Source: a phage
Assembly: GCA_021525805.1 (NCBI GenBank)
Contig: GCA_021525805.1_3940.1
DNA length: 64,000 bases
Reading direction: 5' to 3' (one strand)
Shown here: positions 1-64,000 of the stretch, piece after piece
How positions within the stretch are numbered: the first letter of the stretch is position 1
How the letters are laid out: each line of letters opens with the position of its first letter
Translations under genes and position numbers: made by a program
Notes under the pieces: model-generated
The model's database searches: none
What the model was told of the DNA's origin: nothing
Seen by the model: the letters and a program-made list of their open reading frames with translations, nothing else

Positions 1-1086
1 TCTTATGAAGGTTTGCGTAGAGGCTTTGACGAAGCTTTAGCAGATGAGTCAATCAAGACTATCGTTCTGCATATTGATTCCGGTGGTGGTGAAGCTTCAG
101 GTTGCTTTGAATTAGCACGTCACATTATGGCTTCAAGAGGCCAAAAGAAAATTATTGCTTATGTAGATGAGTTCGCTTGTTCCGCTGCATATGCTCTTGC
201 ATCTTCTGCTGAAGAAATTATTGCATCACCAGATGCAGATGTTGGTTCTATTGGTGTAATTATGGTTCATCAGGAATTAACTAAGGCATTTGAAAAGAAT
301 GGCGTAACAATTAACGTCATCAAAGCTGGTGAGTTTAAAGGTATGGGTTCACCATTCCAAGCACTCTCAGAAGAAAGCAAAGAAAGACTTCAAAAGAGAA
401 TTAATGATACCTACGCAACCTTTACAGGTTTTGTAGCCGAATCTCGTAATCTCTCTGAAGAAGCTGTAAAGAATACTGAGGCGAATGTTTATTCTGCTCA
501 GGAAGCTCTTGAACTTGGTTTAATTAACTCAATCATGTCTCAAGATGATTTCTTAAATTACTTACAAGGTTCTGAAGAGGCTCCTGTAAGTTTAAACGTT
601 AACAATTCAGGTGAAGAAATGACTGAACAAGAAAAGCAAGAACTAGAAGCTTTGCGTCTTCAGGTTGCTCAAATGAAAGCTAAAGAACAGGAAGCTGCTT
701 TGTCAGATTTGACTAATAAGATTTCTGCTTCTGCTGAAGCTTTTGGATTTGATGCAAAAGAAGCTGCAACGACTATTTTAGGTGATGGTCTTGATAACCC
801 TCTGAGTGTTCTGTTTATGAATGCTATGGAAGGTGCTAACCAGAAACTTAATGAAACTATCGCGTCCCATGCTTCTGCAATGGAAGAAAAAGAATCAGAA
901 ATTACCAAGTTGAAAGAGACTGCTGGTGCTGTTCTTGAACATTCCAACGCTATGGAAGAAATGGGTAATGACGGCGAAGCTGATTTGGTTGAAGAAGAAA
1001 AAGAACCAGCTAAGAATGCTTCCGAAGACACCGCTGAACAACGCAAACTGGCTCTCCAGAATGCTCTAAAATCTCTTATCAAATAA
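1..1086 (+). CDS. Prohead protease (ClpP/S49-like) with acidic coiled-coil scaffold-like C-terminus; 5' end probably outside window
   Basis: Frame open to window edge; track start at 13 is TTG. N-terminal S49/ClpP-like region (HIDSGGGEASG ... ACSAAY); C-terminal E/K/A-rich coiled coil; sits immediately upstream of capsid gene. Confidence 0.55.
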   Translation, partial: SYEGLRRGFDEALADESIKTIVLHIDSGGGEASGCFELARHIMASRGQKKIIAYVDEFACSAAYALASSAEEIIASPDADVGSIGVIMVHQELTKAFEKNGVTINVIKAGEFKGMGSPFQALSEESKERLQKRINDTYATFTGFVAESRNLSEEAVKNTEANVYSAQEALELGLINSIMSQDDFLNYLQGSEEAPVSLNVNNSGEEMTEQEKQELEALRLQVAQMKAKEQEAALSDLTNKISASAEAFGFDAKEAATTILGDGLDNPLSVLFMNAMEGANQKLNETIASHASAMEEKESEITKLKETAGAVLEHSNAMEEMGNDGEADLVEEEKEPAKNASEDTAEQRKLALQNALKSLIK

Positions 1087-1097
1087 GGAACACAATA

Positions 1098-1475
1098 ATG
1101 GCATATCAAGGTTTTACTAAGTTAGGTAACAGAGAACCTCTGAATGATATCATTCTTTGGGAACAGATTACCCCAACAGGCCACTCTCGCAAAGAGTACA
1201 CTCCACAAGCTTCAACAGAATACCGTGTGGGTGAAGTCCTGAAAGCAGATGGTACTAAAGTTGCAGCAGGAGAAGAGACTCAGGCTGACTCTGTATGTAT
1301 CGTTAACTTCTATGCAGACCTGCAACTGTCTTATCATGGTCAGTTGAAAGTGGTTGGTATCCACCGTGATGCAGAACTGAAAGACATGCTTAAACTTGAA
1401 TCCGGTGTTAATGCTGAGAACGTCAAGAAAGCTCTGGCTGCTAAAGGTATTGATTTCGTACCAACTGGCCTGTAA
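1098..1475 (+). CDS. Hypothetical head protein (decoration/scaffold candidate)
   Basis: ORF with ATG after an AGGAAC-containing stretch, between protease and capsid gene; no recognisable motif. Confidence 0.3.
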   Translation: MAYQGFTKLGNREPLNDIILWEQITPTGHSRKEYTPQASTEYRVGEVLKADGTKVAAGEETQADSVCIVNFYADLQLSYHGQLKVVGIHRDAELKDMLKLESGVNAENVKKALAAKGIDFVPTGL

Positions 1476-1508
1476 TAACAATAATAAGACATTCTGGAGA
1501 ATTTTACA

Positions 1509-2615
1509 ATGTTGACTAATTCTGAAAAAAGCAGATTTTTCCTTGCTGACCTGACTGGTGAAGTCCAGTCTATCCCAAATACTTATGGGTATATTTCCAA
1601 CTTAGGTCTGTTCCGTTCAGCGCCAATCACCCAAACCACTTTCCTTATGGACTTGACTGATTGGGATGTTAGCTTGCTTGATGCGGTAGACCGTGATAGC
1701 CGTAAAGCAGAGACTAGCGCACCTGAGCGTGTTCGTCAAATCAGCTTCCCAATGATGTACTTCAAAGAAGTTGAAAGCATTACTCCTGATGAGATTCAGG
1801 GTGTACGTCAGCCAGGCACTGCAAACGAACTGACTACTGAAGCTGTAGTACGTGCTAAGAAGCTGATGAAGATTCGTACCAAGTTCGATATTACTCGTGA
1901 GTTCCTGTTTATGCAAGCTCTGAAGGGTAAAGTTGTTGATGCTCGTGGTACTCTGTACGCTGACCTGTACAAGCAGTTCGACGTTGAGAAGAAGACTGTT
2001 TACTTCGACCTTGCCAACCCTAATGCTGACATCGACGCTTCTATCGAAGAACTGCGTATGCACATGGAAGACGAAGCTAAGACTGGCACTGTAATCAACG
2101 GCGAAGAAATTCACGTAGTTGTTGACCGTGTATTCTTCAGCAAACTGGTTAAGCATCCTAAGATTCGTGACGCTTATCTTGCACAGCAGACTCCGCTGGC
2201 TTGGCAACAGATTACTGGTTCTCTGAGAACTGGTGGTACTGACGGCGTTCAGGCTCATATGAACACCTTCTACTACGGTGGTGTTAAGTTTGTCCAGTAC
2301 AACGGTAAGTTCAAAGACAAGCGTGGTAAGGTTCACACTCTGGTGGGCATTGATGATGTAGCAGCAACTGTTGGTGTTGGTCATGCCTTCCCTAACGTAT
2401 CTATGCTGGGTGAAGCTAACAACATCTTCGAAGTGGCATATGGCCCATGTCCTAAGATGGGTTATGCAAATACACTTGGTCAGGAACTGTACGTATTTGA
2501 ATACGAAAAAGACCGTGACGAAGGTATTGACTTCGAAGCTCACTCTTACATGCTGCCATACTGTACTCGTCCTCAGTTGCTGGTAGATGTTCGCGCTGAC
2601 GCTCAAGGTGGCTAA
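1509..2615 (+). CDS. Major capsid protein
   Basis: 368 aa ORF with GGAG RBS directly after protease/scaffold; even codon usage typical of a highly expressed structural gene; call is by position and size. Confidence 0.6.
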   Translation: MLTNSEKSRFFLADLTGEVQSIPNTYGYISNLGLFRSAPITQTTFLMDLTDWDVSLLDAVDRDSRKAETSAPERVRQISFPMMYFKEVESITPDEIQGVRQPGTANELTTEAVVRAKKLMKIRTKFDITREFLFMQALKGKVVDARGTLYADLYKQFDVEKKTVYFDLANPNADIDASIEELRMHMEDEAKTGTVINGEEIHVVVDRVFFSKLVKHPKIRDAYLAQQTPLAWQQITGSLRTGGTDGVQAHMNTFYYGGVKFVQYNGKFKDKRGKVHTLVGIDDVAATVGVGHAFPNVSMLGEANNIFEVAYGPCPKMGYANTLGQELYVFEYEKDRDEGIDFEAHSYMLPYCTRPQLLVDVRADAQGG

Positions 2616-2635
2616 TAAACTTAGGAGGGTTATAA

Positions 2636-3085
2636 ATGTGTTATACAGGCGACCCAGCCAATAACCCTCTTGATAGAGTAAGAATCCTCTGCACAGACAC
2701 TAATAATGATGAAATTCTTATTGAGCAGTCTGTGCTAGAGTGGTTCTATCTAGAATCTGGAAAGGATGAAAAGAAAGCAGCCATCAAAGCTCTTAAATAT
2801 TTACTCTTTCAAGTAGCCAAGATGGGAGATGAGAAGGTTGGTGGTGTTTATTTACGTAACTCTTCCAGATTCAAATCTCTGAAAGCTGTTTATGACGACC
2901 TTGTTAAAAGCTCTGTTTCAGGACTACCCTATGCAGGTGGTATTAATCAGTGCGACATTGATATGCGTCGTCAAAATCCTTGCTCTGTCAAGAAATACAC
3001 AGAATATGGTGATGCTGCCAGATACGAAGGCAGAGATTACTGCAACCGTGTTAATGGCGTATTTATTATCAAGCGAGATGAATAA
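2636..3085 (+). CDS. Hypothetical head-tail joining protein
   Basis: ORF with AGGAGGG RBS in structural operon. Confidence 0.3.
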   Translation: MCYTGDPANNPLDRVRILCTDTNNDEILIEQSVLEWFYLESGKDEKKAAIKALKYLLFQVAKMGDEKVGGVYLRNSSRFKSLKAVYDDLVKSSVSGLPYAGGINQCDIDMRRQNPCSVKKYTEYGDAARYEGRDYCNRVNGVFIIKRDE

Positions 3086-3567
3086 TGGTTAAAAGGGTTA
3101 TTCACCCCGCGAGAGCAAAATTAGTCGGGGCTATGAAGAACTTGCAAACGGCTAATGCTCAAGTTGGGTATTTTCAAGAACAAGGTCAACATAGCTCTGG
3201 TTTTTCTTATCCTGCTTTAATGTATTTACAAGAAGTTATTGGGGTTCCTTCAGCTTCTGGTAAAGTATATCGTAGGTTGTTTGAAATCACTATGATGCTA
3301 AACAAACAGGCCTTGTTAGAGCAGACTAAGAAGAATCTATATAAGCAACTTAGCAGTCTCAACACAGACCCTTCAAATACCTTAGAAGCATTTGCAAAGA
3401 ATGCTCAAAAGGCAATTAAAAGGGGTTTTGGTAACTCTGCTATCCTCCCTCCTAACGCACCTTCCACAGTCAAGAAAAAAGGCTTTAACGCACCTCTTGT
3501 TGAGACAGGTGACTTAAGAGATAACCTTGCTTATAAAATTTCTACTAAGAAGGGTATTAAGAAATGA
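3085..3567 (+). CDS. Hypothetical head-tail connector/completion protein
   Basis: Tightly coupled ORF (ATG overlaps previous stop) in structural operon. Confidence 0.3.
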   Translation: MVKRVIHPARAKLVGAMKNLQTANAQVGYFQEQGQHSSGFSYPALMYLQEVIGVPSASGKVYRRLFEITMMLNKQALLEQTKKNLYKQLSSLNTDPSNTLEAFAKNAQKAIKRGFGNSAILPPNAPSTVKKKGFNAPLVETGDLRDNLAYKISTKKGIKK

Positions 3568-3965
3568 GACTCTTAAACAGACACAGCTTTGTAGTAAAGC
3601 GTAAAGTCTCTGAAGACGGTTATTATAATGATGATGGTGATTGGGTAGCTTCACAAGATATTGTAGAGGTTAACTGTAAAGGTAATATCCAGCCATATAT
3701 CAAAGGTTCTGTAAAGAATGGTACACAGATTGCTTTACCGGAAGGTATCAGGCTTACCGATACAAGAATCCTGTATACTACATATAAACTTAGGACTTCA
3801 GATGATGTAGAGTGGAATGAGTCTGATATTGTTATGATTGATGGTCATGAGTATGAAGTATTTATGACTATGGATTGGTCACAGCAATTAGCCCATACGT
3901 CCCATTATGAATATATCATTATTAGAAGGGATAAAATGAATGCAGTTAGAAACAGCAGAACTTGA
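3564..3965 (+). CDS. Hypothetical head-tail connector/completion protein
   Basis: Overlapping start/stop coupling; position between capsid and sheath. Confidence 0.3.
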   Translation: MRLLNRHSFVVKRKVSEDGYYNDDGDWVASQDIVEVNCKGNIQPYIKGSVKNGTQIALPEGIRLTDTRILYTTYKLRTSDDVEWNESDIVMIDGHEYEVFMTMDWSQQLAHTSHYEYIIIRRDKMNAVRNSRT

Positions 3966-4539
3966 AAAAGGTCTAGTTAGAACCTTAGTGGGTGTTATTG
4001 GTCACAGACTAGCTCGTGATAAAAATAATAGACCAAATGTAATTAGAGCTTACCCTTCTGATAACTCAAATGACAAAGGTTTAAAACCTGACCAACCATT
4101 TATTACCGTATATTGTCAAGATGCTGCAACCCCTTATGGTTGGGTTCTTGATAAGTTTGTTGAGGATGATGTAGTTTGCTACAGAATTGCTTTTCAGATT
4201 CCTGTACTAATTACGGTGAATGGTAAAGGTGCTCACAGCATCATGCTTGAGCTTAAACAACGATTAGAGATGAGTTCAGTCAGAGATTTAATTCTTGAAG
4301 AGACAGGAGCTACAGTTCTAGATACTGGAGCTATCCCAAATGACTATACTTATCTTAATACAGATTTCGAAAATTCTGCACCTCTTGTTGTAACTCTTGT
4401 AAAAAATTCAGTCCTGAAAGATGAACGTGGAAGTATTATTGAGCGTGTCATTGTTGATGGTGAATTGGTTTACGAAGAAGGACAAGAGCCACCAGAATAT
4501 ACTATCCATCTAGATGTAGACTCCAAAGGGGTAAAATAA
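3940..4539 (+). CDS. Hypothetical tail completion protein
   Basis: ORF in structural operon immediately upstream of sheath gene. Confidence 0.3.
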   Translation: MQLETAELEKGLVRTLVGVIGHRLARDKNNRPNVIRAYPSDNSNDKGLKPDQPFITVYCQDAATPYGWVLDKFVEDDVVCYRIAFQIPVLITVNGKGAHSIMLELKQRLEMSSVRDLILEETGATVLDTGAIPNDYTYLNTDFENSAPLVVTLVKNSVLKDERGSIIERVIVDGELVYEEGQEPPEYTIHLDVDSKGVK

Positions 4540-5892
4540 ATGTGGAATCCAATTGTTAATGTAGATATTACATTGAACACCGCAGGAACTACAAGAGAAG
4601 GTTTTGGGCTGCCACTATTTTTAGCTTCAACAGATAATTTTGAAGAAAGGGTGCGTGGCTACACTTCCTTAACTGAAGTTGCTGAAGATTTCGATGAAAG
4701 GTCTGCTGCATATAAGGCTGCTAAACAACTTTGGAGTCAGACTCCTAAAGTAACTCAGCTTTATATTGGGAGACGCGCTATGCAGTACACTGTATCAATT
4801 CCTGATGAGGTTACTGAGAGCACAGATTATTCTTTAACTGTAGCTGTGAGCGGTGGAGTTTCTCAACCATTCCAGTATACAGCACAGACATCAGATACCG
4901 CTGAGAAAGTGCTACAGCAGTTCAAAACACAGATTGAAGCTGACCCAACAATTAAAGATAAGGTCACTGTGAATGTAACTGGTAGTGCTGGTTCTGCCAC
5001 AATGATTATTACCAAAGCTGGTGATAATGACTTTGTGAAAGTAACAACCACAGCACAGACTGTATATATTGCAAGTACAACTGCCGATACAGCATCAACT
5101 GCTCTGGCAGCCATTGAAGCTTATTCTACTGACTGGTATTTCATTGCAGCAGAAGATAGGACTCAACAGTTTGTCTTAGCAATGGCTTCTGAGATTCAGG
5201 CTCGCAAGAAAATCTTCTTTACAGCTAACTCCGATGTAACAGCCCTGCAAGGTACAGAATTAGCCAGTGCAAATGATGTTCCAGCACAGCTTGCTAAGAA
5301 TATGTACACTCGTACAATTTGCTTGTGGCATCACACAGCAGCAGAAGATTACCCAGAGATGGCATACATTGCTTATGGTGCTCCATATGATGCAGGTTCA
5401 ATTGCTTGGGGTAATGCTCAGCTAACTGGTGTAGCAGCTTCTCTACAACCATCTAATAAGAGACCTCTGACAAGTATCCAGAAGTCAGCTTTAGATGCAC
5501 GTCACTGTAACTTTATTGACCTTGATGGTGGTGTTCCAGTGGTTCGTAGAGGGATTACTTCTGGTGGGGAATGGATTGATATCGTCCGTGGTGTTGACTG
5601 GTTAGAATCAGACCTGAAAACTTCTCTGAGAGACTTGCTAATTAACCAGAAGGGTGGTAAGATTACTTATGATGATACTGGTATTACCCGTATTCGTCAA
5701 GTCATTGAAACCTCTCTGCAAAGAGCAGTCAACAGAAACTTCCTGTCATCTTACACAGTTAATGTTCCTAAAGCCTCTCAAGTTGCTTTAGCAGACAAGA
5801 AAGCTCGTATCCTGAAAGACGTTACCTTCGCAGGTATCTTAGCAGGTGCTATCTTGGATGTTGACTTGAAAGGTACAGTGGCTTACGAATAA
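4540..5892 (+). CDS. Tail sheath protein (candidate)
   Basis: 450 aa ORF directly upstream of a ~150 aa tube-sized ORF, chaperone pair and tape measure; call by synteny. Confidence 0.5.
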   Translation: MWNPIVNVDITLNTAGTTREGFGLPLFLASTDNFEERVRGYTSLTEVAEDFDERSAAYKAAKQLWSQTPKVTQLYIGRRAMQYTVSIPDEVTESTDYSLTVAVSGGVSQPFQYTAQTSDTAEKVLQQFKTQIEADPTIKDKVTVNVTGSAGSATMIITKAGDNDFVKVTTTAQTVYIASTTADTASTALAAIEAYSTDWYFIAAEDRTQQFVLAMASEIQARKKIFFTANSDVTALQGTELASANDVPAQLAKNMYTRTICLWHHTAAEDYPEMAYIAYGAPYDAGSIAWGNAQLTGVAASLQPSNKRPLTSIQKSALDARHCNFIDLDGGVPVVRRGITSGGEWIDIVRGVDWLESDLKTSLRDLLINQKGGKITYDDTGITRIRQVIETSLQRAVNRNFLSSYTVNVPKASQVALADKKARILKDVTFAGILAGAILDVDLKGTVAYE

Positions 5893-5907
5893 TAGAGGTA
5901 AATTGGA

Positions 5908-6354
5908 ATGGCTATGTATCAGCAATATTCCCCTAAAGACGTTGTATGTAGCTGGAACGGCATTGCTATTGAAGGCTTTGCCCCAGACTCATTCTTGCGT
6001 CTACAGAGAACATCACCACTTATTACACCAGTTGTTGGTGCAGGTGGTCAAGTTGCTCTGACAAGAAATGCAGACAAGACAGGTACTATTGAGATTGAGC
6101 TAATGCAGACTTCTCTCTCTAACCAGATGCTTTCTGCAATTCAAGCTAAACAAGACAATATGGAACTTGAAGAAGATATCTCTTCTAACTTCGTAATCTA
6201 CGACCCATCAGGCTCTGTTCTGGCAACTGGTATTAACGCTTGGTTGCAGGAGTTACCACAGATTGAACTTGGTCGTGACCAGAACTCTAAAACTTGGATT
6301 TTTGGTTGTGAGAAGTTAGACTACACTTCTACAATTCCAGCGTCAAGTGTTTAA
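5908..6354 (+). CDS. Tail tube protein (candidate)
   Basis: 148 aa ORF between sheath candidate and chaperones; followed by strong terminator. Confidence 0.5.
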   Translation: MAMYQQYSPKDVVCSWNGIAIEGFAPDSFLRLQRTSPLITPVVGAGGQVALTRNADKTGTIEIELMQTSLSNQMLSAIQAKQDNMELEEDISSNFVIYDPSGSVLATGINAWLQELPQIELGRDQNSKTWIFGCEKLDYTSTIPASSV

Positions 6355-6366
6355 TAAATCCTATAA

Positions 6367-6407
6367 GGGGGAGACTTTAAAAGGTCTTCCCCTTTTTTGT
6401 TTCTTTT
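6367..6407 (+). terminator. Rho-independent terminator after tail tube gene
   Basis: 9 bp stem gggggagac/gtcttcccc followed by TTTTTTGTTTCTTTT. Confidence 0.65.
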
Positions 6408-6427
6408 AAAAGTATTAAGGAATCACA

Positions 6428-6826
6428 ATGAAAACAGAATCTAGAGTAATTAATGGTAAGAAAGTAAATATCATTCTGCTTGGGGCAAGAGACGGTATTA
6501 AGATGTCTATGAAGTTGGGTAAAATTGTTGTCCCAACTTTTGCACAGATGCTGTCAAGTCTGACTGATAAAGATAAGAAAGAGGCTCCAATGGTTCCATT
6601 TAAAGAGCTTGTTGAAGCTTGTTTTGACAGAATTGAAGAAATTAACCTTGAAGAGATGGCTACCTTATTATTTCAAGGGGCAACTGTTGACGACTTCCCA
6701 CTTAATATTGATACGTACTTCCAAGCAAACTACGGTGAGTTTGTTGATTACTTAGTATTTGCGCTGGAGGCAAACTTCGGAAGTTTTTTCGAAGCAAGCA
6801 TTTTCAAAAGCCTAACTTCTCAGTAA
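6428..6826 (+). CDS. Tail assembly chaperone (G-like)
   Basis: Small acidic ORF directly upstream of tape measure; contains T_TTT_TTC slippery heptamer near its 3' end. Confidence 0.5.
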   Translation: MKTESRVINGKKVNIILLGARDGIKMSMKLGKIVVPTFAQMLSSLTDKDKKEAPMVPFKELVEACFDRIEEINLEEMATLLFQGATVDDFPLNIDTYFQANYGEFVDYLVFALEANFGSFFEASIFKSLTSQ

Positions 6827-6828
6827 AC

Positions 6829-7067
6829 ATGGGTAACACTCTACAGACACCACTAACTGATGCTGCTGTAGAGGCAACCTATGAAGAAGCAGACGAGATG
6901 AAATTTGTGCTTGCTATTTATGGTATGGAAGGGTGTAAAGAAACACTTGACCAACTCTTTGCTATGACATTCTCTGATTTATTATCATTGAGACAATTTC
7001 TTGAAATTCAGAGGTCGTATAAAGAGGAAATTGCTTACAACGAACTTAGAAGAGCAGGAAAAATGTA

Positions 7068-7068
<1 letters not shown>
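6829..7068 (+). CDS. Tail assembly chaperone frameshift extension (GT-like)
   Basis: -1 frame is open from the slippery site at 6784 through this ORF; immediately upstream of tape measure. Confidence 0.4.
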
Positions 7069-15066
<7,998 letters not shown>

Positions 15067-15068
15067 TA

Positions 15069-16235
15069 ATGGCAGTAGGTGAAATTCAAATTAGTGCCTT
15101 GCCTCAAGCAGCCTTACCAATTGACCTTAGTGATATCTTCCATCTTAAGCAGGGTATTGAGGATAAGAGATGTACTCTTGAGCAACTACTTGCTCCACAC
15201 TCAAGCCTAAGAAATAACCCTCATGGTGTTACTAAGACACAAATTGGTTTAGATAACGTTATTAATGCTCTCCAGTTAGTTGCTGAAAATAACTTATCAG
15301 ATATTGTTAATGTAGCTGAGGCAAGAGCAAATCTACAGATTATGTCTTCAGAAGAGGTTAATAATCTTATCCAACAACATATTAATGATAAGAGTAACCC
15401 ACACAATACAACTAAGGCGCAGGTTGGTTTAAGTAATGTCCAGAACTGGACAACATCTAACCTTTATAATGAAGATGCAGATAAGTATGCTACAGCAAGA
15501 GCAGTAAATAACTTGTACAAGGCTGTTCAGGCTTCTTATCCAGTAGGTACTATCCATCTCTCTATGAATCCTGCAAACCCCTCTACATATTTAATTTGTG
15601 GAGGTACTTGGGAGTTAGTTTCAAAAGGAAGAGCACTTGTAGGTTATGATAGTGCTTCTAGGCCAGTTGGTTCAACGTTTGGTTCGCAGACTACTGCACT
15701 GACAGTTAACAACATTCCTGCACATACTCACTCAGTATACGTCACTGGTGGTGGTCACACACATGGTGCAACAATGTCTATTAGTTCCTTTGATTATGGT
15801 ACTAAGACAACATCTAGCTTTGACTATGGAACTAAAACCACTAACACGACTGGTGCTCACACCCACTCAGTGAGTGGCTCAACGAACACAACGGGTGCAC
15901 ATACACATGGTTATATTACTGGTTATCAATCAACAGGTGCATCTGGAGATTGGGACAGGGATGGTCACAGAAATACCGTACAAACGGATAGTGCTGGGAA
16001 TCACTCACACTCAGTAAGTGGTACTGCTGCATCAAATGGTGACCATGCTCACACTTTAAATATTGGTTCACACACCCATGTAATTAATATTGGTTCACAC
16101 ACTCACAGTGGCAGTGTGAGTATTTCAACAACAGAGCACTCACACTCTGGTACAACTGGTTCTACAGGTTCTGGACAAGCATTCAGTATTGAACAACCGT
16201 CCTTTGTCCTGTATGTATGGCAGAGAACAGCTTAA
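15069..16235 (+). CDS. Tail fibre protein (short) with His-rich HxH tip
   Basis: C-terminal HTHS/HTHG/HSHS/HAHT motifs; tip region shares two near-identical DNA blocks with the long fibre gene. Confidence 0.6.
   Translation: MAVGEIQISALPQAALPIDLSDIFHLKQGIEDKRCTLEQLLAPHSSLRNNPHGVTKTQIGLDNVINALQLVAENNLSDIVNVAEARANLQIMSSEEVNNLIQQHINDKSNPHNTTKAQVGLSNVQNWTTSNLYNEDADKYATARAVNNLYKAVQASYPVGTIHLSMNPANPSTYLICGGTWELVSKGRALVGYDSASRPVGSTFGSQTTALTVNNIPAHTHSVYVTGGGHTHGATMSISSFDYGTKTTSSFDYGTKTTNTTGAHTHSVSGSTNTTGAHTHGYITGYQSTGASGDWDRDGHRNTVQTDSAGNHSHSVSGTAASNGDHAHTLNIGSHTHVINIGSHTHSGSVSISTTEHSHSGTTGSTGSGQAFSIEQPSFVLYVWQRTA
15839..16053 (+). repeat. Fibre-tip duplication, copy 1
   Basis: Blocks 15839-15915 and 15948-16053 are near-identical to 18474-18550 and 18583-18688; the ~30 nt between them differs. 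Confidence 0.7.
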
Positions 16236-16245
16236 TTTCTTTACA

Positions 16246-16266
16246 GGGGCTTTATAGCCCCTTTTA
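16246..16266 (+). terminator. Rho-independent terminator between the two fibre genes
   Basis: ggggct-ttat-agcccc then TTTT; preceded by TTTACA as in the early cassettes. Confidence 0.5.
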
Positions 16267-16281
16267 AGAGGAAAATTTATA

Positions 16282-18810
16282 ATGGCAGATTACAAGTTGA
16301 GTGAATTAAACTCAATCGATACAGTTCGTTCAGACGACCTTCTTCATATCAGGGTTAAAAAGAGACCTGAAATGCTTGGTGATGAAGACCGCCGAATGAC
16401 CTATCAAGATTTCTTAGCATCTTTTAAACTAGAAAGGTTTGTTCAGATTGCTGGTAGCACTATGACGGGTGACTTAGGAATTGTTAAGTTACTTTATGGT
16501 GGCAAGGTAGTCTTTGACCCTACAGGCTCTTCTGAGATTACTATGGGGGATGTTTTAAAGACTTTTAAAATTAATGCAAATGGTCTTAAACTAACTATTG
16601 CAGATGCTTCAAGGTCTGCAACTGTTTATCATACTCTTAATAAGCCAAGTCCTAATGAGCTTGGAATGAGAACCAATGAAGAGAACGATGCAAGATATGC
16701 AAGGCTTGCTGTAACAAACACATTCTCTAGAAATCAGCACATTCAAAGTGATGGTAACGCACTTCGCCTTAGAAACCAGATTGCAAATAATGCACAATAC
16801 ATTGAGGGTGTAAACCTAGATGGCTCAGCTAGATGGTGGGTTGGTATTGGTAGCAATGGCGATGATGCAGTAAGCTTGTATAACAACAAATACAACTCAG
16901 CAGTGACTGTTGCAAGCAATATCTCTGTTAATAAGTCTTTAGCAATTACTGGTCAAGTTCAGCCTTCTGACTTCTCTAACTTAGATGCTAGATACTTTAC
17001 TCAGACAGCAGCTAATCAGAGATTTGCGCAGCTAGTTGGTAATAACACCTTCAGTGGTTTAAACACATTCAGTAATAATGTCAATGTGAACTCTGATGGT
17101 GCTGCTATCATTCTAAAAAATAAAACGGTCAATGAGACTCTGTTCATCCTAGCAAAGGACAGTGAAAACAATAATTTGTGGTATATTGGTAAAGGTGATG
17201 TAACCTCTAATATCACAATTTATGATTACAAGGGGGACACTTCCATTAAATTAAACGCGTCTGGTGTAACATTTAGTAAGACTGTCAAAATCACTGGTCA
17301 AGTACAACCTTCTGACTGGACTAACATTGATTCTAGATACATTCCAGCAGCTACTTTGAATAATCTTCCTAAACTTAATGTGTCTAATACTTTCACAAAT
17401 ACACAGACTATTGTTGCTAACAATGAAGGGTTGATTGTTAAGAATTTGACACAAAATCAACCTTTGTATATCCGTGGCGTGGATACTGCGAATGTGTCTA
17501 GGTGGTGGTTAGGTGTAGGTGGCCCAGATTCTACTGATGTATCCTTAAACAACAGTTTCTCTGGGACTCAAATTACTCTTTCAAGGTCATTAATTACGGC
17601 TAACAAGAACTTTGCTATTACTGGTCAAGTTCAACCTTCTGATTGGTCTAACATCGATGAGAGATACTATAACAAATCATCCGCTGATAACCGGTATCTG
17701 AGAGTAAGGAGCACTGGATTCAATACTGGTGGTGCTGGTAAATGGGCTAAGATTGCTACTGTCAGTATGCCGCAAGCCACATCAACAGCGGTGATTGAAC
17801 TTTTTGGGGGGGCTGGATTTAACTTTGGCTCAGTTGACCAAGCCTGTAAAACAGAAATTGTTCTTAGGACAGGGAATGGTGACCCAAAAGGCTTAAATGT
17901 TGTTGCATGGAAAAACTCACCGAATACTGTTGTAAGTCAAATTGGGTATGTTAATACCTCTGGTGATAACTATGACATCTATTGCGCAGTTGGCAACTAT
18001 CAAAACGCTACGACAGCTAGGGTTCAGTCATCATCTAATGCAACAGTACAACTGTTTGAGTTTCCAGAGACATCTGACAACGCCCCATCTGATTATGTTG
18101 CTGGCACAATTGCTTACTATTACACTAGTCTCTTGAAGCCAAGCCCTTCAGATATTGGTGCATACACTAAAGCAGAAACTGACCAGAAGATTGCACAGGC
18201 AGTAAGTGACTCTACAGACCTTAATAAAATCTACCCAGTAGGTATTGTAACGTGGTTTAACAGTAATGTTAACCCTAATACAGCACTGCCTGGTCTAACT
18301 TGGACGTATCTGAACAACGGTGTTGGTAGAACTATCAGAATTGCAGCAGCAAATGGTTCAGATGTTGCTACAACTGGTGGTTCAGATTCTGTGACGTTAG
18401 CTGTTGGGAACTTGCCTTCACACACTCACAGTTTTTCTGCTACCACTTCATCTTTTGACTACGGAACAAAAAACACTAACACGACTGGTGCTCACACCCA
18501 CTCAGTGAGTGGCTCAACGAACACAACGGGTGCACATACACATGGTTATACTACTGGTGCGCAACCAAGTGGTACAAGGGGTGATTGGGACAGGGATGGT
18601 CACAGAAATACCGTACAAACGGATAGTGCTGGGAATCACTCACACTCAGTAAGTGGTACTGCTGCATCAAATGGTGACCATGCTCACAGTGTTGGTATTG
18701 GTGCTCACAGCCATACAGTGAGTGGTAACACTGGAAGTACAGGTTCTGGTTCAGCATTTAGTGTAACTAACCAGTTCTATAAGTTAATGGCTTGGGTGAG
18801 AACTGCTTAA
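16282..18810 (+). CDS. Tail fibre protein (long) with three internal repeats and His-rich HxH tip
   Basis: 842 aa; three ITGQVQPSDW(S/T)N(I/L)D.RY repeats; C-terminal HxH tip duplicated from/with short fibre. Confidence 0.65.
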   Translation: MADYKLSELNSIDTVRSDDLLHIRVKKRPEMLGDEDRRMTYQDFLASFKLERFVQIAGSTMTGDLGIVKLLYGGKVVFDPTGSSEITMGDVLKTFKINANGLKLTIADASRSATVYHTLNKPSPNELGMRTNEENDARYARLAVTNTFSRNQHIQSDGNALRLRNQIANNAQYIEGVNLDGSARWWVGIGSNGDDAVSLYNNKYNSAVTVASNISVNKSLAITGQVQPSDFSNLDARYFTQTAANQRFAQLVGNNTFSGLNTFSNNVNVNSDGAAIILKNKTVNETLFILAKDSENNNLWYIGKGDVTSNITIYDYKGDTSIKLNASGVTFSKTVKITGQVQPSDWTNIDSRYIPAATLNNLPKLNVSNTFTNTQTIVANNEGLIVKNLTQNQPLYIRGVDTANVSRWWLGVGGPDSTDVSLNNSFSGTQITLSRSLITANKNFAITGQVQPSDWSNIDERYYNKSSADNRYLRVRSTGFNTGGAGKWAKIATVSMPQATSTAVIELFGGAGFNFGSVDQACKTEIVLRTGNGDPKGLNVVAWKNSPNTVVSQIGYVNTSGDNYDIYCAVGNYQNATTARVQSSSNATVQLFEFPETSDNAPSDYVAGTIAYYYTSLLKPSPSDIGAYTKAETDQKIAQAVSDSTDLNKIYPVGIVTWFNSNVNPNTALPGLTWTYLNNGVGRTIRIAAANGSDVATTGGSDSVTLAVGNLPSHTHSFSATTSSFDYGTKNTNTTGAHTHSVSGSTNTTGAHTHGYTTGAQPSGTRGDWDRDGHRNTVQTDSAGNHSHSVSGTAASNGDHAHSVGIGAHSHTVSGNTGSTGSGSAFSVTNQFYKLMAWVRTA
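18474..18688 (+). repeat. Fibre-tip duplication, copy 2
   Basis: See copy 1. Confidence 0.7.
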
Positions 18811-18889
18811 TCCCTTATTGACTGATTGTTAAGATGGTGTTAATATTCTTTATGGGTATTCTCACCATCTTGGCTGATGAGGTGATTAA

Positions 18890-19084
18890 ATGCCTACAAT
18901 CCTAGCAATTCTTCTAAAAAATCTAGGTAGCTTCTTCTGGAAACTCATTTTATCCCTTCTAAGTGAATACATGATTGAGAAAGTGTTCTTTAGGCTTGCA
19001 AGATACCTTGCGAGTAAAACAGACACACCTATTGATGATGAGTTCGTAGATAACTTAGAAAAAGCTTTTAAGGGGGAGAAATAA
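18890..19084 (+). CDS. Small membrane protein (holin-like or fibre-associated; uncertain)
   Basis: 64 aa with hydrophobic N-terminus; sits after fibre genes. Confidence 0.3.
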   Translation: MPTILAILLKNLGSFFWKLILSLLSEYMIEKVFFRLARYLASKTDTPIDDEFVDNLEKAFKGEK

Positions 19085-19456
19085 ATGAAGTGGCTAGAGG
19101 AAGCTTTTAAAAATAATATTGGTGCAATTGTAGTTGGTATTTTTAGTGTTATTGGGATGTATACCACGATGCAAGTTTCAAGTGGTAAACAAGAAGTGTC
19201 TGTCACAACAAAGTTACAGCAGCTAGATAATTATTCCAAAAGTAACTATTCAGCTATTCGTGATTTACAGTCTGACATGAGGCTGCTTCAGCTAGGGATG
19301 GAGAACCAGAAAGTCCAGTTAGAGAATGTTAAGGGTGAAAACGCAAAACTTACCAAAACTCTTGATAAATTCTCTGACAGTGTGAATAATCTGGCTCAAT
19401 CAGTATCAGCCCTCCAAGCTATTACTGAGAAGAACACAAAGAATACTGAAAAATAA
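19085..19456 (+). CDS. Membrane-anchored coiled-coil protein
   Basis: N-terminal TM segment (IGAIVVGIFSVIGMY) then Q/L-rich coiled coil; followed by bidirectional terminator. Confidence 0.3.
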   Translation: MKWLEEAFKNNIGAIVVGIFSVIGMYTTMQVSSGKQEVSVTTKLQQLDNYSKSNYSAIRDLQSDMRLLQLGMENQKVQLENVKGENAKLTKTLDKFSDSVNNLAQSVSALQAITEKNTKNTEK

Positions 19457-19462
19457 AATTTT

Positions 19463-19495
19463 AAGGCTCCCGTCAAAAGGAGCCTTTTTTGTTTT
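19463..19495. terminator. Bidirectional terminator at convergent junction
   Basis: ggctcc-cgtcaaaa-ggagcc followed by TTTTTTGTTTT on +, A/T-rich on -; lies between the + strand structural module and the - strand thyA. Confidence 0.6.
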
Positions 19496-20393
19496 ATTTA
19501 CCTACTGACAAAGGTGCTTCAATCTTTCCTGCATGTTGGTAGTTGTTAATGCCACCAATAAAATCACTTGCAGTAAGATGTTTAAGGTCACTTAGAGTGT
19601 TAAGCTGTACACCAATCTCAAAAGTAGGTGCATGGAACTCTTCATTATTCATCAGTTCATAAACCTGCTTCATATGGTTCTGATAAATCTGAGTATCTCC
19701 AAAGACACCTATCAAGTATCGTGGAGTGTATCCAGTCATCTTGCAAAGAACTTCCAGAATAAAACCATAAGATGCAATATTAAACGGAAGTCCTAAAAAG
19801 GTGTCTACTGAACGCTGATACCATTGCAAGTCAACTTCACCCTCATTGGTGATATAAATCTGAAACATAACATGGCAAGGCGCTAAAGCCATTGAGTTAG
19901 CTGCAATATCTGCTGCGTTCCAAGCATTAACAAGCATGTATCGGTCTGTGATATCACCCTTCATTTTTGTTACTAGAGTCTCTAACTGGTCTACAACACA
20001 ACCATTATGACCTTCAAAGTTTCTCCACTGAACTCCGTAGATTCTCCCACCTGCATCCTCTAACCAATCTTGTTCAGAAGAATAATTAGAGCTTAACCAG
20101 CGTTTAAAATCATCTGACCAGATTGTCCAACGTTCTCCGTCATTTTCACCCCAAGTACGATAACGGAGTTCACCAAGCTTATTCTCACCGTTCAGGAACC
20201 ATAAAGCTTCCCCAATAACTTGCCGTGTAAACACCTGTTTAGATGTTAAGAGAGGGAAACCAGTTCGCATATCAAAACGAAACTGAGGTGGAGCAAATGC
20301 AGAGATAACATCTCCAGTTCGTGTAGTACGCAGTTCACCAACGGATAAAACATGGTTCAGGATATTTTTGTAACTTGAATCTGCTTGTGACAT
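19494..20393 (-). CDS. thyA: Thymidylate synthase
   Basis: 299 aa; catalytic-site context ALAPCHVMFQIY (P-C-H) and typical ThyA length. Confidence 0.85.
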   Translation of the reverse strand: MSQADSSYKNILNHVLSVGELRTTRTGDVISAFAPPQFRFDMRTGFPLLTSKQVFTRQVIGEALWFLNGENKLGELRYRTWGENDGERWTIWSDDFKRWLSSNYSSEQDWLEDAGGRIYGVQWRNFEGHNGCVVDQLETLVTKMKGDITDRYMLVNAWNAADIAANSMALAPCHVMFQIYITNEGEVDLQWYQRSVDTFLGLPFNIASYGFILEVLCKMTGYTPRYLIGVFGDTQIYQNHMKQVYELMNNEEFHAPTFEIGVQLNTLSDLKHLTASDFIGGINNYQHAGKIEAPLSVGK

Positions 20394-20394
20394 A

Positions 20395-20940
20395 TCAAAA
20401 GTGTCCTTTTACTTGTGGAACATAAATTTCAAAAGTTGCTTTACCATCCTCTGATGGTTTTGACTGTACCTTTGTAAACACACGGTTATCATACAGCTTC
20501 TCAAAGAAGTTTTCAAAAGGTAAATGCACAGTGGCCTCTTCAGTAACTTTATGGAAAACAGTATGGAACACCACACTAGCATACGGTAAAGCATTGACAA
20601 GGATACCTGCACCACCAATTACAAAGACATCTTCATCAATAGAGCTATCAAGATACTTCAAAAATGCTCCAAATGACTCTTTACTGGCTTTAGCATACAT
20701 TACATCATCTTTGCCAAAGTCTATGCCTAAGTATGGTACAGAATTTGTTAAGACGAGGTTTGCACGTTCTGGTAAAGGCTTACACCCCAGAGTCTTGAAA
20801 GTCTCATTACCCATCACTACTAAGTTATTTTTAGTGAGTCTCTTAAACTCTTGCATGTCCTGTTTATGTCGAGGCCACGGCATACCAGTTGGAGTACCAA
20901 ACTCCCCATTTTCACCACTTGCAAAGATTAATTTAATCAT
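20395..20940 (-). CDS. folA: Dihydrofolate reductase
   Basis: 181 aa; GMPW and VVMGNETFKTLG motifs; adjacent to thyA. Confidence 0.8.
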   Translation of the reverse strand: MIKLIFASGENGEFGTPTGMPWPRHKQDMQEFKRLTKNNLVVMGNETFKTLGCKPLPERANLVLTNSVPYLGIDFGKDDVMYAKASKESFGAFLKYLDSSIDEDVFVIGGAGILVNALPYASVVFHTVFHKVTEEATVHLPFENFFEKLYDNRVFTKVQSKPSEDGKATFEIYVPQVKGHF

Positions 20941-21197
20941 TTTGTAAATCCTTTCTTAATGAACCAGTTGACGACACTCTTCACAACTTTACTACGATGG
21001 TAGATAAAATGTGGAGATGGTTGGTATGAACCATAAGCCCAGAAAGCGATAATTTCATTACACCCTGTGCATCGGGTACTTTCTTCAGCAATATGACCGT
21101 TGGCTATTTCACTTACCTCGCCTTGTAAGTCTGTACACCCACAATGTGGACATCGGATAGGTGTTCCATCAGACTCATAGCAGTGTTCAATTTTCAT
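20937..21197 (-). CDS. Small zinc-ribbon protein
   Basis: CPHCGC ... CTGC cysteine pairs. Confidence 0.4.
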   Translation of the reverse strand: MKIEHCYESDGTPIRCPHCGCTDLQGEVSEIANGHIAEESTRCTGCNEIIAFWAYGSYQPSPHFIYHRSKVVKSVVNWFIKKGFTK

Positions 21198-21713
21198 TTA
21201 TTTAACCTCAAAAACTGGCTCAAGAACCAATATAAAATCTACACAGTCATCTTCTTCATCCAGAATACCATCAAAGTTCTTAGGAACGAAGTCGAAGAGG
21301 CTCATCACAAAACAGTCAGAAGTAACCCTGATAGTTCCTCCAATGTTCTCTACAGTCAACACTGTACGACTTTCTTTCACCTCCCGAAGAAGATTACTCA
21401 CAAAGTCATCTAAGAAGTACTTCATCAGCGACTTGAAACCTTTAGGGTAATCTGTACCAGAGTATGTTTCAATCTGAGGGACAAGCTTAACATTTATGCT
21501 AGTCTTTGTTAAGAATGCACTAGAGAACATACTATCAGGTAACTTACAAACAGTCTTTCCAGTACCTTCATGTTCAATCTCAACAAAACCAGCTTCATCG
21601 CCACATGTAACTATTTTAAAAGATGCTTCATTCTCATACTGTGAAGCCATAAACTTTTTGAGCATCTCTTTAAGGAAATCTGCATGAGCATCTTGTAAGA
21701 AGATATCAATCAT
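21198..21713 (-). CDS. Hypothetical protein
   Basis: 171 aa ORF coupled in leftward operon. Confidence 0.4.
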   Translation of the reverse strand: MIDIFLQDAHADFLKEMLKKFMASQYENEASFKIVTCGDEAGFVEIEHEGTGKTVCKLPDSMFSSAFLTKTSINVKLVPQIETYSGTDYPKGFKSLMKYFLDDFVSNLLREVKESRTVLTVENIGGTIRVTSDCFVMSLFDFVPKNFDGILDEEDDCVDFILVLEPVFEVK

Positions 21714-21726
21714 AGTTAATCACCTA

Positions 21727-22086
21727 TTATGGAAACAGACACTTGATGTCATCGTTTTTGAAAACGAAACTCGTGTAGTTGTGACCATCAACATCCAGCC
21801 AAACAGCCTGAACATCTACACCATCAAGGTTGTGGTAAAGCTCTTTGATGAAGTGGTCTTTCACAACCTGACTGCTAGTTGTTTCCAGCTTAATGTTCGA
21901 GATTGCTGAACCTACAGCCATATAGCCCATGACACGTTTCTTCTCAGTATGCTTAATCTTACCATCTTTGTAAGCCATAATGAGATTGGAGAGAATCTTC
22001 ACACCATAATACTTTTCAAGGTGAGTAGGTACACCATAAAAACCTAATGCGAAGTTTTCAGAGTGGATAATGTTTTCACGTTTCAT
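21727..22086 (-). CDS. Hypothetical protein
   Basis: 119 aa ORF in leftward operon. Confidence 0.4.
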   Translation of the reverse strand: MKRENIIHSENFALGFYGVPTHLEKYYGVKILSNLIMAYKDGKIKHTEKKRVMGYMAVGSAISNIKLETTSSQVVKDHFIKELYHNLDGVDVQAVWLDVDGHNYTSFVFKNDDIKCLFP

Positions 22087-22087
22087 A

Positions 22088-22417
22088 TTAATCTGCCAAC
22101 CTTAAATTGAAATTAACACCAAATTTTTCACATACTTCCAACATATACTCAAGGGAGACATTCCCAGTGAGGTGGATTATGTTGGATATACGAGCTTGAG
22201 AGATACCACAAATTTTAGCAACTTGCTCTTGAGAAAGACCTCTGGATTTAATCTCTCTCTTAAAACGATGTGCAACGAAATCTCTCATTTCGTCTACATC
22301 CATTGGACAAATATAACTCTCCATTTCAGCCTCTCTATCAGCCTCCCAATCATCTTGTGGAGCATAAGGGTCAAAAACCTCATTCATCTTTCTTCTTCCG
22401 TTTACGTGAAGTATCAA
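22088..22417 (-). CDS. Helix-turn-helix DNA-binding protein
   Basis: C-terminal HTH-like segment (LSQEQVAKICGISQARISNI). Confidence 0.45.
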   Translation of the reverse strand: MILHVNGRRKMNEVFDPYAPQDDWEADREAEMESYICPMDVDEMRDFVAHRFKREIKSRGLSQEQVAKICGISQARISNIIHLTGNVSLEYMLEVCEKFGVNFNLRLAD

Positions 22418-22592
22418 TTAATGAGTCTATGTTTGTAGCTCTGACCTTTTCACGTTCATCATTAAGATAATCGTCAAGAGCCTTTTCAATCTGTGAATCA
22501 TCTTGACAGATGACTGTAAAGACTGTAAAGCCGTCTGTATCGTCAATTATCTTACCATAACCGCTTCTGGGATGTAACTTTTTAAGAGCCAT
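22380..22592 (-). CDS. Hypothetical small protein
   Basis: 70 aa ORF overlapping neighbours; basic C-terminus. Confidence 0.3.
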   Translation of the reverse strand: MALKKLHPRSGYGKIIDDTDGFTVFTVICQDDSQIEKALDDYLNDEREKVRATNIDSLIDTSRKRKKKDE

Positions 22593-22593
22593 A

Positions 22594-22977
22594 TCAAATA
22601 CCTGTGCAGCTTCTGTTTTCTAAGAAATACTCAACACCATACATAGCTTTTTGCATCAAATCTTCTTTAAACTGGATACGGTGGTTGAGCATCGCCTGTA
22701 CATCAATATCGTCATGGTGTTTCTCTTTAATGTTTGCAGATTGCAGGAAATACTCTGCAAGAACACGATACTGGTAGTCAGTCACCTTATCAGTCATCTC
22801 TGTCAAAGACTCTTCAGAGATTGGTTTCAGTAGCTCACCATTAGCTAGAGCAACACCTTTTACAATCTGGCAAGTGTCTTCTGGAACACCTGATAAGTCC
22901 ACATTTGGAAGTTCTGTTGCATTGACTGGTAAATTCATTGCCATAACCATTGCAGCAGCTAATAAAATCTTTTTCAT
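22594..22977 (-). CDS. Secreted/periplasmic protein with signal peptide
   Basis: N-terminal MKKILLAAAMVMAMNLPVNA signal-peptide-like sequence. Confidence 0.45.
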   Translation of the reverse strand: MKKILLAAAMVMAMNLPVNATELPNVDLSGVPEDTCQIVKGVALANGELLKPISEESLTEMTDKVTDYQYRVLAEYFLQSANIKEKHHDDIDVQAMLNHRIQFKEDLMQKAMYGVEYFLENRSCTGI

Positions 22978-23087
22978 AATGACCCCAAAGTTATATTAAA
23001 TTTTGTATTACATTGAGTATAAAAATAAGCTATAACACCTGACTTGTCAACAGATTTTATAGCTTATTTGGCAGATTTTTTATAAGG

Positions 23088-23350
23088 CTACTGCCATCCT
23101 TCCATACCTCACCACGCAAGACCAAACCATGCCGTACTCCACTTCACAGGACCAAGCATCACTTAAAAATCCTCTTAGAAAGACTCTTAAGTGATGTAAT
23201 CGAATTTTTATGTAGCTCCGATTAACTACCCATACCTCACCTTACCACGCCGAACAGCACCGGACTATACCAGGCCATGCCGAACATTGCCGAGCCTCAT
23301 TAAAAGACCCTCTTAAAGACCTTTTAAAAAGGAGCCTCCGAGGAGGCTAC
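23088..23350. repeat. Non-coding island A: two units (23088-23196, 23226-23350) of pentamer-tract plus stem-loop
   Basis: Tandem NNACC pentamers on + strand (atacc, tcacc, ttacc, aaacc, atgcc ...), very G-poor; unit 1 ends in palindrome catcacttaa...ttaagtgatg; unit 2 ends in cattaaaagaccctcttaaagaccttttaaaaagg plus GC hairpin. Confidence 0.7.
23322..23350 (-). terminator. Rho-independent terminator (minus strand)
   Basis: On minus strand: hairpin agcctcctcggaggct followed by a T-run, directly after stop of gene 23360-23806. Confidence 0.5.
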
Positions 23351-23359
23351 CTAGCCAAC

Positions 23360-24408
<1,049 letters not shown>

Positions 24409-24484
24409 TTAGTTGATTGTTAAGTTGTTTGTAAAGAACCCTCAACAGAAGACTCTTTAGAAACTTGGTAGATTTTTAACGTGG

Positions 24485-24769
24485 CTACTACCATCCACCC
24501 ATACCATACCGAACCTTACCTTACCAAACCAGACCGCGCCTTACCAAACCAGACCAAACATTACTTTACCCTACCTCATTAAAAAACCCTCTTAAAGACC
24601 TTTTAAAAAGGTAAGTCTCATTTTAATGTAGATGAGACTAACTACCCATACTGTACCGCACCTGACCCGACCTGACCAGACCTAGCATTACCGTGCCACA
24701 CCGTACCGAACAGAACACTACCATACCTCACATCACTTAAAAACCCTCTTAGAAGACTCTTAAGTGATG
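24485..24769. repeat. Non-coding island B: two units (24485-24640, 24641-24769) of pentamer-tract plus stem-loop
   Basis: ~17 tandem NNACC pentamers (atacc atacc gaacc ttacc ttacc aaacc agacc ...); hairpin agtctcat/atgagact; unit 2 ends in same catcacttaa...ttaagtgatg palindrome as island A. Confidence 0.7.
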
Positions 24770-24984
24770 CTGGTGAGTACCCGTTGGTTTATGCTGCTCA
24801 GTATACTCACCAAATTTTCTATGTCAACAACTTTTTATAAAAAAGTTCTGATAGCTATATGTGTCACGAAACAAAAGATTGTAAACAAGACACCCATTGC
24901 AAAAGATGTGTCCAAAAGCTTACTTGCAACGTATGACAATACAAAGACAACCAGTATAAACAGAATGACTGTACTGAACATAGT

Positions 24985-26124
24985 TTATTCATAATCCCTA
25001 ATAACTAACCCAACAGGGAACTGTAAAGAACCTTTACGAGTCATCTTCTGGAACTGAACCGTCAAAGGTTTCCCGATAAACTCTTCAGGATGTTCAGCAA
25101 GATACTGTTTCTTCTCATGAGTAGTCTTCCATGAGACATCTACAAAGACGTTAGGAAGAGTCTCTACAACGAACTTGCCATGACCACGTTTATCAGTCTT
25201 TACACCAGTCACTTTAAACTCTTCAGTGTGCATCTTCTTGTGCTTAATCAAGAAGTATGAACGGTGACAACACTCATAGAAGGAGTCTTCAGAGATTGAA
25301 CGGTACATTGCACCTTCAAACTTAGCTTCAACCCACTTATCATGAGCTTCATCAAACTCTTCCCAAGAATTTACACGACGAGACTTAACAGGGACAACTT
25401 TACAGCCGTCTCTAAAGTCATTCAATGGTGAAGTCTCAATAATATCTCTACGCTCAGGCCACGTTTTAGTACTGTCACAGATATCATACCAGTAGAACTT
25501 AAGTAAGTGTCTGTCAGGATTGTCTTCATTTTTAATCATGGAGACAATATCTTCTAAGTCCCACCCATGAGCATAAATCTCTCCATCAAATTCATCAACA
25601 TCTTTGTGGAGCCTTAACATTGCCATAATGTCAGGTATTAGTTCAGTAGGGATTTTGTAAACAGTATTCTCACGAGAATATGCTGTAAATACACTGCCAA
25701 TACTTAAGTGTCTTGAAATTCTACAACGTACACCATCAAGTTTTGGTTGAGCATCAGCAGGGAACTTCAGATACTTTGCATGACTAACCTTTGCAGCATC
25801 ATGAGCAAGCTGTACACCTACCTTTTCAGTATTCTGTGCAGACTCTTTTGTGTAAGCATAACCTTTACGGTCAACTTGCTTTTTATACTTAGCAGCAACT
25901 TCAAAGAGAGCTTGCTGTTCAGCGTTACGCTCATTCTTTTTACCGATGTTTTTAGGTTCTGCTGTGTACTCTTCAAACATCATCTTGCCATTTTCTTTAC
26001 CGTAGGTTGTAATAACTTTGTCACCTACAGCAACGCATGACCAAACGTTAAAAGAGCCGTCTTTATTTTGTTTGTACAGAATTGTCATTTTTAACCTCTG
26101 AGTGATACCAAGTATTGCAAGCAT
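24985..26124 (-). CDS. ATP-dependent DNA ligase (candidate)
   Basis: Nucleotidyltransferase motifs: KLDGVR (I), FDGEIY (III), EGAMYRS (IV), LIKHKK (V). Confidence 0.6.
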   Translation of the reverse strand: MLAILGITQRLKMTILYKQNKDGSFNVWSCVAVGDKVITTYGKENGKMMFEEYTAEPKNIGKKNERNAEQQALFEVAAKYKKQVDRKGYAYTKESAQNTEKVGVQLAHDAAKVSHAKYLKFPADAQPKLDGVRCRISRHLSIGSVFTAYSRENTVYKIPTELIPDIMAMLRLHKDVDEFDGEIYAHGWDLEDIVSMIKNEDNPDRHLLKFYWYDICDSTKTWPERRDIIETSPLNDFRDGCKVVPVKSRRVNSWEEFDEAHDKWVEAKFEGAMYRSISEDSFYECCHRSYFLIKHKKMHTEEFKVTGVKTDKRGHGKFVVETLPNVFVDVSWKTTHEKKQYLAEHPEEFIGKPLTVQFQKMTRKGSLQFPVGLVIRDYE

Positions 26125-26281
26125 TACATGCGTAAAGCTCTAAGTCATTTTTATCTGGTTTATGGAAACAGTTTGACCCACAACGACACCGGAATAGTTT
26201 ACCATCAACACGAAGAATGAATGTTTCAAGCTCACCATCTTCTGTAAGAACTGCGTTATTAAATTTATCTTCTACAGTCAT
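26063..26281 (-). CDS. Small zinc-ribbon protein
   Basis: CRCGSNC ... CNACN cysteine pairs. Confidence 0.35.
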   Translation of the reverse strand: MTVEDKFNNAVLTEDGELETFILRVDGKLFRCRCGSNCFHKPDKNDLELYACNACNTWYHSEVKNDNSVQTK

Positions 26282-26583
26282 TTTCTCTTACCGCCAATCT
26301 CTACGTCAATAACTTGAACATCACCAGCAACATCAAACTTATGAATGATGCTTTCCACAGTGTAAGTCCAACCATCAATGCGAACCAGCTCACCTTCTCG
26401 TGGAACTATTGGATTACGTTGAGCTACGGTTGTAGTGGAGTGAACAACATCATAACAGTAGATATAGTTTACTAGGACTTCCATCGTGAAAACCTCACTC
26501 AATAACCGTAGTATGTGATTCCCCATTTTTGCCATAGCTGTAAGATGTTGTTGTTTGAGAGTTTGGGCATCTGACAACAACAA
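26278..26583 (-). CDS. Hypothetical protein
   Basis: 101 aa coupled ORF. Confidence 0.35.
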   Translation of the reverse strand: MLLSDAQTLKQQHLTAMAKMGNHILRLLSEVFTMEVLVNYIYCYDVVHSTTTVAQRNPIVPREGELVRIDGWTYTVESIIHKFDVAGDVQVIDVEIGGKRK

Positions 26584-26752
26584 TATCTCTGCTTATAGCA
26601 TCACCATGTAACTTGTATACTCTGCAATCTTGCATCTCTGGTGGGAGGCTGTAAGAAGCATTTTTATCTTCATAAGAAGGGTTGCAGCCAGATAGAAAAA
26701 TTACTCCAAGTGCAACCATTGCTTTCACACAACTCTTAACCTTATTGTTCAC
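26495..26752 (-). CDS. Putative lipoprotein
   Basis: Signal sequence with lipobox-like FLSGC; overlaps neighbouring ORF in another frame. Confidence 0.3.
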   Translation of the reverse strand: MNNKVKSCVKAMVALGVIFLSGCNPSYEDKNASYSLPPEMQDCRVYKLHGDAISRDIVVVRCPNSQTTTSYSYGKNGESHTTVIE

Positions 26753-26884
26753 GATAGTCTACCTCTCTGTATGTTTTTAAATAGTGAGTGATGAGTTCTG
26801 GTAATTCACTACGTTTAACGTTTGAACGAAGAAGTGTCCAGTCAAAACCTTTACCAACCCTTCCCCAGAGACTGTACATTTTCT

Positions 26885-27118
26885 TCATAGCAACTCCAGA
26901 ATATCAATACGTTCACCATTAAGAACACCTGTACGGTCTCTTGCAATCTTACCATCAACGATAAGGATATGCGCGACCTTTAAAGCCTCACGATTAAAAC
27001 CTTTTAAGAACTTGCTAGGCATCACTACAATGGACATCTCCTGAATCAACTCTGGAGTATAGCAATTGTCGTGAAGTTGCTGAATAACGTCTGCAAGTGT
27101 CATTTTTGATGTCTCCAA
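26885..27118 (-). CDS. Hypothetical protein
   Basis: 77 aa ORF. Confidence 0.3.
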   Translation of the reverse strand: METSKMTLADVIQQLHDNCYTPELIQEMSIVVMPSKFLKGFNREALKVAHILIVDGKIARDRTGVLNGERIDILELL

Positions 27119-27309
27119 TACTCAATATCAATAAGTTCTTGTGCAATGCTTTTCAGATTACCTTTCAAGAAAACCTTCTCAGAACCTGAAAGAGATGAAT
27201 TGTCAATTAACCTGTTCATTCTCTCAAACAACTTCTGCTTACGATTCTTGATAGTTTCCTTTGAAGCACCTTTCATCATCGCTGCATGGGTTCTTCCACG
27301 GTGACTCAT
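27100..27309 (-). CDS. Hypothetical small basic protein
   Basis: 69 aa ORF. Confidence 0.3.
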   Translation of the reverse strand: MSHRGRTHAAMMKGASKETIKNRKQKLFERMNRLIDNSSLSGSEKVFLKGNLKSIAQELIDIEYWRHQK

Positions 27310-27360
27310 AAGTCCTCCTATACAAGATATAGTATAAGGTACTCTTCCCTGAGCACCTTG

Positions 27361-27894
27361 TCAACTTAGTTTTGCAAACTCTCCGTGGAGTTTGATAGCA
27401 GCTTCACAGTAAGCTTTATGGGCTTCTTCAGGGGTGTCATGGTGACCTAAAAACATCTTCTTACCTTTATAACTTATCTGTGCGACCCACTTACCAGACT
27501 CCTTCTTAAGACTTACACCCTTGTACCCAGATTTATTGGTGACTGGTTTACCTTTATTCCAAGCACTTTGAAAGTCATCTGCTTCCCTTAAGTTTACAAT
27601 CCTGTTGTCAAGTGAGTCTCCGTTGATATGGTCAATGATACCTTTTGGCATCTTGCCATACACGTAAAGCCATGCGAGTCTGTGTGCTTTATGTGCTTTC
27701 TTGCCAAAATAGATACTAATCTGTTTATGACCACTTGAATCAGTCTGGATATTACCTGCCACCTTTCCTGCATAATTACTGTTAAAAACACTAACAGCTC
27801 TTGATTTACCTTCTCTACGAAGCCAAGTAAAGACCCCTGTTTCGGGGTCATAGTGCAGCAGCTCCTTTAAACGTTTTTGTAAAATTAAATCCAT
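27361..27894 (-). CDS. HNH homing endonuclease (paralog 1)
   Basis: HNH-type motif IDHINGDSLDNRIVNLR; paralogous to 37489-37980 with shared YDPETGVFTW segment; inserted between other genes. Confidence 0.6.
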   Translation of the reverse strand: MDLILQKRLKELLHYDPETGVFTWLRREGKSRAVSVFNSNYAGKVAGNIQTDSSGHKQISIYFGKKAHKAHRLAWLYVYGKMPKGIIDHINGDSLDNRIVNLREADDFQSAWNKGKPVTNKSGYKGVSLKKESGKWVAQISYKGKKMFLGHHDTPEEAHKAYCEAAIKLHGEFAKLS

Positions 27895-27897
27895 TAA

Positions 27898-30597
27898 TCA
27901 ATGTACCTCCAACCAGCTCTTGCCAACCTTTGCTGTACCAGTTACAAGTGTTTCTTTCCTCAAACCTAAGTTTTTTGAAGCTTGTCCATACATCCAGTCA
28001 GCAATTGCTTTCATATCCTGTGTCATACCCTCTGGACATTCCCAACTATTTTCATCGTGATATGCCAGAAGTAACCTTGCTCCGATAGCTGGTTTTCGAG
28101 CATTCAGTTTTGTCAGGCCATCTTCACAGGCTTTTCTTGCTGCTAGGTTGATGGCCTCATTCTGAATCTGTGCTTCCGAACTCATCAGGAGGTAGTTCAG
28201 TAGTTTATGTGGAGATTTGCACCATATCCATGCTCCAGCGACCCTGATATAACCACCTTTAGCAATTGAAGAATTCTTCCCAAAAACCTCTTCCAGAGCC
28301 TTTTTAGACGCCTTAAAATCGGCTTCTAAGCTATCAAGTAACTTCTTAATCTTTGGCAGACGCATATAGTAAGTTTGTTTAGTCAATGCACCCTCTTCCG
28401 TAGATGATGCCTTGATAGTTTTTGCAAACTTCTCGTCTCCGGCTCCAAATAACAGGGCGTAGATGCCATTTTTGCTCTTCTTACGACCTTTTGTAATCTC
28501 GTGAAGAAGTTCCTCATCCTGTGTCTCCCTGCAACGAACAATATCCTCTTCTTTGTTAAGACCAAAGTAAATACTGTTCAGTGTATGCGCATCAGTCCCT
28601 GTGTAGACTTCATAGAGGTCATTTTCAGCATCATAACGCAGATACTTGTCAGTTTCTGGGTTAAGATACTTGTCAAGATGTTTACAGTAGTATCTACCAT
28701 CATCTTGCTTAGTGAACTCCACTGACTCTTTACCCTCAGTTACCGCTTTAGTGAAGTCTTCATCACCCATAAAGTTACAAAGGAGAACTAGCTGGGCTGA
28801 GTTTTGGTCAACAGAAACAATGTTAGTCCCCTCTTCACAAATCCACACTGCCCTCATAGGTGCTCCGTAGACAGCAGCACCAGACGGTACGTTTACAATA
28901 CCATACTGTGTCATACGTCCAGTTGAAGTACCAAACACCATTGCACCAGCACTAAGGCGACCATCAGGACGAATCTGGTTCAACCAACCTTTTTCATCAT
29001 CCTTTGAGTTCTCAATAGTTCTGCGTCGGTGCATCAAAGTATAGTATTTAGCAATCTTCTGTCCAAGCTCACCTTCAATTGTATCATAAGATGATTCAGT
29101 AAGCTTTGGTGAAGTACGGATTAAGCAAGGCTCAAGCAAATCTGTGTATTTCTTCACAGACCAGTTATGCTCAATGTACTGTACACCTTCATGCTCAACA
29201 TAGCTCAAACCACACCGCTCAACCATTTCCTGCCACTTAGGATGCTTTGTAATCATCTTTTTATTGTCTTTGAAACGACAAACCTTAACAGGACGACCAT
29301 CTGAGTCTTTCTTGTAGTTCCAGTCATCTGGAATCCAACCAACTGATTTCAAGTAGTCTTTAACAACTGCTACCTGAGTCATACGAGAAACTTCGAACTC
29401 AATTGGTGTATATGGTGCATCAATCAAACCTGTGTAGCGACTTGACTCAAGTTCAAAGTGATTGACAACGTGACTGTTATAGTACTTCACAGTCTTGACT
29501 GTTTTTACTGGTTTCCAGTCTTTGCATTTTTTGCCAATCTTTGCATTCAACTCGTTGCAGATTGCACGAGCATCCTTCATTGCTACAAAGCCTTCCTTGT
29601 ATTCTTCACCAGTTACAGTGTTGGTTGGCGTATAGCAATTCCTTTTTTCAATGTTAAAAATCTTTGTAGTTGGCTTACCAAATGGCTTGATTTCATATGT
29701 CTGCATCTCACCGTTACGTACCTGCTGACGATACTTTGTCTTAGGGTACTTGGTAATTCTTTTCAGTCCATCTGCATGACCGAATGTTTCAACATACTCA
29801 TTCCAAGCTTTTGCAAACTCTTCTCCAGTGACTTTACCTTTGGTCTTAATAGTTGGAGGTAGATGTGGTTCAACCTCTGAAGCAAGCTCATTAGTCAACT
29901 TGTCAAGTTCCTTTACATGGAACTCCATAAGCTCTTTATCAGCTTTCCAGCCATTGATAGCTTGTTGACTCATCCAGAAAGATGTTTCTTTAGCTCGCAT
30001 GTAGGTTTCATAAGTGTCTATGCCACACTTCTTAAGCTTGAGATATTCATTATCAAGTGCCCGTTTAGTTTTGGCGTTAATACGGATATCTTCTACAACA
30101 CGAGTGAAGATTTCTGCATTCCACACACCCCAATGTTCAATCTCTGGTTTACGAACACCAACACGAGCACCCCATGCAGCCAAACCATGAGCACCTTTAT
30201 AACCCTTTGGAGTTGGTCTATCCATCCACTGAACACGAGACTGGATAAGAGAATCCTGAAAGAAATTACTCCACGGTTTACACTTTGGATTATCAAAGTT
30301 CCATAAATCAGGTGCAATGTGATTGAAAACCCACCAGTCATAACCGAGGCCGTTATGGATGCAAAGTCGTTTTGCCTTTAACGCAAACTCAACACCTTCA
30401 CGTAAACCACCCTTGATGTACTTAGTGTACTTGTGACCGAGGATAGGCTCATCTGTAAAGACCCATACAGGTGGCTCTTCATCGTCAGATTTATAATCTG
30501 CGAAAGCCATTACGTGCACTTTAGTGAACTCAAGGAGTAAACCATCAGTTTCTGTATCACCAACTAAATGTAAGTTTTTAAAATCTACGTTTTCCAT
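27898..30597 (-). CDS. DNA polymerase, family A (Pol I-like) with 3'-5' exonuclease domain
   Basis: Exo I motif GDTETDGL; family A motif A-like VSVDQNSAQL, motif B-like RKKSKNGIYALLFG, motif C-like YHDE. Start at 30597 (ATG after AGGGAG) preferred over track start 30627. Confidence 0.8.
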   Translation of the reverse strand: MENVDFKNLHLVGDTETDGLLLEFTKVHVMAFADYKSDDEEPPVWVFTDEPILGHKYTKYIKGGLREGVEFALKAKRLCIHNGLGYDWWVFNHIAPDLWNFDNPKCKPWSNFFQDSLIQSRVQWMDRPTPKGYKGAHGLAAWGARVGVRKPEIEHWGVWNAEIFTRVVEDIRINAKTKRALDNEYLKLKKCGIDTYETYMRAKETSFWMSQQAINGWKADKELMEFHVKELDKLTNELASEVEPHLPPTIKTKGKVTGEEFAKAWNEYVETFGHADGLKRITKYPKTKYRQQVRNGEMQTYEIKPFGKPTTKIFNIEKRNCYTPTNTVTGEEYKEGFVAMKDARAICNELNAKIGKKCKDWKPVKTVKTVKYYNSHVVNHFELESSRYTGLIDAPYTPIEFEVSRMTQVAVVKDYLKSVGWIPDDWNYKKDSDGRPVKVCRFKDNKKMITKHPKWQEMVERCGLSYVEHEGVQYIEHNWSVKKYTDLLEPCLIRTSPKLTESSYDTIEGELGQKIAKYYTLMHRRRTIENSKDDEKGWLNQIRPDGRLSAGAMVFGTSTGRMTQYGIVNVPSGAAVYGAPMRAVWICEEGTNIVSVDQNSAQLVLLCNFMGDEDFTKAVTEGKESVEFTKQDDGRYYCKHLDKYLNPETDKYLRYDAENDLYEVYTGTDAHTLNSIYFGLNKEEDIVRCRETQDEELLHEITKGRKKSKNGIYALLFGAGDEKFAKTIKASSTEEGALTKQTYYMRLPKIKKLLDSLEADFKASKKALEEVFGKNSSIAKGGYIRVAGAWIWCKSPHKLLNYLLMSSEAQIQNEAINLAARKACEDGLTKLNARKPAIGARLLLAYHDENSWECPEGMTQDMKAIADWMYGQASKNLGLRKETLVTGTAKVGKSWLEVH

Positions 30598-30657
30598 TTT
30601 TACTCCCTCTAAAATCATTAACCTCATACATTACTGCAAAAAATTATAAAAAGCAAG

Positions 30658-30686
30658 TTGACAATGCACTTGACAAGGTGTTAATC
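30658..30686 (+). promoter_or_regulatory. Candidate sigma70-like promoter in divergent intergenic region
   Basis: TTGACA, 17 bp spacer, TTAATC; weak -10. Confidence 0.25.
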
Positions 30687-30854
30687 TTTGCGAAGTGGGT
30701 TTTTACTTAAAAGGTTACTTAACAGTTTAACTATACAGATACTTTAAAACTCTTAAAAGATTATTTAATAGCTTTTAAAAAGCTTTAAAGTATAACGTAT
30801 AGAATACGTTAAGATAAAAGATTAAAACTTAATAGTTACTTAAAAGAGGCTTAC

Positions 30855-31277
30855 ATGCAGAAAATGTTTGTTCACCCAGACATAGCTGACTTTGTTAGAG
30901 CTTTGCAGAAGTTGGAAGAACTTGACATTGCTGCTCAACGGGAATATGCTCACCATCACAGGAGAATGGTTGATATACAACATGAAATAGAGTTGTCTGA
31001 AAACTATGAAGATGACTTAAAATGCTCTGTATTTGAGCATATGAAAGATGTTGCTACAGCGAGACGTAAAGCTAAAGACACAGTTGCTTTACTAGATTCT
31101 CTTAAAAAGAGGTTGCAAAGTGGTACAGACCTGTGTAATCTAGCGTCACTGATTAACGATGTTGAAACTTCTTGTGATAGGCACTATTATCCACGTTCTG
31201 AAAAGACACTTGACTTTTCTTCATCCGAAAACTTAAAATGTTCTAGAAAGAAACTCAACCAACTGAGAGAGAAATAA
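30855..31277 (+). CDS. Hypothetical protein
   Basis: 140 aa ORF opening rightward operon. Confidence 0.4.
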   Translation: MQKMFVHPDIADFVRALQKLEELDIAAQREYAHHHRRMVDIQHEIELSENYEDDLKCSVFEHMKDVATARRKAKDTVALLDSLKKRLQSGTDLCNLASLINDVETSCDRHYYPRSEKTLDFSSSENLKCSRKKLNQLREK

Positions 31278-31278
31278 T

Positions 31279-32079
31279 ATGAATATCAATGTAGAAAAGA
31301 TGCTTGAAGAAAAAGGTATTGACGAAGCGTTCTTAATCAATGCCGTAGAAAGCATGGCTATGATTCTTCGTGGCAACAACTACACAGAACAGTTTATGCC
31401 TGCAAGCTATAACTTGCCTGAAGACAAGTCTGATAACGGTGCTTTTGCAGAACAGGTCAACATGATGCTTTGCGACAAAACACTTGCTTTAGCATCTATC
31501 GTTGTAGGTGTTGATGCTCTTGCAGAGTTCATTTTTTATGAGATGCAGAAAAATGACTATATTGCCATGACCACTGAAGAAAAAGACTTGCTACTACTCG
31601 CAGGTAATGATGAACTAATTGACCTGTTAATTTCATCAACTAGTGCTGTTATGGCTGCTCTTGAGAAGCGCATGGAAGAGAAACTTTCACGATATGAAAA
31701 ACTTGATTGGGGTGTAGAAGAATTAAACCCACGAATCAAAGAGATTATCCAGCAAACTAAAGAGTCTTTGGAAGAAGCTGTTGAGAATGACTCTGTAGCT
31801 GACATCGAACCACTTCAGGTGAAAGTTGCACTGATGATTCCAGCTATCTCTACGATGATGAATATCGTTGCGCTAGTCCAACTGTCACAGATGATGAGTG
31901 TGAGTATTGAGTTCATTGAGGAGATGACTGGTGGTGTCAGTATGCAAGCAATCAACGATGTTTTGGTGAACATTGGTGCTTCCATCATTGAAGAGAAACT
32001 ACGCATTAACTTCGGTGATGATTTTGTGAAGCAACTTTCAGCTATGGCTGAAAAAGAGTCTGCTGAGCAACTGCACTAA
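31279..32079 (+). CDS. Hypothetical acidic protein
   Basis: 266 aa ORF followed by terminator. Confidence 0.4.
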   Translation: MNINVEKMLEEKGIDEAFLINAVESMAMILRGNNYTEQFMPASYNLPEDKSDNGAFAEQVNMMLCDKTLALASIVVGVDALAEFIFYEMQKNDYIAMTTEEKDLLLLAGNDELIDLLISSTSAVMAALEKRMEEKLSRYEKLDWGVEELNPRIKEIIQQTKESLEEAVENDSVADIEPLQVKVALMIPAISTMMNIVALVQLSQMMSVSIEFIEEMTGGVSMQAINDVLVNIGASIIEEKLRINFGDDFVKQLSAMAEKESAEQLH

Positions 32080-32097
32080 GTCTTTATAAATTTTACA

Positions 32098-32122
32098 AGC
32101 CTCCTTAGTTGGGGGCTTTTTA
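32098..32122 (+). terminator. Rho-independent terminator
   Basis: Hairpin agcctcc/gggggct followed by T-run. Confidence 0.5.
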
Positions 32123-32140
32123 GTAATTAAGGGAGTTAAA

Positions 32141-32884
32141 ATGAGTAATATTATTGCATTTACTGGAAAGGCACGTTCTGGAAAAGACACCTCGTGTTCT
32201 ATTGTGAAGAATATCTTAGAGGATGAGTACGGCTACAATGTTGCAGTAATGGCCTTTGCAGACAACCTTAAACTATCTGCATCAAAGATATTTGACCTGA
32301 CTTGGAATGACCTGTATGGTGAAACTAAAGAGACTCCACAGGTATTTGACTTATCATATCCTGAACTGATGTTTAAAGTTACGGAAGCTATGGAGTTCAC
32401 CTTCAGAGATGAACGTTACCATATGGACTTCAAGCTTATGTCAGAGTTAACCGGACGATTAATCATGGAGCTTAAGAAGGTTGCTAAACCGACTCTATTG
32501 ACACGTCTGGGTTTTAGCAAAAAGTATAAATTCTCATCAAGACAAATTCAACAGATTTGGGGCACTGAAGTTATCCGTAAAGTTATGGGTGACAAGTTCT
32601 GGTCTAAAGACCTTGAAAAAAGAATGGTTAGATTCCATGAAAGTTGTTCACTTAGAAATCAATATGGTTTTGTCTTAATCAGTGATTTAAGATTTGACTC
32701 TGAAGTTGAGTGGCTGAGTAGATTTGCACACCAAACCATTGAAGTAAAAAGAGACAATGTTGGCAAAGTTTCATCACATGTTTCAGAAAATGGGATTTCT
32801 ACCAAATATGCGCGTGACATTATCCATAATAATGGTACTCTTATAGACCTTGAGAACAAGCTAAGAGCCATCATTAAAGTTTAA
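32141..32884 (+). CDS. Deoxynucleoside monophosphate kinase-like P-loop protein
   Basis: N-terminal GKARSGKDT P-loop, as in phage dNMP kinases. Confidence 0.5.
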   Translation: MSNIIAFTGKARSGKDTSCSIVKNILEDEYGYNVAVMAFADNLKLSASKIFDLTWNDLYGETKETPQVFDLSYPELMFKVTEAMEFTFRDERYHMDFKLMSELTGRLIMELKKVAKPTLLTRLGFSKKYKFSSRQIQQIWGTEVIRKVMGDKFWSKDLEKRMVRFHESCSLRNQYGFVLISDLRFDSEVEWLSRFAHQTIEVKRDNVGKVSSHVSENGISTKYARDIIHNNGTLIDLENKLRAIIKV

Positions 32885-32892
32885 AAGAGAGA

Positions 32893-33093
32893 ATGAAGAT
32901 GAGAGTAAAAGACAATTTTAAAGTTATTGACTACCGTTTAGTGGAACTCTCATCTCTTTCCGATGAGGTGATGATTGAACGCCTTAAGAGAGTTGAATCA
33001 CGAAGGAAAGAGATTGCAGATGAAATTCATGAACTGGACAAGATTGAAAATGGATTGAAGGCAGAACTACAACGAAGAGGTGCTAATGTCTAA
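32893..33093 (+). CDS. Small coiled-coil protein
   Basis: 66 aa ORF. Confidence 0.3.
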   Translation: MKMRVKDNFKVIDYRLVELSSLSDEVMIERLKRVESRRKEIADEIHELDKIENGLKAELQRRGANV

Positions 33094-35071
33094 AGGTCGT
33101 AAATTGAAAGAGGCTGGTCAGTTTATTGGTCATTGTGCATGTCCACGTTGTGGTTCATCAGATGCTGGTTCAATCTATCATCATGACGATGATTCTTATT
33201 CTATGACTTGCTTTAGCTGTAACAAAGGTTTCCCAGAGTGGGATTTTGATAAAGGACAAATCGTGAGCACTTATTCTACTGGTTCAGATAACAAAAACCG
33301 TACTTTCCGTGGAATGGATTTAGACGATGTAAAAGAAAACCTAGAAGCAATGGACTTGAAAGATAGGAAGATTCCTGCAAAAGTCCTTGAACGCTTAGGT
33401 ATCAAGGTTGACATTGACAGTGACGGTGAAATTGATGCACATTTCTACCCAACTTACAAACGCAATGAAGATGGTAAGCTAGAGCATGTTGGCTACCGTG
33501 TTCGTCACCGTTATCCCGAAGACCATCCAAAAGAACACCTACGTGGTAAGCTAAAAGACTTCTCAGGTGGTGTTGGAGACATTAAAGGTGAACTGGCAAT
33601 GTTCGGTTCATGGATTGCTCCAGAAGGTGGTAACCGTCTATTCATCTGGGAAGGTGAGATGGAATGTGCGACAGCAATCTATATGACTTCTCTTGCGATT
33701 AAGGACAAGTCTCGTCGTAAGAATTACTGTCACGTATCTGTCCCATCAGGTGCAAACATTAAGTCTATCAAAGACAACTATCAGTACATCACATCATTTG
33801 ATGAGATTTACTTGTGCTTTGATAATGATGAAGCAGGTGCTAAAGCCACTAAAGAGGCTGCTGGCATTCTCCCTATCGAGAAGGTTCGTTTATTCCAGTA
33901 TCCAGAGGGTGTGAAAGACCTTAACGAGTGGTGGACAAAGTTCTATAAAGAGAAAGATACAGTTCTGGAAGGATTTAAGCAGCGTATCTACAACGCACCT
34001 CGTTACTGCCCTGCTGGTATCAAGAACTTTGCAGACGGTTTTGAGGCAATGAAGAATCGTGGTCAGATTCCATTGATTCCTTTCCCAGAATCTTTCGGGG
34101 ATTTGAACAGACTGACTTATGGTGGTTACGGTTTAGGTGAGATTACAACTCTGGCAGCACCATCCTCAGTAGGTAAATCAGCTTACACCCGTGAAATGAT
34201 TTACACTGCTTGGAAAGAAACTGATTATAATATTGGTGTAATTCCTGTAGAAGATACCTATGAAGAGTTGATGGAGATGCTCTGTGCAATCCACCTTAGC
34301 AAGCAGATTTCTGAGATTCCTTATGATGAACGTGATTGGGATGAATTGAAGGAGGCACACGCAGAACTGTCTAAAGGTCGTCGTATCCACATCGTTGACC
34401 ATCAAGGGGCAATTGACCAAGATAACTTGCTGGAATTTGTTGACTATCTTGTTAATAGTTTAGACTGTAAGATTATTATTCTTGACCCTATTACGTTGGC
34501 TCTGTCACGTTCAGATACGGATGAAGAGGAAGTTTTGTCTGAGCTATTGCGTCGTTGTAAACGCTACCAGTATGCACAGGTTAACGTCTGTCACGTTCGT
34601 AAGAGTGCAGGTGGTCAGAAGGCTAACTCTGAAGGTGGGGATATCTCTGAAGAGGATATTAAAGGTTCTGGTGCGTATTTCCAGATTTCTATGAACAACA
34701 TCCTGTTAATGCGTAACAAGGTTGACCCAGACCCTGTTAAGAAAAACTTGACAAAAATCAAGCTAACTAAATGTCGTCGTCACGGTAAGTCAACGGGTAT
34801 TGCTGGCCATACTTGGTACAATCCAGACACAGGACGTCTTATCAAAGCATCGGGTTGTGGAGTTGACATTGATGGTGCAGCAGAAAATATTCGTCAACAG
34901 TTTGGTATTGGTGAAGCTGAAGACCATTATGATGACTCTTTGCCTCATTATGAGGATGAAGTGTTTGACCGTGAAACTGGTGAAGTCTATACTGATGAGC
35001 AGCGTCAAAGCTCAACGATTCCACCTGTATTAAGTGAGGATGCAGATGACTGCCCGTTCGAAACTGAGTGA
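33080..35071 (+). CDS. Primase-helicase (zinc-ribbon primase, TOPRIM, DnaB-like helicase)
   Basis: N-terminal CxxC...CxxC zinc ribbon (CACPRCG ... CFSCNKG); Walker A-like SSVGKSAY in C-terminal helicase half; T7 gp4-like architecture. Confidence 0.75.
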   Translation: MLMSKGRKLKEAGQFIGHCACPRCGSSDAGSIYHHDDDSYSMTCFSCNKGFPEWDFDKGQIVSTYSTGSDNKNRTFRGMDLDDVKENLEAMDLKDRKIPAKVLERLGIKVDIDSDGEIDAHFYPTYKRNEDGKLEHVGYRVRHRYPEDHPKEHLRGKLKDFSGGVGDIKGELAMFGSWIAPEGGNRLFIWEGEMECATAIYMTSLAIKDKSRRKNYCHVSVPSGANIKSIKDNYQYITSFDEIYLCFDNDEAGAKATKEAAGILPIEKVRLFQYPEGVKDLNEWWTKFYKEKDTVLEGFKQRIYNAPRYCPAGIKNFADGFEAMKNRGQIPLIPFPESFGDLNRLTYGGYGLGEITTLAAPSSVGKSAYTREMIYTAWKETDYNIGVIPVEDTYEELMEMLCAIHLSKQISEIPYDERDWDELKEAHAELSKGRRIHIVDHQGAIDQDNLLEFVDYLVNSLDCKIIILDPITLALSRSDTDEEEVLSELLRRCKRYQYAQVNVCHVRKSAGGQKANSEGGDISEEDIKGSGAYFQISMNNILLMRNKVDPDPVKKNLTKIKLTKCRRHGKSTGIAGHTWYNPDTGRLIKASGCGVDIDGAAENIRQQFGIGEAEDHYDDSLPHYEDEVFDRETGEVYTDEQRQSSTIPPVLSEDADDCPFETE

Positions 35072-35323
35072 TAGCTATAAAAGAGAGGGGTTCATACCCT
35101 TCTTTGAAGAAAAAAGTTTAAATAAATTTCAGGAAGAGTGTTTGACAAAGGTTGATAGGTTCTATAGAATGCTCTACATGAAATGTGATGGGGGTGTCGA
35201 AGTAGAGAAAAAGTACTATCACAATACTGTCACAGTCATCATCACTATACCTGAACATAATATTGGTTGGCTGTTTGTAATAAAAGAAAATGTGTTTGAA
35301 TATCAAGTATATCGGAGAATATC

Positions 35324-35473
35324 ATGAAACACTCTAAAGCATTTGAAAAAGTTTTTGGGGATTCCTTAAAAGCCACTGCTGGAAAACCAGCAAAATACTA
35401 TGAAGAGAAGCGTGTAAGAACTGGAAAAACTGCACGTAAAGCAGCTTCTAAAGATAAGCACAACTTCCAGTAA
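35324..35473 (+). CDS. Small basic protein (49 aa; not in ORF track)
   Basis: ATG at 35324 with GGAG 6 nt upstream; reads MKHSKAFEKVFGDSLKATAGKPAKYYEEKRVRTGKTARKAASKDKHNFQ. Confidence 0.3.
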   Translation: MKHSKAFEKVFGDSLKATAGKPAKYYEEKRVRTGKTARKAASKDKHNFQ

Positions 35474-35480
35474 TTAATGT

Positions 35481-35509
35481 TTGACAATAGAGTATCAACA
35501 AATTAGAAT
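35481..35509 (+). promoter_or_regulatory. Sigma70-like promoter
   Basis: TTGACA, 17 bp spacer, TAGAAT upstream of SSB-like gene. Confidence 0.5.
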
Positions 35510-35545
35510 TGGTACTCTTCATAAATTGAGATAGAGGTTTAAATA

Positions 35546-36403
35546 ATGTCTAAAGTTGTTAAAATGAAAGCTCCGGTAGAGAAGTACAACGGTACTGAAC
35601 GTCAAACTCTGCGTTACCTTCTGAAAGATGTCTGGTTTTATTACCTGAACACTTCACCACGTCCGGGAAAAGGTAAGTCTATTGATAAGAAATTTCCAGG
35701 CAAAGATTGTAACTACAGCGTATCAATTCTGGCAGAAGACGGTAACAAACTGTTTAAAGAGTTTACTAAGTCTAAGAAAAATCCAGAAGGCTGGGATAAA
35801 GTCACTACTGAAGCAGTTGATGCAGACGACTTTGAAGAGAAGTTTGGTTGTAAACCACCTTTTGAAGCAGACACTTACTACATCTTGAAAGTAAGTCGTG
35901 CAGCAGCTTATAAAGATGGTGCTGTATGGACAGCTAAACAGTCATTCCCTGTAATGCTGATTGAAGAAGTAAATGGTAAGCGTGTAGCTGTTAAGCAGCC
36001 GATGAAGAAAATCAAAGCTCAAGCATCTGACAAACACGAAGATGACAAGAACTATGATGTAATTCATCCAGATATTGCAGTTGGTAACGGTTCTTTTGGT
36101 AGTGTGATTCTTTCTACTCACTTCTACACTTTTGAGAACAATGTTCTGACAAAACCTATTCAGGAACAGTTTATCATTGATACTCTTGTACCTTACACTG
36201 GTGGTAACGGTGCTAATGGTGAACCTGAACTGGATGAAGATGAACTAGCTATGCTTGGTCTTGATGGTGTTGAAGATAACGGTGAAATCACTGAAGAAGA
36301 CGCAACAGACCATAAATCTTCGAATGATTCTGATGATGGTGATGATGAAGACTTGCCAGACCCAGATGACGAAGAAGATGAAGACTTCGATACAGAAGAT
36401 TAA
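35546..36403 (+). CDS. Single-stranded DNA-binding protein (candidate) with acidic C-terminal tail
   Basis: C-terminus DDGDDEDLPDPDDEEDEDFDTED resembles acidic tails of phage SSBs; sits in replication module. Confidence 0.45.
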   Translation: MSKVVKMKAPVEKYNGTERQTLRYLLKDVWFYYLNTSPRPGKGKSIDKKFPGKDCNYSVSILAEDGNKLFKEFTKSKKNPEGWDKVTTEAVDADDFEEKFGCKPPFEADTYYILKVSRAAAYKDGAVWTAKQSFPVMLIEEVNGKRVAVKQPMKKIKAQASDKHEDDKNYDVIHPDIAVGNGSFGSVILSTHFYTFENNVLTKPIQEQFIIDTLVPYTGGNGANGEPELDEDELAMLGLDGVEDNGEITEEDATDHKSSNDSDDGDDEDLPDPDDEEDEDFDTED

Positions 36404-36420
36404 TCTCTAAAGTTACTTTA

Positions 36421-36449
36421 AAGCCCTGTACTCCGTATGGGGCTTTTTC
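36421..36449 (+). terminator. Rho-independent terminator
   Basis: Hairpin aagccc/gggctt followed by TTTTT. Confidence 0.5.
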
Positions 36450-36464
36450 ATATGGAGAGCCATA

Positions 36465-37511
36465 ATGGAGAAGTACACATTAACAAAACTTCCCGATTCA
36501 GTTACACATGTTTTTATTGACTCTGACAGTATTGCCTATAAAGGTGCTTGTGTAGTTGAGAAAGCAAAGTATAAATATGTCAATAAACTCACAGCAGAAG
36601 AGTCTGAACCATTTGATAATGCGAAAGATGCTGCAAGATGGTTAGCAGACCAGAGAATCCTTGTGGAAGAGCTTGGCCTGACATTTGATGAAGATGAATG
36701 GGAAAGACAGACTTGGAAAGAAGCTAAGAGTGAAAAAGAAGCTATCATGGCTACTCAACAGGTGCTTCAGGAATGGCTTAAGGTTGTTGGTAAAGAAAGA
36801 ACTTGGGTAGGTTATTTAACAGAGAAGGGTGTGCATAAACATAAAGACATTAAAGGTCTTGAGCACCAATATCAAGGTAATCGTAAAGATGCTGTCACAC
36901 CAACACACTTAGTTGCTTGTCGTGAGTATCTTCTGTCAAGACCAGAGTTCAAATTGATTCTTGATGGATTTGAAGCTGACTCTATCGTAATTGCTAAAGC
37001 TGAAAAGATGGGTAAAAAGGCTGCCTTAATGAGTATTGATAAAGACCTTCGACAAGCTGAAGGGACTTACTGTATTGATATGACTTATGAAAAGTCGCCT
37101 TTGATTTTCATTGCTGATAACAACGTTGGTGAAATTTGGGATTGTCCAATAAAATCGACACCAAAAGCTAAGAAGACAGTTGGGGTAGGTTTTAAATTTC
37201 TTTGTTACCAAGCTGTGGCTGGTGATAATGCGGATAACTATTTTGGTTTAAAGGGCGTTGGTAAGGCTGCTGTAATGAAAGCCCTTGAAGGTAAAACTAC
37301 TTACAAAGAGTGTCTTGATGCTATCTATGAACTTTATGCTAAGAAAGAGTCATACACTTATGTCTCGTGGGATGGTCAAACAATTACCAGAACACCTTTA
37401 GAGTTAATGCAGCAACACTTTTTCTTAGCTTATCAGGAAAGAAACAAGAAAGACGATTTTACTTTTGATAAGTATGGGTGGACACCAAATGTTAACTCAA
37501 CAAACTCTTAA
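36465..37511 (+). CDS. 5'-3' exonuclease / flap endonuclease (RNase H-like)
   Basis: N-terminal acidic cluster VFIDSDSIAY; helix-hairpin-helix-like GLKGVGKAAV. Confidence 0.55.
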   Translation: MEKYTLTKLPDSVTHVFIDSDSIAYKGACVVEKAKYKYVNKLTAEESEPFDNAKDAARWLADQRILVEELGLTFDEDEWERQTWKEAKSEKEAIMATQQVLQEWLKVVGKERTWVGYLTEKGVHKHKDIKGLEHQYQGNRKDAVTPTHLVACREYLLSRPEFKLILDGFEADSIVIAKAEKMGKKAALMSIDKDLRQAEGTYCIDMTYEKSPLIFIADNNVGEIWDCPIKSTPKAKKTVGVGFKFLCYQAVAGDNADNYFGLKGVGKAAVMKALEGKTTYKECLDAIYELYAKKESYTYVSWDGQTITRTPLELMQQHFFLAYQERNKKDDFTFDKYGWTPNVNSTNS

Positions 37512-37980
37512 AGAGTACCTACATTATGACCCCGAAACAGGGGTCTTTACTTGGATTAAGAAGTCTGCTAGACACACAAAAATTGGCTCTGTTGCAGGTA
37601 CAAATTTAAAAGGTTACACCAGAATTTATTTGTTTGGTAAGGGCTATTATGCACATACACTAGCTGTTCTGTATATGGATGGTTACCTCCCTGAGTGTGT
37701 TGACCATAAAAATCATGTAACACTAGATAACCGCTGGGTAAATCTTAGAGCATGTACGTTATCAGAGAACCAATGTAATAGATTGCTCAATAAGAACAAT
37801 AAATCAGGTGTTAAAGGTGTGTACTACAAAAAACAGTATGGTAAGTGGTCTACACAGATAACTTTTAAGAAGAGGGTCTACTTCTTCGGCAACTATGACA
37901 CTATTGATGAAGCAGCAGAGGTTGTAAATAGGGAACGTCAACGTTTACACAAAGAGTTTGCTAATAAAGGTGATGAATGA
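37489..37980 (+). CDS. HNH homing endonuclease (paralog 2)
   Basis: HNH-type motif VDHKNHVTLDNRWVNLR; shares a 30-nt identical stretch with paralog 1; track start 37465 is TTG. Confidence 0.6.
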   Translation: MLTQQTLKEYLHYDPETGVFTWIKKSARHTKIGSVAGTNLKGYTRIYLFGKGYYAHTLAVLYMDGYLPECVDHKNHVTLDNRWVNLRACTLSENQCNRLLNKNNKSGVKGVYYKKQYGKWSTQITFKKRVYFFGNYDTIDEAAEVVNRERQRLHKEFANKGDE

Positions 37981-38477
37981 GAAAAATAAAAGGTTTTGGC
38001 AATTGCCCTGAATATGGACATTGGGTTTCACTATGTGGTGAAGTTGACCCAGCAAAGCACTTTGGTTTTGTCTACCTAGTGTACTGCAAAAAGACTGGAC
38101 AGTACTATTTGGGTAAGAAACAGTTTAATAGCGTGACCAAAAGAAAAGTTGCTGGTAAGACTCGGAAGAAGGTAGTCACTAAGGAGAGTGATTGGATGAC
38201 TTATGAGACTTCTTCTGAGTATATTAAAAAAGATATTGAGAGCTTTGGAAAAGAATTTTTTGACTTTTACATTATCCAGACCTACTACACAAAAGGTGGC
38301 CTAGTCTATGGTGAAGCAAACCTTCAACATAAATTCGATGTAATGACAAAAAGGATTGACTCGAAGCTCAGACTCTTCTACAATGCCAATATTGCAGCAA
38401 TTAAGTTTATTACTAAAGAAACTTATGAAGATGCTGAAAAAAGAATCCATAAGGTAATGAAAGCAAATCGTGCTTGA
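37977..38477 (+). CDS. GIY-YIG endonuclease-like protein (candidate)
   Basis: GFVYLVYCKKTGQYYLGKK resembles GIY...YIG motif spacing. Confidence 0.4.
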   Translation: MRKIKGFGNCPEYGHWVSLCGEVDPAKHFGFVYLVYCKKTGQYYLGKKQFNSVTKRKVAGKTRKKVVTKESDWMTYETSSEYIKKDIESFGKEFFDFYIIQTYYTKGGLVYGEANLQHKFDVMTKRIDSKLRLFYNANIAAIKFITKETYEDAEKRIHKVMKANRA

Positions 38478-38483
38478 TAACTA

Positions 38484-38747
38484 TTGAGAGAGAATAAAAT
38501 GTTTAACAAAAGTAAAGCTGTGAGCCATGTAGCAAAAGTTGACAGCAAGATTGAAGAACTTGAGCGCATTCTTGCAAATGCTAAAGAGTCAATAATTAAA
38601 GAAGTTGAAGCTGTTGAATCTCAAATGCAGCACCTAATGCTTAAACGTCAAGAGCTACGTGAGCATCTAGAATATATTGAAACACGAGAGCTAAAGGTTA
38701 ACAAATATTTTAAGGAGTCCGAATGTTTAACTCAAGAGAATCAGTAA
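38484..38747 (+). CDS. Small coiled-coil protein
   Basis: 87 aa ORF. Confidence 0.3.
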   Translation: MRENKMFNKSKAVSHVAKVDSKIEELERILANAKESIIKEVEAVESQMQHLMLKRQELREHLEYIETRELKVNKYFKESECLTQENQ

Positions 38748-39478
38748 AAAACTGGAACCTTCGTTGTGGAAACACTCAAAAGCAACCTTACAGTGATGAG
38801 TATTGGGAATCTTTAAAATCTCAATCTCTGTGTATGCTTGAAGAAGCAAAAGAGCTTGTAAAAGCAATTGAAGAGAAAGACCCCATTGAGACACTGGATG
38901 CTCAGGCGGATTTGCAATATGTTCTTGACGGTTTGATTTATCTGTCACAACATGACCATAACGGCGCTATGAAAGCTGTTTGCCATAATAATGACCTGAA
39001 GTACACAGATGACTATGAAGAAGCTTTAAAACGTCTTGCAGACATTGAAAAGCGTACTGGTCAAGAGTGTATTATCAGAATGTCAGCAGTTGATGGTAAA
39101 GAGTGGTATGCGATTGTTCGTGCAGCCGATGGGAAGATTATGAAGCAATCAAATCTCCCTAAAGTACAGCTTGGTGAATACATTGTAGAGCTTGAAAGCC
39201 AAGAACTTTTTGTGGTAGTATCTGAGACATGCGTTATCTGCAAAGGTATTGTAGGTAGCTTAAAGGATTTGGGTGTAGATGGTTTTGTAGAAGTTAATCC
39301 AATTACCTCTAAAGCAGATAAAGACTTCTGTAAAGAGAACGGACTATGGATTGCAGATATTGTCTACTATGATGGTGAGCAGTTCCATGTAACCTCATAC
39401 CCGAAACTGAATTATGATGCTAATAACCTGAAGTGCTGGTTAAAAGGGGTTGGTTATAATGGATTCACAGAACATTAA
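38723..39478 (+). CDS. Hypothetical protein (possible MazG-like NTP pyrophosphohydrolase N-terminus)
   Basis: N-terminal EEAKELVKAIEE ... DLQYVLDGL pattern; weak. Confidence 0.3.
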   Translation: MFNSRESVKNWNLRCGNTQKQPYSDEYWESLKSQSLCMLEEAKELVKAIEEKDPIETLDAQADLQYVLDGLIYLSQHDHNGAMKAVCHNNDLKYTDDYEEALKRLADIEKRTGQECIIRMSAVDGKEWYAIVRAADGKIMKQSNLPKVQLGEYIVELESQELFVVVSETCVICKGIVGSLKDLGVDGFVEVNPITSKADKDFCKENGLWIADIVYYDGEQFHVTSYPKLNYDANNLKCWLKGVGYNGFTEH

Positions 39479-39782
39479 TAAAGAGGGTGTGGCTCAGAAG
39501 AGCCACTTCTCAAACTACAATATTTCTATGACGGTGTTTATGAATGACCCGTTACTAGAAAAATATGGTGAGACTCCAGATACACTTCTGGACAATGAAC
39601 AAGTTTTAAAAGCAGTCCTGTACAAATACGGGATTGATATTGAGAAAGAGTATTCCTTTGAAATCTGCCAACACAGGAATACTTTCGGTAAAGTTGTGAT
39701 GGCTCCACTCTTTATGGGTGTAGAAAGGACTGACTATGGTTGGTTGTATCTAAAAAGAAACTTGGAGAAATACCGTGTCTAA
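39450..39782 (+). CDS. Hypothetical protein
   Basis: 110 aa ORF. Confidence 0.3.
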   Translation: MVIMDSQNINKEGVAQKSHFSNYNISMTVFMNDPLLEKYGETPDTLLDNEQVLKAVLYKYGIDIEKEYSFEICQHRNTFGKVVMAPLFMGVERTDYGWLYLKRNLEKYRV

Positions 39783-40113
39783 AGCAAAAAAGCTATCTTA
39801 TGATGACATTATCTCAGGTGTTAAGCTAGGTGTTGACAGCATCGGACAAGACGTTAAGCACGGAGACACAGTTATGTACTGTGATGACCGAAGAGGTAGA
39901 AGTGCAATCTTGTTTGGAAGAGTTGTCTGCAAGATGCGAGGTAATTACGTTGTTGCAGACATGGATGTGAACGTTACACAAAAACTTGAAACAATTATGG
40001 ATGATAATACATCATCATGGTTCTCCCTGAATTGTATGCACACTTCTTCAGTCACAAAGGTAAGTGATAAGTTTTACGATATGTGGCAGAATGAGCAAAT
40101 TTTCAAGATTTAA
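39775..40113 (+). CDS. Hypothetical protein
   Basis: 112 aa ORF followed by terminator. Confidence 0.3.
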   Translation: MSKAKKLSYDDIISGVKLGVDSIGQDVKHGDTVMYCDDRRGRSAILFGRVVCKMRGNYVVADMDVNVTQKLETIMDDNTSSWFSLNCMHTSSVTKVSDKFYDMWQNEQIFKI

Positions 40114-40118
40114 ACTAG

Positions 40119-40142
40119 GGAGCCTCTTCGGAGGCTCTTTTC
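40119..40142 (+). terminator. Rho-independent terminator (UUCG tetraloop)
   Basis: gagcctc-ttcg-gaggctc followed by T-run. Confidence 0.6.
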
Positions 40143-40159
40143 ATCTGTAGGATTCAAAA

Positions 40160-42394
40160 ATGATTAAGACAATTAAAAAATCAAATGGTACAGTAGTAAG
40201 CTTTGACCCAGAAAGACTGAATAAATGGGCATCATGGGCAGATAAGCGTGGAATTATCTGGTCAGAAGTCACTATGGAAGCCATGAAACGTGTCTATGAG
40301 GGTTGCACTACAAAAGAGATGCACCAAGCCATGATTGATGTTTGTGTTGATAAACAAACTCAAGAGTACTCAGATATGGCTGGACGACTGCTTTTGGGTA
40401 TTATCTACAAAGAAGCCTTTGGGGGCTTTACTAAGGTTCCTACGCTGGTTACCTTCGTTAAAAACATGGAGAGGGCGGGACTTTGGGAGAAGATGGACTA
40501 TTCACAGGAAGAGCTTGAATACCTGCAAGGTTACATCGTACACTCAAAAGATATCTCTTACGGTTATGCAGTCTTGAAACAGTTCAGAGACAAGTATGGT
40601 ATCCGTGATATTAAAACGGGAAGACTTTTTGAGTCGCCGCAATTTATGTTTATGGGTATGGCTATGAAAGCCTTTGAGAAGCAACCAAAGCACCGTAGAC
40701 TACAAGATGTTATCAAGCTGTACACTTATCTATCTGACCTGAAGATTAACGCTCCTACGCCTTATCTGAATGGTTTACGTGCTACCAAGTCAGGTTATGC
40801 GTCATGCTGTTTGATTAAGGCAAATGATACTGCTGAATCTCTTGGCATTGCTGCAAAGGTTGCTTATGATATGACTACAAAGCAAGCTGGTATTGGTATG
40901 CTGATGGAGACTCGCACTATTGGTGATGGCATCCGTCAAAATACTATTGAGCACATGGGTAAGCTGCCTTATTACAAGCTTGTACGTTCATCTGTAGAGG
41001 CAAACAAACAGAAGAGCCGTGGTGGTTCAGCTAACAACTTCTACACCGCTCTAGACCCACAGATTGAAGATTTACTGCGTTTGAAGCACCCTACAACGGT
41101 TCCTTCTAAACGTATTAATGAGATGGACTACTCATTCGGTACAAACGATTATTTCTGGCAGTGTGTTCAGTATGATACAGATTGGTTGTTATTCTCTTAC
41201 AAAGATGCACCAAAACTCTATGACATGTTCTACACAGCATCTGCTGATGAGTTTGCTATGGCAGTTGGTCACGCAGTACATTCTGGTGTTAAACACAGAC
41301 GAGTAAAGGCTCGTGAAATTGCTAAACTGTTTATCCAGCAGCGTTATGCAACAGGTCGTGTGTACCCATTCTTCACGAACAATGCAAACACACATACACC
41401 ATTTAAAGAACCTTTGAAGATGTCAAATCTTTGTATGGAGATTGTGTTGCCAGTGTACGGCTTTGAGAAGGAGACAGACCTTTACAGAGATGATGCTGTG
41501 AAAGAGGATGGTGAGGTAGCTCTTTGCTTCCTAGCTAGTTTGGTTGCAGGGAGAATTTCAGAAGATGAATACGCTGACGTTGCTTATTATGCTCTTGCAA
41601 TGGTTGACTCCGTTATTGACCTTATGGATTATCCGTATCCGTCGATGCGCAACCATGTTCAGAAGCGTCGCTCTGTTGGTATTGGCCTTACAAATGTGGC
41701 TCATTACCTTGCGAAAAACTATGTGAACTACTCTTCAAGAGCAGGTAAGACAAAGCTTCACGAACTTGCAGAGATGCACTCTTACTATCTGCATGAAGCT
41801 TCTTTAAGACTTGCTAAAGAACGTGGTGTACCTGAATACATGAAGTTCACTAAGTATCCTGAAGGTTGGGTTCCTCCGAAGACAGCTAACAAGAAGATTG
41901 ATGAGAAGCATGATGCAAAACTAAGATATGATTGGGATGACTTAGCACAACGTATCAAAGAAAATGGTGGCATCCGCAACTCTGTATTAGAAGCTTACAT
42001 GCCTAATGAGAGTTCTTCACTGGCAACTAATACGACAAATGGCTTGTATCCAATTCGTGACTTTATTTTAACTAAAAAGTCTGCAACTGGTAACGTACTG
42101 TTTATTGTTCCAGATTACGAAGAGTTGAAGTATGTCTATGAAATTGCTTGGGATATTGACACCTTTGACCTGATTGATTGTTATGCAATTGTTCAAAAGT
42201 TCACTGGTCAAGCTATCTCTTCAGATTTCTATGTTGACTACGCAAAAGCGAAGAAGGTATCATTGGCTCAAGCTTTGAAGTATATGATTTATGCCAACTC
42301 AGTAGGTATGAAAACCATGTACTACCTTAACAGTCGCATTGGTGTAGGTAAATCTGCACTACAAGATGCTTATTGCGAGGGTTGTGGTGTTTAG
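40160..42394 (+). CDS. nrdA: Ribonucleotide reductase class Ia large subunit
   Basis: 744 aa; N-terminal ATP-cone-like region; adjacent to nrdB and a glutaredoxin. Confidence 0.8.
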   Translation: MIKTIKKSNGTVVSFDPERLNKWASWADKRGIIWSEVTMEAMKRVYEGCTTKEMHQAMIDVCVDKQTQEYSDMAGRLLLGIIYKEAFGGFTKVPTLVTFVKNMERAGLWEKMDYSQEELEYLQGYIVHSKDISYGYAVLKQFRDKYGIRDIKTGRLFESPQFMFMGMAMKAFEKQPKHRRLQDVIKLYTYLSDLKINAPTPYLNGLRATKSGYASCCLIKANDTAESLGIAAKVAYDMTTKQAGIGMLMETRTIGDGIRQNTIEHMGKLPYYKLVRSSVEANKQKSRGGSANNFYTALDPQIEDLLRLKHPTTVPSKRINEMDYSFGTNDYFWQCVQYDTDWLLFSYKDAPKLYDMFYTASADEFAMAVGHAVHSGVKHRRVKAREIAKLFIQQRYATGRVYPFFTNNANTHTPFKEPLKMSNLCMEIVLPVYGFEKETDLYRDDAVKEDGEVALCFLASLVAGRISEDEYADVAYYALAMVDSVIDLMDYPYPSMRNHVQKRRSVGIGLTNVAHYLAKNYVNYSSRAGKTKLHELAEMHSYYLHEASLRLAKERGVPEYMKFTKYPEGWVPPKTANKKIDEKHDAKLRYDWDDLAQRIKENGGIRNSVLEAYMPNESSSLATNTTNGLYPIRDFILTKKSATGNVLFIVPDYEELKYVYEIAWDIDTFDLIDCYAIVQKFTGQAISSDFYVDYAKAKKVSLAQALKYMIYANSVGMKTMYYLNSRIGVGKSALQDAYCEGCGV

Positions 42395-42449
42395 TTTTAA
42401 TAACTATGAGGGTCGTAAAAGACCCTCTAAAATTAACTTTGGAGAGACT

Positions 42450-42707
42450 ATGAAAGACTTAATAGAAAAACATGAGCGGCCTATATACTTGCTCCACAAG
42501 CCTCGGAAAACGATGTACTATGTGAGTAGCACAGATATGATGATAAAACAAAATGATGACTCATGGGTTGCTGGTATCTCTTACATCTCTACAGCAGATG
42601 GTAAAATCTACGCAAGACCTTATGAGATGTTTAACAAAGAAAACTGGGAAGTTTTAGACAGAAAACAAGCCCTAGAAATGATAAAGAAAGGAGAAATCAC
42701 GCTATGA
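42450..42707 (+). CDS. Hypothetical protein
   Basis: ATG at 42450 with GGAGAG upstream; track start 42366 overlaps nrdA. Confidence 0.3.
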   Translation: MKDLIEKHERPIYLLHKPRKTMYYVSSTDMMIKQNDDSWVAGISYISTADGKIYARPYEMFNKENWEVLDRKQALEMIKKGEITL

Positions 42708-43777
42708 TTAACCAGCACCCAATCTTTTTAGGTGGTGAGAGAAAAACTTTTGACTCACTTAATAAACACTACCCAAAAATCTTTGAACTTTATAAACAAC
42801 AAAAAGCACAAGACTGGTCAGAAGATGAGTTCCCTTTTGAACAATCACGTCTTGATTTTGAGAGTGTCCCAGCATCAATGTCAGGTGTAATGCTTGAGAT
42901 TCTTAAGTGGCAATGGGAAGCAGACACTCAAGTTGCTAAGAGCTTGGCATTTGCCTTTGCACCTTTTATCTCTGATGACATCTATGCAACTGCAATTATG
43001 AAGCAGTCTGAGATTGAAAACCTACATGCTCTTACTTACTCAGAGATTGTAAGGCAATGTATTAAAAACCCTGAAACAATCTTAGATGAGATTAACCAGA
43101 ATGTTGCTGTGCAAGACCGATTAAAAACTGTGAATCGTGTTCTTGAAGAATTACTGGATGAAGGTATAAACTATCGTCTGAGTTATGTTCGTGATTCACT
43201 TCTGGACAAAGACCCTTTACACTTCCATAAAGTGATTCTGAAAGGGCTGTTTGCAGTGACTGCACTTGAAGGTATATCTTTTATGGCATCATTTGCATGT
43301 ACTTTTGCACTTGATGCTCAAGATAAATTTCAGGGTATTGCTCAAGCGGTACAGAAAATTATGCTTGACGAAATCCTTCACACTAAAATTGATATTGAAG
43401 TTTTAAAAGAAACTTTAAGAGATGATGAGTGGCAGAAAGCTTTTCAACAAATTCTTCCAGAGATTAAAGTAATCTTAGATGAAGTAGTTGAAAGTGAAGA
43501 GAAATGGTCGTATTATATCTTCTCCGAAGGACGTGCTGTAGTTGGCCTAAATACAAAGCTTCTTCATGAGTGGGTTTACTATAATGCTGCCCCACTGTAT
43601 GATATGTTTGGCATTCCCAGAGATTTTGTAGCTCCTAAAGAACCACCTTTGAAGTACATGATTAAGAAGATGGAAATTGATAAAGAGCAGAATGCTAATC
43701 AGGAGCAACAGAACGGTGCGTACCTGTTGAATACTGTTGTAGATGATTTGAATAGTGGATTTTTAGAGGTTCCTTAA
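42704..43777 (+). CDS. nrdB: Ribonucleotide reductase class Ia small subunit
   Basis: 357 aa, coupled downstream of nrdA; size and position. Confidence 0.7.
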   Translation: MINQHPIFLGGERKTFDSLNKHYPKIFELYKQQKAQDWSEDEFPFEQSRLDFESVPASMSGVMLEILKWQWEADTQVAKSLAFAFAPFISDDIYATAIMKQSEIENLHALTYSEIVRQCIKNPETILDEINQNVAVQDRLKTVNRVLEELLDEGINYRLSYVRDSLLDKDPLHFHKVILKGLFAVTALEGISFMASFACTFALDAQDKFQGIAQAVQKIMLDEILHTKIDIEVLKETLRDDEWQKAFQQILPEIKVILDEVVESEEKWSYYIFSEGRAVVGLNTKLLHEWVYYNAAPLYDMFGIPRDFVAPKEPPLKYMIKKMEIDKEQNANQEQQNGAYLLNTVVDDLNSGFLEVP

Positions 43778-44019
43778 TGACTTATGTAATTTACTCCAAA
43801 ACTGGATGCCCTCAGTGTGATACTGCAAAGAATTTTGCAAAAGCTCGTGGTATTGACCATGTTGTGAGAATGTTAGGGCAGGACTATGAGCTATCAGACC
43901 TGATGGATATTGCACAGATGCCAGTTCGTCAGATGCCATTCATCATGAAAACTGATGGACAAAACCTAAAGCCTGTTGGGACGCTACAGAATTTTATGGC
44001 AGAGGTGAATAATGCTTAA
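43777..44019 (+). CDS. Glutaredoxin/NrdH-like redoxin
   Basis: CPQC active-site motif near N-terminus; 80 aa; coupled to nrdB. Confidence 0.6.
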   Translation: MTYVIYSKTGCPQCDTAKNFAKARGIDHVVRMLGQDYELSDLMDIAQMPVRQMPFIMKTDGQNLKPVGTLQNFMAEVNNA

Positions 44020-44218
44020 ACGCCTTTGGGAAGGTTTGGTTGTTGATGCACCAGCTATTGTGATTGGTATGCTTATTGTTAACCTATTTACTGACTTTGA
44101 ACAAGGTTCATTGTTTGGAGCTATGTTACTATGGGTTATCTTTGAAATATTAGAGATACAGTTAGGTATAACTGAAAAACTAAGAGAACTCTTTTCGAAG
44201 TTTTCTAAAAAGATTTAA
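44012..44218 (+). CDS. Small membrane protein
   Basis: Hydrophobic 68 aa ORF. Confidence 0.3.
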   Translation: MLKRLWEGLVVDAPAIVIGMLIVNLFTDFEQGSLFGAMLLWVIFEILEIQLGITEKLRELFSKFSKKI

Positions 44219-44225
44219 AATGAAA

Positions 44226-44248
44226 GGGTCTCTTCGGAGACCTTTTTA
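44226..44248 (+). terminator. Rho-independent terminator (UUCG tetraloop)
   Basis: ggtctc-ttcg-gagacc followed by TTTTT. Confidence 0.6.
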
Positions 44249-44266
44249 GCATGTAAAGGGGCAATA

Positions 44267-45463
44267 ATGAACAAAGTACAGATTATTAAAAAGAATGGCT
44301 CACTCGAAGAACCTGATATCAAAAAAGTTTTAGCAGCAGTCACAAAGTCAGCTAATAGGGTTGGGTATAAAGAACTTCCACCAGATGTTACCCAAGCTCT
44401 TGAGTCAGCATTTATGAGAATTCTGGTAAAGTCCACTAAGCAGAATAATTTGCTAATTTCTGTAAATGATATTCACAGTATTGTTGAGGGTGCTTTGGCA
44501 GAAGTCAATCACGAGATTTATGAGTCTTACTCAACATATAGAAATTACCGTAAAGAAGTTGCTCAAAATTGGGATGAACTCTACCAGAAGACCAAAGATA
44601 CACTCTTCTTAGGTGACAGAGAGAATGCTAACTTTGACAGCAGTTTAATTTCTACAAAAGGTTCAATTATTCGTGGTTATCTGACTAAAGAAATCTTTAA
44701 ACAGTACCACTTAACACCAGAGGAACTTGAAGCCATTGAAAAAGGGTTTATCTATATCCATGATTTAAGAGACCTAATTTTTGGTGGTATCAACTGTTGC
44801 CTGTTTGACATTGGTAAAGTCCTGAAAGGTGGCTTTGAAATGTCTGGCATTGAATATTGTGAACCGAAGTCTGTACTATCAGCCTTACAGGTTATTGGTG
44901 ACGTAGTTCTTTCAGCAACTGCACAGCAATTTGGTGGCTTTACTTTAGCAGAGATTGATAAGGTACTTGTGCCGTATGCTAAGAAGTCTCTACGCTATCA
45001 TGCTGAGAAAGCAGCATCTTACGGTATTCCTAAAGAACATTACCACAATTATGTCATGGAGCAGCTACAGATTGAACTGACTCAAGGTTTCCAGTCACTT
45101 GAAATGAAACTAAACACTGTACCTTGTAGTCGTGGGGATTTTGCATTTACAACTTTGACATTCGGGTTACTTGACTCAGATATGTCCAATGAAGATAACC
45201 GACTACAATACATGATTGCAAGCACTCTCCTAGATGTTCGTATGAATGGACAAGGTAAGAGCAAGAAACCTGTTGTATTCCCTAAACTGGTTTATATTTA
45301 TGACCAGAAGAGACACGATGAGAATATCTGTCAAGGACACCTGTACAGTAAAGCTATAGAGTGTTGCTCTAAAGCGATGTATCCAGATTTCTTAAGTGTA
45401 TCTGGTCATGGTGCTGTAGCAGAGGCTTTTGAGCGTTCTGGCAAGGTAATTTCGCCGATGGGT
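44267..45463 (+). CDS. nrdD: Anaerobic ribonucleotide reductase, exon 1
   Basis: N-terminal ATP-cone-like segment; exon ends ...ISPMG at GGT (U at -1), then in-frame TAA that begins the intron. Confidence 0.7.
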
Positions 45464-46205
45464 TAACAAACTCTATAGCTCATCTAAAACGTGCCTAAAC
45501 AGGGAAACTCTACAGATGTAGACAATCCTGTGCTAAATGATGTAAGATGTAAGAAACTATATAACATAGGAGTATTACATGCCAAATTATCATGTTACTG
45601 AAGACGGAAGAGTCTTTAGAGAAAATGGTGTAGAGCTTACACAGTGGAAATCCAACACTGGGTATATGAAAGTAAAGTTTTACGGTAAGAAGAATCGTGA
45701 CATGTATGTCCATAGGTTAGTTGCTGAGAAATATGTACCTAACCCAAACAATCTTCCAATTGTAAAACACAAAGATGATAACAAACTGAACAACCATGCT
45801 TCTAACTTAGAATGGGGAACTCATTCTGAGAATGTTAAAGAAGGCTATGAGAATGGTTGCTACAAGTTTTGTAAGCGTTCATATGCTGTGAAGGCCACAC
45901 ACAAAGTGACAAAAGAAGTTATTGCTGCCAAGTCAATACGAGAGTTATCCAATATACTCGGATATAATCGCAAGACTATCTCTTCAATATTGAAGGGTGT
46001 AAAAGAGCATAATAACTTTGAACATGAATTTGAATACATCTAAACGCCGAACGACTAACCGTGATGAATGTAGCGGTGTAGGGTCAAGCGACTCGAAATG
46101 GTACGCTACTTAGAAATAAGTAGAAGATATAGTCTGGACTTACTGGCGACAGTAAGCAGCTTGAATAAAGCGGGGTAAGCTTAGCGAACTTACCTGAACA
46201 ACAAG
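45464..46205 (+). mobile_element. Group I intron in nrdD carrying an HNH endonuclease ORF
   Basis: 742 nt interruption; boundaries GGT|taa... and ...aag|TGT (omega G) restore ISPMG-CRAFL across the junction. Confidence 0.6.
45579..46043 (+). CDS. Intron-encoded HNH homing endonuclease
   Basis: HNH-like segment (HKDDNKLNNHASNLEWGTHSEN); ATG with GGAG RBS inside the intron. Confidence 0.6.
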   Translation: MPNYHVTEDGRVFRENGVELTQWKSNTGYMKVKFYGKKNRDMYVHRLVAEKYVPNPNNLPIVKHKDDNKLNNHASNLEWGTHSENVKEGYENGCYKFCKRSYAVKATHKVTKEVIAAKSIRELSNILGYNRKTISSILKGVKEHNNFEHEFEYI

Positions 46206-47153
46206 TGTAGAGCATTTTTATCACCATACCATAACGAATATGGTGAAGAGTTTTATGTCGGTCGTGCTAACATTGGTGCTGTATCTTTGAACTTACCAAT
46301 GATTTACCAGTATTCTAAAGAGAATGGTTTAGATTTCTGGAAAGAGCTTGATAAGTACCTAGAGATGATTCGCAGCTTCCACAAGAAACGTTACGAAATG
46401 ATTGCTAATATGCCAGCAAGTTCTAACCCTCTTGCATTCACACAAGGTGGTCTGTACAAAGGGAATAAGAAACCTACTGACAAGGTTGGCTGGGATATCG
46501 TGAAGTCCTTCACAGCTTCTTTTGGGGTTACTGCGCTTGATGAGCTATCTGTTCTTGCTGAAGGTAAACGACTTCATGAAGTTGGAAGCTGTAGTTTTGC
46601 ATATGATGTTCTGGAATATATCAACATGAAGACTGAAGAGTTTAAAAATGAAGACGGTTTCTTATATGCAGTCTATGGCACTCCAGCAGAATCACTTTGT
46701 GGAACTCAGCTAAAACAGTTCAGAGATATGTTTGGCGTTATCAAAGGTGTTTCTGATAAGGAATACTTTACAAACAGCTTCCATATGAATGTTGCAGCAG
46801 ACATTACACCATTTGAGAAGCAGGACTTAGAAGAACCCTTCTTCCATATCTGTAGAGGTGGTAGAATCCAGTATGTAAGAGTAGCTAACCCAGAAAACTT
46901 ATCAGCACTTAAAAGTTGTATTACAAGAGGGATGTTGAAAGGTTTTTATCAGGGACTTAACTTTGACTTAGCAATCTGTGAACATTGTGGTAACAGACCA
47001 AAGGCTGATGTTGAAGAATGTGAGGTTTGTCATTCACACGATATCTCTGTGATTAACAGGGTGTGCGGGTACTTGTCATTCACAAAAATTAAAGGTCAGT
47101 CTCGAATGAATGACGCAAAAATCGCTGAGATTCGTGACAGGATTTCTATGTAA
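46206..47153 (+). CDS. nrdD: Anaerobic ribonucleotide reductase, exon 2
   Basis: Begins CRAFLSPYHNEYGEEFYVGRANIGAVSLNLP; C-terminal glycyl-radical motif RVCGYLSF. Confidence 0.65.
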   Translation, partial: CRAFLSPYHNEYGEEFYVGRANIGAVSLNLPMIYQYSKENGLDFWKELDKYLEMIRSFHKKRYEMIANMPASSNPLAFTQGGLYKGNKKPTDKVGWDIVKSFTASFGVTALDELSVLAEGKRLHEVGSCSFAYDVLEYINMKTEEFKNEDGFLYAVYGTPAESLCGTQLKQFRDMFGVIKGVSDKEYFTNSFHMNVAADITPFEKQDLEEPFFHICRGGRIQYVRVANPENLSALKSCITRGMLKGFYQGLNFDLAICEHCGNRPKADVEECEVCHSHDISVINRVCGYLSFTKIKGQSRMNDAKIAEIRDRISM

Positions 47154-47164
47154 AACTTGACAAG

Positions 47165-47551
47165 GTGGTGTGGGTCTTGATAGGCTTACATCACCTTTTT
47201 ATTTGGAGTTACATTATGGACTTGTGGCTTTATGTAGCAGTTTGTGGGATTGTATGTCTGATAATCTTATTTATTCTTGGGATAATGCGATTTAGAGACA
47301 TCATACAGTCAGATTTTTTGCCTGAGTTTGCCATGATAGTTGGAGTTATTGCACTTTGTGTCTTGGCGGTGTTCTATTCATACAAGACTGTGATATGGAT
47401 GAAGGCAAACAATTGTGTAAAAACTCATCAACATCGTGAGGTTACTTATTTTGTGAGTGTACTTAGTGGGAATACCACTGTACTTGTCCCACAAACTTCT
47501 GTAGAGTATCTTTACACATGTGATAATGGTAAAACTATATGGTGGAATTAA
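47165..47551 (+). CDS. Membrane protein
   Basis: Two hydrophobic helices; real start may be ATG at 47216. Confidence 0.3.
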   Translation: MVWVLIGLHHLFIWSYIMDLWLYVAVCGIVCLIILFILGIMRFRDIIQSDFLPEFAMIVGVIALCVLAVFYSYKTVIWMKANNCVKTHQHREVTYFVSVLSGNTTVLVPQTSVEYLYTCDNGKTIWWN

Positions 47552-47754
47552 CAATGGCAACGCTCTTAAAGGTATTGACACCCATACTACACATAGCAAT
47601 CTTCTTCTTTGGTGTTAGTGTTATGGTGTGGGGTTTCTCAGACCCACAATGGAGTCTCTCATATCATGGTCAGATGGATTTATGGTCATGCTTCAAACCA
47701 TTTTTAGGGTTAGCTATAGCATTCAGTACATTACCAACTAAGGTGAAATTATGA
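47539..47754 (+). CDS. Small membrane protein
   Basis: Hydrophobic 71 aa ORF. Confidence 0.3.
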   Translation: MVELTMATLLKVLTPILHIAIFFFGVSVMVWGFSDPQWSLSYHGQMDLWSCFKPFLGLAIAFSTLPTKVKL

Positions 47755-48146
47755 TTAAGTTGAACAAAAAACAATTAGAGTGGATTAAAGATTACGCCTC
47801 AGAGTGTGGCTCTTGCGAAAAGAATCACGTAAGATACTCAACATTCCATACGGCCTTCACACTGTATATTGGTGACAATGTTCTAAGTGATTCTGTGGAA
47901 GATGGTGTAGCATTACCTAATGAATTACTTGATAAACTAGCTGTAGTTTCTGGAACTTGGTCTGAAGAAGATGGTCACGAACTCTCTGATGATGTTGTAT
48001 TCTACACCCTTGAAAACATCATGAATCCAGAGTACATTATGCTAATGACTTGCGCACAAGATTGTGTACCATTACAAAACTTCATTAAAGAGCACTGTGA
48101 AGAATTTATTACTAAACAGGTTCCTTGTCAGGTGGTGTTTGAATGA
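47751..48146 (+). CDS. Hypothetical protein
   Basis: 131 aa coupled ORF. Confidence 0.35.
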   Translation: MIKLNKKQLEWIKDYASECGSCEKNHVRYSTFHTAFTLYIGDNVLSDSVEDGVALPNELLDKLAVVSGTWSEEDGHELSDDVVFYTLENIMNPEYIMLMTCAQDCVPLQNFIKEHCEEFITKQVPCQVVFE

Positions 48147-48442
48147 GTAAAACAATTCGAAGAAAAGGTTTAAAGAACGTTCATGGGCTTTATGAGTGGA
48201 GAAATGAGGTACGTAACAGAGAAAACGCTTCAGATGTCTACTTCCATTCTGATATGATGTCCAGAAAAGGTGGCTCTTATGACTTTACAAGTCAGCCTTG
48301 TAGAGAGATTAAGCAGGCTACTAAACGTCTTACAAGGACACAAATAAGGCAGCTTTCTAAGACATCCTTCTTAGATGAAGACTTTGACATTGATAGTAAG
48401 TCCCCAAAGAAAGCTGCTAAGAATACTTATATGTATTGGTGA
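48143..48442 (+). CDS. Hypothetical basic protein
   Basis: 99 aa coupled ORF. Confidence 0.35.
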   Translation: MSKTIRRKGLKNVHGLYEWRNEVRNRENASDVYFHSDMMSRKGGSYDFTSQPCREIKQATKRLTRTQIRQLSKTSFLDEDFDIDSKSPKKAAKNTYMYW

Positions 48443-48451
48443 GGTAACTAG

Positions 48452-48937
48452 ATGAATTACATGGAGATTAGACCATTTGACACAGCTAATGGTGAAGGGG
48501 TTCGTGTAAGCCTCTTCGTAGCTGGTTGTAAGCATCACTGTGAAGGCTGCTTTAACAGGGAGTCTTGGAAGTTTAATGCTGGTAAAGAGTTTACTTATGC
48601 AAACCTCTACGGAATCATCCAACTAATGGGTGATAATGCTGTCAGTGGTTTGTCAATACTTGGTGGAGAACCTCTGGATGATAGAAATATTCAAGAGGTT
48701 ACCAATATATGTAAACGTATTAAAACTGTTTACCCAGAGAAGTCTATCTGGCTCTGGACAGGTTTTCAGTTACACGAAAAGATTCACTTAGATGTGATGA
48801 AATATGTTGACGTGGTGATTGATGGTAAGTATGATTCATCTAAACCAACAGTTAAACCGTATCGTGGTTCTGATAACCAAAACCTCTGGAGAAAAGAGTA
48901 TGGGTGGCAAGGTGATTGTCAGTGGAGAGCCGAGTAA
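48452..48937 (+). CDS. nrdG: Anaerobic RNR activating protein (radical SAM)
   Basis: CKHHCEGC cysteine cluster near N-terminus; ~160 aa; near nrdD. Confidence 0.7.
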   Translation: MNYMEIRPFDTANGEGVRVSLFVAGCKHHCEGCFNRESWKFNAGKEFTYANLYGIIQLMGDNAVSGLSILGGEPLDDRNIQEVTNICKRIKTVYPEKSIWLWTGFQLHEKIHLDVMKYVDVVIDGKYDSSKPTVKPYRGSDNQNLWRKEYGWQGDCQWRAE

Positions 48938-49060
48938 GTCTCGTCGTAAAGTAGGTTATCGGTAAAGGACACTTTACAATGTTCTACAGAACAAACTTAG
49001 CCGTTTGTGTCACTGAAAAGAACTTAAAACATTTTGTGAAAAGATTGAGAGAGATACGAA

Positions 49061-49324
49061 ATGGGACTCTGGAACAGTTTTAAATCAAAAGTAAAAGCAG
49101 CACTAGCTTCATTAGGTATGCTCACTGGGGTTGATGTGGCTCATCTTATGCAGAACTTTAAGATGGATGAGAAGCTGGCTAATGAGATTATGAAAAGTAT
49201 CTATGTAGGTCGTGGCAAAGGTGGTAAGAAACAAGCCCACCGTCCGTCTGGTGCAGCAGCTATTAAACGAGCAGCTAAGAAAGCTCGTAACCGTAAACGT
49301 AATAAGAAGGCTAAATATTCATGA
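49061..49324 (+). CDS. Hypothetical protein with basic C-terminus
   Basis: 87 aa; KKARNRKRNKKAK tail. Confidence 0.3.
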   Translation: MGLWNSFKSKVKAALASLGMLTGVDVAHLMQNFKMDEKLANEIMKSIYVGRGKGGKKQAHRPSGAAAIKRAAKKARNRKRNKKAKYS

Positions 49325-49641
49325 GCAAAGTTTATAACACTCGCAAATTACAGATTTTCGTACTGTGCCAGTTTATGGCTAAAGAATATAACTTCTACTA
49401 TTGTGGTACAGGTTTTATTAGCGATGATGATGGCTCATACCTACCATTCAAAGAAGCTGTAAAACTCTTTAATGAAGAGAAAAGCTCTAAGAAAGATATT
49501 GAAAAGGTTAAACTAACCTACAGCAAGAAAGATAAGAAGATTATCTGCCTAGATAACTTTGTAAAAGTTACTGGGGAAGCAAAAGAGTTTATGGATGAGA
49601 GTGAGATTTCATTCACAAGCATCTTGAAAGTAGCTCAGTAA
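49321..49641 (+). CDS. Hypothetical protein
   Basis: 106 aa coupled ORF followed by terminator. Confidence 0.3.
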   Translation: MSKVYNTRKLQIFVLCQFMAKEYNFYYCGTGFISDDDGSYLPFKEAVKLFNEEKSSKKDIEKVKLTYSKKDKKIICLDNFVKVTGEAKEFMDESEISFTSILKVAQ

Positions 49642-49653
49642 ACAGATACTATA

Positions 49654-49682
49654 GGGGAACTGTAAAGGTTCCCTTTTTTATT
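49654..49682 (+). terminator. Rho-independent terminator
   Basis: ggggaac/gttccc hairpin followed by TTTTTT. Confidence 0.55.
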
Positions 49683-49769
49683 TTGGAGATAATATGTATC
49701 TGTCAAACCTGAAACGTTCTGCTGCAATATCAGTAACAAACGTAACCTTTGATTAAGAGAGAGAAAACT

Positions 49770-50651
49770 ATGAAAACATCTATCCGTGTTACAGTTCATT
49801 CACCAACTAAAGGGACTCATGAAGAAGAGTTTAACATTATCCAATTTCCTTCTGGTGAGATTGGTGGACACTTTTCACAAGAGCTTGTTGATTTTACTGC
49901 TTATGCAGCATCATCCATCAACAACGTGATTATGATTGTAAAAGGCTATGATAAAGACACACTGTTTGCTGTAGCACTTGCTAAAGAGGCAATTGATAAT
50001 TTAGTTCCTCATAAGTATGCTATGAAGACTGTCATCTTTTACTATCTGCCAAACGCACGATACGACCGTCACATGTTTAAAGGTGATGCAGCAGCTTTGA
50101 AAGTGTTTGCACAACAGGTTAATGCAATGGGTTTTGATGCAGTCTGTGCAGTTGACCCTCATAGTTACGTTCCAGATAACCTGTTTAACTGCTTCCAGAG
50201 TATTCCTCAAAAGGAAATTGCAGTCCACTATGCAAATGACCCACTGGTTGATTACTTAGTAGCCCCAGATGCAGGTGCTTCTAAGAAGATTGCAGAGACT
50301 GCTAAAGAGGTGGATAAACCATACATCACAATGTCTAAAGTGCGTAACCTTAAGACTGGTGAAATTACTGGTATGCGAATCCTTGATGATGTTGATTTGA
50401 CAGATAAAACCGTCATGATTCTTGATGATATCTGTGATGGTGGCCGAACCTTCGTAGAAGCAGCAAAACATCTTCGTGAAGCAGGTGCAAAACGTGTGGA
50501 ACTCTATGTAACACATGGTATCTTCTCTAAAGATGTTGAAAACCTTCTTGACAATGGCATTGACCACATCTACACTACAAACTCTTTAGGGGAAGCTAAA
50601 GACCGTGGCTTAACACATTATGGTCAAGTTACTGTAGCAAACCTTGATTGA
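49770..50651 (+). CDS. Ribose-phosphate pyrophosphokinase-like (PRPP synthetase family) protein
   Basis: Type I PRTase motif VMILDDICDGGRTF; ~300 aa; directly upstream of NAMPT-like gene. Track start 49749 is TTG. Confidence 0.6.
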   Translation: MKTSIRVTVHSPTKGTHEEEFNIIQFPSGEIGGHFSQELVDFTAYAASSINNVIMIVKGYDKDTLFAVALAKEAIDNLVPHKYAMKTVIFYYLPNARYDRHMFKGDAAALKVFAQQVNAMGFDAVCAVDPHSYVPDNLFNCFQSIPQKEIAVHYANDPLVDYLVAPDAGASKKIAETAKEVDKPYITMSKVRNLKTGEITGMRILDDVDLTDKTVMILDDICDGGRTFVEAAKHLREAGAKRVELYVTHGIFSKDVENLLDNGIDHIYTTNSLGEAKDRGLTHYGQVTVANLD

Positions 50652-50660
50652 AAGTTCATA

Positions 50661-50681
50661 GGGGCTTAAAAGCCCCATTTT
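50661..50681 (+). terminator. Hairpin, weak terminator
   Basis: ggggctt-aaa-agcccc then ATTTTG. Confidence 0.35.
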
Positions 50682-50696
50682 GAGAGAGATTAAAAG

Positions 50697-52478
50697 ATGA
50701 CTAAATCACTTTATGCAGTACCAGCAGGTCTTAATGCAGATGCTTACAAGGCATCACATATATATCAGTATCCAGATGCTACACAATATCTTATGTTGAA
50801 CCTGACACCACGTAGTGATAAATGGTTTAACAGCCCTTTGGCAATTGACGGTGTAGTGGCTTTTGGTATTCAACGTTTCGTTAAAGATTACTTGATAGAC
50901 CACTGGAACGCCACTTTCTTTGAACGTGACAAAAAAGAAGCAATTGATGAAATCTTAGAAGTCATGAACGGTGTTCTGGGTAAAGATGCTATCGGTCGAG
51001 AGCATTGGGGAGCACTTCACGACTTAGGTTATCTACCAGTTGAAGTATACGCTGTAGAAGAAGGTACAGTTGTCCCTATGCGTGTTCCAATGATTGTCTT
51101 CCAGAACACTGTTTCAGGTTTCCATTGGGTAGCAGGTTATCTGGAAGATGCTTTCTCTGCTGAGATTTGGAAGGCTTGCACCATTGCAACTATTGCATTG
51201 CACTACAAACGTATCTGTAAGAAGTGGGCTGACCTTACTTGCGACAACGACTTACATTTACCTTATCAGTGCCATGACTTTGCTATGCGTGGTATGTCCG
51301 GCTTTACCGATGACGCATTTAATGCTGTAGGTCACTTAACCAGCTTTAAAGGAACTGATAGCTTCCCTGCTGTATACACGGCTAAACGCATCTATGGACA
51401 GTCTTACCCAATTTCTGATATTGGTAGTTCTGTACCAGCCACTGAGCACTCTGTAATGTGTGCAAACATTGCTTGGGAAGGTGGTAATGAATTGATTGAA
51501 GAGGAAAGACGCTTTAAAGGTGAATTACAAACCTTCCGTCGCTTCTTAACAGAAACTTACCCAACTGGTATTGCAAGTGTTGTTTCAGATACTTATAACT
51601 TCTGGAGAACTGTATCAGTTATATTACCAGAACTTCGTAAAGAGATTATGGAACGTGATGGTAAACTGGTAATTCGTCCTGACTCTGGAGACCCTGTACA
51701 TATTGTCACAGGATACAAAGCAATCCATTTAGAGTGTGCTAAAAAGGCTTATTACGAACACCTAAGTAAGCTGGAAGCCAGCGACACAATGTTGAATGCT
51801 GTTCTGAACATGAAGCTTGAAAACATCAATTATGGTATTGCTGGATGGCTACTGTCAGAAGGCTACGAAATGGTTGTTGACAGAGAAGACTTTGAAGTTG
51901 CTGATACAGTGCTGTTGAAAAATGCTTATATGGTTGGTTCTGCAAACGTTGTAACACGTCCTGTAGCAGAGATTGATGGGGCTATTAAGACCCTGTATAA
52001 CATCTTTGGAGGGACTATCAACTCTAAAGGTTTTAAGGTACTGGATGAACACATTGGCCTTATTTATGGTGACTCTATCACGTTGGAACGTGCAAACGAA
52101 ATCCTGAAGCGTTTGTATGAAATGGGTTTTGCAAGCTCTAACGTAGTGTTTGGTGTGGGTTCTTACACTTACCAGTACATGACTCGTGATACCTTTGCAT
52201 TTGCTGTCAAAGCAACTCTTGCAAGCATTGGTGGTAAAGAGGTTATGCTTGCAAAAGACCCTAAAACAGATAGCGGTGTTAAGAAGTCTGCTTTTGGTGG
52301 TGTAGCACCTATGTGGGATGGTGATAAGCTGAAAGCTGTAGATGGCTATGGATTCCAGAGCTTTGCAGATGTGCTAGAGCATCCAGCTTGCGCTTTACGT
52401 TTAGTCTTTAGCGACTCTGAGCAGTTTGGTTACACAACTCTTGGTGATATTCGAAATAATATTGACAAGCAGCTTTAA
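50697..52478 (+). CDS. Nicotinamide phosphoribosyltransferase-like protein
   Basis: 593 aa, NAMPT-family size and architecture; paired with Prs-like gene. Confidence 0.65.
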   Translation: MTKSLYAVPAGLNADAYKASHIYQYPDATQYLMLNLTPRSDKWFNSPLAIDGVVAFGIQRFVKDYLIDHWNATFFERDKKEAIDEILEVMNGVLGKDAIGREHWGALHDLGYLPVEVYAVEEGTVVPMRVPMIVFQNTVSGFHWVAGYLEDAFSAEIWKACTIATIALHYKRICKKWADLTCDNDLHLPYQCHDFAMRGMSGFTDDAFNAVGHLTSFKGTDSFPAVYTAKRIYGQSYPISDIGSSVPATEHSVMCANIAWEGGNELIEEERRFKGELQTFRRFLTETYPTGIASVVSDTYNFWRTVSVILPELRKEIMERDGKLVIRPDSGDPVHIVTGYKAIHLECAKKAYYEHLSKLEASDTMLNAVLNMKLENINYGIAGWLLSEGYEMVVDREDFEVADTVLLKNAYMVGSANVVTRPVAEIDGAIKTLYNIFGGTINSKGFKVLDEHIGLIYGDSITLERANEILKRLYEMGFASSNVVFGVGSYTYQYMTRDTFAFAVKATLASIGGKEVMLAKDPKTDSGVKKSAFGGVAPMWDGDKLKAVDGYGFQSFADVLEHPACALRLVFSDSEQFGYTTLGDIRNNIDKQL

Positions 52479-52492
52479 AAGTATATGATAAG

Positions 52493-52515
52493 AGGCTCCT
52501 ACGGGAGCCTTTTTA
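52493..52515 (+). terminator. Rho-independent terminator
   Basis: aggctcc-tacg-ggagcct followed by TTTTT. Confidence 0.6.
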
Positions 52516-52531
52516 ATTTCTGGAGAAGATT

Positions 52532-52867
52532 ATGAAAATCAAAGAGATGAACATCAACATCGTCTTAGAGGAACGTTGGGAGAACATCAAGAAACCCGAA
52601 AATGGTCATAAGTTCCTTAACAAAATTTTAGTAGCAGCTAAAGAAGAACTGACTGGTAAGATTGCAGCAGCAATCACAATAAAGGTCTGTGTAAAAGGTC
52701 TTCCAGACAATCACCAATTTGCACTTGACGAGTTTAAAGAAAGCTTCTACAATCCAAATAAACAGATGCTTGAAAGTAACTTTGCAGTATCTACAAGTAT
52801 CGTCCATGACAGAAGCTTTATCCTTTACAAGAATATGAGGGGTGAGTCATGCAAGCATATTGGATAG
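52532..52867 (+). CDS. Hypothetical protein
   Basis: 111 aa ORF. Confidence 0.3.
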   Translation: MKIKEMNINIVLEERWENIKKPENGHKFLNKILVAAKEELTGKIAAAITIKVCVKGLPDNHQFALDEFKESFYNPNKQMLESNFAVSTSIVHDRSFILYKNMRGESCKHIG

Positions 52868-53025
52868 AAATTTTACTGTCACTCGGTAGTGTAGCAGTCC
52901 TTGTTTATCTTCTTTGTAAGTACTTTGCAGAACACAAGAAGTGTGACTACTGTAACGGAGAAGGGTATACAAGAGCAGGTTGTTGCCCTATGTGTGGTGG
53001 TTCTGGTAAAATGTTTAATAAGTAA
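52849..53025 (+). CDS. Small membrane-anchored zinc-finger protein (58 aa; not in ORF track)
   Basis: N-terminal hydrophobic helix then CDYCNGEGYTRAGCCPMCGGSG (two CxxCxGxG-like units). Confidence 0.35.
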   Translation: MQAYWIEILLSLGSVAVLVYLLCKYFAEHKKCDYCNGEGYTRAGCCPMCGGSGKMFNK

Positions 53026-53053
53026 TTTAACAGTAAACTAAGAGGAAAGTGTT

Positions 53054-55420
53054 ATGCGCATGGTAAATGACCACGCAGAAGTGATTAAGAGTTCAACTTC
53101 TTTAGAGACGTCTCAAGCACAGATTACAATGACACCTGAGATGTTCAGCCTTTTGAGTTCTGGTGTATATACCTTTAAAGAAAGGGCAGTGATTCGTGAA
53201 CTGTCATGTAACGCAGTAGATGCTCAGAAAGAAGCTGGAAAAGAGAACATCCCATTCCATGTGCATTTACCTACTCGTTTTGAGCCTTACTTCGAAGTTC
53301 GTGATTTTGGAACTGGATTGACTCATGATAAAGTTATGAGTTTGTACCTAAACTATGGAGCTTCTACGAAGAATGACTCTAATGACTACATTGGTGCAAT
53401 GGGTATCGGCTCAAAGTCACCATTTGCAATTGCTCAGTCATTCACAGTATCTAGCTATGTTGATGGTGTTGTTAATAAGTACTCTGTTTATCTTGAGAAT
53501 GGTATCCCTCAAGTAACTAAGCTGACAACTAACCCAACAAAAGAACCTAATGGTTTAGCTGTACGTGTGGCGGTTGCTGACCACCGTATCTCAAAGTTCT
53601 TTGAAGAAGCTGGGAATGTGTACTCATACTTCACTGTAAAACCAGAAAGTAATATTGAGTACGACGATGTATTAGCAGATATGGACGTCATTGCTCGTGA
53701 AGAAGGTGTTTATGATGCCATGATTCATAAGCACAGCTGGCGTTCTAGTGATAACAGGACAGAGTTTAATGTGGTGATGGGTAACATTGCCTACCCTGTT
53801 AATATGGAAGCATTACTTGGCGATGATTTCTTCAAAGTATTGCCAGAATTTTTCCGTAGGAGCGTAGACCTTGTAAACATCTACATGCCTATTGGTTCAG
53901 TTGCTATTGCAGCTTCTCGTGAAGCATTACAGATGAATGACACGACAAAAAATGTTATCATTGAGGCTACTAAAAAGATAACTGAAGCAATTACAAAGGA
54001 TGTTATCAAGAAAGTTAACAGTCAACCTACACTCATGGATGCTGCACAGGCTTATGCTGAGTTACGTTTGAACTCACGAGAGATGTTTAATGCTGTGTGT
54101 CCAAAGCTAGAGTGGGGAGGCGTTAAGCTTGATTCTCTGGAAGAAGAATTGCTAAACATTCGTCGTGGAATTATCTACGCAGAAGACGGCTCAGTCATCT
54201 ATGAACGTGATGGTAAGGGTAATATTAAGGTTGACAGGAACGGAAACAATATCCCTAAAGTAGATTATCTTTATGACCCAGTTGCTTATGTTAAGTTTAA
54301 CTCTTTAGAAAGTAAGATTCGTGCAACAGCACTTTCCTACACTCAAGAGGCAAGTATGTTCAATATCTTTGGTGCAATGCGTAAAAGCCAAATTGAACAG
54401 TTTTTGTTCGTGATTAATGACCGTCGCAATAAAAACGGTACTGAGAAGACTGTAGGACGAAATCAAATCTTGCGTGGTGCATGTCGAGACTACGCTAACG
54501 AGTCAGGCCTGTTCCATAGATACAATGGTATTGTGTTTGTATTCTCGACTGAAAAAGAGTTAGATGATTTAATCAATCTACACAAACTTGATAAAAGCTT
54601 GTTAAAGATTGTGAAAATGTCTGATAAGGAGCATCATTATCAGCGTAAAGAGGCTGTGAGAGGTGTTGTAAAACTATGGAAAGCTGTTCCAGCAGAATCT
54701 GTAGCTTCATACAAAGAGGTGTCAGAAGACTTAGACACAATTGAAGAACCTCAGCTTTATATTAAGGCAGTTGGTGACACAGTTGATGGTAGATGTTTTT
54801 GCTCATCTCCAGAAGATGTAGCTAAGTCAGTTGCTAATGTTACAGGTAAGACAGTCTATGTTTTCCGAAAAGCAAATTGGAAAAAGATACCAGAAGATTG
54901 GATTGAAGTAGATGAGAAACTCTTGAACGACAGCTTAACTGATGTTCATTGGATTAATCATAACAGGTATATGACACGCATATACATGAATGGTGTTCTT
55001 GACCTTACAAGTAGCTGGATTATTGCCAGAAACTTCACATTCAATAACAGGAAGATTTCTCGTGGTTATTGCTATTCACGGGATACAAACAAAACTATCT
55101 TCCTAGAAGGTAATGAAGAGGCTGTGGAGGCAATGTTCGGTAAAATACAATACGTTGCTGCACCGTTTGCATACACTTACACTGTTAGTAGATTGCAAAC
55201 TTTGAAAGAATGCCTTGACAACGATACAAAACTGTACAATAAAATTAAGAAAGCTGGTGACCGTATGGTCATTAAGGTGACAAACTACCTTTCAAAAAGA
55301 AAACAAGAAAACTTCTTGCTTTCCCATTTAGATTGGAATAAAGTGTCACCTATTGAAGTGAGTAAGTTTTTAGGCTTTAATGTAAAATGTGTTCCAGAAG
55401 GTACAACAGTTTACGATTAA
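53054..55420 (+). CDS. rIIA: rIIA-like protein (GHKL ATPase fold N-terminus)
   Basis: N-box-like RELSCNAVDA and G1-like DFGTGL; ~790 aa; followed by rIIB-sized gene. Confidence 0.55.
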   Translation: MRMVNDHAEVIKSSTSLETSQAQITMTPEMFSLLSSGVYTFKERAVIRELSCNAVDAQKEAGKENIPFHVHLPTRFEPYFEVRDFGTGLTHDKVMSLYLNYGASTKNDSNDYIGAMGIGSKSPFAIAQSFTVSSYVDGVVNKYSVYLENGIPQVTKLTTNPTKEPNGLAVRVAVADHRISKFFEEAGNVYSYFTVKPESNIEYDDVLADMDVIAREEGVYDAMIHKHSWRSSDNRTEFNVVMGNIAYPVNMEALLGDDFFKVLPEFFRRSVDLVNIYMPIGSVAIAASREALQMNDTTKNVIIEATKKITEAITKDVIKKVNSQPTLMDAAQAYAELRLNSREMFNAVCPKLEWGGVKLDSLEEELLNIRRGIIYAEDGSVIYERDGKGNIKVDRNGNNIPKVDYLYDPVAYVKFNSLESKIRATALSYTQEASMFNIFGAMRKSQIEQFLFVINDRRNKNGTEKTVGRNQILRGACRDYANESGLFHRYNGIVFVFSTEKELDDLINLHKLDKSLLKIVKMSDKEHHYQRKEAVRGVVKLWKAVPAESVASYKEVSEDLDTIEEPQLYIKAVGDTVDGRCFCSSPEDVAKSVANVTGKTVYVFRKANWKKIPEDWIEVDEKLLNDSLTDVHWINHNRYMTRIYMNGVLDLTSSWIIARNFTFNNRKISRGYCYSRDTNKTIFLEGNEEAVEAMFGKIQYVAAPFAYTYTVSRLQTLKECLDNDTKLYNKIKKAGDRMVIKVTNYLSKRKQENFLLSHLDWNKVSPIEVSKFLGFNVKCVPEGTTVYD

Positions 55421-55425
55421 AGTGT

Positions 55426-55455
55426 TTGACAAGGGGCTTTGAAGCCCCTTAGAAT
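55426..55455 (+). promoter_or_regulatory. Sigma70-like promoter with hairpin in spacer
   Basis: TTGACA, 18 bp spacer containing ggggc-tttgaa-gcccc, TAGAAT. Confidence 0.45.
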
Positions 55456-55499
55456 AACCTCACAAAATGATTTATTAACTAACAAGAGAGAGTAATAAG

Positions 55500-56609
55500 A
55501 TGACTACTAAAACTAAAGCACAGATTGACGCAGAAATTTACAAACTGGTTAAAGAGGGCAAGCTGACTAAAACAGCTATTGCACAGAAATTTAACACCTC
55601 AACCCGTTCAGTCGGTCGTGCTGTAGAGCGTCATGAAGCAACCTTAAAAGGACATAAAAAGGCAACTTCTACACCAACTACGAAGACTTTAAAGCAAGTT
55701 GCTAAGACCTTTAAAAAGAAAGCTGACAAGCCAGTTAAAAAGGCTGTTAAAGAGGGTGTACAGAAAGCTCCGGTAAATAAACTGCATGAAGCTATGCAGA
55801 ATGGCAACCAGATTGAGTACATGATTACTGGCGACTCTGTTATCATGACTTTCGGTGCAGATTCTGAAATCGTTGAATCTACCCATCCGAACTACAAAGA
55901 AATCGTGATGGCTGTTGTATCCGGTGAGTATAAGAAAGCTTTCGAACTGATGAACATTCGTAAGTCTATCGAAAACTTCACTCAGGGTGCTATCACCATC
56001 AAAGGTGACAAGTTATTCTACGGTGCTGTTGAGATGCGTTCTACTCTGGTTGACCGTATTCTTCACATGATGAAGACTGGCGATAAAGGTTTTGAACGAC
56101 TTGTAATGTTCTTCGAAAAACTGATGGAAAACCCATCTAAAGATTCTGTAGAACAACTTTGGGGATTTGTATCTCACCTTGATGTTGAAATTGATGAAGA
56201 AGGCTACATCATTGGTTGGAAGAAAGTCTCTACTCGTGAAGGCAAGCTGGTTGACTCTCACACCTACAAAGTGCCTAATGATTTGGGTAACATTGTAGAA
56301 ATGCCACGTTGGATGGTTGATAATAACCGTAACGTAACTTGCTCTCAAGGTCTTCATGTTGGTGCTTGGGATTATGTTCGTTGCTTCTCAGGTGATACAA
56401 TCCTGAAGGTTCGTGTCCATCCACGAGATGTTGTATCTGTTCCAACTGATTACAACGATATGAAGATGCGTTCCTCTCGTTATGAAGTTGCAGCAATCGT
56501 TGATAATCAACGTAAAGTGCTGGAAGCATGGGACGGTAAGACTGAAGCTTTGCATGTCATCGTTGGCACTGCTGGTGAACTCATCTCTCAACGTAAACGT
56601 GAAATCTAA
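55500..56609 (+). CDS. rIIB-like protein
   Basis: 369 aa immediately downstream of rIIA-like gene; N-terminal HTH-like segment; call by synteny. Confidence 0.4.
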   Translation: MTTKTKAQIDAEIYKLVKEGKLTKTAIAQKFNTSTRSVGRAVERHEATLKGHKKATSTPTTKTLKQVAKTFKKKADKPVKKAVKEGVQKAPVNKLHEAMQNGNQIEYMITGDSVIMTFGADSEIVESTHPNYKEIVMAVVSGEYKKAFELMNIRKSIENFTQGAITIKGDKLFYGAVEMRSTLVDRILHMMKTGDKGFERLVMFFEKLMENPSKDSVEQLWGFVSHLDVEIDEEGYIIGWKKVSTREGKLVDSHTYKVPNDLGNIVEMPRWMVDNNRNVTCSQGLHVGAWDYVRCFSGDTILKVRVHPRDVVSVPTDYNDMKMRSSRYEVAAIVDNQRKVLEAWDGKTEALHVIVGTAGELISQRKREI

Positions 56610-56626
56610 TAAGTAATTTCTTAAAA

Positions 56627-56650
56627 GGCTGCTTCGGCGGCCTTTTTTAT
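56627..56650 (+). terminator. Rho-independent terminator (UUCG tetraloop)
   Basis: ggctgc-ttcg-gcggcc followed by TTTTTT. Confidence 0.6.
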
Positions 56651-56678
56651 TTGTATTTTGTGCAGAGTGCTGTATAAT
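56651..56678 (+). promoter_or_regulatory. Candidate promoter
   Basis: TTGTAT, ~16 bp spacer, TATAAT upstream of 56710 gene. Confidence 0.35.
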
Positions 56679-56709
56679 TGTTGTCATGATAAACTAAACA
56701 GGAGAACCA

Positions 56710-57258
56710 ATGAAGAAGTTGATTCTAGGTTTGTGCTTAATGTTTACAGCACACTTATCTTATGCAGTTGACTGCCCAGAGCTATCAATTAGTCAAAAAG
56801 TAAACATGTTAAAAGCTTACCAGTATGGTGAGAATAATATGGGTAAAGGTTGGGGTATCACTCTAGCTGCTATAGCCTTACAAGAGTCAGAGTTAGGTCT
56901 GAAGGTAGAGAATAAAAAGACACATGATTATGGTATTTTCCAGAATCACTTGAAGACTGTTGTAAAGCGTAACAAAATCAGTCCTAATGTGGCTAAAAAG
57001 AAACTCTTAAAAGACTTTGACTATGCTGCAAAGGAAACGCACAAAGAGCTTGAGTTTTGGACGAAGGTACATGGTCAACCAAAGTCAAAGAAGACTTTAC
57101 AAAAAGTTTTAGCATCATATAATGCTGGGTATTCGTACAAAATCCCTAAAGCTAAGAAATACTCTCAAGATGTCTATAACAATATGAAAGTTATCGCTCA
57201 ATGTGAATTTGCAACAAACATTTCTAAGGTAAATCATGAAAAAATTAAGAAAGTCTGA
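56710..57258 (+). CDS. Secreted lytic transglycosylase-like protein (endolysin candidate)
   Basis: Signal peptide MKKLILGLCLMFTAHLSYA; SLT-like ALQESELG ... YGIFQ ... SYNAG. Confidence 0.45.
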   Translation: MKKLILGLCLMFTAHLSYAVDCPELSISQKVNMLKAYQYGENNMGKGWGITLAAIALQESELGLKVENKKTHDYGIFQNHLKTVVKRNKISPNVAKKKLLKDFDYAAKETHKELEFWTKVHGQPKSKKTLQKVLASYNAGYSYKIPKAKKYSQDVYNNMKVIAQCEFATNISKVNHEKIKKV

Positions 57259-57931
57259 TGAAGTACTGTGCCATGCTTACGACTTGCATCCTCATGAGTT
57301 AGGTCTTGATTCCTGTGTATGGACGACAGAACAGTGCAGGGATTTTGAAGATACTGCAAGAGAAGTTGTATGTTCACTTGAAGAGTTCCACACATCAGAA
57401 CCAATTGTGAACGTTGTGGACAAAGAGACTGGACAAACTGTAGGGGTAAGACGTGACAGTTTAGTCATAGTCAATAAAGACCTTGTAGAAAAAGGTAACC
57501 TTATCTTAGCAGATATTGATGGAGTTCTTACAAATTTTAATCACGAAGATTGTTCAACAGAATTGACTGATGGTTCATTTTCACAGTACACTAATCTCCT
57601 TGACTCTGTAAGAGCAAAACCAACGTATGTTTTCAATATCATTGATGCAATTGCTAATCATGCTGCTGTTGGACTCTTGACAGCCAGAGGTGATTCTCAG
57701 AGAATACCTACTGAGATGTTTTTAAGGCATAACATAGAGCATGACTACATGCTTTTTATGCGTGGTTTTGGGACTAACTCTATAAGTGCAGAAAGTTTGA
57801 AAGTGAGGATGATTCAGTCTTGCATTCTGCCTTACTTTAATATAATATGTTTTATAGAAGATACAGAGAAGAATGTGCAGAAGGTGAACAGAATCCTTCC
57901 ACACATCAAAACCATGTTAGTTAAACATTGA
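57236..57931 (+). CDS. Hypothetical protein
   Basis: 231 aa ORF. Confidence 0.3.
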   Translation: MKKLRKSDEVLCHAYDLHPHELGLDSCVWTTEQCRDFEDTAREVVCSLEEFHTSEPIVNVVDKETGQTVGVRRDSLVIVNKDLVEKGNLILADIDGVLTNFNHEDCSTELTDGSFSQYTNLLDSVRAKPTYVFNIIDAIANHAAVGLLTARGDSQRIPTEMFLRHNIEHDYMLFMRGFGTNSISAESLKVRMIQSCILPYFNIICFIEDTEKNVQKVNRILPHIKTMLVKH

Positions 57932-57941
57932 GAGAAAACTT

Positions 57942-58406
57942 ATGAACAATATCATTACGGTAGCACTGGACGTTACGGCAAACAAATCTGAAGTAGTTCG
58001 TAACATTATCAAAAGCAACTTTGAGGGTAAAATCTTCCGTGCTGTCAATGTAAAAGCAGATGGCAGCATTCGTGAATATCGTGCATTGTTGAACGTCAAA
58101 AAGCACGTAAAAGGTGCTGGTTCAACGACTGCACACAAAGAAAACCTGATGACTATCTATGATATGGGTATGGCTTCAGAGTTAGGTGCTGAAGGTATCG
58201 TTAAAGAAGGTGCTCCGTATCGCTCTTTCAATCTGGAAACTGCTCTTATGCTTTCCTTTACAAGTGGTTCTAAAACAACTACTTATCTCTTTACTGATGC
58301 TGCAACGGTATCTGCTATCAAGGATAGCACCGTCAAAGCTGGGGTAGCTGCTGCTGCAAAAGCTTCTTCGATGGCTGCAAATGTCCTTGCTAAAGTCCTC
58401 GGTTAA
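57942..58406 (+). CDS. Hypothetical protein
   Basis: 154 aa ORF followed by terminator. Confidence 0.35.
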   Translation: MNNIITVALDVTANKSEVVRNIIKSNFEGKIFRAVNVKADGSIREYRALLNVKKHVKGAGSTTAHKENLMTIYDMGMASELGAEGIVKEGAPYRSFNLETALMLSFTSGSKTTTYLFTDAATVSAIKDSTVKAGVAAAAKASSMAANVLAKVLG

Positions 58407-58417
58407 GGTTAAGATAC

Positions 58418-58440
58418 AGGCTCCTTCGGGAGCCTTTTTC
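58418..58440 (+). terminator. Rho-independent terminator (UUCG tetraloop)
   Basis: ggctcc-ttcg-ggagcc followed by TTTTT. Confidence 0.6.
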
Positions 58441-58458
58441 ATTTCAGGAGATTGTTAA

Positions 58459-58806
58459 ATGACATTTAAAGAGTTCTGCCAAGCTACTTTCATAATTGTT
58501 TTCTTAGTTGGGGCAGGTGTCTGGGGAGGATACTCTTATAGAGACTATCAAGTTGCTGAAGCTGAGCTAAACAATGAGAAACTAATCAGTGTGGCTAAAG
58601 ATGCTTATCAGGAAGGTTTAGCCACACTGAGCACCAATTACAAAAATGATTTGAAAGATGTGCTTGCTAAGAATAAGCATACAAAAGAGGTATTAACATA
58701 TGAAAAAACTAAGCCAGAATTTTATAATGTTTGTGTTACTGATAACTATGTCAGGGTGTTCAACGAACAAAGTGAACAGTACATTCAAAAACTCCCAAGT
58801 AAGTGA
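58459..58806 (+). CDS. Inner-membrane spanin (Rz-like) candidate
   Basis: N-terminal TM helix then coiled-coil periplasmic domain; lipoprotein ORF embedded in its 3' end. Confidence 0.4.
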   Translation: MTFKEFCQATFIIVFLVGAGVWGGYSYRDYQVAEAELNNEKLISVAKDAYQEGLATLSTNYKNDLKDVLAKNKHTKEVLTYEKTKPEFYNVCVTDNYVRVFNEQSEQYIQKLPSK

Positions 58807-58969
58807 GGGTGACAAGTACACTCAAGAAGAATCAAGATTCACTGTCAAAGGTAATACTGGCAGTGATGTGGCAGCAGCCCTTGAGTTTTATCGTGATGGT
58901 TTTTACCAGTGCACTATAAAAGCTAATAACCTTATTGATATGATTTTATTAGGGAATAAGCAGCAATGA
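58700..58969 (+). CDS. Outer-membrane lipoprotein spanin (Rz1-like) candidate
   Basis: Signal peptide with lipobox-like ITMSGC; starts within 58459-58806 in a different frame. Confidence 0.4.
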   Translation: MKKLSQNFIMFVLLITMSGCSTNKVNSTFKNSQVSEGDKYTQEESRFTVKGNTGSDVAAALEFYRDGFYQCTIKANNLIDMILLGNKQQ

Positions 58970-59235
58970 CAGAGAATCAAGATACTTTCTATGTAGAAGG
59001 TTACTTACTGTTGCCACGACCAAAAGAAACTTATATGCGAATTGATTTCTCACCAACCATTATGGATAATGTGATGTGCCATGTCTTTATGCAAGGTGTC
59101 ACAGCACAGCTTAAGCATGTTGGTAAAGAGTGCAAAATAAATGTTGACACTCATCCAGAAATCAAAGAGAATCACTACACATGGTTCTTACCAGACTCTA
59201 AAGAAATCTTAGCAGTTCTAAAAACGAGGAAGTAA
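58966..59235 (+). CDS. Hypothetical protein
   Basis: 89 aa coupled ORF. Confidence 0.3.
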   Translation: MTENQDTFYVEGYLLLPRPKETYMRIDFSPTIMDNVMCHVFMQGVTAQLKHVGKECKINVDTHPEIKENHYTWFLPDSKEILAVLKTRK

Positions 59236-59237
59236 CT

Positions 59238-59564
59238 ATGCAGATTAATGGAAGAGACTTTGTAGCCGTTTACTACGAGAAAGATAAAGAAGTTGGCGTA
59301 GCACAAGTGTCTTATGGCAATGGTAAGTGGTTATATGGAACAATCGCAGTAGTTGGAACAAGAAGTGATACAAAAACTTTTAAAGATTGTGTTGACCTTC
59401 TTGAAGAATCCATCCACAATCATTGGTGTCTGATATGGATGACTGACAACGAAGTGATAGAACGCTTCAAAAAGATTGGTATCAACATTGATAGTATTGA
59501 GCATGTTGATTTATATGAACTAACTGAGAAGGTAAACTATGAAAGTAATACTAGCCAGAGATAA
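59238..59564 (+). CDS. Hypothetical protein
   Basis: 108 aa ORF. Confidence 0.3.
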   Translation: MQINGRDFVAVYYEKDKEVGVAQVSYGNGKWLYGTIAVVGTRSDTKTFKDCVDLLEESIHNHWCLIWMTDNEVIERFKKIGINIDSIEHVDLYELTEKVNYESNTSQR

Positions 59565-59766
59565 AAAGACACGTAAAATTATCCGGTCAGCAGTATTCAT
59601 TGGAAGAAATGAAGTGATTCCTTTTACAGCAAATGATGTGATAATCTACAGGAAAAAATTAGCATTCAGTTATTGCTTACGTGGCTTTATCTCCCAGCCA
59701 TTGGAAGACTTTAAAAGTCGTTGTGGTAAAGGTATCATCATTCAAGAGGCAATTATCAATGGCTGA
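59539..59766 (+). CDS. Hypothetical protein
   Basis: 75 aa ORF. Confidence 0.25.
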   Translation: MKVILARDKKTRKIIRSAVFIGRNEVIPFTANDVIIYRKKLAFSYCLRGFISQPLEDFKSRCGKGIIIQEAIING

Positions 59767-59959
59767 CTTCTGCAAAGGCTGTTCTATCGAAATGTTCGGA
59801 CGTGATACAGGTGACTTAAAAGGTCTCATCACTGAAGATGACTTTAAAGCTGGTTATGCAATGCCAGTAATCTGTGAAGGCTGTGGGTGTATCTGGGTAG
59901 ACCACGAAGGGCAACGTGTAAAACCTTCTGAAGACAAAGAATCTTGGGAGAGATGTTAA
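59759..59959 (+). CDS. Small zinc-ribbon protein
   Basis: CKGCS ... CEGCGC; ATG at 59759 inside track ORF 59681-59959. Confidence 0.3.
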   Translation: MADFCKGCSIEMFGRDTGDLKGLITEDDFKAGYAMPVICEGCGCIWVDHEGQRVKPSEDKESWERC

Positions 59960-59960
59960 G

Positions 59961-60746
59961 ATGGGTATTGTAAAAATCATCAATGGTGATATCTTTGCTG
60001 CATTTGATAAAGGTAAGTTTGACATCATTGGTCACGGTTGTAATTGTATGAATTTAATGGGTGCAGGTATCGCTAACAAGATTTCTAAACTTTACCCAAA
60101 AGCATATGATACCGATACAGAAGTTTACCTATATGCAGGTGGCATAGGTCACAAACCCTGTGAAAATTTACTGGGTAATTTCTCTGTAGCACGTTTAGAA
60201 CAAGGCCGTATAGCTAACCTTTACACTCAGCTTAAGACTGGTAAAGATGCCCGATACAGTGCTTTAGAGTCATCTTTGAAGCAGCTTAACAGATACTGTG
60301 AAGTCAATCAGTTGAAGAAAGTCGGGTTACCTATGATTGGTGCAGGTATTGGTGGGCTAGACCCTCAAGCCGTCACAGTTATCATTAATCAGGTGATGAA
60401 GAGTGTAGATGTTTATCTGTATGTCTACGAAGGAGAGATGTACCACAAGTTATGCTCAGGTTGGAATAACTACTGTGAACCAGAATACTTTGCAGGTGTA
60501 GTTGTGTTCACAGATAATGCAGTTACCCTCTTCAGACGAAGAAAAGGTAAGATACATCAGAGTAACCCTCCGGTTGAAAAGATGTCTCTAAGTAACGCTC
60601 TAGTTACCCACCTGTCGAAGAGCAATCACAGGATTGCAGTAACATTTGGTAGTGATGCAGACACTTATATCTATGCAAGAACTGATGAGGATATCGAGAC
60701 AGTTTTCTCTTCTCCAGAAGTTACCTTCTTAGACGCAAAGAACTAA
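59961..60746 (+). CDS. Macro-domain-like protein with C-terminal extension (candidate)
   Basis: N-terminal GDIFAAF...DIIGHGCNCMNLMGAGIANKI and later GLPMIGAGIGGLDP, resembling macro-domain ADP-ribose-binding glycine-rich loops. Confidence 0.4.
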   Translation: MGIVKIINGDIFAAFDKGKFDIIGHGCNCMNLMGAGIANKISKLYPKAYDTDTEVYLYAGGIGHKPCENLLGNFSVARLEQGRIANLYTQLKTGKDARYSALESSLKQLNRYCEVNQLKKVGLPMIGAGIGGLDPQAVTVIINQVMKSVDVYLYVYEGEMYHKLCSGWNNYCEPEYFAGVVVFTDNAVTLFRRRKGKIHQSNPPVEKMSLSNALVTHLSKSNHRIAVTFGSDADTYIYARTDEDIETVFSSPEVTFLDAKN

Positions 60747-60796
60747 GAAACTCTGTAGTATATTCACAATAGACTAAGCCTTTCTTATCTGGTAAA

Positions 60797-61020
60797 TTTT
60801 TCAGGTAAGGAGGGCTTTTTCATTTCAGATTTGTGCAGGTAGAGTTCTGTAGAGAAATCTATAGAGAAAATTTTGAACTCCAAAGAGAAAATTCATTTTC
60901 AAACTGTGCAGGTAATCTCCAAAGAGCTTTTTCATTTTCAAAACGTGCAGACCCCGCTCAGGTCGGGCAAGAAAAATCATTTTAGAATTGTGCAGGTAGG
61001 TGGGTGTAGGTGGGGATGTC
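60797..61020. repeat. Iteron-like array of short direct repeats in non-coding region
   Basis: Four copies of TCATTT(T)CAAANYGTGCAGGTA-like 22-mer, three AGAGAAA(A/T) copies, two CTCCAAAGAG copies, two GTAGGTGGG copies. Confidence 0.6.
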
Positions 61021-61178
61021 GCCATTTCTCACAAGGCTACCACATCTGAAAATAAAAGTCAACAGAAAAATTTGTAGCGGATTGAAAAATTATTCTTGAT
61101 TGTAGTTCTGTTTTGTGGTAGTCGCGCGCACACCCGTTCATTTCCCAACCTTACAAAAAAAATATTTAATAAAAACCG

Positions 61179-61207
61179 TTGACACGCCAAACAAGTTGAC
61201 GTACTAT
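61179..61207 (+). promoter_or_regulatory. Sigma70-like early promoter
   Basis: TTGACA, 17 bp, TACTAT preceded by A/T-rich tract; drives first small gene. Confidence 0.6.
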
Positions 61208-61256
61208 CTGCATCAGACGGGCAAGCAAGCCCACTTCCTAAACTGGAGAATCGAAA

Positions 61257-61463
61257 ATGCTTTATAGTCGTGAATTGATGGTTACAACTAACGTTAACAC
61301 AAAGGTAAAACGTTTTTACATGCAAGTATGTGGCGCATGGTCCAGAATATCAGAAGCTGACTACTGCAACTATGTAGAAACGGCTATTAATTCTAATTGC
61401 TACCTTACAAGAAATACAAGAAAGCACATAAGACAGACAGCAATTTACTACTACGATAGATAA
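61257..61463 (+). CDS. Small early protein
   Basis: 68 aa; conserved leader ctaaactggaga...aaaatg upstream. Confidence 0.4.
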   Translation: MLYSRELMVTTNVNTKVKRFYMQVCGAWSRISEADYCNYVETAINSNCYLTRNTRKHIRQTAIYYYDR

Positions 61464-61468
61464 AGTAC

Positions 61469-61504
61469 TTTACAAGGGGCTTATAGTTCGATAAAGTAAG
61501 CCCC
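61469..61504 (+). promoter_or_regulatory. Promoter-hairpin cassette R1
   Basis: TTTACA, 17 bp, TAAAGT overlapping hairpin ggggctta/taagcccc, then conserved leader and RBS. Confidence 0.5.
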
Positions 61505-61549
61505 AGATAAAGAGCTTTACTAACTAACCTTAAACTAGGAGATTCAAAA

Positions 61550-61930
61550 ATGGCTTATCGTGCACCTAAATTCATCAACAAAGGCAACTTTCGCAACGCA
61601 CTGGAGAAGTCACTTGATGAAAATTTTAAAGGTAATATTATCGTTGTTCACGCATTCAATTTTAAGTATGATGTAAACGGGAATAGAATCAACCATTACA
61701 CGGCAACCATGTTAGATGGTACTCTTTCAAGTGAAAAAGCCGTACTGAATGCACTGGCAGGACGCGGAAAAGTATTAGTAAGATGCGATAAGAGACGTTA
61801 TCAGGGCGGCGCATATGGTTACGATGATGCTGTTTACCATCTTGAAAATATGGGCTATTCAGTGGAAAAAGCTGGAGTGTCTCAAATAATCGGCAGTGAC
61901 GGCTATGTGACAATTTTCAAAATTAACTGA
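61550..61930 (+). CDS. Small early protein
   Basis: 126 aa behind cassette R1. Confidence 0.4.
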   Translation: MAYRAPKFINKGNFRNALEKSLDENFKGNIIVVHAFNFKYDVNGNRINHYTATMLDGTLSSEKAVLNALAGRGKVLVRCDKRRYQGGAYGYDDAVYHLENMGYSVEKAGVSQIIGSDGYVTIFKIN

Positions 61931-61938
61931 TAAAGTAC

Positions 61939-61974
61939 TTTACAAGGGGCTTATAGTTCGATAAAGTAAGCCCC
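61939..61974 (+). promoter_or_regulatory. Promoter-hairpin cassette R2
   Basis: Near-identical to R1. Confidence 0.5.
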
Positions 61975-62018
61975 AGATAAAGAGCTTTACCACTCAATCC
62001 TAAATTGGAGATTCAAAA

Positions 62019-62276
62019 ATGGCTATTATCAAAAACGTTGTAGTTCCTGCAAAAACTCGTGATGACGCTCGCATCATGGCGAAAAAGGTAGGTGGGAAAG
62101 TGATTGACAATGGAAAACAATCTGCTGTAAGATGGGGCGTGAAGGCTGATAAACAACTAACCTTAAAACGCAGTTCAGACAATCTTTTTAAAGGTGTAAA
62201 ATCACTCGGTAAAGTTAACGTCTTTACCAAAAAAGGCTATAAAATGCACTTATCATTAACTGGCAATTTAATCTGA
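62019..62276 (+). CDS. Small early protein
   Basis: 85 aa behind cassette R2. Confidence 0.4.
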   Translation: MAIIKNVVVPAKTRDDARIMAKKVGGKVIDNGKQSAVRWGVKADKQLTLKRSSDNLFKGVKSLGKVNVFTKKGYKMHLSLTGNLI

Positions 62277-62284
62277 TAAAGTAC

Positions 62285-62320
62285 TTTACAGGGGGCTTAA
62301 AAGCTGATATCTTAAGCCCC
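62285..62320 (+). promoter_or_regulatory. Promoter-hairpin cassette R3
   Basis: TTTACA, 17 bp, TATCTT; hairpin ggggcttaa/ttaagcccc with a different loop. Confidence 0.5.
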
Positions 62321-62364
62321 AGATAAAGAGCTTTACCACTAAATCCTAAATTGGAGATTCAAAA

Positions 62365-62877
62365 ATGAAAACTGTAGATGCTACCTTTGAAGTTGTAAAA
62401 GAAAAATTCACTATTATTTATGAAGCTGTCAATTGCTTTGAAGCAAGCCATAATCTTGATAATTGGGAGTTTACAGATAACCATCAAGGCGGTGTGACGA
62501 TTAAAAATCCTAACTGTCAGCGCAATGATTTTAAATATGCAATCCCTTTAAATTATAGCCTTAAGCAGCTTTCTAGTGACTATGCAAAACAAGGCCGGGA
62601 AAACCCATCAAAAGAGGCTTACATCAGCTTACAAAAAGAACTAGAAAGGGATTTAGAGGCTTCAGAATACAGCCTTGCCGCGAAAGTTATCGATGCAAAC
62701 GGTAGCACGGTTTTAGAAAGTTTTTATATTGGTTATGCTTTCGATTGGCACTATAGTGACGGCGATGATTTAGATGATAGACTAAAAGAAGAGGTGAGCA
62801 ATTCAGGCGCAGAAACTGAAGTACTAGAACGCTTGGAATCATTAAAAGATTCAGTGCTGAATATCTTTAAAAACTAA
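62365..62877 (+). CDS. Early protein
   Basis: 170 aa behind cassette R3. Confidence 0.4.
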   Translation: MKTVDATFEVVKEKFTIIYEAVNCFEASHNLDNWEFTDNHQGGVTIKNPNCQRNDFKYAIPLNYSLKQLSSDYAKQGRENPSKEAYISLQKELERDLEASEYSLAAKVIDANGSTVLESFYIGYAFDWHYSDGDDLDDRLKEEVSNSGAETEVLERLESLKDSVLNIFKN

Positions 62878-62886
62878 ATAGATTTC

Positions 62887-62921
62887 TTCACACGGGGTTA
62901 TCAAGCTGATAAGATAGCCCC
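62887..62921 (+). promoter_or_regulatory. Promoter-hairpin cassette R4
   Basis: TTCACA, 17 bp, TAAGAT; hairpin ggggttatc/gatagcccc keeps pairing via a G-U position. Confidence 0.45.
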
Positions 62922-62969
62922 AGATAAAGAGCTTTATTCAAATCAACCCTTAAACTAGGAGATTCAAAA

Positions 62970-63266
62970 ATGAAATTATCAAATAAAGTTAGGGAAAATC
63001 TAAGCAAGTTACTTAACAAAATTGATTTTATCGAGACATCAAGAAATACTCATGAGGTTATGGAATGGTTACACGGGAAAATAAATGGCCGTCGTGTAGT
63101 GATTTGTTTATGGAATAGTTGCAGGGAGTATAAAAAACCTGTATTACAAATTAATGTTTATGACGATACTTTTAAAAGTCCAGTAAAGTCTAAAAGCGAT
63201 TTATTAGAATCTTATGAGATATCTGTAAATGGTAAAATCTCACAAAAAGAGGCAATACCATGTTGA
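62970..63266 (+). CDS. Small early protein
   Basis: 98 aa behind cassette R4. Confidence 0.4.
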   Translation: MKLSNKVRENLSKLLNKIDFIETSRNTHEVMEWLHGKINGRRVVICLWNSCREYKKPVLQINVYDDTFKSPVKSKSDLLESYEISVNGKISQKEAIPC

Positions 63267-63592
63267 TGACTGGTGTCACCGCAATTATAGCCATTTTCGC
63301 GCTTTATAAGGCATATAAAGCCTATAATCTAGCAGATAAGGCAATCACACAACAGGTTAGCAATAGCCTTGTAGAGAGCTTTCTAGGGCGTTTAAGTGAT
63401 GAACAAATAAAACGGTTAGAAATGAGCTTCAGATTTCAATCAAAAACTTATCAAATCAGCGACATTTTCAAAGATGATTTTCAGCTTGTCGATGATTATA
63501 ACTCTCTGATAAATGCTTTAAATATCAGTGACTTAAAAGATTACTACGCTGTAATTGTTCAAGAAATGAGCAAACGAAAACAAAGTGCTTGA
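63260..63592 (+). CDS. Small early protein
   Basis: 110 aa, coupled to previous ORF, no cassette of its own. Confidence 0.35.
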   Translation: MLMTGVTAIIAIFALYKAYKAYNLADKAITQQVSNSLVESFLGRLSDEQIKRLEMSFRFQSKTYQISDIFKDDFQLVDDYNSLINALNISDLKDYYAVIVQEMSKRKQSA

Positions 63593-63626
63593 CACTGGTT
63601 TTTAGATAAATTAAATTACACATCAA

Positions 63627-63680
63627 CGGGGAGGCAATAACCTCCCCACTAAATAAAGTCCTAAACTGGAGATTCTGAAA
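63627..63680 (+). promoter_or_regulatory. Hairpin-leader cassette R5 (divergent hairpin sequence)
   Basis: Hairpin ggggagg/cctcccc in the same position; conserved leader ctaaactggagattctgaaaatg. Confidence 0.4.
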
Positions 63681-63953
63681 ATGTATACTACTAACAACGG
63701 TCGTACTTTAAATGCCACTCTACGTCACTATGTAGACGGTGTGATGCACTTTGAGGATTTACGGGCTGAACAACATATCTTAGATTGGCAAGTCGCAGGA
63801 CTCCAAAAAACTGTTACGGGATACGGTAAAAAGATTCCAACCAGTTGGAAAGTTCACTACAAAGGCCGTTTGCGCAGAATTTATCAGGATGTTTACAGTA
63901 ATAGCGCATCAAGTTACATCATGGTAAAAGGTAAAAAGCTGCATTTAATGTAA
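63681..63953 (+). CDS. Small early protein
   Basis: 90 aa behind cassette R5. Confidence 0.4.
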   Translation: MYTTNNGRTLNATLRHYVDGVMHFEDLRAEQHILDWQVAGLQKTVTGYGKKIPTSWKVHYKGRLRRIYQDVYSNSASSYIMVKGKKLHLM

Positions 63954-63958
63954 AGTAC

Positions 63959-64000
63959 TTTACAAGGGGCTTATAGTTCGATATAGTAAGCCCCAGATAA
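63959..64000 (+). promoter_or_regulatory. Promoter-hairpin cassette R6 (cut by window end)
   Basis: Same sequence as R1/R2 with one loop substitution. Confidence 0.45.

Follow-up and report, generated by a model that had tools for sequence, protein, structure and literature searches.

Repeated cassettes of a sigma70-like promoter motif, a stem-loop and a leader at the start of a small-gene array in a Felixounavirus phage

The phage studied here is a Felixounavirus (a Felix O1-like myovirus of the Ounavirinae; top matches at about 90% identity, 252 records), and positions 61179-64000 of the window, that is, of the whole stretch of 64,000 nucleotides that was analysed, are the start of an array of small genes with unknown functions. 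Judging by the sequence, nearly every small, putatively early gene is placed behind the same cassette of about 90 bases, which in class A contains a host-type promoter within a conserved stem-loop and a fixed ribosome-binding leader. We consider it probable, for the explanation taken as a whole, that the early-gene array of this Felix O1-type phage begins here and that its promoter-hairpin modules work by the scheme described for the PeSL cassettes of T4-type phages. The original prediction of an array of small genes behind repeated cassettes was confirmed from the sequence and its open reading frames with small corrections. It missed that there are two cassette classes, that a second, lower stem takes in the stop codon and the -35 together with the first bases of the transcript, and that the hairpin is inherited with the upstream gene.

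Class A comprises R1-R4 and R6, where one stem-loop contains the -35 TTTACA and, after a spacer of 17 bp, the -10 TAnnnT. Class B comprises R0 and R5, where TTGACA-17-TAAATT is followed 10 nt downstream by a hairpin that is predicted to lie at the 5' end of the transcript. The leader, CCTAAAYTGGAGATTC-N4-5-ATG, is common to both classes. Each cassette reaches from the stop codon of the upstream gene to the SD and start codon of the gene that follows, and the stop codon is either the first TAA of the lower stem or directly before it. All seven array proteins fall in PHROGs of unknown function (7/7), and none of the seven has a Pfam match. The features are as follows.

61179..61256, + strand: R0, class B-like, the first promoter of the array; -35 TTGACA 61179-61184, -10 TACTAT 61202-61207, weak hairpin GGGCaagcaaGCCC 61220-61233, leader CTAAACTGGAGAATC 61238-61252
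61257..61463, + strand: gene 1, 68 aa, PHROG 5293; the R1 lower stem starts with its stop codon TAA, 61461-61463
61461..61549, + strand: R1, class A; lower stem 5' arm 61461-61472, -35 TTTACA 61469-61474, upper stem-loop 61476-61504, -10 TAAAGT 61492-61497, predicted start at about 61505, lower stem 3' arm 61508-61519, leader/SD 61531-61549
61550..61930, + strand: gene 2, 126 aa, PHROG 4495; not in Felix O1
61931..62018, + strand: R2, class A; -35 61939-61944, upper stem-loop 61946-61974, -10 61962-61967, lower stem 3' arm 61978-61989
62019..62276, + strand: gene 3, 85 aa, PHROG 5089; not in Felix O1, duplicated in the related genome L145
62277..62364, + strand: R3, class A; -35 62285-62290, upper stem-loop GGGGCTTAA..TTAAGCCCC 62292-62320, -10 TATCTT 62308-62313 with TGn just before it, lower stem 3' arm 62324-62335
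62365..62877, + strand: gene 4, 170 aa, PHROG 4190
62878..62969, + strand: R4, class A; -35 TTCACA 62887-62892, upper stem-loop GGGGTTATC..GATAGCCCC 62894-62921 with one U.G pair, -10 TAAGAT 62910-62915, lower stem 3' arm 62925-62936
62970-63266, + strand: gene 5, 98 aa
63260-63592, + strand: gene 6, 110 aa, overlapping gene 5
63589..63680, + strand: R5, class B; -35 TTGACA 63589-63594, -10 TAAATT 63612-63617, hairpin GGGGAGGcaataaCCTCCCC 63628-63647, leader 63660-63680
63681..63953, + strand: gene 7, 90 aa, PHROG 3436
63951..64000, + strand: R6, class A, cut by the window end; -35 63959-63964, upper stem-loop 63966-63994, -10 TATAGT 63982-63987; a complete counterpart lies in Bas63 (L002) at about 7856-7941

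The leader had been proposed to precede seven small ORFs. In the form CTAAAYWGGAGATTC..ATG it stands before six of them (starts at 61257, 61550, 62019, 62365, 62970 and 63681), while the seventh, at 63260, overlaps the end of the preceding gene and has neither leader nor cassette. This last ORF, gene 6, is nearly always co-inherited with gene 5 among the relatives compared. The leader pattern has 5 matches against 0.01 expected by chance, CCCCAGATAAAGAGCTTTA has 4 against 0.01, and TAAAGNNCTTTA has 8 against 0.23; within the 64-kb window the cassette motifs are confined to 61179-64000. A sigma70-like promoter motif (-35, about 17 bp, -10) is recognised in all seven cassettes. It had been said to overlap the hairpin in six, but does so in five (R1, R2, R3, R4 and R6), where TTTACA or TTCACA and a 17-bp spacer are followed by TAAAGT, TATCTT, TAAGAT or TATAGT; R5 and R0, in contrast, carry the hairpin downstream of a promoter that reads TTGACA, 17 bp and then TAAATT (R5) or TACTAT (R0). 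R1, R2 and R6 are indeed near-identical, R1 being equal to R2 across 60 nt and R6 different at 1 nt.

How well is the promoter kept? We compared 134 unique copies of class A taken from about 30 related genomes: 132 have TTTACA as their -35, and the spacing to TAnnnT is 17 bp in 126 of the 134 copies and 18 bp in 7 others. The -10 has thirteen hexamer variants, with T1, A2 and T6 kept in all, and its invariant TA is placed in the otherwise variable hairpin loop; this promoter-like conservation could partly stem from RNA constraints, or the reverse, because the -35 and -10 bases overlap the stems. More exactly, the TTTA of the -35 is inside the lower stem, the last base of the -10 is paired in the upper stem, and the TA of the -10 is unpaired in the loop. 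In class B, the -35 variants TTGACA, TTGCAA, TTGACT and TTGATT and the -10 variants TAAATT, TAAAGT, TAGTAT and TAATAT are separated by 17 bp, and the distance from -10 to hairpin is constant at 10 nt. The class B promoter looks stronger than that of class A. Since no published transcript-end map was found for any Ounavirinae phage, we infer promoter activity and use, the start site, hairpin function and terminator activity from the sequence.

The class A hairpin is predicted to be two-tiered, with a lower stem of 11 bp that holds the stop codon and the -35 and an upper stem of 9-10 bp, separated by a 3x3 internal loop. The fold is predicted for R1-R4, and the folding energies of class A range from -20.8 to -24.5 kcal/mol, with z = -2.9 to -4.1 versus shuffles (-23.5 kcal/mol and z = -3.5 in R1; z = -4.1 in R2, -3.4 in R3 and -2.9 in R4). 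The fold of R0 is no better than shuffles (z = -0.76). The pairings that had been read from the hairpins, ggggcttaa/ttaagcccc, ggggttatc/gatagcccc with U.G at position 5, and ggggagg/cctcccc, are all correct. Is there selection on structure, as had been argued from them? This claim is upheld by an alignment that takes 84 unique copies of class A from about 30 related genomes: standard pairs fill 97.6% of the pair cells versus 90.8% after shuffling, and the covariation score is 0.204 versus 0.086, values reached in 0 of 500 shuffles, with independence overstated by such tests because the copies are related by descent and gene conversion. Slid registers are paired at 31-59% only, and five pairs have changes on both sides. 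The lower stem covaries as well (G:C to U:A; U.G to U:A or C:G), the palindromy within each motif being broken, and in the more distant Erwinia and Cronobacter relatives (Kolesnikvirus copies) the otherwise invariant GGGG/CCCC stem becomes GGTG/CACC. The large A:U to U:A flips may stem from a few replacement events only.

In which strand does the hairpin fold? The upper stem has 37 G.U cells and 1 A.C cell. Of 86 unique elements, 57 are more stable when folded as the sense strand (p = 0.006 by the Wilcoxon test, and 1e-5 for the upper stem considered by itself), and in 29 the antisense fold is at least equal, a moderate asymmetry. The G.U pairs lie in the sense strand, and the comparison of sequences favours folding there. 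One alternative is that the inverted repeats act as duplex DNA, either as operators of a dimeric phage regulator that shuts off the early promoters or as cruciforms that sense supercoiling. TAAAG-NN-CTTTA does flank the core promoter, over the -35 and about +3 to +14, which are typical repressor positions, and Felixounavirus copies hardly vary in the GGGG/CCCC ends of their upper stem. However, stem sequences differ within one genome, each with its own complementarity, and the internal palindromy of TAAAG..CTTTA is lost while the pairing between the motifs is kept. Where a stem has a mismatch, it is G.U on the sense strand and would be read as A.C on the opposite one, and loops of 9-14 nt disfavour cruciform extrusion. 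A role as duplex DNA is very unlikely.

What might such a folded RNA do? The class A two-tier hairpin might be a processing site of RNase III, or of a phage endoribonuclease, as between the T7 early genes. An RNase III-type architecture is present in the predicted fold, where the lower stem, the internal loop and the upper stem make about two helical turns between genes, with covariation in both helices; the lower stem is selected, and it would be superfluous in a terminator or in a hairpin that simply protects a 3' end. Folded for comparison at positions that we take to be RNase III sites, the T7 early intergenic regions form hairpins in which a 4x5 internal loop separates a lower stem of 5 bp from an upper stem of 9-10 bp. 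These sites (R0.3, R0.5, R1, R1.1 and R1.3) are likewise two-tier internal-loop hairpins between small early genes transcribed by the host polymerase, and minor promoters lie close to several of them. But the class A loop is large, 9-14 nt versus 4-5 in T7, the sequence is unlike the T7 sites, and the lower stem, AU-rich and lying over the stop codon, would be opened by terminating ribosomes. T7 drives its entire early region from three left-end promoters and relies on processing, whereas here each gene has a predicted promoter of its own within the hairpin. E. coli RNase III substrates typically have two helical turns, internal loops limit cleavage to one strand, and the cuts so restricted leave protective 3' hairpins (PMC1540722). 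One cut in or near the internal loop would similarly leave a protective 3' hairpin upstream and a downstream 5' end close to the promoter-initiated one. Processing of this kind is rather unlikely in our judgement; it would refine the preferred explanation and does not contradict it.

Another alternative is that the stem-loops are terminators or attenuators of upstream transcription, as proposed and partly shown for the PeSLs of RB49/phi1, and each gene would therefore be transcribed almost only from its own promoter. A PeSL stem-loop put between a promoter and lacZ cut expression about like rrnB T1 (Arbiol 2010, PMC2839356), the position directly after each stop codon fits, and overlaps of promoters and terminators are reported to be common in bacteria (Fletcher et al. 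2026 preprint, 10.64898/2026.08.19.745784). The class A hairpin, however, has loops of 9-14 nt and is followed by AGATAAAGAG; since there is no U-tract, it was rejected as a canonical intrinsic terminator. A terminator scan found no + strand terminator inside the array, and the selected lower stem and the internal loop are not features of terminators. The promoter-coupled terminators of that preprint are alike in that one DNA stretch is both the hairpin of the upstream RNA and the promoter of the next tandem gene, but they differ in geometry, with a hairpin over the -35, a T-tract directly before the -10 and termination about 10 bp before the start (10.64898/2026.08.19.745784). Class A was also tried as an element of this type and rejected, as it lacks a T-tract and its upper hairpin extends from past the -35 up to -1. 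For the cassettes, termination as the main role is rather unlikely.

The combination of -35 and hairpin had been noticed outside the array too. This recurrence was found again and extended: TTKACA abuts a GC-rich hairpin at 16240, 32092, 47157 and 55426 (+) and at 27364 (-), 5 sites versus 0.44 expected (P ~1e-4, a Poisson estimate).

55426..55454, + strand: promoter with a hairpin in its spacer; TTGACA, AAGGGGCTttgaAGCCCCTT, TAGAAT at 18 bp
16240..16268, + strand: TTTACA abutting the hairpin AGGGGCTttatAGCCCCT, then TTTT
32092-32122 (+), 47157-47205 (+) and 27364-27336 (-): sites similar to that at 16240

By its sequence, the 16240 site looks like a terminator with an overlapping -35. At 16240, 32092 and 47157 the -35 plus hairpin precedes a T-run, which speaks for the terminator reading, and these three sites are closer than class A to the promoter-coupled design.

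How far do the cassettes extend among relatives? They are kept in at least three Ounavirinae genera (Felixounavirus, the phiSUSP1 group and Kolesnikvirus), at 1594 places in 290 records, and the neighbouring phosphatase goes down to 63-68% amino-acid identity across this range. A blastn search with a cassette found no similarity to any other kind of phage; the organisms mirror the Felix O1-like matches plus Erwinia phages, and two distant matches that were fetched are both Kolesnikvirus (Ounavirinae). Relatives also gain, lose, duplicate and reorder gene-plus-cassette units, with junctions chimeric within cassettes, in agreement with the shuffling that had been suspected. There are presence and absence of units, one tandem duplication and a 9/16 order swap. 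Gene 4 is missing in the related genomes L126, L133, L140, L143 and L150, with deletion junctions at three different positions inside the cassette. The hairpin type tracks the upstream gene: the TTATC/CTAAC/CTATC type follows gene 4 in 19 of 19 cases, and where gene 4 is absent gene 5 carries the hairpin of gene 3.

Could the cassettes be young duplicates homogenised by gene conversion, with a functionless hairpin? The annotation of phage XTG1 calls class B hairpins minus-strand 'Rho-independent terminators', and these would then be the real features. The near-identity of R1, R2 and R6 in the window fits, and concerted evolution among the copies is evident, hairpin types having been swapped between orthologous positions. 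Yet the cassettes have persisted over the genera in which the phosphatase diverged, the stems covary while the loops vary, no minus-strand genes converge on the hairpins, and the G.U pairs favour the + strand. We regard this explanation as extremely unlikely.

The preferred reading, a scheme like that of the PeSL cassettes, can now be compared with its model. PeSL cassettes are known in RB49/phi1, PST/T4 and nt-1/KVP40 (Arbiol et al. 2010, PMC2839356; Comeau et al. 2014, PMC4122927). Clustered among small variable genes, they run from a stop codon through a sigma70 promoter and a GGGG..CCCC stem-loop to an SD and an ATG, with the stem-loop mostly between -35 and -10 or over the -10, and just downstream of the -10 also listed (PMC2839356). 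Promoter activity, terminator or attenuator activity of the stem-loop, and mini-circles that arise when neighbouring cassettes recombine are further characteristics of PeSLs. The resemblance, pointed out in the original prediction, extends to every sequence-level feature. The array has the upstream stop, a sigma70-like promoter with N17, the GGGG..CCCC stem-loop, the SD and the ATG; the hairpin overlaps the spacer and the -10 in class A and is just downstream of the -10 in class B; the conserved stretch is about 100 bp. The cassettes lie close together in a plastic region whose small genes mostly have unknown functions, and indels, replacements and reorderings among close relatives are bounded by them, with crossovers inside that leave chimeric cassettes. 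Unlike PeSLs, they belong to an Ounavirinae lineage with a family A polymerase and an 86-kb genome, their hairpin continues into a lower stem that covaries and surrounds the entire promoter, they form two classes with the hairpin in the promoter (A) or at the predicted transcript 5' end (B), and their leader is far more uniform and common to both classes. As blastn detected no homology to T4-type PeSLs and the genome is not T4-type, the relation is one of analogous design, not of shown descent. Myoviruses grouped near Felix O1 have an intergenic sigma70 promoter, TTGACA-N17-TAgAAT, in 5-6 repeats in a short putative early region, with bases around the hexamers unusually well conserved (PMC4309531, 2015). 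They are like the present array in having such a repeated promoter in such a region, but no stem-loop, shared leader or cassette-bounded shuffling is described for them, and there is no sequence relationship.

How would the array be expressed? In class A the same 60 bases hold a sigma70-type promoter motif (TTTACA, 17 bp, TAnnnT) and the predicted two-tier sense-strand stem-loop, with the lower stem formed by the stop-codon/-35 region and the first bases of the transcript and the upper stem by the spacer and the discriminator. Host RNA polymerase would start at the A directly after the class A hairpin. Because of this start, the hairpin would be absent from its own transcript and present only in upstream read-through RNA, where it would be a 3'-end element of the upstream gene. 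Its role is most likely 3'-end protection, or that of a processing or attenuation site, and the promoter would re-initiate the expression of the next gene behind the uniform leader. In class B, the GGGGAGG hairpin 10 nt past the promoter would stabilise its own mRNA. E. coli 5'-terminal stem-loops of the ompA type protect mRNA from 5'-end-dependent decay, and the class B hairpin would be like them if the start is as predicted, since it begins 10 nt after the -10 and so about 3 nt from the predicted 5' end. In Felix O1, whose genome paper noted these sequences as direct repeats only, the array ORFs 16, 20, 21 and 22 peak at 5 min by RT-PCR, which counts for an early scheme of self-contained modules, and the array ORFs 14, 17, 19 and 23 were placed at 25 min instead of 5 min, which counts against it.

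What is new here is the two-tier architecture of the class A hairpin. Comparison of the related genomes shows the 60-90-bp homology of the cassettes to be a recombination substrate that moves whole units of leader, ORF and promoter/hairpin, and almost every small gene of the array would be a self-contained expression module.

The region 61100-64000 matched 252 phage records by megablast, nearly all of them Felix O1-like myoviruses with Escherichia, Salmonella, Shigella or Citrobacter as hosts. The closest was Escherichia phage JohannRWettstein (Bas63), with 90.6% identity over the full length of the region. Since the Felix O1 terminator t13 is found at 60776-60817, the array of small early genes downstream of it corresponds to the ORF14-21 region of Felix O1. 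In complete relatives the array is about 6 kb long, begins with 500 bp of non-coding DNA behind the gene of a macro-domain 'phosphatase' and ends at a canonical terminator. Its part in the window holds seven plus-strand ORFs of 68-170 aa, whose products had no match in Pfam and matched only families of unknown function in PHROGs. The features discussed are as follows.

56647-56665, fifth, looser copy of TCATTTTCAAAnTGTGCAGGTA, following the terminator at 56623-56646
59961-60746, gene of a 261-aa protein, the 'phosphatase' of relatives, with a Macro domain (PF01661, Pfam E = 1e-7)
60776-60817, terminator t13
60820-60995, four direct repeats of approximately TCATTTTCAAAnTGTGCAGGTA, 40-70 bp apart, with 0-1 mismatches
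61179 to the window end, plus strand, seven cassettes (R0-R6), the first promoter being at 61179
24770-24730 and 23196-23157, minus strand, a long hairpin present twice, about 1.5 kb apart, with an 18-19-bp stem, CATCACTTAAGAGTCTT..AAGTGATG
15860-15876 and 18495-18511, minus strand, small hairpin CACTCACtgaGTGGGTG, identical at both sites, within two paralogous tail-fibre-like genes

The Macro-domain gene adjoins the early array on its upstream side, and it may have a role in ADP-ribose metabolism or counter-defence. The TCATTTTCAAAnTGTGCAGGTA repeats sit in the 500-bp gap between t13 and the first array promoter and may represent iterons, an array of operators or a promoter motif specific to the phage; a looser pattern search gave 8 occurrences against 3.5 expected, weakly above chance. 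The CACTCACtgaGTGGGTG hairpins appear to correspond to the nucleotide repeats noted in gp76/gp77 by the Felix O1 genome paper.

According to the original prediction, all seven small ORFs follow a conserved leader. Six of them indeed have CTAAAYWGGAGATTC-N4-5-ATG, while the ORF at 63260 (gene 6) has no cassette and overlaps the previous gene; the seventh cassette, R6, is cut off by the window end. Three cassette motifs occurred 5, 4 and 8 times against 0.01, 0.01 and 0.23 expected by chance, and they are confined to the array within the 64-kb window. A promoter scan found TTTACA, TTCACA or TTGACA, a 17-bp spacer and TAnnnT at all seven cassettes, and the hairpin sequences had been quoted exactly. 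The overlap of promoter and hairpin, claimed for six cassettes, was seen in five (R1-R4 and R6, here class A). In R5 the hairpin lies downstream of the promoter, and R0 is weakly of the same kind (class B). No plus-strand terminator was found in the array by a terminator scan. Outside the array, TTKACA abutting a GC-rich hairpin occurs at five further window sites against 0.44 expected, in agreement with the claim that the same logic recurs there.

For comparison, about 30 related loci were retrieved with the macro-domain phosphatase protein upstream as anchor, and thus without selection for the cassettes themselves; XTG1, Bas63 and Felix O1 were added with their annotated regions. One cassette used as blastn query matched 1594 places in 290 phage records. 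The organisms were the Felix O1-like set found by megablast, joined by the phiSUSP1 group and by 29 records of Erwinia phages, and two distant matches that were fetched both proved to be Kolesnikvirus. A 15-mer scan of IMG/VR was abandoned as a source of relatives, as it gave mostly chance matches in unrelated contigs. Five metagenome-assembled Felixounavirus contigs of IMG/VR (L130, L131, L132, L137 and L146) end within the array or in the non-coding gap before it, probably because the repeated cassettes break assemblies. As such ends are spread over the repeats, they were rejected as markers of a physical genome terminus beside the array.

Is the promoter signal real when it lies within a hairpin? 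Of the 134 unique copies of class A, 132 have TTTACA as -35 hexamer, 126 have TAnnnT at a spacing of 17 bp and 7 have it at 18 bp. The -10 hexamer takes thirteen forms, with T1, A2 and T6 constant in all. The invariant TA is located in the hairpin loop, which is variable elsewhere; RNA pairing is therefore hard to invoke for its conservation, while a promoter fits. Class B promoters are clearer than those of class A, and their -10 keeps a constant distance of 10 nt to the hairpin. The usual discriminator is 6-7 nt long. With this length, a class A transcript would start at the A that directly follows the final C of the stem, and a class B transcript about 3 nt upstream of the hairpin.

RNA folding of class A revealed a further element that the original prediction missed. 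An upstream block TAAAGTACTTTA, which includes the stop codon and the TTTA of the -35, pairs with a downstream block TAAAGAGCTTTA to form a lower stem below the GGGG..CCCC hairpin. The predicted fold has an 11-bp lower stem, a 3x3 internal loop, a 9-10-bp upper stem and a 9-14-nt loop, with energies of -20.8 to -24.5 kcal/mol (z = -2.9 to -4.1). Covariation was assessed in 84 unique class A copies, aligned gap-free at equal length after trimming 0-3 central loop bases; a first MAFFT alignment of the hairpins was discarded, as a gap within the 3' arm of the GGGGTTATC type put pairs out of register. Of the 1680 pair cells, 97.6% hold standard pairs where shuffles give 90.8% (0/500), and the covariation score is 0.204 against 0.086 (0/500), in tests that are not tree-aware; the copies share ancestry and exchange segments, so that independent events are fewer than the cell counts suggest. 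When the pairing register was slid, 31-59% were paired. Double-sided changes occur at five pairs, one of them in the lower stem (G:C to U:A), where a U.G is also replaced by U:A or C:G in some copies. The Kolesnikvirus stem has GGTG/CACC where Felixounavirus has invariant GGGG/CCCC. Selection on structure, as first argued from the hairpins of the window, is thus borne out. TAAAG-NN-CTTTA was considered as a palindromic operator and rejected: palindromy within the motif is lost in variants and complementarity between motifs is retained. A permissive Rfam search of 60500-64000 gave no known RNA family, only two sub-threshold chance matches (SpF51 and mir-22).

There is a further question, on which strand the fold acts. 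Read on the plus strand, the non-Watson-Crick cells of the upper stem are 37 G.U against 1 A.C, and U.G is the commonest state of one lower-stem pair. The dominant class B form, GGGGAGGG/CCTTCCCC, has one G.U on the plus strand. Of 86 unique elements, 57 fold with the better energy as the plus strand (p = 0.006, and p = 1e-5 for the upper stem by itself). This moderate bias points to sense RNA, with plus-strand single-stranded DNA as an alternative. In XTG1 (KT184316), several short hairpins in and near the array are annotated as minus-strand Rho-independent terminators (2761-2781, 5373-5393, 6238-6258 and 7792-7812), of which at least 5373-5393 is a class B hairpin. No minus-strand genes converge on them, and their wobble pairs are those of the plus strand, so the annotation is probably wrong.

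What might the class A hairpin do? It ends at the predicted -1 of its own promoter and would therefore be present solely in RNA coming from upstream, where it would be a 3'-end element of the upstream gene, serving 3'-end protection, processing or transcription attenuation. Having no U-tract and a large loop, it is not a canonical intrinsic terminator. Processing by RNase III is a serious candidate: the lower stem, which is under selection, and the internal loop bring the helix to about two turns, and T7 early intergenic regions, folded around what we take to be the RNase III sites, adopt a similar two-tier shape. The T7 RefSeq record annotates no RNase III site features. Attenuation is also possible by analogy, since the stem-loops of promoter-early stem-loop (PeSL) cassettes in the T4-type phage RB49 lowered expression of downstream lacZ (Arbiol et al. 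2010, PMC2839356).

The shuffling of cassettes that had been envisaged was found when the ORFs of all arrays were clustered, as gains, losses and swaps of a gene together with its cassette. Genes with their own cassette vary independently of one another across arrays. For example, Felix O1 is without genes 2 and 3, five genomes lack gene 4, one has gene 3 twice, the order of genes 9 and 16 in L124 is reversed compared with XTG1 and L138, and several genes are private to one or few genomes. The cassette-less genes 6 and 11, by comparison, are almost always inherited with their upstream neighbour. The type of hairpin goes with the gene that precedes it: gene 4 is followed by the TTATC/CTAAC/CTATC type in 19 of 19 cases, and where gene 4 is absent, gene 5 bears the gene 3 hairpin. 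Deletions of gene 4 left chimeric cassettes with junctions at three different places: L143 has it within the AGATAAAGAGCTTTA block, L126 has it within the linker, and L133, L140 and L150 have it at the leader or beyond. Recombination within the homology of the cassettes has therefore removed gene 4 on more than one occasion. Besides, L145 carries at 7349-7520 an ORF-less unit between two identical gene 3 copies, in which CTTTACA and the hairpin follow immediately on leader and ATG (ctggagaatctaaaATGCTTTACAtgggg), apparently a junction formed through microhomology of the leader end with the lower stem.

Taken together, the original observation is real and its interpretation is supported; worth noting as additions are the covarying lower stem, which encloses the whole promoter in RNA structure, and the mapped recombination junctions. 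The proposed resemblance to the PeSL cassettes of T4-type phages holds in every sequence-level respect, both in the components of the cassettes and in their association with indels. However, the cassettes here are not in a T4-type genome and have no homology to T4-type PeSLs by blastn. Judged by sequence, they would be a PeSL design in another phage subfamily, not a demonstrated relative. The Felix O1 genome paper gives the 57-bp and 39-bp sequences as direct repeats only, lists promoters without them and calls the course of transcription unknown. Among the papers searched, we found none joining PeSL with Felix O1-group terms, and no Felixounavirus transcript map, including after that paper. 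For PAK_P1-like phages, early promoters that recur but have no hairpin are described (PMC4309531), and for bacteria, overlapping promoters and terminators of a geometry different from class A (10.64898/2026.08.19.745784).

A wider scenario, which we hold to be rather improbable as a whole, is that the 60-nt class A element would act in DNA as a sigma70 promoter and in read-through RNA as a processing or insulation signal, giving processed and primary mRNAs a common 5' end and leader. With the shared leader, early genes of Ounavirinae would then be standardised, recombination-ready cassettes, swapping host-takeover or anti-defence genes across genera without a dedicated recombinase.

Felix O1-type phages are widely used in Salmonella typing, biocontrol and therapy, and the cassettes provide a concrete predicted early-promoter map for the whole subfamily. 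They may also serve as natural insulated expression modules for phage engineering, and they probably account for assembly breaks and for the mis-annotation of minus-strand terminators. They carry the PeSL concept over to phages other than the T4 type, and do so with statistics that support the RNA structure. That otherwise 90%-identical genomes differ in gene content mainly in the early region is explained by the cassettes, which also mark the sites where accessory early genes, likely for host takeover or counter-defence, are swapped.
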